From the IMG/VR virus record IMGVR_UViG_3300021516_000018, positions 1-26,268 of that record: a stretch of DNA of 26,268 bases; one strand, given 5' to 3'. Shown in pieces: positions 1 to 26,268 of the stretch. Under the pieces are notes generated by a model. It was not told the origin of the DNA and searched no databases. It saw only the letters and a program-made list of their open reading frames with translations. Position numbers and translations under genes: made by a program. The stretch's first letter is position 1, and each line of letters begins with the position of its first letter. The DNA comes from a virus. Lineage: Duplodnaviria > Caudoviricetes.

Positions 1-1002
1 GGAGACCTCGGCGATCTCGTAGGTTTTCTTTTCGGCCGCCTTGCTGCCGTGAATCTTCTGGAGGTAGTCGACCAGGACAAGCTTGACGCCCCACTTCCTG
101 ACAGCCCGGCGGATCACCGCGGTGATGGTGGCGATGCCGGACACACCGGAACCGGACACGAAGTAGATCGGGCTGCCGGCCACCTTAGCGGAGGCACTGG
201 CCATGGCCTTCATTCCTCCTTCATCGAGGTCGCCGGTCTTGATGTGCTGCATGGGAATGGATCCTACGGTCGAGACCATTCTCCGCACGATAGACTCGTC
301 GGACATTTCCAGCGATATAAACAGGGTCGGCACCCGGTGTTCGATGGCTGCTGCCCGGGCTATTGCGATGGCGATGGCCGTCTTTCCGATGCTTGGCCTG
401 GCCGCAATGATGGCCAGCTCGCCGAACTGGAAGCCGTCGGTCATTGCGTCCAGGCGCCGGAAGCCGGAGGTGATGCCGGATAGGTGTCCCTTCCTGGCAA
501 ATCGCTCCTGGGTAGAGTCGATGAACCGGCTGACTACCGACTTGCAGGGTTGCACCTCTTCCTTGGAGGCCTCAACGGTGAGCCCTGCTTCGGCATTGGC
601 GACGATTTGATCCACAGACAGGGTGGTGACAGCGGAATCACGAATCAGACGGTCACCGGCGAATCGTAACTGCCGGCGGTGATGGGCCTCGAGGACGGCC
701 TTGGAGAACTCGGGATGGTTGGACGGGCTGGCGCAGATCTCGTCGCAGCGGTTCAGCACATCGAAAGGCACCGGAGTCCCAGGCATCGAGCGTTTCCATT
801 CCTTGACCAGGCTCTGGAGGTTGACCGGCTCCGTCTTGGCGACCAGGCCTTTGGTCACCTCGTAGATCTGGCGCAGGCTGTCGTTCTGGATAGCCTCGGT
901 GGTGATCCTGGAGAACACCTCGTAGCAGACATCGGAGCCACCGGATAGGCAGGCGCCCAGGAGGCCGAACTCGTCGTCCTCGGCGAAGTAGGGGTCGCTC
1001 AT
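1..1002 (-). CDS. dnaB: Replicative DNA helicase, DnaB family (3' end beyond window; missing from ORF track)
   Basis: Manual translation from ATG 1002 (ATGA overlap with the upstream stop): MSDPYFAEDDEFGLLGACL...GITSGFRRLDAMTDGFQFGELAIIAARPSIGKT (Walker A)...FISLEMS...LVLVDYLQ (Walker B). Open to the window edge. Confidence 0.95.
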   Translation of the reverse strand, partial: MSDPYFAEDDEFGLLGACLSGGSDVCYEVFSRITTEAIQNDSLRQIYEVTKGLVAKTEPVNLQSLVKEWKRSMPGTPVPFDVLNRCDEICASPSNHPEFSKAVLEAHHRRQLRFAGDRLIRDSAVTTLSVDQIVANAEAGLTVEASKEEVQPCKSVVSRFIDSTQERFARKGHLSGITSGFRRLDAMTDGFQFGELAIIAARPSIGKTAIAIAIARAAAIEHRVPTLFISLEMSDESIVRRMVSTVGSIPMQHIKTGDLDEGGMKAMASASAKVAGSPIYFVSGSGVSGIATITAVIRRAVRKWGVKLVLVDYLQKIHGSKAAEKKTYEIAEVS

Positions 1003-1775
1003 TGGTAGGCCTCGATGTTGGCGCTGGCGGCGCCTGGATTGTTGTTAGTACCGGATGCAAGAAATCCTCGAGGAGCAAAGATCCCTTGGTAGTTGTTCGC
1101 GATGGAATGCGAAACGGCTGCCGGGAATGTCTCAGCGGTAAATTCCTTTGCCCATGCCTTTAGAGCTTCTGACAGGCCGATGCGCTTGTAGCCCTGTTTA
1201 CGCTCGGCTTTGTAGGCAAGCCAGGTCTCGACCGTAGCAAGGCATTCGGAAGTCTGGAGCTTCTCGGGTAGGATAAGGCCGAACTTAACTTCCCAAGGCG
1301 ACTTCGGAGCCAGTGTCTTTTCTGTCTTCTCTTCTCTATCTTCTCTATCGGTTACCCCATGGGTTATCTGTGGGTTAACCTGATTCGGTTCTGGGTTAAC
1401 CTGTGGGTAACCCGTGGGTAACCCATGGGTTTTCTGTGGGTTACCTGTGGGTTTTTTAGGGCGCCCTCCTTTGCCTCCGTTTGACCAGGAGGCTATCAGG
1501 CCGGCGTTCACCTCGTCCCATTGGTGGGCTACTAGGTGGCCATCCTCGACTCGGCAGAAGGTTTGCAGCATGGCCGACCAGAACAGATCGGCATTACCAG
1601 GCCATCGGCAGACTGATGAGAGAATGACTGGGCTCCACTCTGGGAAGATGTTGGTCTTCCTTGTTTGGCAGTGTGACCACAGCCGGATGACGTAATTAGG
1701 CGCTGAGTCGGTTTCCAGAAGCCTCATCAATAGACGGGTCTTCCAGTGATCTAGGAAGTCGGGTTCGATTATCAT
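999..1775 (-). CDS. Phage replication initiator (lambda O / DnaD-like C-terminal domain type)
   Basis: Directly upstream of DnaB. N-terminal HTH-like region, GGKGGRP motif, low-complexity linker encoded by DNA repeats, C-terminal WLAYKAERK...AVSHSIANNYQGIF as seen in phage initiators. Confidence 0.8.
   Translation of the reverse strand: MIIEPDFLDHWKTRLLMRLLETDSAPNYVIRLWSHCQTRKTNIFPEWSPVILSSVCRWPGNADLFWSAMLQTFCRVEDGHLVAHQWDEVNAGLIASWSNGGKGGRPKKPTGNPQKTHGLPTGYPQVNPEPNQVNPQITHGVTDREDREEKTEKTLAPKSPWEVKFGLILPEKLQTSECLATVETWLAYKAERKQGYKRIGLSEALKAWAKEFTAETFPAAVSHSIANNYQGIFAPRGFLASGTNNNPGAASANIEAYQ
1358..1456. repeat. Iteron-like 11-12 bp tandem repeats (putative replication origin inside the initiator gene)
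   Basis: catgggttatc 1358, tgtgggttaacc 1369, tctgggttaacc 1390, tgtgggtaacc 1402, cgtgggtaacc 1413, catgggttttc 1424, tgtgggttacc 1435, tgtgggttttt 1446. A strand-asymmetric pyrimidine tract lies adjacent at 1315-1348. Confidence 0.8.
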
Positions 1776-1778
1776 GAT

Positions 1779-1906
1779 TCAAAAGAAAATCCCCACCAGG
1801 CACAGGGTAGGAGATCGCAGGAAGGAGCTGCGAATGCCTGTGATGGTGGGGATAAAATTTGTCATGCCTTCGGTTGGTTCGACGCTCACCTCCTACAGCT
1901 CACGTC
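1779..1906 (-). promoter_or_regulatory. Structured leader/attenuator upstream of the initiator, with a 28-aa leader ORF (1865-1779)
   Basis: Nested inverted repeats 1789-1798/1844-1853, 1801-1806/1837-1842 and 1815-1820/1828-1833, followed on the minus strand by a U-rich tract. Second hairpin 1881-1906 has a loop complementary to the bulge at 1807-1813. Confidence 0.7.
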
Positions 1907-1915
1907 AATGGGTAC

Positions 1916-1944
1916 TCACTAGCCTACAACCTGCGTTGTGTCCA
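1916..1944 (-). promoter_or_regulatory. Candidate sigma70 promoter for the replication leader
   Basis: TGGACA-17 bp-TAGTGA on the minus strand. The -10 match is imperfect. Confidence 0.35.
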
Positions 1945-1948
1945 GCCC

Positions 1949-2611
1949 TCAGTAAGCCGGCATCAGTATGTCGGCCACCGCCTGGGTGAGCTTCACGTCC
2001 TGGGTGCAGTAGTTGATCGCCGCCTGTCGGTCGGTATTCCACAGCAGGGAGAAGTCAGCGCCGTTTCCGCTCTTCTCACCTAGTCCCAGGTGCCTCGAGA
2101 TGGACGCAAGGCTGCCGTGGGCCCGATTGTCCCCGAGCTGCCACACCTCCCGAAGGTCGACCACCAGCTCCGACCAGTAGCGGCCGTTCCTCAACCAGTA
2201 GGGCGGCATAATCTTGTGGCGCCAGGAGCGTTTGATCAGGAAGGGCAGGTCGAAGGCTTTGACGTTGAACCCGATGAGCTGAGGCTGGCGCTCGTAGTAA
2301 TTGAGAAGCGCCCACCATTGTCGCAGCAGGTGGGCCTCACCATCGGCATCGGCGCACAGGATGTTCTGCTCTTGGTAATCGACCCGGTAGCCGATGCACA
2401 GCACCTGGCCCGACAAGGCATCCAGGGCGGCATTGCGGATGTAGTCCGTTGTGTGGCTCTCCTCTGCCTTCTGGATGCGCTCGGCGATCAGGTCGGGGTT
2501 CTTGATGTTGCCGAGCTTCACGTCGGCTGGGTTAAAGGCTGGAATGTTGAGTTCTGCGAGCGGTAGAGGCCCGGTCTCGATGTCGAAGTAAATGTTTGGA
2601 TTGGCTGGCAT
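1949..2611 (-). CDS. DEDD 3'-5' exonuclease, PolB-exonuclease-like
   Basis: ExoI FDIET, ExoII GFNVKAFD and ExoIII YCTQDV motifs. Confidence 0.88.
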   Translation of the reverse strand: MPANPNIYFDIETGPLPLAELNIPAFNPADVKLGNIKNPDLIAERIQKAEESHTTDYIRNAALDALSGQVLCIGYRVDYQEQNILCADADGEAHLLRQWWALLNYYERQPQLIGFNVKAFDLPFLIKRSWRHKIMPPYWLRNGRYWSELVVDLREVWQLGDNRAHGSLASISRHLGLGEKSGNGADFSLLWNTDRQAAINYCTQDVKLTQAVADILMPAY

Positions 2612-2634
2612 TTGTCAGAGTTGTTTAGAGTTGA

Positions 2635-2701
2635 TGCGCGTTTGTCGGCCGATGCGCGCCCCCGGCACTACGAGTCCCCGACAGCAACAGGCTGCCGGAA
2701 G
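2635..2701 (-). ncRNA. Candidate structured RNA motif, copy A
   Basis: Minus strand: stem CCGGCA/UGCCGG, then GGGGCGCG-loop-CGCGCA. Loop1 UGUCGG is complementary to loop2 CCGACA. Similar to 5590-5639. Confidence 0.5.
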
Positions 2702-2705
2702 GTAA

Positions 2706-3101
2706 TCAGATCTTTTTGCCGCAATGTGGGCAGACGAGGAAGTTAATTGGCTCCCGGGTCGTCGGTACATTTAGCCACTCGCAGATTTCATGATAGGAGA
2801 CCCACCCAAAGCCTCGAACAGCGCCCGGTCGCAGGTGTCCGCTGTTGTAGAGGTCGAGGGCCTGCTCACGGCTCTTGATGCACAGGCGCTCCAATGTATT
2901 GAACGTCCGCACAGAGAATGGGAATCCCCATAGTTGCAGGATCTCCTCGTGCATCTCGGCTGCCTGCTCGATCTGGTTGATGCGCTGGCGAGAGAGTCCA
3001 AAGTGCTGCCCGATCTGCTCGAGGGTCATTCCCTCGGATCGCATACGAACCACCTCAGGCACCTTATCGACCAGCTTAATGTAGGGCTTCCTGGTTTTCA
3101 T
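2706..3101 (-). CDS. Sigma70 region-4-like HTH fused to an RNAP alpha-CTD-like domain, with C-terminal CPHC
   Basis: Likely start ATG 3101 (MKTRKPY). GMTLEQIGQHFGLSRQRINQIE resembles sigma region 4.2. FSVRTFNTLERLCIKS...AVRGFGWVSYHEICEWL resembles alphaCTD (LTVRSANCLKAEAI...TPNLGKKSLTEIKDVL). Confidence 0.72.
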   Translation of the reverse strand: MKTRKPYIKLVDKVPEVVRMRSEGMTLEQIGQHFGLSRQRINQIEQAAEMHEEILQLWGFPFSVRTFNTLERLCIKSREQALDLYNSGHLRPGAVRGFGWVSYHEICEWLNVPTTREPINFLVCPHCGKKI

Positions 3102-3102
3102 G

Positions 3103-3843
3103 TTAGAAGGGCACGTCGTCGAAGTCTGGTTGGTTCTTGGCGTTGATCTGCTCCAGGCGCTCATTGATGGCAGCGATGAGCTGGATGTCCTCTTGGGTCT
3201 TGCCCGGGCTGATCTTGGCCTTAGGCAGCCAGCGCTCGGCCAGGCCTTGCACGGCGTCGTCAGTAAGCTCAGAGATGGCCACGCCCTTGAACTTCCCGAC
3301 GTGAACCTTCACATCGGCGATCTTGACCGGCGCCGCGGTGGCCGGAACCACCGTCTTCACCTGGTCATCTTCCTTCGGCGGCCTGTCCTCCATGCGGATC
3401 CACAGGCCCGACGGCTTGAGTGGCTCGCCGTTCTTGTGAGCCATGATCAATTTGATGTTCGAGAACGTCTTGGTGCCGTCCTGGCTCTGCTCATGGACGA
3501 TCACCACGGTAGCCGGTCGGCCGATGAGGCTGTCCAGGTCGAGGCTGGTGGTCTCCTCGGCGGTAAGGGCCCGACCGTGCCAATCTCGGAGGAACTTGGT
3601 CAGGCCGGCCTTCTCATGCAGGCTGGCAGTCATCGGCGCCGTCATAACCACCCAGGGCTGCACCGGGGTGCGTGTCTTGTCGATCATGTCCAGCTCGAAC
3701 GCGATCTTGAACTTTTGCTTGGGCCCATACTCGGTCTCGTAGGTCTTTAGCGGTGTGATGTCGACGCACACCGCGCGGCCGGTGTACTCGGGGCACGGCG
3801 TGAAGGTGCCGCCTGTTTGTTTTGTTGATACTGTGATTCCCAT
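3103..3843 (-). CDS. Putative phage single-stranded DNA-binding protein
   Basis: OB-fold-like N-terminal region, acidic tail ending DFDDVPF, location in the replication module. Confidence 0.65.
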   Translation of the reverse strand: MGITVSTKQTGGTFTPCPEYTGRAVCVDITPLKTYETEYGPKQKFKIAFELDMIDKTRTPVQPWVVMTAPMTASLHEKAGLTKFLRDWHGRALTAEETTSLDLDSLIGRPATVVIVHEQSQDGTKTFSNIKLIMAHKNGEPLKPSGLWIRMEDRPPKEDDQVKTVVPATAAPVKIADVKVHVGKFKGVAISELTDDAVQGLAERWLPKAKISPGKTQEDIQLIAAINERLEQINAKNQPDFDDVPF

Positions 3844-3867
3844 GTTGTTGCTGTGTTGTGTTGTTGT

Positions 3868-4059
3868 TTACTTGGAGGATTGCTTTTCAACCTCCGAAAG
3901 CTGTTTCGCCATGCGGTCGTATTGCGACCAGTAGTCAGGCCAGGTGGCCTTGATCTTCGCCAGATTCTCTTGGTCTGCCACCAGCGCCGCGGCACCGAGT
4001 TTGCGAACGAATGACCCGCCATATTCGATCATCGTGAATGCTACATCAAAGTCTCTCAT
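3868..4059 (-). CDS. Hypothetical phage protein
   Basis: ATG 4059 overlaps the upstream TGA (ATGA). MRDFDVAFTMIEYGGSFVRKLGAAALVAD... Confidence 0.7.
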   Translation of the reverse strand: MRDFDVAFTMIEYGGSFVRKLGAAALVADQENLAKIKATWPDYWSQYDRMAKQLSEVEKQSSK

Positions 4060-4250
4060 TGGATGATGAAGTCGAAGTTGGTTTTCCAAGAGTCGCCCAG
4101 GCGATTGTAGGTGTCGTGCTTGATCTTCCAGAGTCGAGGATTGCGAGTCGTCCCGGTGTGACGGCAGCGGATCCTGACATCAATGTCCTGGATGGCGACG
4201 TTCCTTAGTCGGTGGTCGGCAGGTAGGTCGTGAAGGTATTGTGGGCTCAT
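4056..4250 (-). CDS. Hypothetical phage protein
   Basis: Start/stop overlaps with both neighbours. Confidence 0.65.
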   Translation of the reverse strand: MSPQYLHDLPADHRLRNVAIQDIDVRIRCRHTGTTRNPRLWKIKHDTYNRLGDSWKTNFDFIIQ

Positions 4251-4447
4251 TTTAACAAGTCCTTGATGTATTGCGTGCGTTGCCGGGTCGATGCTGTGAG
4301 GATATTCTCAAGGCAGACGTGGGCGTTGACTGTTGCGACGTGCTTCCACTCTGGTCTGCCGTCGACCTTTCGAGCTGTATCCAGACTTTCCACTCGGATA
4401 GCTCCGTTGGTTTTGTGAACGTAGATGAAGGCGAAGCTGTCTTTCAT
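4247..4447 (-). CDS. Hypothetical phage protein
   Basis: Start/stop overlaps with both neighbours. Confidence 0.65.
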   Translation of the reverse strand: MKDSFAFIYVHKTNGAIRVESLDTARKVDGRPEWKHVATVNAHVCLENILTASTRQRTQYIKDLLK

Positions 4448-4656
4448 TTGACCTCCTTATCATTCCACAGCAACAAGTCCGCTCTCAGTGCATCGTTCTC
4501 GGCTTCTAGCTGGTCGATGTAAGCCTGTCTCCCGGCTGCGAATCGCTCAAACCGCCGGCACAGCATACCGAGGTCTGCTACGTTGTGAGGTGTACCGTCG
4601 GTAATGGGCGTGTCGCTGATCATTTTCGTGACTTCAGGAATATGATCGCTGCTCAC
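4444..4656 (-). CDS. Hypothetical coiled-coil protein
   Basis: 3' part of track ORF 4444..5142. Likely GTG start at 4656 (GTGA overlap) or ATG 4623. SDTPITD motif and coiled-coil IDQLEAENDALRA. Confidence 0.6.
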   Translation of the reverse strand: MSSDHIPEVTKMISDTPITDGTPHNVADLGMLCRRFERFAAGRQAYIDQLEAENDALRADLLLWNDKEVK

Positions 4657-5108
4657 TTCACGCCCTCCGCAATAAGAGCGTGTTCCAACAGAAGCACCGC
4701 ATCCGCTGTCTTGAGTGTGATGTGGAGTGAAGGCTGCCGTTGCTGCGCCAGGCCCTTTAGATGGCCCTTCCAGCGCGTTCCGTGAGTCTTGCTGGTGCCA
4801 GTGCCCAAAGTCTTCTGCCAGCGCTGTGGGGGCACCTCGATGCACCTGGTGTTCATGCTTGCGATGAGGCCATGCAGGAAGCCGACATTGCGCCCGAAGT
4901 TGAACATGGCGCTGCCTGGTGCCCCTTTTCCGCCGATGTAGCCTCCGACCTTCTCGATGTAGCAGACATCCGACTGCGACAGGTAGTTGACCAGGACATC
5001 TCGGATGTCCCTGTCGGTCGTCGGCATGGGCTCCAGGGTGACCCGGTTGCCGGCGTAGTGCGCCAAGCCGCCGGACATCCCTGGGTCGATTGCTAAAATC
5101 CGTTTCAC
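4653..5108 (-). CDS. RuvC-like Holliday junction resolvase (phage type)
   Basis: ILAIDPG, CYIEKV, SAMFNFG, PQRWQK and ADAVLL acidic catalytic motifs. Confidence 0.85.
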   Translation of the reverse strand: MKRILAIDPGMSGGLAHYAGNRVTLEPMPTTDRDIRDVLVNYLSQSDVCYIEKVGGYIGGKGAPGSAMFNFGRNVGFLHGLIASMNTRCIEVPPQRWQKTLGTGTSKTHGTRWKGHLKGLAQQRQPSLHITLKTADAVLLLEHALIAEGVK

Positions 5109-5242
5109 TTGGCGGCCTTTCGCAACCAGGCCTGAATCGCATGGTCGGCCACCGCTTGCATCTTAAGGCCAGCCTGTAGGCAGTAGGCTCGAAGGGTTTT
5201 GTGAGTTTCGGCTTTCACGTTGATTGTCTTTGGTTTTGTCAT
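5105..5242 (-). CDS. Small ribbon-helix-helix-like DNA-binding protein (45 aa, not in ORF track)
   Basis: MTKPKTINVKAETHKTLRAYCLQAGLKMQAVADHAIQAWLRKAAK. ATGA/GTGA overlaps at both ends; alternating beta strand followed by two helices. Confidence 0.72.
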   Translation of the reverse strand: MTKPKTINVKAETHKTLRAYCLQAGLKMQAVADHAIQAWLRKAAK

Positions 5243-5568
5243 TTGAGATTGCGTTGAACTTTAAGCCAGTAAGCCACCGTGGCAGCCTTGCGGTCCCCAG
5301 TCGGGCCCCCATTCCATCTCCTGGCCAACTGCTCGGTGGTGGCGCCGCGGCCGTAGTGGGTCAGGTAGGCCTGGCAGACTGCTCGGGCCTGCGCCCGGTT
5401 TGTCATGTCCTGGTGCCGGTAATGGCTGCCGGTGATTCGGTTGACGTCCAGGACAACGGCCTTGTGGATCTGGAGGCATCCAATGGCTCGGCCTTGATCA
5501 CCGATGGCCAGGTTGTTATTGCTGCTTTCTACGATCATCAGGGCTGAGATTAAGCTGTTGAGGTTCAT
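5239..5568 (-). CDS. Lysozyme-fold protein, i-type/destabilase-like
   Basis: Start ATG 5568. LISALMIVES (catalytic Glu), GCLQI, LARRWNGGP, YWLKV. Confidence 0.75.
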   Translation of the reverse strand: MNLNSLISALMIVESSNNNLAIGDQGRAIGCLQIHKAVVLDVNRITGSHYRHQDMTNRAQARAVCQAYLTHYGRGATTEQLARRWNGGPTGDRKAATVAYWLKVQRNLK

Positions 5569-5589
5569 TGCTGTGCATTGCTGTGGTTT

Positions 5590-5639
5590 GCGCGTTGGCC
5601 AGTCGCGCCCCTGGGCGTGGTTTAGGCCCCACCCGGGGC
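5590..5639 (-). ncRNA. Candidate structured RNA motif, copy B
   Basis: Minus strand: GCCCCGGGUGG-GGCCUAAA-CCACGCCCAGGGGCGCG-ACUGGCCAA-CGCGCA. Same architecture as 2635-2701. Confidence 0.5.
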
Positions 5640-5650
5640 TAAAGTCTTGG

Positions 5651-5830
5651 TTAGGCTGTCTGTCGGGTTTCAGCGATGACATCCAGCCAGAATGAGATGT
5701 CAGTGCTCACACAAGATAGATCCTTGGACAGCTTGCGAGCGTCTCGCTTGTCGTTCCCGGTGATCCACAAGCGGATCAGCTTTCGGACTTCGGGAGTGGT
5801 CTTTGATTCGGTGTTGTTTGCGTTGCTCAT
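5651..5830 (-). CDS. Hypothetical protein, first gene after the putative early promoter
   Basis: ATG 5830 preceded by an A/C-rich leader; 59 aa. Confidence 0.65.
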   Translation of the reverse strand: MSNANNTESKTTPEVRKLIRLWITGNDKRDARKLSKDLSCVSTDISFWLDVIAETRQTA

Positions 5831-5869
5831 GTTTTGCTTTGATTTGCTGTTGTTGCCTTCGACGTGATC

Positions 5870-5922
5870 AAGATGGGCGATGCCAAGCATTCCGTCTACA
5901 GAGAAAACTGTTTTTCTGTAGA
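5870..5922 (-). promoter_or_regulatory. Candidate sigma70 early promoter with a palindromic operator overlapping -35
   Basis: TAGACG (5898-5893)-17 bp-CATCTT (5875-5870). Inverted repeat tctacaga-12 bp-tctgtaga at 5895-5922. Confidence 0.55.
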
Positions 5923-5962
5923 TTTGAGATAAAACCCAATGTTTGCAGGGGCCAAACAAGGA

Positions 5963-6145
5963 TCAACTTTTAGGAATCGGAGCAAACTTAGCCAGAAACT
6001 CTGCCTTAGATCGAACGTAAATCCGGCCATTATCCACCCGTCGGTAAACCACCGAAAGCCAGCGGTTCTCACCTACTCGAAACTCTGCCTCAGGGTACAG
6101 GATTTCAACGATGAGACTGGGTTTGGCTAGGTTTTGATAACGCAT
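5963..6145 (-). CDS. Small DUF1653-like (SH3-like) protein
   Basis: VVYRR...GRIYVRSKAEFLAKF matches the DUF1653-type pattern. Confidence 0.6.
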   Translation of the reverse strand: MRYQNLAKPSLIVEILYPEAEFRVGENRWLSVVYRRVDNGRIYVRSKAEFLAKFAPIPKS

Positions 6146-6372
6146 CGGTAATGTGGTACTGGGTAAGATTGTCGCATGGGCATAGAAATGCGAAATCGCT
6201 TGTGTTCCATGATGCCAGCCTTAACGGCAATGCTCAACATTCGAGCTGTTTGGGCGCGTTGGAGTCCCCACTCGGTTCCCCATTGAACGACCGTTTTCCA
6301 TTCCTCGGTTGGGCTCTGGATTGTGAGTTTGATCTCGTCGCGAATGAGTCTTAGAAGCTCGGAAGATTCCAT
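6127..6372 (-). CDS. Putative winged-helix protein
   Basis: Start ATG 6372. WKTVVQWGTEWGLQRAQTARMLSIAVKAGIME HTH-like segment followed by a beta wing. Confidence 0.55.
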   Translation of the reverse strand: MESSELLRLIRDEIKLTIQSPTEEWKTVVQWGTEWGLQRAQTARMLSIAVKAGIMEHKRFRISMPMRQSYPVPHYRCVIKT

Positions 6373-7112
6373 GTTTTTTCTCCCTGGTGCCACTGATGAA
6401 CGTAGAGTTGCGCTGAGTCCTCGGTGTACTCGCCAAAAACGATGCCATGAGACCATGCTAGCGTGTTGCGTCGTCGCAGCGCATAATCCATGCAAGGAGC
6501 GTCGGCAAGTGTCCCGGGCGACAAACACACCGGATGATCGCTACGGCGCCCTGTTGCCATGCCTGCGCGATGTGCATGAGCCACCACGGTGTTTCCCCAA
6601 GTCTCGGCGGTGTCTCGCAGGAAGTTCTCCGAGTAAAGCAGGCCATGGCCCCAGGAATAGCCGCCCAATTTATACCAGCTCCTGGGCAGCACGTCGTGAT
6701 GTTTGATGAACACCCGGGCATGGCGCTCGATGGGCTCACGCATCTTGTCCCAAATAGCCTCAGCAAAACCACGCACCACGGTGTTGTGGTGGTGTAGATA
6801 TTTGAGCGCTCGTTGGTCGTGGTTTCCGAGTATGAACACCGTAGGTCTAAGAGCATTTAAGAACTCTCGACCGGACTCAATGTCGTCGAGATAGTCGTCT
6901 GCATGATCCGAGTCGTCAGGGTTGGCCAAAGATCCTGCACGCAGGCTGGCAAGGTCGTAGGCGTCACCCAGGTGGATCACCTCGTCGGGTTGGAACTGCT
7001 CCCTAAACAGCAGCACCGCGGCCAAGGCATCTTTGTTTGCCCGGTTACCATGGCTACATCCGATAGCCATCACACGTTTCCGGCCTTGGACAGTTGTCAC
7101 AGATGATTGCAA
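6351..7112 (-). CDS. Calcineurin-like metallophosphoesterase
   Basis: GCSHG, HLGDAYD, GNHD, GHG and AHAHR motifs. The start may be GTG 7100. Confidence 0.85.
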   Translation of the reverse strand: MQSSVTTVQGRKRVMAIGCSHGNRANKDALAAVLLFREQFQPDEVIHLGDAYDLASLRAGSLANPDDSDHADDYLDDIESGREFLNALRPTVFILGNHDQRALKYLHHHNTVVRGFAEAIWDKMREPIERHARVFIKHHDVLPRSWYKLGGYSWGHGLLYSENFLRDTAETWGNTVVAHAHRAGMATGRRSDHPVCLSPGTLADAPCMDYALRRRNTLAWSHGIVFGEYTEDSAQLYVHQWHQGEKTWNLPSF

Positions 7113-7261
7113 GCATTATTTAAAGTGAAACTCAAGCACTATGGCTGCGCGTTTGATTTAAACAGCATGATGCAGCTTTGTTGTCACAATGTTTGCATGG
7201 GTCACTTTTCGAGATGTAGGGCTCGCCAATATGCTCCTGGGCGTGCTTCGAAGAGGCTGCA

Positions 7262-9958
7262 TCAAGCAACATCGAGGTCAACGTAGCGGATTCTGCGGTA
7301 TTGTTCACCGCTTACTGCATCTGTGTAACTAGCCCCGTCTGTAGTCTCTCCAAAACCGTAAGATCTCATTTTTGACCATGCTGTAGCTGGGGTAATGATT
7401 GCACCGCTTGCAGAGATCACCTGATTGATACAGTCGAAGTTGTAAGATCTAAATCCTTTTGATCCGCAATAAGTTGCGACATCCATTTGAGTTACAATCC
7501 AATAATATTGAGATAAGCTTGTATCATACAATTTTTTAGCCTGTATTCCATTTGCGATAAAAGAGTTGTATTGGTTTTCGTCAATGAAGAAAGACGGACC
7601 CCATTGAAGATCTGAACAAGTTGTTGTTGTGTCTTTTGGTATTAAATTTCCCAACGTATCCGACTGCAAATTGCCTCCAGCATCAAAACTATGAATTGGA
7701 CACCAGATTTCACCGTGAGCCAATGGAACAGAACGGTTCCATGATCCAACTTGAGATTCCAACAAGTTCCAAAGAAATGCCGATTTTGGAATCTTATGAT
7801 AGAACTGACCAATTCCATCGTAATCAACAGCGTTAGCCGTTGAACTATACGGAAGATTGAAATAGGTGGACGCAGTCCATCGTATATCAGCAATGTAAGC
7901 TTGCTCGGTGGCAGTTACAGAAATTTGAGTGTACCAAGGGGCCAAACAAGCCATTGTAGGATTGTTTCTATCTTTAAATACATCGTCAGCAACACCAGCG
8001 CTTTGAACTGTTTGATTTGGCCTTCCGAGTATCCTAACAGATGCATCAACACCTTCTTTGCCGCCCCACTTGTTAATCCAAAAATCAGCTCCAAATACAT
8101 TGGTTACTGCTGGAACAAGCGGATCTGTTGTGAATACTCGTTGAAGGTTGTAATCGTAAACACTGCTTGAGAATCCCCACGGTCCACCAGCAGGAATATA
8201 TGAGCAATTTATAGCAGGATAATAACTTGATGCTCCAATTGCTGTTCCAATCTGCGGAAAAACATAACCATACATTCCGATGTAATTGCTCGGTTGAGCA
8301 ATTATGTAAGTTTTCTTTGCGTATATATATGGGCCGTTAGTATATCCAATTGCTGGACTAAATCCTTTTGACCTCCAATCTGTTCGCAACTCCATTATAT
8401 TTGAAGTGCGCTCATAGCTTGGTAAATCGCTGAAAGCAAGCGCGTCAAAATTTTGTATTCCTACAGCAGTGGATACAGCTACTTGTAATCCAATTGAAGT
8501 TAATCTAACGATTCCAACCTTCTCTTCAGAGATATCAGCTACATCGTCATAATTGTTAAGAAATCCCTCTTCGACTGCAATACGTCTTCGGAGATCACGC
8601 ATTGTCTCCATCCACGTTGGGACGTTTCCAGCTAGCCATTGAGTTGCTGCGTTAGGTGAAGCTACATTCTGCGTGTAATAATATTCGGGATAAGCAATTG
8701 AAATATATGTTGTTGTTGGATTTATCTGCCAATACGGATCAGATGCTCCAAAGAACACGTTGCAATCAATAGGGTAGATCCTAATAATTGCATTTGGTCT
8801 TTTGCTGGTCATTACCAATATGTCACCAGAAATCTGAACATTGATTCCAACCCTATTGAGTTGTTCTAAAAACAGCGTCGTGCCAGTAAAAAACCTAATG
8901 TAATCTTCAAACACTTCTCCAGTTAGACTGCTGTAAATTTGAACTCTAGCGCGTCCCCAAGTGAAGATTGCATCACCAATTTTAGTGTTAGCATCGGTTG
9001 GGTCTGCGTATTCTGGATACAATGCGCGAAGGTCATACATGTACCGAGCATCCACCCAAGCGCCCATTGCTCGCATCCACTGGAGAGCAATGAATGGATT
9101 GGCAATGTTGTTGGCTTTAGCGGATCGCTCTACACAAACGGACAGCGATTCTGTTTGTCCGTACATTGGCGGACCTCCGGCAAAGTAAGGAACGTCTCCG
9201 CTGAAATAAGGGAAGAAATAGACACATGCAGTGCCATCTCTCCAGGTGGCCGCCCATGTTCCGTCAGCGCGTCTCCTGAACGATCTGCAACTCATTGCCG
9301 GAACTGTGCGAACATTTGCCGATCCATCTGGCAATTGAAGCAGCACTTTCATGTCTCTGCTGCTGCAATTATGAACCCTCCAGCAATCAAACCTCTTATA
9401 GGAGTTTAGAATTTTGAAGGTAGCAATTCCTTCAACCCTAATCTCAGCAACAGCGATTTTGTGATTGTGAATTCTTCCTGGAGGAAGCGAAGGAATAGAA
9501 CTAACTGACGAAAAGTATGATCTAACGTAAGATAGATAACCAGAATTCCAATCGTCCCAACCTAAATGGACATCATATTCAATACCATCAACAGTCCGTT
9601 TGTGTAACTCAAAAGACTTTTGAATCGCTTCAATGTTGCAATATGTAGAGTTGAAAGAATTAACATAGTGATCAACGTAAACTTGACCACCACCAACATC
9701 TAAGTGTTTGCTTTCTAATTTTGAAAGCTCAATGGCAATCTGAGTTTGTGTGAGTGTGTTTCCAGTTATATAAAAGCTAGTGTCTGGATCCCTGGAATAA
9801 TCATACTGAACTCCAAATGGTATTTTAGAGTTAAGACCAACCACAAACGGAGTCTTGCCGTCTAAAGTTCTGACGCACTTATTGTCGAAACGAGAGTACA
9901 GATCATTGAGATTACTGGCACTCCACATCTTGTCTTTTCTATCAATTGCCAATGGCAT
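7262..9958 (-). CDS. Large tail-tip / receptor-binding structural protein (898 aa)
   Basis: Last gene of the tail module; aromatic- and beta-rich; visibly AT-richer than its flanks. Confidence 0.55.
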   Translation of the reverse strand: MPLAIDRKDKMWSASNLNDLYSRFDNKCVRTLDGKTPFVVGLNSKIPFGVQYDYSRDPDTSFYITGNTLTQTQIAIELSKLESKHLDVGGGQVYVDHYVNSFNSTYCNIEAIQKSFELHKRTVDGIEYDVHLGWDDWNSGYLSYVRSYFSSVSSIPSLPPGRIHNHKIAVAEIRVEGIATFKILNSYKRFDCWRVHNCSSRDMKVLLQLPDGSANVRTVPAMSCRSFRRRADGTWAATWRDGTACVYFFPYFSGDVPYFAGGPPMYGQTESLSVCVERSAKANNIANPFIALQWMRAMGAWVDARYMYDLRALYPEYADPTDANTKIGDAIFTWGRARVQIYSSLTGEVFEDYIRFFTGTTLFLEQLNRVGINVQISGDILVMTSKRPNAIIRIYPIDCNVFFGASDPYWQINPTTTYISIAYPEYYYTQNVASPNAATQWLAGNVPTWMETMRDLRRRIAVEEGFLNNYDDVADISEEKVGIVRLTSIGLQVAVSTAVGIQNFDALAFSDLPSYERTSNIMELRTDWRSKGFSPAIGYTNGPYIYAKKTYIIAQPSNYIGMYGYVFPQIGTAIGASSYYPAINCSYIPAGGPWGFSSSVYDYNLQRVFTTDPLVPAVTNVFGADFWINKWGGKEGVDASVRILGRPNQTVQSAGVADDVFKDRNNPTMACLAPWYTQISVTATEQAYIADIRWTASTYFNLPYSSTANAVDYDGIGQFYHKIPKSAFLWNLLESQVGSWNRSVPLAHGEIWCPIHSFDAGGNLQSDTLGNLIPKDTTTTCSDLQWGPSFFIDENQYNSFIANGIQAKKLYDTSLSQYYWIVTQMDVATYCGSKGFRSYNFDCINQVISASGAIITPATAWSKMRSYGFGETTDGASYTDAVSGEQYRRIRYVDLDVA

Positions 9959-9959
9959 A

Positions 9960-10169
9960 TCAGTAGAACCAGGACTCCTCGGAAGTCTGTACCGTGCTCG
10001 ACATCACCGGGGTCTTCAACACCGTGCCGTTGGCATTCTGCTCGACCCGTTGGCCAGGCCCGGCGACGAGCTGGACCCGTCGCACGGCCTCGATAAGTTG
10101 ATTGATGGCTCGGGCATGGTCTGCCTTAAAGCCAGTCTCGGCCAGTTTTGCAGGCAGTTGAATTGCCAT
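9960..10169 (-). CDS. Small tail-associated hypothetical protein
   Basis: Tightly packed in the tail operon; ARAINQLIEAVRR helix. Confidence 0.65.
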   Translation of the reverse strand: MAIQLPAKLAETGFKADHARAINQLIEAVRRVQLVAGPGQRVEQNANGTVLKTPVMSSTVQTSEESWFY

Positions 10170-10175
10170 GGCTGG

Positions 10176-10532
10176 TTAGATCTCGCAGAACTGCGCGAAG
10201 ATCTTCACGGGGCTGTTGGAGGCCTTGACATACATCGTCGCATCAACCCAAGGGATCAGGATGAACTGCCCGGCCGGGATCTGGAACGAGTAGGGTGATG
10301 AAGGTCCGATTGAGACCGCATTGACTAGGTCCAGATTAACCACCAGGAGCCGATAGGGCGTCCCAAGGTCAGCGGTCAGGTCTAGAGCCTCGTCGGTCGT
10401 ACCGACCACCTGGGTCTGCTGTCCCATGTCGGTGCCGGTCATGTTGGCCACCGTGCTGTAGGACAGTGAGTTGATAACGGCTCCGCCTTTGGAGGCGTAA
10501 AGCCGCGCGGACATCTCGACTTCGTTGGCCAT
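10176..10532 (-). CDS. Virion beta-rich protein, paralogue of 10545..10907
   Basis: MANEVEMSARLYASKGGA...GTDMGQQTQ...PYRLLVVNLD...IPAG...AQFCEI. Confidence 0.75.
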   Translation of the reverse strand: MANEVEMSARLYASKGGAVINSLSYSTVANMTGTDMGQQTQVVGTTDEALDLTADLGTPYRLLVVNLDLVNAVSIGPSSPYSFQIPAGQFILIPWVDATMYVKASNSPVKIFAQFCEI

Positions 10533-10544
10533 AGTGTTGGTGCG

Positions 10545-10907
10545 TTAAATCTCGCAGAATGTGGCTTGGATCGTCACATCAGACGTGTCTGCTCGGATGT
10601 AAATGGTCGCGCTCACATATGGAATCAAGAGTGTTTCACCCGCTGGGATACGCATCGTATAGGTTCCCGATACAAAACCAAGCTGGACGAAGTTGGTAGC
10701 GTCTAGGTTGCTTATCAACAGCTTGTAAGGAGATGACACATCTGTCGGCACGTTCAGCGATTCGACAGCAGCATATCCGATGATTTGAGTCTGGCTGCCC
10801 ATGTCGGTGCCGACCATGGTGGCGCTCTTGGTGTAGGTTACGCTGGGAAGGTATGCGCCGTTTTTAGAGGCGTACAACCGAGCCGTCATTTGGATTTCGT
10901 CTGCCAT
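10545..10907 (-). CDS. Virion beta-rich protein, paralogue of 10176..10532
   Basis: MADEIQMTARLYASKNGA...GTDMGSQTQ...PYKLLISNLD...IPAG...ATFCEI. Confidence 0.75.
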   Translation of the reverse strand: MADEIQMTARLYASKNGAYLPSVTYTKSATMVGTDMGSQTQIIGYAAVESLNVPTDVSSPYKLLISNLDATNFVQLGFVSGTYTMRIPAGETLLIPYVSATIYIRADTSDVTIQATFCEI

Positions 10908-10925
10908 AGTGTTAGTGGGTAGGTG

Positions 10926-11765
10926 TTAAATGAATGGGTAAATATCGGTGTCGTAAGGAGCGAAGGTCCAGGAGATGTTCTGCTCAACCATGTTCGTCTT
11001 GGTTATCAGGGTCGAAGAATAGTTCGTCTGTTTCCAACCCCAGATTGTTCCACTAGGAGCCATCACTTTGCCGGTCCTTAAGTCGATAGGAACATTAGGA
11101 AGCATTGTGTAGACCGAGAACGGAAGGGCCCATGATGTTATAAAGCTCGAAGGTAAATAGACAGGCGGAATGCCCTGTGGGACTTGCGGTAGTCCTAATG
11201 TTCCCGAGAACGTGGCCACGCGGCTGAGGCTAATTCTGGCCAGTGGAAAAGAGTCTTCTCCTCGGCATAGTTTCTGGAATACTTTTCTGGCTATTGGAAG
11301 ATTACCAAGTGGAGACACATCGGTCAGTTTAAGGCCATTGCTTACGGTCTCTTCAAGTGTCTTCTTGTAGAAGGCAGGGTCACCGATGGATTCAGCCTCG
11401 GCAGCCACAGCAGGTAAAGCGAATAGCGATACGTCTAGGTAATCTGTTCTGAACTCATAGCGTATGTCAGGAGCCTCTTGGCCAGCTACCGGAATGTATG
11501 ATGTTCCTAATGGATCACCTGCATCAATGTAATTTGGTCCTGAGAAAATAACACTTGCTGACGAATAAGGACCATCTTCTACAACGTTGTATTTTGCTCC
11601 TACTCTTGACCAAAAATTAGTGGCATCTCTAATGGCCTGCTTTGTTCCTCTATATTCAAACGTCCATACTGGTCCGGTTCCAGAACCGGATTGATCGAAC
11701 CGGCGATTAACCTCGATGTATCCCGGGAAGTTGGACAGCGCGGTTGATTGATGAATCGTTGCCAT
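10926..11765 (-). CDS. Putative distal tail / tail-tip protein
   Basis: Immediately downstream of the tape measure gene; likely start ATG 11765 (MATIHQ). Confidence 0.55.
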   Translation of the reverse strand: MATIHQSTALSNFPGYIEVNRRFDQSGSGTGPVWTFEYRGTKQAIRDATNFWSRVGAKYNVVEDGPYSSASVIFSGPNYIDAGDPLGTSYIPVAGQEAPDIRYEFRTDYLDVSLFALPAVAAEAESIGDPAFYKKTLEETVSNGLKLTDVSPLGNLPIARKVFQKLCRGEDSFPLARISLSRVATFSGTLGLPQVPQGIPPVYLPSSFITSWALPFSVYTMLPNVPIDLRTGKVMAPSGTIWGWKQTNYSSTLITKTNMVEQNISWTFAPYDTDIYPFI

Positions 11766-11766
11766 T

Positions 11767-12843
11767 TTATTGAGAAACGGCATCGGCCGTCTTCTTGGTG
11801 TTTTTAGATATGTCTCTAATATCCAATGCCTGCGTTCTTACATTTCCGAAATATTTATCCATGTTGGATTGAAAAGCAGTGAATCCACCTGTCCTTGCGA
11901 GCTGGTCTCCGGTAGAAGCAGAGACTGCAACGGTTTTAACATTCGTCTGTTCCAAAATCTGAGTTTTTTTCCGTAGTTCTTCGCGCCGCTGCCGCTCGAT
12001 CCTCTTATCTTCTACTTCGGCGTCCATTTCGTCCATTGCAGTCCTTCGAGATTGAGAGAATTGCTGGAACCAGTTTTCAATCTGGAAGCCTGCACGTCCT
12101 GGATCAAACATAGCACCAAAGAATCCTTGGATGCCGGCGCCCAGGGCATCCAGTTGTCGCAGGAGAGGTGCTCCTAGGTCGGCGATCAAGGTTCCGATAC
12201 CGACCTCAAGCCCTTTCTTCATGGTGTCGACTCGGTCGTTGAACTCGTCCAAAGATGCGACAACTTCGTTGGACATGATCAGGCCGAGGTTTCGAGCTTG
12301 TTCAGCCGCCTTGCTTAACCCTTCAGACATTGCGGGAATCAGTGATCCGGCTCCTTTGCCGGCCAATTCGCGGAAAGGCCCGACCAGTTTTTGTGGATCA
12401 ATTCCTGATTCAAATTTTTTGCCTAGGGCTTGAAAAAGTCCTTCGCCACCGAGTTCTTTAATCTGCTTCATCGACACACCCATAGCTGCAAAGTTGTCGA
12501 TGGTAGCCTGGTCGCCTGCCAAGGCTTTCATTCTGGCGATTGATATTTTCTCAATAGCTCCGGCCACGTCTTCAAGGCTTCCTCCTGATTGCTCGGCCGC
12601 ATATTGCATCTCCTGTAGGAACTCGACAGACACACCAAGTCGGGTCGAAAGGTCGTTAAGCTTGCCGGCGGTCTCAATAGCCTTCGCTCCAAACTCGACA
12701 AGCTTGTTGACGGCAAACATTCCAGCCAAGGCTCCCGAAATCTCCTGACCGATGCCTTTGGCCATCGATTGCGATTTCTTTAATCCGGTCTCGAAGGCTG
12801 TTCCGTCTAGGCCGAGTTTTGCGATTAGCGAGAAAATAGCCAT
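11767..12843 (-). CDS. Tail tape measure protein (short, 358 aa)
   Basis: LIAKLGLDGTAFETGL N-terminus, LNDLSTRLGVSVEFLQEMQYAAEQSG motif, helical A/G-rich composition, position after tube and chaperone genes. Confidence 0.85.
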   Translation of the reverse strand: MAIFSLIAKLGLDGTAFETGLKKSQSMAKGIGQEISGALAGMFAVNKLVEFGAKAIETAGKLNDLSTRLGVSVEFLQEMQYAAEQSGGSLEDVAGAIEKISIARMKALAGDQATIDNFAAMGVSMKQIKELGGEGLFQALGKKFESGIDPQKLVGPFRELAGKGAGSLIPAMSEGLSKAAEQARNLGLIMSNEVVASLDEFNDRVDTMKKGLEVGIGTLIADLGAPLLRQLDALGAGIQGFFGAMFDPGRAGFQIENWFQQFSQSRRTAMDEMDAEVEDKRIERQRREELRKKTQILEQTNVKTVAVSASTGDQLARTGGFTAFQSNMDKYFGNVRTQALDIRDISKNTKKTADAVSQ

Positions 12844-12847
12844 GGCG

Positions 12848-13411
12848 TCAGTTCTTGATTGGTTCCTGCTGTTTCATCCACCGCCATAAAGCCTCGTCCT
12901 TGGGGTTCCACAGCTCTATGTCGCCGTGAGTCTCAGCACGCGCCAAAACAAGGCGCTCGGCGTCACCGATAGGCATGGCCAGGACAGTGTCCTCTTGGAG
13001 ACCGATCTCTAGGCAGCACGCCAGCATCCTCTCAGGCCACGGCATTGCGAGCTGCTTCAATACGCCTGGTTTGCTAAGGATCTCTGGGGCGGTTGATTGG
13101 TCAGACATCCATTCGTTCCACTTGTCCATCTCGGACTCGAAAGACAGGCGCCTCACTTTCCAGGTCCAGGCCTTCAAAGCTAGGTTGCGAAACGGTGAAT
13201 ACATGGCAGCCATCGAATCTTTAATAGGCTGCGAGCATACCAGCACCGCGGTCATAAGATCCGCGCGGCCTACATGACCACCGACAACCATAGGCGAACC
13301 GATGCGATGGAGCACCAGGGAATGCCCCACCGAATACGGCACCAATCGGAGCCCCATTACAATCGGACAGGGCTTTGACGTAGCAGTCAGGATGGCGGCT
13401 AGGCTGCTCAC
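12848..13411 (-). CDS. Putative tail assembly chaperone
   Basis: Between tail tube and tape measure genes; likely GTG start at 13411 overlapping the upstream TGA. Confidence 0.55.
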   Translation of the reverse strand: MSSLAAILTATSKPCPIVMGLRLVPYSVGHSLVLHRIGSPMVVGGHVGRADLMTAVLVCSQPIKDSMAAMYSPFRNLALKAWTWKVRRLSFESEMDKWNEWMSDQSTAPEILSKPGVLKQLAMPWPERMLACCLEIGLQEDTVLAMPIGDAERLVLARAETHGDIELWNPKDEALWRWMKQQEPIKN

Positions 13412-13884
13412 AGGTTGGTCGCGGCGCCGGATGCTGCGATGCTGGGATATTTCTTCAACGTAATCGTTCCGGTCGATTTTCCGCTCTGAGTAGTCTTGAT
13501 CGAACCGCCGCCTGCGTAGATCCAACGGTTGGATGTATCGGCGTTGATGGCATTGGTAAATCCACCCATGACGATGACAGGTGCCCCGGTGATGATTGCG
13601 GTGCCGTTGACGTTGGGAAGGCTGGCGGACAGCAGAGCGTTAGCGGTTGATGTCCCAGAAGGGATGAAGTTGACGGTCAACGTAATCCGGTTGTTGTATC
13701 CGATGTGACCGACCACCTCGCCGGAGCTGTCGCGAACCTCCTCGGTATCAGCCTCATGGCTGATATCGTAGGACTCAAGGTCTGGTGATATCACTGCGGC
13801 CATGATTTCGGCGCCGGCTGCATTGTAGAGATTTAGGGTAGCCGGTGATCCGAAAATGTATTTCCTGCCTTGCGTGTTAGCCAT
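13408..13884 (-). CDS. Putative major tail tube protein
   Basis: 158 aa, beta-rich, ADTEEVRDSSGE loop, gene order, A/C-rich leader. Confidence 0.65.
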   Translation of the reverse strand: MANTQGRKYIFGSPATLNLYNAAGAEIMAAVISPDLESYDISHEADTEEVRDSSGEVVGHIGYNNRITLTVNFIPSGTSTANALLSASLPNVNGTAIITGAPVIVMGGFTNAINADTSNRWIYAGGGSIKTTQSGKSTGTITLKKYPSIAASGAATNL

Positions 13885-13896
13885 GTGTGTTTTGGT

Positions 13897-14379
13897 TTAG
13901 AGGGTTGCGGAACAGTAGAGGGTGAATGTCCTGGTGAACGTCCTAGACCGATTAGAGATTGAGGATGCACCAAAGTCCAGAGGGGCGGCGAATTGCGCCG
14001 TAAATGGGCCGCTGGCGTCGTTTGCTGCGGCATCGAGGGCAGAAGCCCCGGTGTCGTCGAAGAGCGGCAGGATCCGATTGTCGAGCACCTGGACGGTGGT
14101 CAGCATTGCCGACTCGTCGGTGTCGTCGGCAGATAGCTGTAGCTCGACGGCGATCTCGATCTCACAGGTCAGATCGGTGCGCTGCATTGGCCTGGCTGAA
14201 TTGGTCGAGACAATCAGGCGCGGGAAGTTGGGCATGACGTCCTGGTCGTCGGGGTCGTCGTAGAGGCCGCGGCTGTAGGACGTCAGGCAGGTGGGCGTGC
14301 CGGCGCCGGATGCCGACCAGTCGGCGGCCGCCAGGTAGTCAGCGACTGCAAGTTCTGCTCTTAGGGCTACGGCGTTCAT
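13897..14379 (-). CDS. Putative tail terminator protein
   Basis: Acidic 160-aa protein upstream of the tube gene; FPRLIV motif. Confidence 0.5.
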   Translation of the reverse strand: MNAVALRAELAVADYLAAADWSASGAGTPTCLTSYSRGLYDDPDDQDVMPNFPRLIVSTNSARPMQRTDLTCEIEIAVELQLSADDTDESAMLTTVQVLDNRILPLFDDTGASALDAAANDASGPFTAQFAAPLDFGASSISNRSRTFTRTFTLYCSATL

Positions 14380-15173
14380 TTAATTGAGATCCCGTTATCT
14401 TCGAGAACCTTACCGTTGGCCAGGAGGGCCTCGGTCATGTGATTGACCATCTCAGTCGTCTCGTCGTCGAAAGCTTTCTGCATGGCCGTGTTGTAGATGC
14501 CGGCCACCCGGTTGTATTGGCTGTCGGCCACACCGGCAGTCATGACTACCGAGGCTGTCGGGTTAAAGCCTGGGACAGCCTGAAATCCTCGGGCCTTAGT
14601 GCCCTTGTGCGTGGCGACGTTCTCCTCGTTGAGGCCGTACTGATTGGCAAGTGAGACCAGGGCGGCGTTGGTCTGCTTCGGCGCCTTGTAGCCGGAAGGC
14701 TTCGAAAGCGGCTTCCACTTGGCGCTCTGAAACTGGCTGAAGCCCTGGTTGTAGACTCGGATCATCTTCACCACACCGGATCGGAGGTAGCCGACCGATC
14801 CAATAGCCTTCCGCATCAGGGCCGAGGCTGCTGCCTTCATCTCTTCGCCATAGAGGCCGCGGCGACCGCCCTTAGCTTCCTTCGACTGAGCGATGAGATG
14901 CACCCGGCGAAGGATGCGAGATTTACCGACCCGCTTGCCGGTCTTCTTAGACTTCCGGTTGATGTCACCGACGGGCGTCCCTAGGTAGTCGGAGATCCGG
15001 CGCCGCTCCTGGCCTGGGCTCTTAGGCGGCACCAAGACGAACAGCCGAACCATCAAATAAAAGAACCGGCTATTGATCGCCTTATGAAGGTCTCGAGAAG
15101 TGCTCAATAGATACTGCTTCATGGCAGCGTCGAAGTTGCTCGAGTCGACCGTCATGTTGACGACAGGTCTCAC
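14376..15173 (-). CDS. Putative tail completion / neck protein (basic)
   Basis: Arg/Lys-rich, between head-closure and terminator genes; SVGYLRSG motif. Confidence 0.5.
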   Translation of the reverse strand: MRPVVNMTVDSSNFDAAMKQYLLSTSRDLHKAINSRFFYLMVRLFVLVPPKSPGQERRRISDYLGTPVGDINRKSKKTGKRVGKSRILRRVHLIAQSKEAKGGRRGLYGEEMKAAASALMRKAIGSVGYLRSGVVKMIRVYNQGFSQFQSAKWKPLSKPSGYKAPKQTNAALVSLANQYGLNEENVATHKGTKARGFQAVPGFNPTASVVMTAGVADSQYNRVAGIYNTAMQKAFDDETTEMVNHMTEALLANGKVLEDNGISIK

Positions 15174-15625
15174 TTGGTCTTGGCCCCCAGCTCGAGATTG
15201 TAGTAGGCGCCGGAGGCATCCACACGGCAGGACAGGATGCGGAGGGTGCGGCCTTGATAGACCAGAGTCCTACCGACCACCGGCTTTGGCTTGCAGAAGG
15301 TTAGGGCGATGCGGTCGGTGTTCTCTAGGAGAACGAAGCCGGCGTCCTCACGTTGCAGCCTTGAGAATCTGGTCCCCTGGTCGAGCGTGTAGAGTGTGCT
15401 GTCCATTGAGACCAGCGTGCTGTCGCAGGTCTTCCAGTCGCTGAACATGACCAGGATCCTCGAGGTCACGTTGTCCTGGAACCCACCGGAGATGGGCACG
15501 TTGGCATCGTTGACGGCTGCCGGGATGCACCGGATCGACGTCCCCTGCCAGATGAACATCGGCGCCCCTAGCATCTGCTGGAGCACCGCCATGCCCTGCT
15601 GGAGACTGGATCCGATGGTGGTCAT
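15170..15625 (-). CDS. Putative head-closure protein with an inserted peptide segment
   Basis: C-terminal KPVVGRTLVYQGRTLRILS resembles FII-like stoppers; apparent insertion at aa 66-108. Confidence 0.55.
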   Translation of the reverse strand: MTTIGSSLQQGMAVLQQMLGAPMFIWQGTSIRCIPAAVNDANVPISGGFQDNVTSRILVMFSDWKTCDSTLVSMDSTLYTLDQGTRFSRLQREDAGFVLLENTDRIALTFCKPKPVVGRTLVYQGRTLRILSCRVDASGAYYNLELGAKTK

Positions 15626-16125
15626 CAGGTGGTGAAGTAGGTGCCGGAGACTATCAGCCGGCTGGTGGCCTGAAGATGGTCGGCCAGGCTAGTGGCGGCT
15701 CCGGTCTCGAAGTGCGACAGCTCGAGGTAGCTGGTGCCGGCGATTAGGCGAGCGATGATGGTGGTCTTGGCTTGGTTGGTGGCATTGGTCAGCCATACCG
15801 CGGCGGCGGCCTCGTAGGTCACGGCGTCGGGCAGCGACAGCCGGAGGTTGCCCGTAGCGGATCCGGTCACCGAGTTGACGGTGATGTCCGCGGTGAAGGT
15901 GGTCACGAATCCGATGGACGTGTGACGGGCCGTGTTGGTGGTGATGGCGAAGGTGCGGCCACCGCCGGAGTCGGTTAGTGTAGGCGCCCAGGTCGTCGGT
16001 GTGACCAACGGCAGGGCGGCATATAGCTCGTCGAAGTTGTCGTTAATCTTCTCACCGGCGCCCCGGAGTGTGTCCCCGGTGTTGTCGTTGCTGATGGTGC
16101 CGATGTTGATCGTTTGTTGAGCCAT
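15625..16125 (-). CDS. Short fibre protein with a T4 gp9/gp10-like N-terminal motif
   Basis: MAQQTINIGTISNDNTGDTLRGAGEKINDNFDELY. The C-terminal beta domain resembles that of 17298..18257. Confidence 0.7.
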   Translation of the reverse strand: MAQQTINIGTISNDNTGDTLRGAGEKINDNFDELYAALPLVTPTTWAPTLTDSGGGRTFAITTNTARHTSIGFVTTFTADITVNSVTGSATGNLRLSLPDAVTYEAAAAVWLTNATNQAKTTIIARLIAGTSYLELSHFETGAATSLADHLQATSRLIVSGTYFTT

Positions 16126-16126
16126 A

Positions 16127-16348
16127 TTATTTCTTGGGTAGGACGTACCAGCCGGCCGGGAGGGTTACCCGGGATGGCCCGACCAGTTTCTTGTCGGCAT
16201 CGAAAGCATAGACGCTGGCCTTTACCGGCTGGGCCAGCATCACCGGATCACCGGAAGGGACCAGGACCACCTTGGTCATCTGGCAACCCAGGCAGGTCAG
16301 CAATGCGGCCATCCAGATCGCTCTTGAGGGCCTCGGGAGCTTTGCCAT
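16127..16348 (-). CDS. Lipoprotein, putative o-spanin
   Basis: MAKLPRPSRAIWMAALLTCLG-C signal peptide with lipobox; overlaps the upstream ORF in another frame. Confidence 0.55.
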   Translation of the reverse strand: MAKLPRPSRAIWMAALLTCLGCQMTKVVLVPSGDPVMLAQPVKASVYAFDADKKLVGPSRVTLPAGWYVLPKK

Positions 16349-16421
16349 GTTGCACATCGGTAGGTGGTGTTTCTCGGAACCAGTCGAGCAGAGCCTTGAG
16401 GATCTGGTAGATCCAGTTCAC
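16248..16421 (-). CDS. Putative small i-spanin-like protein (57 aa, not in ORF track)
   Basis: GTG start overlapping the holin stop: MNWIYQILKALLDWFRETPPTDVQHGKAPEALKSDLDGRIADLPGLPDDQGGPGPFR. Confidence 0.45.
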   Translation of the reverse strand: MNWIYQILKALLDWFRETPPTDVQHGKAPEALKSDLDGRIADLPGLPDDQGGPGPFR

Positions 16422-16618
16422 GGCTTAGTTTCGATGACCAGAGGCTTTTCGTTGGCGTCTTTAGCCATGATCAAACCAATGCCAGCGGTCACCGCGGCGA
16501 TGGTCGAGGCGATGTCGATGTTGGTGCTTGCGTCACCGTCAAAGGCAGCCCGTAGGGCACCACCAACAGCGACGAGAATGGCACCTACACCGGCGAGAGT
16601 TGTTTTCGTGTTTTTCAT
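16418..16618 (-). CDS. Holin-like two-TM protein
   Basis: MKNTKTTLAGVGAILVAVGG...IAAVTAGIGLIMAKD; ATG 16618 in an ATGA overlap. Confidence 0.6.
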   Translation of the reverse strand: MKNTKTTLAGVGAILVAVGGALRAAFDGDASTNIDIASTIAAVTAGIGLIMAKDANEKPLVIETKP

Positions 16619-16785
16619 TTTGAGCGGAATAATCGATATGCGGCATAGATGGCGCAGGCCAAGCCAATCAGCGCGGTGATAAGCCGAACCCAGTCGGTCA
16701 GTACCGGAAGAAACGAAACAGCGGTGGCACCTGCCGCTGCTGCTAGGCTGAGTCCAGGGCTGGTGCTGCTGTTCGTTGGTTCCAT
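16615..16785 (-). CDS. Small membrane protein, holin/antiholin-like (56 aa, not in ORF track)
   Basis: MEPTNSSTSPGLSLAAAAGATAVSFLPVLTDWVRLITALIGLACAIYAAYRLFRSK; coupled overlaps at both ends. Confidence 0.6.
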   Translation of the reverse strand: MEPTNSSTSPGLSLAAAAGATAVSFLPVLTDWVRLITALIGLACAIYAAYRLFRSK

Positions 16786-17045
16786 TACTCGTTAGGCTGG
16801 ACGGCTTCAACCACCGGATTCGCCGCTTTGTAAGCAGCGACAACCGCCGGAGTCCACAGCGCGTTGGCAATATTCACAACCTCAACCGGCTGTCCTTCCA
16901 GCGAGTCACCGGGGTTCAGCGTATACTGCGAGGTAATCTCAGACCCGACAATCGTCCCGCTGTTGTCGTAATCCGTTCCGGTCGTGACGAACAACGAGTT
17001 GTTCTGGTTGCACTGCACTGCTACGATATTGACTGGTACGATCAT
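16785..17045 (-). CDS. Fibre-associated small protein, paralogue of 17042..17293
   Basis: LNPGDSLEGQPVEVVNIANALWTPAVVAAY. Confidence 0.7.
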   Translation of the reverse strand: MIVPVNIVAVQCNQNNSLFVTTGTDYDNSGTIVGSEITSQYTLNPGDSLEGQPVEVVNIANALWTPAVVAAYKAANPVVEAVQPNE

Positions 17046-17293
17046 TGGATGGTGGGGCTAGGGGTTTGGCTTGCGGCGTAGGCTGCGACAGCGGCAGGAG
17101 TCCAGACCGCATTTGCAATCGCTACAACCTGCTCGGGCTGACCCGTAAGGTCTGAGCCGGGAGGCAAGCAGTAGCGGCGGAAGGTGGAAGCCTTCACGGC
17201 TTCTCCATCGACGATCTGGTCCGCAAGACGGACCTGAAGCGTCGCGTTAGGAAGAACCTCGCAGAGCGAGAAAATGGTGCGTTCGGTGAGCAT
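17042..17293 (-). CDS. Fibre-associated small protein (chaperone/tip-like)
   Basis: LPPGSDLTGQPEQVVAIANAVWTPAAVAAY; directly follows the fibre gene. Confidence 0.7.
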   Translation of the reverse strand: MLTERTIFSLCEVLPNATLQVRLADQIVDGEAVKASTFRRYCLPPGSDLTGQPEQVVAIANAVWTPAAVAAYAASQTPSPTIQ

Positions 17294-17297
17294 ATTA

Positions 17298-18257
17298 TTA
17301 GGCTACGGTGTAGTTCAATGAAACCCAAAGGTCTTGGGTAATTCCTGCATTGAAATTAACAGAAGCATAGCTTGCTGCTGAATTAGATGAAAACATAATA
17401 ATGGTTGTATCACTTGCAGCAAGACTTGCGAAAGGAGAACCGGTAAATGTTGCCATACTGTTGAATGCAACAGTTCCAACTGATGTAATGGAAGAATTGT
17501 TTGTAAAAGGAAGGCCAGTAATCTGAATTCGTCCAGAAGCACCAGTTGTAATTACACTTGAGAAAAACGCTGAAATGCTAACAATACGCCCGATCTTTGT
17601 ATATCGGCCAGTGGTTGTTACTGGAATGGTTGGATTAGCAACAGTACCAGTCAACGTAGCGGTAAACGTCCCCTCCTCGTAATCGTTCAATAGCTCGGAG
17701 GTCATCGTTCCGCTGCTGTTCGCAGTCGCGGAAAAGTCGATGCCTTTGCCGGAGGTTCCTATTACGAGGTTACTGTTTGAGAGAGTTAACCCCGTAGTGT
17801 TCAGCGTAGCAATCAGAGTAGCTAGAGTGCTGTTATAAAATTGATGCTCGGCTGCCGCATAAAACGTATAAGCAGGAACACCGGATCGAGTCCCTCCGTT
17901 TAGATAAATAGATGCAGCGTTAGTCCCTCCAGCCTGTAACAATCCGTAAGTAGTCGTTGATCCAAGCGTAACGGTAGGAGTGCCAGAGGTGCTTAGATTG
18001 ACCGCACCGTTTAAGTTTGCCGCTCCAGTTACCGTAGCCGCGCCGGTGATGGTGGCGGAGCCAGCGGTAACGAGTCCGGTGACGGTCAGTGCTCCACTTG
18101 CGGTTGGAGAGGATGAGAGGATGTTGTTTACGCTGATCTTCTTCGTCGTACCAGATGCCGCCATTGTCGTGTCAGAGACATCGACGACAGGAAACATATC
18201 GTTGACTGGATCAGCAGCCGTTAAGGCTGTTAGTGCTGTAATCTTTGAGTCTGCCAT
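17298..18257 (-). CDS. Virion fibre protein
   Basis: MADSKITALT N-terminus, T/G/A-rich shaft repeats, GKGIDFSA...LLNDYEEGTFT...GRYTKIGRIV...ITGLPF C-terminal domain. Confidence 0.75.
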   Translation of the reverse strand: MADSKITALTALTAADPVNDMFPVVDVSDTTMAASGTTKKISVNNILSSSPTASGALTVTGLVTAGSATITGAATVTGAANLNGAVNLSTSGTPTVTLGSTTTYGLLQAGGTNAASIYLNGGTRSGVPAYTFYAAAEHQFYNSTLATLIATLNTTGLTLSNSNLVIGTSGKGIDFSATANSSGTMTSELLNDYEEGTFTATLTGTVANPTIPVTTTGRYTKIGRIVSISAFFSSVITTGASGRIQITGLPFTNNSSITSVGTVAFNSMATFTGSPFASLAASDTTIIMFSSNSAASYASVNFNAGITQDLWVSLNYTVA

Positions 18258-18260
18258 AGG

Positions 18261-18491
18261 TCAGTTTGATTGGATTGCGAGTTTAAAGAGGTCTTCCTGT
18301 TGCAGAAAACCAGCGTCTTCACGCAACAGAGAGTCGAAAGTGCCAAGTGTAATAACAAGCTTTGAGGTTCCATCTTCCTGCCACAGGAAGCCCTCGTCTT
18401 CCCGCAGAACGTCGCGGCGTAGCACCGGCGCATCAGTGCCACCGGCTTGACCGGAGAACAACCGATTGAGTGCTATGCCGAGTGAGATCAT
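18261..18491 (-). CDS. Small structural protein with two LREDxGFLxQED repeats
   Basis: VLREDEGFLWQED and LLREDAGFLQQED. Confidence 0.7.
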   Translation of the reverse strand: MISLGIALNRLFSGQAGGTDAPVLRRDVLREDEGFLWQEDGTSKLVITLGTFDSLLREDAGFLQQEDLFKLAIQSN

Positions 18492-18751
18492 TAGGCTCGA
18501 GCTAAAAATGCTACGACGCTACCAGACAAGATCTGGAATCCAGTGATGTTTCCCACCAGAGGAAATCCAGCCGGAATTGTCTTTGATGTCCAAGTGCCGG
18601 ATATTCCAAATCCCGTAATGGAAGTGAACACCGTCGGCTCGGTCGGAATCAATCCAGACCAGTTGCCGGTCTGAGCGGCGGTTGTAGTCACCAGCGCGAA
18701 GCCTTCGCGGCCCATGCTGTACTCAGTCGAAATGTCTGCTTGAACGGCCAT
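18491..18751 (-). CDS. Small beta-rich virion protein
   Basis: 86 aa, TIPAG motif, coupled to the downstream gene. Confidence 0.65.
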   Translation of the reverse strand: MAVQADISTEYSMGREGFALVTTTAAQTGNWSGLIPTEPTVFTSITGFGISGTWTSKTIPAGFPLVGNITGFQILSGSVVAFLARA

Positions 18752-18771
18752 AAAATTGTTTTTCGGTTAAA

Positions 18772-18804
18772 GGGGAGGCTGTCAGCGTGTCCAACAGCCT
18801 CCCC
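18772..18804 (-). terminator. Hairpin / probable intrinsic terminator after the capsid genes
   Basis: ggggaggctgt (18772-18782) / acagcctcccc (18794-18804) 11-bp stem. Only a short TTT follows on the minus strand. Confidence 0.65.
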
Positions 18805-18816
18805 AGTTTTGGTTGT

Positions 18817-18993
18817 TTAACCTTTGCGGATCTTCGGTGCCAGACTGCCCTGTATCCACAGGATGAGCTTGCCTCCCTCGGGAATAGTCGCGGTGTTGAA
18901 GGCGGTGCGCTGGAGTGACGCATCGACTTCGGGGCCGGCGACAATCTTAGCCTTGTCGTTTCGGTCCACCGATATGGTTGTGGCGATTCTCAT
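18817..18993 (-). CDS. Small hypothetical protein after the capsid gene (58 aa, not in ORF track)
   Basis: MRIATTISVDRNDKAKIVAGPEVDASLQRTAFNTATIPEGGKLILWIQGSLAPKIRKG fills the gap between the capsid stop and the hairpin. Confidence 0.65.
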   Translation of the reverse strand: MRIATTISVDRNDKAKIVAGPEVDASLQRTAFNTATIPEGGKLILWIQGSLAPKIRKG

Positions 18994-19002
18994 TGGTCAG
19001 CC

Positions 19003-21117
19003 TTAGGCGGTGATCAACACTTCGGCCTGAGTCGTATCCGCGGCCGCAGCGCCGAACATGATGTCGTAGGACGCCATGTGAGAGCGCGTCGCGCGGCTGT
19101 ACCAGACGGAGAGCAGGCAGCTCAGGCCGTTGGCGGTGGTGACGGCGCGTTGCTCGAGGAACTCGCCAGCGATCATGCCGACCGGCAGGCCGGAGGCGAT
19201 GGCGATGGCATCAGGGCCGCACACGAAGCCGGCGGTGTTGGCCTCGGCAGAGGTCCAGCGATTGTTCTCGGCGATGACGTCGAATCCGAACCGGCCATTT
19301 GCCAGCATTTCTAGGCGGCTATCAGGGAATGTGCTGGTGGCAGCAGAGAACTGGAGGCGAGCGATGTGGCCACCGTCCAGGATGAGGTTCTTGCTGCGGT
19401 AATTTTTAGCCGCCGCCAGGATCGCAGGTAGATCAGACGTGTCGAAGTTGGCAGCGGTGCCAATAGTGATCGCAGTTCCGTAGTTTGCGACAGTCATCAG
19501 GGCGGTCAGCACGTCGCTGATGCCGTAGGCAAACAGGTCAGCAGAACCGGCAGCCAGGTCGGACAGCATAAAGCCCTGATTAAGTTCCTGCTGAGTGACC
19601 GTGAAGTTCTTGCTGATCTGGTTCACGGTGACCGCGGTGGCGGCCAGAGTGCTGTCGTTGTTGGTTTCCCAGGACGTCGGGTTGGTCTGGGCAGCGGTGC
19701 CGGTGGTGTACTTCTTGACCTGCACGGACGCGCGGGGCCGGAGGTTATCCAGGCCGACGTTGCGGCTGAAAGCGGAGACCAGGGCCAAACGAGTGGCGGC
19801 CACGGTGATCACTGCATCGGCGAGATAATCGACAACCAAGCCCGAGGCGAACGTGTTGGCGTTCTGGGGGGCGTGGATGGCGCTCTGGCGCAACAGCTCG
19901 GAATGATTGGCCACCAGGAACTTGCGGCGGTCATTGCCGGCCTGAAAGCCCTTGTGCTTCTCGAGCAGTGCATTGCCGAGGTTCTCGATGCGAACCGGGG
20001 CGACGGGCTCCGGTGCAGGGGCGGCGGTGAAGGCCTTGGCGCTGAAGGCAGCGGCAACGGCCTTGGCCACGATGGCGTCGATGTCGAGGGCGGACGGCGC
20101 ACTAGAAGCGGCCGCCACCACGGTGTTGGATTCAGTCATGTTGTGTGGTGTCTGCTGTGATGTCGGCGCGGTTGTCGCGCCATCTTCGGCAGCGGGAGTG
20201 CTGGCCGTAGAAAGTTTGTCGGAAGGTTCTTCCGTCTGTTGTGTTTGGATATACAGGGCACGGAACCAGTCCCGGCCTGCTGCACCTCCGTAAAGGTTGG
20301 TTTCGACGTTCTTGGTGCTGTTTTCTGGAGCATCCAAGAAGGCCTCGTTGTCTCCCCACCAGTCGACGATCTCTTCGACCAGATCGTCATCGGGTATCTC
20401 ACCGTTGGCGATAGGTTGCACTTTGGAGATGGTTTCTCCGGTGATCACATCGGCGCCGTATCCAGCATTGAACTGTGCGATGCCTTTATTAATTGCATCA
20501 CGGACAGCCTGCGGCGCTTTAGGGCTAACAGCTCGAGGATGCCAGCAGGCAGCCATTGCGAGCTGCTCGGTGGTCTTGTCGGCCAGGCCAAACTGGATTG
20601 CCTCCTGGGCGGTGAACCACGTTTCAGCGGTCATTGCCGCGCGGATCTGGGCCGAGGTCTTGCCGGTGCGTTTGGTGTAGATGCCAGCCAGGATCTCGGC
20701 GTGCTGATCGAGGGCATTGGCCATCTTCCGCATATCCTCTGAGGTGCCTGCAACCATTCCAGACGGATCATGGATCATGAATAGAGAAGCGTCGGCCATC
20801 TCGATGCTGTCACCTGCCAGGGCTATAACTGAAGCAATCGAGGCAGCGATGCCGACCACCCGTGTGGTCACCGGCGCCTGCCGGCCTCGAAGCATATTGT
20901 AGATGGCCAGGCCGTCCCAGACGTTACCGCCGGGGCTGTTGATCTCGACCACTAGGGGGCCTGGGCCGACAGACTGGAGAGCGTCCGAGAAAGCCTTGGC
21001 TGAAATACCGGAACCGCCAAACCAGTCTTCACCGATCTGGTCGAAAATTTGGAGCACCGCCGGATCATTAGCTGATGCTCTTGGGCTGTAGGAAAGCCAG
21101 TTGGTTACTTTAGTCAT
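19003..21117 (-). CDS. ClpP-like (S14) prohead protease fused to major capsid protein
   Basis: INSPGG, AASIAS (Ser), MIHDP (His), AETWFTAQEA. The C-terminal ~380 aa are capsid-like by size, position and ending (ASYDIMFGAA). Confidence 0.88.
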   Translation of the reverse strand: MTKVTNWLSYSPRASANDPAVLQIFDQIGEDWFGGSGISAKAFSDALQSVGPGPLVVEINSPGGNVWDGLAIYNMLRGRQAPVTTRVVGIAASIASVIALAGDSIEMADASLFMIHDPSGMVAGTSEDMRKMANALDQHAEILAGIYTKRTGKTSAQIRAAMTAETWFTAQEAIQFGLADKTTEQLAMAACWHPRAVSPKAPQAVRDAINKGIAQFNAGYGADVITGETISKVQPIANGEIPDDDLVEEIVDWWGDNEAFLDAPENSTKNVETNLYGGAAGRDWFRALYIQTQQTEEPSDKLSTASTPAAEDGATTAPTSQQTPHNMTESNTVVAAASSAPSALDIDAIVAKAVAAAFSAKAFTAAPAPEPVAPVRIENLGNALLEKHKGFQAGNDRRKFLVANHSELLRQSAIHAPQNANTFASGLVVDYLADAVITVAATRLALVSAFSRNVGLDNLRPRASVQVKKYTTGTAAQTNPTSWETNNDSTLAATAVTVNQISKNFTVTQQELNQGFMLSDLAAGSADLFAYGISDVLTALMTVANYGTAITIGTAANFDTSDLPAILAAAKNYRSKNLILDGGHIARLQFSAATSTFPDSRLEMLANGRFGFDVIAENNRWTSAEANTAGFVCGPDAIAIASGLPVGMIAGEFLEQRAVTTANGLSCLLSVWYSRATRSHMASYDIMFGAAAADTTQAEVLITA

Positions 21118-22655
21118 TCGGTTTTCTTGGCTCTGGTTTTCCGTTTTTTGGGCTCAAGCACCGCAACCACCTCTTGGATGGGCTCGGCCGGAATAGGCTC
21201 GGGCATATCTTCGGAAGGAGGCTGCTCGAGAGCGGCCGAGGCTGGCTCCGGTGCTATCGGCTGCTTCTGAGCGGTCGAGATCTGTGAGACGTCCAGGCCG
21301 TACTTGACTGCCAGGTCTTGGATGTACCGGGCCTGCTGGGCCTTGGCCTCCAGGGCGGATCGCCAGTCGATGCCTCGGGCGCCGTAAATCTCGTCGTAGG
21401 TGGTAATGCCTGCACCAAGCTCGTTTAGCTGGGCGGCTGAGTTGCGTCCGACGTCGACGTTAGGGGCTCGCGGCGCCTGGATGGCTACCTCGTACCAGTC
21501 GTCGGGACTGTCCCTGAGAGTCGGATCGGTGCGGATGGCGTATTCCATCACATATTCCCAGATCCTACGGGCGGCCGAGGCCATCACCTGATGACGGCTA
21601 CGGAACCACACCGATGACATATCGAGTGAGCCCCGGTAGACGGTGCCCTGCATCGATTCTGGAAACACCAGGACGTAAGGAATACCGACGCCGGCGCACA
21701 CCTTCTCGGTCAGGCTGCGCCAGTACTCGCGCATATTAACATTCGGGCGGTCAGCGCTGAACTGCTCGAACTCGTCGCCAGTCTTCATGACCTTGACCGA
21801 GGCGCCGAAAATATTTTCGTAGTAGTTCTGTGCGGTCCCCTGGGATCCAGCAACACCGGATCGCAGGCTGGTTGCCTGGACCTCGCCGGAGCTGGTCTTG
21901 ATCACCTGGGCCACGCTGGAGGCGAGCTTGCAGGACTCCATCTCGAGCTTCTGAAGATCGTCCAGGTCGTGAAGGTCGTTGATCACACAGGCGACAAAAG
22001 GCAGGCCGCGGAGCTGGCCGGCACGTTGGGCCTCGTAGATGTGGACCACCGAGTCGGAAGAAATTGATCGGATGTCGGTAAGTTGTCCCTGCTGCTGCTC
22101 CTGGCCGCAGAAGAAGGAGATGGCCCGACCTGTCTTGGGGTCGAATCGCACACCATCGAACACATCAGGAAGACCCTCCTGGCCATTGGGCGTGGAGACT
22201 TGCTGCGGCTCAATGAGCTGCAATCGGGGCCGGCCGGTCTCGCCCTTGGTCAGGAGGATAAAGGATTCCCCGTCGTAGAACCAGCCACGGGCGGCCAGCG
22301 ACATCAGGGTGCCGAAAGACTGCCGGGATCCGATGTCAGGGTAGCGGCTCCAGGTGTCCCACCATTTTTTGGCTCGGAGATTCCAGTCGGGATTTGAGCT
22401 GGCCGGTTGAACGGAGAAATTGCTGCCGACGGTGTAGTTCTCGAACAGGTCGCCCAGGCGATTCATCACCGCGTTGTTCTGCTCAAAGAATCGGGACTTT
22501 CGGACGATCTGCTGCCGGGTAGAGGCAGTCACATCGAACCGCACCGATGTGTAGCTGGTGTCCAGGAAGGACCGGCGTATCGAGTTGGACGCGCCTTCGT
22601 AGCGGTCGACAGGTGCCGACCGGAACTTGCTCAGGATGGTGTCGAGAAATCCCAT
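21114..22655 (-). CDS. Portal protein, lambda family
   Basis: YEGAS, DGESF, RLQLIEP, VVHIYE...RAGQLRGLP motifs; 513 aa. Confidence 0.92.
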   Translation of the reverse strand: MGFLDTILSKFRSAPVDRYEGASNSIRRSFLDTSYTSVRFDVTASTRQQIVRKSRFFEQNNAVMNRLGDLFENYTVGSNFSVQPASSNPDWNLRAKKWWDTWSRYPDIGSRQSFGTLMSLAARGWFYDGESFILLTKGETGRPRLQLIEPQQVSTPNGQEGLPDVFDGVRFDPKTGRAISFFCGQEQQQGQLTDIRSISSDSVVHIYEAQRAGQLRGLPFVACVINDLHDLDDLQKLEMESCKLASSVAQVIKTSSGEVQATSLRSGVAGSQGTAQNYYENIFGASVKVMKTGDEFEQFSADRPNVNMREYWRSLTEKVCAGVGIPYVLVFPESMQGTVYRGSLDMSSVWFRSRHQVMASAARRIWEYVMEYAIRTDPTLRDSPDDWYEVAIQAPRAPNVDVGRNSAAQLNELGAGITTYDEIYGARGIDWRSALEAKAQQARYIQDLAVKYGLDVSQISTAQKQPIAPEPASAALEQPPSEDMPEPIPAEPIQEVVAVLEPKKRKTRAKKTE

Positions 22656-23059
22656 CAGCTCATGCCTCGATAGCTCGCCTCACGGCGGAAGTTAGAAAAG
22701 TCACCACCGAAACTGGTCGCAGCAATGAGCACTACGGCCACCATCTTGGTGTAGATCTGGGCATTGGTGGGAGTGAGGATGCCGTCCTGCTCGAGGTAAT
22801 CGACAGCCAGGTCGTAATCGTTGATCAGGCTTTCCCACATCTCGACCATCTCGGACGGTGTCGGGGCACCTTTGCCCGGCTCCGCAAACTCTACCGACAC
22901 ATCGGAGGATGATGTCGACCGGACAACCTGGCCGGACTCGATCACTGTGGCCGCGGCGATGGACTTAGCAGCCAGGGCAGCCAGGAGCGTCACACCGCCC
23001 AGTGTCGCATAGACACTACGGAGATAGGCCCTCTTGATGGCTACGGTAAACGTGAACAC
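22655..23059 (-). CDS. Putative head-completion / adaptor protein (gpW position)
   Basis: Between terminase and portal; likely GTG start at 23059. Confidence 0.5.
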   Translation of the reverse strand: MFTFTVAIKRAYLRSVYATLGGVTLLAALAAKSIAAATVIESGQVVRSTSSSDVSVEFAEPGKGAPTPSEMVEMWESLINDYDLAVDYLEQDGILTPTNAQIYTKMVAVVLIAATSFGGDFSNFRREASYRGMS

Positions 23060-23101
23060 CTCGGGCCGGATCTTCACCGATCCCAGGGTGACTTCAATAG
23101 G

Positions 23102-24955
23102 TTAGCTGGCTATTGACTCGCTTGACGTCACCAGATCATTCCAGAGCATCACCATGGCGAGCTGCATGATTTCGCAGTCGTGAAGATGGTCGGGCCATTT
23201 CTGATTTCTTTTAACCCAGACGTGTTTAATTCGACCTGCGCGGTTAGCTTGGGGTCGTAGGACGTGCGAGTCCAGGTGGCGCCAGTAAAGGTCAGGCTCG
23301 GCGATGTAGGCACCTTCGGCCTGGACGCTAGGCGGATCCTGATGGACGCCCCATTCCCGGTCGATGTCGCCCTTCCTTAGCCTGGAGAGCATATCTCGGA
23401 GGTGCTCGGTGTCGAACACCAGGAGGGGCTGCACGACGTCGGTCCTCATCGAGGAAGATGTCGACAGCCCGAAAGGATGCACCGCCCCGGTGGCTGCCGT
23501 GAACCGGGCGCCGGTCTCCCGGCCTTTGAGTGGCATCCAGCCGATTACCATGGGCTTGCGGAGGCCGCCCTCTGGAGGGTATCGGAGCCCACAAGGGAAG
23601 TTGATCGGGTTTGAGGTCACCGAGGAATAGGAGGCACAGGCGTCGTAAACCGTCTGCGTGTTGAAGCCGCTGTCGATGCCGACATCCATGTCATGGACCT
23701 CGAGGGCCACCTGCACCCGGCGAAGGGCTGCAAAGTCGTCGGCATGGCCGGCAGCAACCAGGGTAGAGTTACCGTCTTTCCACTCGCGGCACACCCACCA
23801 CAAGAATGGCGCCACGGCCTGGACGTCGGCGGTCAGGTAGCGGCGGCCGCCATCGACGGTCACGGTGGCCGCGGTCTCGGTACGCTCCTGCTGCACGTCC
23901 TGCTGCTCCCAGGGCTCGGCCAGGTTTCCATTAATAAAGCCTTAGAGGCCGGCCATCGATGCCTTGGCCTCGAGGAACGAGACAGCCAGATATCCCCAGG
24001 TGCACTTGCGGTCGGGGCTGTAGAGGCTGCTTAGGTGGTAGGACCGCACACCAGGCATGGCGTTGGGATTCTCTGGGCGCCATTGGCCATGTCGGAGGGC
24101 TGCCACCTTGTGAGAGTCGGTGATTTTGCCTTGGCACAGTTGGCAGACGTAGTGAGCCGAGGCTCGAATCTTGGCCAGGTCGTGCTTGCCGTCCTCGGCC
24201 TTGGCGTCGTCCCAGGTCACCTGCCGCCATTCGAGCTTGATGTACTCCCGGCAGTGTGGGCAGGGCAGGTAGTAGCGGCGCTGGTCACCGCGGAGGAAGC
24301 GCTGCCAGATTCGGCCTTCGACCACGGTGGGTGTTGAGGTCATAAAGGCCTTGGAGCTGCTGAAGCTCTTGAGTCTCTGCTCGGCCAGGTCCAGGGCGTC
24401 GGCCTCCCGGGCTGTGGCTTCGGCAAACTTGTCGACCTCGTCGGCGATAAGCACCCGAACCGGACGGCTGGCCAGGTTGGCCGGGCTGTTGGATCCTACG
24501 AAAGTCAGGGTCGATCTGGTGAAGTTCTGCTCGAGGTTGGTGATCTTGTCGGCCTCGGCCGGGTAACACTCGAGCATGGCCGGGCTGTCCTCGAGCATGG
24601 GCAGCCAGCGGCTCTTCGAGAATGACCTGGCGAGGCTCTCGGTGGGCATCAGCCACAAGGCCGGGCTCGGCTCGGTCGCGATTAGCCAGGCCAGGCCGGC
24701 CATCAGGGTGGTTGTTTTGCTGGTTTGGCTGCCCCAGCAGAGGGTCACCTCGTAGACCGTCGGATCCTTCCAGCATTCCATGGGCTCCCTGGTGTAAGGC
24801 CGTACCGAGGTTGAGAAGGGCCCGGGGTGCTCGGTCTGCCGTTGGGTCAGCCGGAGCGAGGCCTCGGCCCAGTCGACCACGGTTTGCATCGGTGTCGGCC
24901 GGTAGAGGTTTCGGCGATAGTCCAGCAGGGAGCGCTGGAGGTCGGTAAGGTTCAA
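23102..24955 (-). CDS. terL: Terminase large subunit, lambda GpA family, interrupted by an in-frame TAA at 23942-23944
   Basis: GSQTSKT (Walker A), LIADEVD (Walker B), STPT, CPHC/CQLC. After the stop the same frame reads GFINGNLAEPW...LTADVQ...DSG...DHLHDC (nuclease domain). Confidence 0.9.
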
Positions 24956-26025
24956 AACAAGCGCCCTTCGTGTTGGTTGGAGATCCTGGCCTCGGAGATC
25001 TTGTGGTATTCAGGGTCGCGTTCGATGCCGATGAACCGGAAGCCGTTGATGGTTGCAGCCTTGCCGGTTGAGCCAGAGCCCATAAATGGGTCGAGGATGG
25101 TTCCGCCTGGTTGAGTTATCAGACGGCAGAGGTAGGCCATTAGCATGGTCGGTTTGACGGTGGGGTGATTGTTCTCGGATTCTCGATCCACTTTCCCAGC
25201 CTTGGCTGTGTAGAAGAACCGGGCGCCGGACTTCAGCGACAATGCCGCCTCGTTGCTGCCGTCGTGGATGATGTTGGCAGGCCAACGGCCGACGCATTCA
25301 CGGCCGTCTGTTTCATTGTGCGATGAAACCGGCGTGACCGTTGTGCGGTGCTCCAGATTCTTGTTTCCGGCGCTTTGGTTTAGTCGAGTCTCTGTCCCTA
25401 CTCTGCACCCATCGACATTGATGGCGCCGGTGCCGTACTGGATCACATTGGCGGCCACCGTGCTGGAGAATGGCTTTCGGGCCATGGTGATCGGCTCCAG
25501 GGCAGGCTTTAGGGCGGTGCCCCAGCCGGACCACTTCTGGGCTTCGGGGGTGGCGGGGGCGGTTGCTGCCGCGTGGATATTGAGACCGGCTAAAGAACGG
25601 TCGGCAGTCGGATGACCTGGGCACTTTTCGCCGCGTGCGATGTGCGAGCAATAGGCCGCGCCCATCCCCAGCACCTCCCTCTCTGCCCCGGCCGCCTTGT
25701 CAATCGCCTTGCTGACATCCAGCGACTTCGGGAATCCCGACCCATACACCCAGGCGATGATGTCTCGAATCTCGAAGCCGGCGTCCTCGATCCTGCACGC
25801 CATCCTGTGCTGCGTCCTGGTGCCGGCAAATGCCAGCAGATGGCCTCCCGGCTTCAGCACCCGTAGACACTGCTCCCAGATGGCCACGCTCGGCACGTCG
25901 TAGTCCCACTTCTTGCCCATGAAGGACAGGCCGTAAGGCGGATCGGTCACGATGCTGTCGACCGAGTTGTCCGGTAGTGTGGCCAGAACATCGAGGCAGT
26001 CCCCCAGGTGTAGCTTGTAGGTCAT
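24952..26025 (-). CDS. DNA N6-adenine/N4-cytosine methyltransferase (beta class)
   Basis: GDCLDVL, TDPPY, HPTVKP, LDPFMGSGSTG; ATG 26025 in an ATGA overlap. Confidence 0.93.
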   Translation of the reverse strand: MTYKLHLGDCLDVLATLPDNSVDSIVTDPPYGLSFMGKKWDYDVPSVAIWEQCLRVLKPGGHLLAFAGTRTQHRMACRIEDAGFEIRDIIAWVYGSGFPKSLDVSKAIDKAAGAEREVLGMGAAYCSHIARGEKCPGHPTADRSLAGLNIHAAATAPATPEAQKWSGWGTALKPALEPITMARKPFSSTVAANVIQYGTGAINVDGCRVGTETRLNQSAGNKNLEHRTTVTPVSSHNETDGRECVGRWPANIIHDGSNEAALSLKSGARFFYTAKAGKVDRESENNHPTVKPTMLMAYLCRLITQPGGTILDPFMGSGSTGKAATINGFRFIGIERDPEYHKISEARISNQHEGRLF

Positions 26026-26268
26026 TTCCATGGGTCGGTGTTGTGTAGTGTCTTGAGCGCCACCTCCTGGACCCACCGGGTCAGCTCGCGCTCGGCGTGC
26101 TCGGGGTCGTGCGGTGCTATCCGGCCGGAGAGCTGCTTCGGCATGGCCTTAATGAGCGAGGCCACGGCGCCGTCATGCTCCTGCATCACCCGCCGCACCC
26201 AGTCGCCGGAGACTAGGCGGCGCTCCTTCTCGGCCTGGGTGATCACCTCGTCCCTGGCGCTTGTGAGG
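26022..26268 (-). CDS. Probable terminase small subunit, C-terminal part (5' end beyond window)
   Basis: EKERRLVS...LIKAMPKQLSGRIA resembles Nu1-like C-termini; upstream of the methylase and terL. Confidence 0.6.
   Translation of the reverse strand, partial: LTSARDEVITQAEKERRLVSGDWVRRVMQEHDGAVASLIKAMPKQLSGRIAPHDPEHAERELTRWVQEVALKTLHNTDPWK

Follow-up and report, generated by a model that had tools for sequence, protein, structure and literature searches.

We found that a 26,268-nucleotide stretch of phage DNA (the whole of it hereafter called the window) contains two intergenic copies of a small RNA element whose conserved unit, as predicted from compensatory base changes, is an H-type pseudoknot of ~26-32 nt. 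The pseudoknot is a real and widespread structured RNA family that we found in no catalogue, and its function is a predicted one: its closest kind would be the compact-barrier pseudoknots, and we tentatively favor a role as a protein-free nuclease barrier that, once the transcript is cut just downstream, would cap the upstream message at its 3' terminus. Among the functions proposed in an earlier reading of the same DNA (the first-pass annotation), a processing or stability role is the best guess.

All recognisable genes of the 26.3-kb window lie on its minus strand, including those for a DnaB helicase, a replication initiator, a 3'-5' exonuclease, an HTH protein, an SSB-like protein, a Holliday junction resolvase, and tail, head and terminase genes. 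Megablast of window positions 1-25000 found no near relative among cultured phages, and uncultured relatives were represented by 80 loci, with exonucleases that are 78-97% identical. Exactly two matches to the core GGGGCGCG..CGCGCA are present, at 2635-2662 and at 5589-5611 of the minus strand, where 100 shuffles gave an expectation of 0.00; this bears out the earlier claim of a core shared by two intergenic copies; a model built from 92 copies detected no third copy in the window. Copy A (2635..2666, minus strand) follows a gene for a sigma70 region 4-like HTH protein with a C-terminal CxxC (2706..3101, minus; PF04545, E 8.8e-08) and precedes a gene for a PolB-type 3'-5' exonuclease (1949..2611, minus; PF10108, E 3.6e-12; phrog_403), whose leader (2612..2634, minus) comprises 23 A/C-rich nucleotides without a Shine-Dalgarno motif and ends at the ATG. 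Copy B (5589..5614, minus strand) is situated between a 59-aa gene with no family match (5651..5830, minus) and a 109-aa gene with no Pfam or PHROG match (5239..5568, minus), which, by eye, we take to be lysozyme/SLT-like. The ATG lies 23 nt from the core in copy A and 20 nt from it in copy B, in keeping with the ~21-23 nt given earlier. The elements had also been described as lying just after a stop codon, which is true of their 5' modules (7 and 11 nt from the stop) and not of the cores, where the stop is separated from the first G of the GGG by 43 nt in copy A and 39 nt in copy B. A search of window 1-7300 for sigma70-type promoters gave none on the minus strand.

The predicted fold consists of two helices and three loops with the consensus S1a-GGG-RNGCG-(2-3-nt L2)-S1b-L3 ending AA-CGCNY-A. 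In copy A, S1 pairs 2666-2663 (S1a, GCCG) with 2651-2648 (S1b, CGGC) and S2 pairs 2659-2655 (S2a) with 2640-2636 (S2b), followed by the conserved A at 2635, while the loops are L1 at 2662-2660 (GGG), L2 at 2654-2652 (CAU) and L3 at 2647-2641, ending in AA. In copy B, S1 is formed by 5614-5612 (CCA) with 5601-5599 (UGG) and S2 by 5608-5604 with 5594-5590, with L1 at 5611-5609, L2 at 5603-5602 (AC), L3 at 5598-5595 and the terminal A at 5589. Both folds are backed by covariation. Copy A matches our covariance model R1 with an E of 0.038, and the match of copy B, a member of the R1 training set, is by construction. The copies represent two subtypes, one with an A-U closing pair and a 2-nt L2 (subtype I, 118/180, including copy B) and one with a G-C closing pair and a 3-nt L2 (subtype II, 38/180, including copy A).

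Scanning IMG/VR for the core yielded 121 loci with 98 distinct matches, in 52 of which the bases directly 5' of GGGG form at least 3 Watson-Crick pairs with the hairpin loop, compared to 10.3 +/- 3.0 of 98 for shuffled upstream sequences; the rest are 2-bp cases and chance matches. This excess of S1 pairs over shuffles points to an H-type pseudoknot as the core unit. With several pairs left unconstrained in a degenerate scan (100 distinct matches), Watson-Crick pairing was observed at S1 pair 2, left free by the pattern, in 94 (37 when shuffled), at S1 pair 3 in 72 (28 shuffled) and at S2 pair 2 in 92 (47 shuffled), and S1 pair 4 was hardly above chance (34 versus 24). When 92 copies of fixed length were aligned without gaps, 90.3% of the cells paired and 143 were compensated versus 52 upon shuffling, a level reached by none of 500 shuffles, although this figure is no probability, as the 92 rows are partly related and pattern-selected. 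S1 has only 3-6 bp in the filtered set and no fixed sequence, and its hairpin loop measures 10-11 nt (GGG plus 5 nt plus 2-3 nt). When the three inner S2 pairs were left free, GCG/CGC appeared in all 73 fully paired matches (of 105), and when L1 was left free, it read GGG in 98/99; the 3' base was A in 87/98. The AA before S2b and the L2 bases are fixed by the search patterns, and their invariance is thus not independent; this includes the C of L2 in subtype I, which is invariant in the alignment and fixed by most patterns.

The first-pass annotation had drawn a different fold, with two abutting hairpins joined by loop-loop pairing in both copies, and had offered a put-like antiterminator as one possible function. 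Its stem GCGCG/CGCGC is real and corresponds to S2, and its broader proposal of a conserved pseudoknotted cis-acting RNA with homologues and covariation proved correct. Its stem 1 and the kissing-loop architecture did not hold up, and most members of the family lack a 5' hairpin. The complementary loop segments are present in both window copies, but in neither is their pairing compensated among orthologues. For copy A, single-sequence folding places UGUCGG in a local hairpin, with unremarkable energies relative to shuffles (z 0.83 for copy A, and -0.47) from a program that cannot form pseudoknots; the loop-loop helix is 79.9% paired in 23 orthologues, shows no compensatory change and has one pair broken in 15 of them, and the whole earlier model is matched by 78/500 shuffles. 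The corrected model (hairpin 2678-2698 plus pseudoknot) is 99.2% paired with 6 compensated pairs, which 0/500 shuffles match. For copy B, the GGCC/GGCC helix is pairable at 94.7% in 19 orthologues, such that an alternative conformer is conceivable there, but it shows no compensatory change and has one pair broken in 4/19, in which the same loop base covaries with an upstream base instead; the copy-B set alone is less decisive. Moreover, loop-loop pairing would consume bases of S1, which covaries across the family. HK022 put consists of two stem-loops in a promoter-proximal position, and the likeness to it is that of a cis-acting RNA in a phage early operon. The motif, by contrast, is a pseudoknot that phages of several phyla carry at internal boundaries, so that put-like antitermination fits poorly with both host range and position, and we give the two-hairpin antiterminator hardly any credence.

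The 5' parts of the two copies are, by their predicted folds, unrelated lineage-specific modules rather than the same architecture, and only the core is common to both. Copy A is preceded by a lineage-specific 8-bp hairpin with the loop CUGUU (2678..2698, minus), also seen in the single-sequence fold, which takes up the 5' arm of the formerly proposed stem 1 together with loop 1 and is 98.9% paired in the 23 orthologues, with 4/8 pairs compensated. Its CUGU is nearly invariant, and the linker to the core (2667..2677, minus), conserved in the copy-A lineage alignment, contains a GACUCRU that is kept in a locus without the hairpin (L088) and can form a hairpin of its own in another (L010). UGU of the hairpin loop could pair with ACA in L3, both being invariant and carrying no covariation information; ACA is also found in copies without the hairpin. 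In the copy-B lineage, the covariation of the loop base with an upstream base suggests that another H-type pseudoknot, specific to this lineage and different from the core, immediately precedes copy B in tandem (5615..5639, minus); in it, 5639-5636 would pair with the loop 5628-5625 and the stem 5634-5629 with 5620-5615 (one mismatch in the window copy), with a 1-2-nt L1 and a 6-bp stem 2. Among the 19 orthologues, each of its helices has 1 compensated pair (0/500 shuffles), and one pair is out of register in 11/19.

The core is near-invariant across tailed phages of several bacterial phyla, a microvirus and some chromosomes. The collected loci contain at least 197 distinct cores, and three overlapping patterns gave estimates of ~770, 520 and 2000 matching stretches in IMG/VR, which are stretches rather than genomes and in part chance, along with about 490 matching stretches estimated from a metagenome scan. 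In 80 motif loci totalling 934 kb, 91 copies lie on the strand of the anchor (the 80 anchors and 11 extra) versus 0 on the opposite strand, and shuffles of these loci give 0.4 copies. Intergenic copies are carried by Corynebacterium phage BFK20, the mycobacteriophages Vincenzo and Rosebush (two copies), Microbacterium phage Pumpernickel, E. coli phage Ro121c4YLVW (with S1 short or shifted), the uncultured crAss-like phage cr50_1 and a Microviridae genome, and the BLAST listing alone adds other cluster-B mycobacteriophages and phi674. BLAST matches in Pantoea, Shewanella and Gordonia were partial, inside annotated genes, and were not counted. A GTDB scan gave 120 matches, most of them attributable to chance; 18 pass the descriptor, and a few of these look like chance in coding DNA. 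Upon comparing 10 GTDB loci with PHROGs (8 passing, plus L216 and L238 with a 3' base G), several were found among phage-type genes, and L218, L220 and L270 are apparently chromosomal. Descriptor-passing copies lie directly after zinT in a Rhodobacteraceae locus (L218) and directly after a 5'-nucleotidase gene in Microcystis (L220), both apparently host genes. A Frankiaceae MAG carries, seemingly in its chromosome, a WhiB-like gene (by eye), the knot, tRNA-Arg and rtcB (L270:1417-1540, minus), and in L020 a YrlA-like RNA (below gathering score) is followed by the knot and tRNA-Glu; these two contexts hint at a link with RNA-repair operons.

Upon dereplicating 569 instances to 150 contexts, we observed a narrow spacing from the upstream gene. 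The stop codon ends 8-13 nt before the GGG in 87 of the 150, compared to 1.9% of random positions, whereas a distance of 0-7 nt occurs in 2 contexts, compared to 2.3% of random positions. Where a stop lies within 20 nt (108 contexts), S1 begins 4-7 nt past it in 65 and closer in 1. The stop codons themselves (n=141) were TAA in 96, TGA in 29 and TAG in 16. An ATG lies downstream in 125/150, at a median of 19 nt (IQR 15-26) and thus with a broader spacing than that of the stop. The leaders are A/C-rich and G-poor (280 G in 3367 nt), with Shine-Dalgarno motifs in 17/156, and the downstream 25-mers are unstructured, 22/190 folding at -2 kcal/mol or better with a median of 0. A readthrough or frameshift element was considered and excluded, given a gap without frame bias (gap mod 3 of 0, 1 and 2 in 23, 34 and 36 of 93 contexts) and a downstream frame that is closed in 50/93.

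As the mRNA entrance of a terminating ribosome lies about 4-7 nt past the stop, the S1 spacing would put the knot right at this entrance, where it might act as a translational insulator that blocks scanning for re-initiation or aids the loading of ribosomes on the leader. The leaders are G-poor, and coremin pseudoknots block scanning ribosomes (PMC10520033). We nevertheless regard insulation as doubtful, since some copies have no adjacent ribosome, lying after a tRNA or a YrlA-like RNA and before a tRNA (L079, L020), and since the stop spacing may reflect merely the avoidance of melting in compact genomes.

The downstream genes have no common function: 78/111 downstream proteins have no PHROG match, and the others include RecT, Erf, Sak4, exonucleases and endonucleases. 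This argues against a site for a conserved host protein or a small ligand, be it an operator, an antiterminator or an aptamer, as does the presence of tRNAs downstream and the span of carriers across actinobacterial, Bacteroidetes-type and enterobacterial phages; Rfam gave no riboswitch match. The guanidine-III aptamer has a topology that resembles this pseudoknot, and invariant bases in a loop and a helix are typical of a recognition surface or pocket, but on balance we judge such a site improbable.

The T4 gene 32 operator, a pseudoknot followed by an unstructured leader before the ATG, lies in the leader of the SSB gene that it controls. The motif shares this layout with the operator, which is mentioned in PMC10690425, but it is not tied to a downstream SSB; SSB-like genes, if anything, lie upstream. 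By PHROG, 0/111 downstream proteins are SSBs, and no copy precedes the SSB-like gene of the window (3103-3843; acidic PF tail; phrog_862, of unknown function), so that SSB autoregulation was rejected. Upstream genes end in PF, as in an SSB-like tail, in 10/166 cases versus 33/1569 background ORFs (p 0.006), an excess that is small and that uses the PF ending as a crude marker for SSB; major capsid genes are also found upstream of the motif.

We compared the motif with the coremin RNAs of the xrRNA-C and xrRNA-WCC types, drawing on PMC10321173 and PMC10520033. The motif and coremin are both small H-type pseudoknots that are found behind ORFs and between genes. The closest known element is the Watson-Crick coremin, as in the Xrn1-resistant Hit2 (PMC10321173), which has the same GCG..AA-CGC core, with a loop GGCG that pairs with CGCU, a GCG/CGC stem 2 after a G bridge and an A-rich last loop. 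Like WCC, the motif has a Watson-Crick stem 2, a G-C junction pair and an A-rich spacer (GCG/CGC in 73/73, with the AA fixed by the pattern). Other features differ, however: coremin has a 4-bp hp1 with a loop of 4-8 nt (YGAD, YGNNAD, or G plus the 3-nt stem-2 strand; PMC10321173, PMC10520033), as opposed to the 10-11-nt S1 loop of the motif; WCC has a single G and no linker in place of the GGG of L1 and the 2-3-nt L2; and its stem 2 has 3 bp instead of 5. The downstream hairpin hp2, which is required for the Xrn1 resistance of coremin (PMC10321173, PMC10520033), has no counterpart in the unstructured sequence behind the motif. Its carriers, furthermore, are DNA phages of bacteria, unlike those of coremin. 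With a shared core and a different loop, L1/L2 and downstream side, the motif may work like an xrRNA without being a member of that class.

It is accordingly possible, though not likely, that the knot is a 5'-to-3' barrier of the xrRNA type, shielding the downstream cistron by stalling RNase J, scanning by RNase E, or Rho. The frequent downstream ATG agrees with this, and in PMC9943677 an H-type pseudoknot impedes scanning by RNase E the more, the more coaxial pairs it has, as with the BWYV and VPK knots, which resemble the motif in being H-type, in their 8-9 coaxial pairs and in residing in a bacterial message; these are engineered reporter inserts, whereas the motif is a natural, sequence-conserved family. 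A size of 8-9 coaxial pairs is, however, that of the weakest obstacle in that study. Also speaking against a 5' barrier are the missing second hairpin of coremin, the fact that S1, the side facing a 5'-3' enzyme, is the least conserved part, an RNase J below the cut-off in 2/5 MAG carriers (incomplete genomes), and the little profit that a downstream tRNA would draw from it.

A tRNA called by ARAGORN lies downstream in 6/150 contexts, at a gap of 2-10 nt, and gene-knot-tRNA units with such gaps were found in cr50_1, Pumpernickel, L505, L249 and L270. Such units bear on our preferred reading, the capping of the upstream message at its 3' end. The GGG is predicted to line the major groove of the GCG/CGC helix, with the AA filling the minor groove of S1, contacts by which a small triple helix could lock the 3' strand in place, and a spacing of 4 nt or more behind the stop would hold S1 clear of the terminating ribosome. 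RNase P before tRNAs, an arrangement checked by geometry alone, or an enzyme of the RNase E/G/Y type cutting within the A/C/U-rich leader before ATGs would then free a 3' end behind the knot, and a tail of 2-10 nt would be too short for the loading of 3'-5' exonucleases. We favor this cap because conservation is concentrated on the 3' helix and on the G-rich strand predicted to clamp it, with invariance on the 3' helix and L1 while S1 is short and free; because in the gene-knot-tRNA units an RNase P cut would yield a message that ends in the knot plus a tail of 2-10 nt; and because the second hairpin that coremin requires is absent. Because RNase P processing would remove any knot on the 5' side of a tRNA, it is plausibly the upstream message that profits. 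A barrier at cistron boundaries fits best with an element that is self-contained, host-spanning, placed outside the terminating ribosome and indifferent to downstream content. The strand bias of the copies, the stop spacing and the small excess of upstream genes with a PF ending are also in line with the cap. Independence from RNase J also fits the hosts, RNase J being above the cut-off in 3/5 MAG carriers (incomplete genomes) and one carrier being an E. coli phage; beta- and gamma-proteobacteria depend almost only on RNase E/G, as stated in PMC3997798.

Several observations nonetheless weigh against the 3' cap. With an ARAGORN tRNA in just 6/150 contexts, a cut behind the knot has to be postulated in the 125 that have an ATG; the stop spacing suits any model in which the knot needs to remain folded; and both window cores are 39-43 nt from the stop, behind extra modules. 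Since a plain hairpin can cap a 3' end too, a cap does not demand sequence invariance. Poorly explained, finally, are a tRNA-knot-tRNA arrangement in locus L079 and two loci, L379 and L691 (E. coli phage Ro121c4YLVW), in which a terminator-like hairpin with a U-run follows within ~40 nt of the knot with no intervening cistron (by eye); a terminator script returned 0/150 contexts, yet missed the L379 case seen by eye, and is not a valid count. In MALAT1 and NEAT1, an RNase P cut at a tRNA-like mascRNA leaves the upstream 3' end capped by a triple helix. This logic resembles that of the 3' cap, with no homology claimed, as those RNAs are eukaryotic and much larger and use a U-A-U triplex. If the knot does cap or shield message ends, it would be a general phage device for setting different gene levels on one transcript, would parallel in bacteria the viral xrRNAs or the triple-helix caps coupled to RNase P, and would provide synthetic operons with a portable 30-nt part; Rosebush, Vincenzo, BFK20, phi674 and Pumpernickel are cultured carriers that grow on harmless laboratory hosts.

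A position at gene and tRNA boundaries could also call to mind a very small, new class of self-cleaving ribozyme that cuts polycistronic phage RNA there with no host enzymes. Theta ribozymes sit at the 3' trailer of tRNAs, whereas the motif sits 5' of tRNAs, and the known natural ribozyme classes are, to our knowledge, all larger than 26-32 nt. The boundary and tRNA-array contexts are like those of phage ribozymes (theta; PMC10879173), the likeness to theta and minimal HDV-like ribozymes being that of a small pseudoknotted RNA near phage tRNAs, and host independence together with the invariant bases, including the mostly pattern-fixed C of L2 in subtype I, would agree with catalysis. According to PMC10879173, HDV-like and theta ribozymes have a nested double pseudoknot and a catalytic C in J4/2, as opposed to the two helices and single pseudoknot of the motif. 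As the gap to tRNA 5' ends varies between 2 and 10 nt, exact tRNA maturation would be impossible, and we consider a ribozyme function unlikely. Degenerate tRNA-like sequences, none of which ARAGORN calls a tRNA, were also seen after the knot in L467, L513, L677, L700, L104 and L059, with an SSB-like gene upstream of the knot in L467 and L513. By eye, consensus-like -35/-10 hexamers in L104:230-330 are followed by a hairpin and the knot, with a tRNA-like unit and two tRNAs behind, which would give a putative transcript without a coding sequence upstream of the knot.

The earlier remark that the element matches no named family agrees with Rfam 15, which has no match over either copy (whole window at E<=5; 2560-2760 at E<=10) or over the motif in 20+20+8 other loci, where the only matches were to tRNAs, YrlA-like RNAs and weak unrelated families. 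We found no published description of the motif in the literature, in which subscription papers are poorly covered. Six supplementary files of PMC10690425 contain no motif match; further supplements of PMC10690425 and of bioRxiv 10.64898/2026.10.21.760802 may include it as an unnamed candidate.

Gene swaps flank the motif on both sides, in 18/198 upstream versus 22/165 downstream clusters, so that inheritance gives no direction as to which cistron is served. In related phages, such swaps break at the motif on either side (window 5589 and 5614), and the motif may also serve as recombination homology for cassette exchange. A freshwater metatranscriptome in the form of contigs, which show no ends, strand or level, contains 0.13 of the window's words; a loose end at 5589 and a joint at 5614 are each seen in one contig (min_likeness 85, side 29 nt), only a hint of gene swaps in relatives. 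Elsewhere in the window, an origin-like cluster of GGGTTA/TAACCC-type inverted and direct repeats lies within the replication-initiator gene (1350-1452), and an 898-aa gene (7262-9958, minus) with a G+C far below that of its surroundings and no PHROG match is possibly an acquired receptor-binding or tail gene. At 23942-26076 (minus), an ORF for a DNA methyltransferase overlaps the beginning of a 337-aa ORF whose match to the terminase profile is confined to positions 342-666, and the terminase gene may be split or interrupted there.
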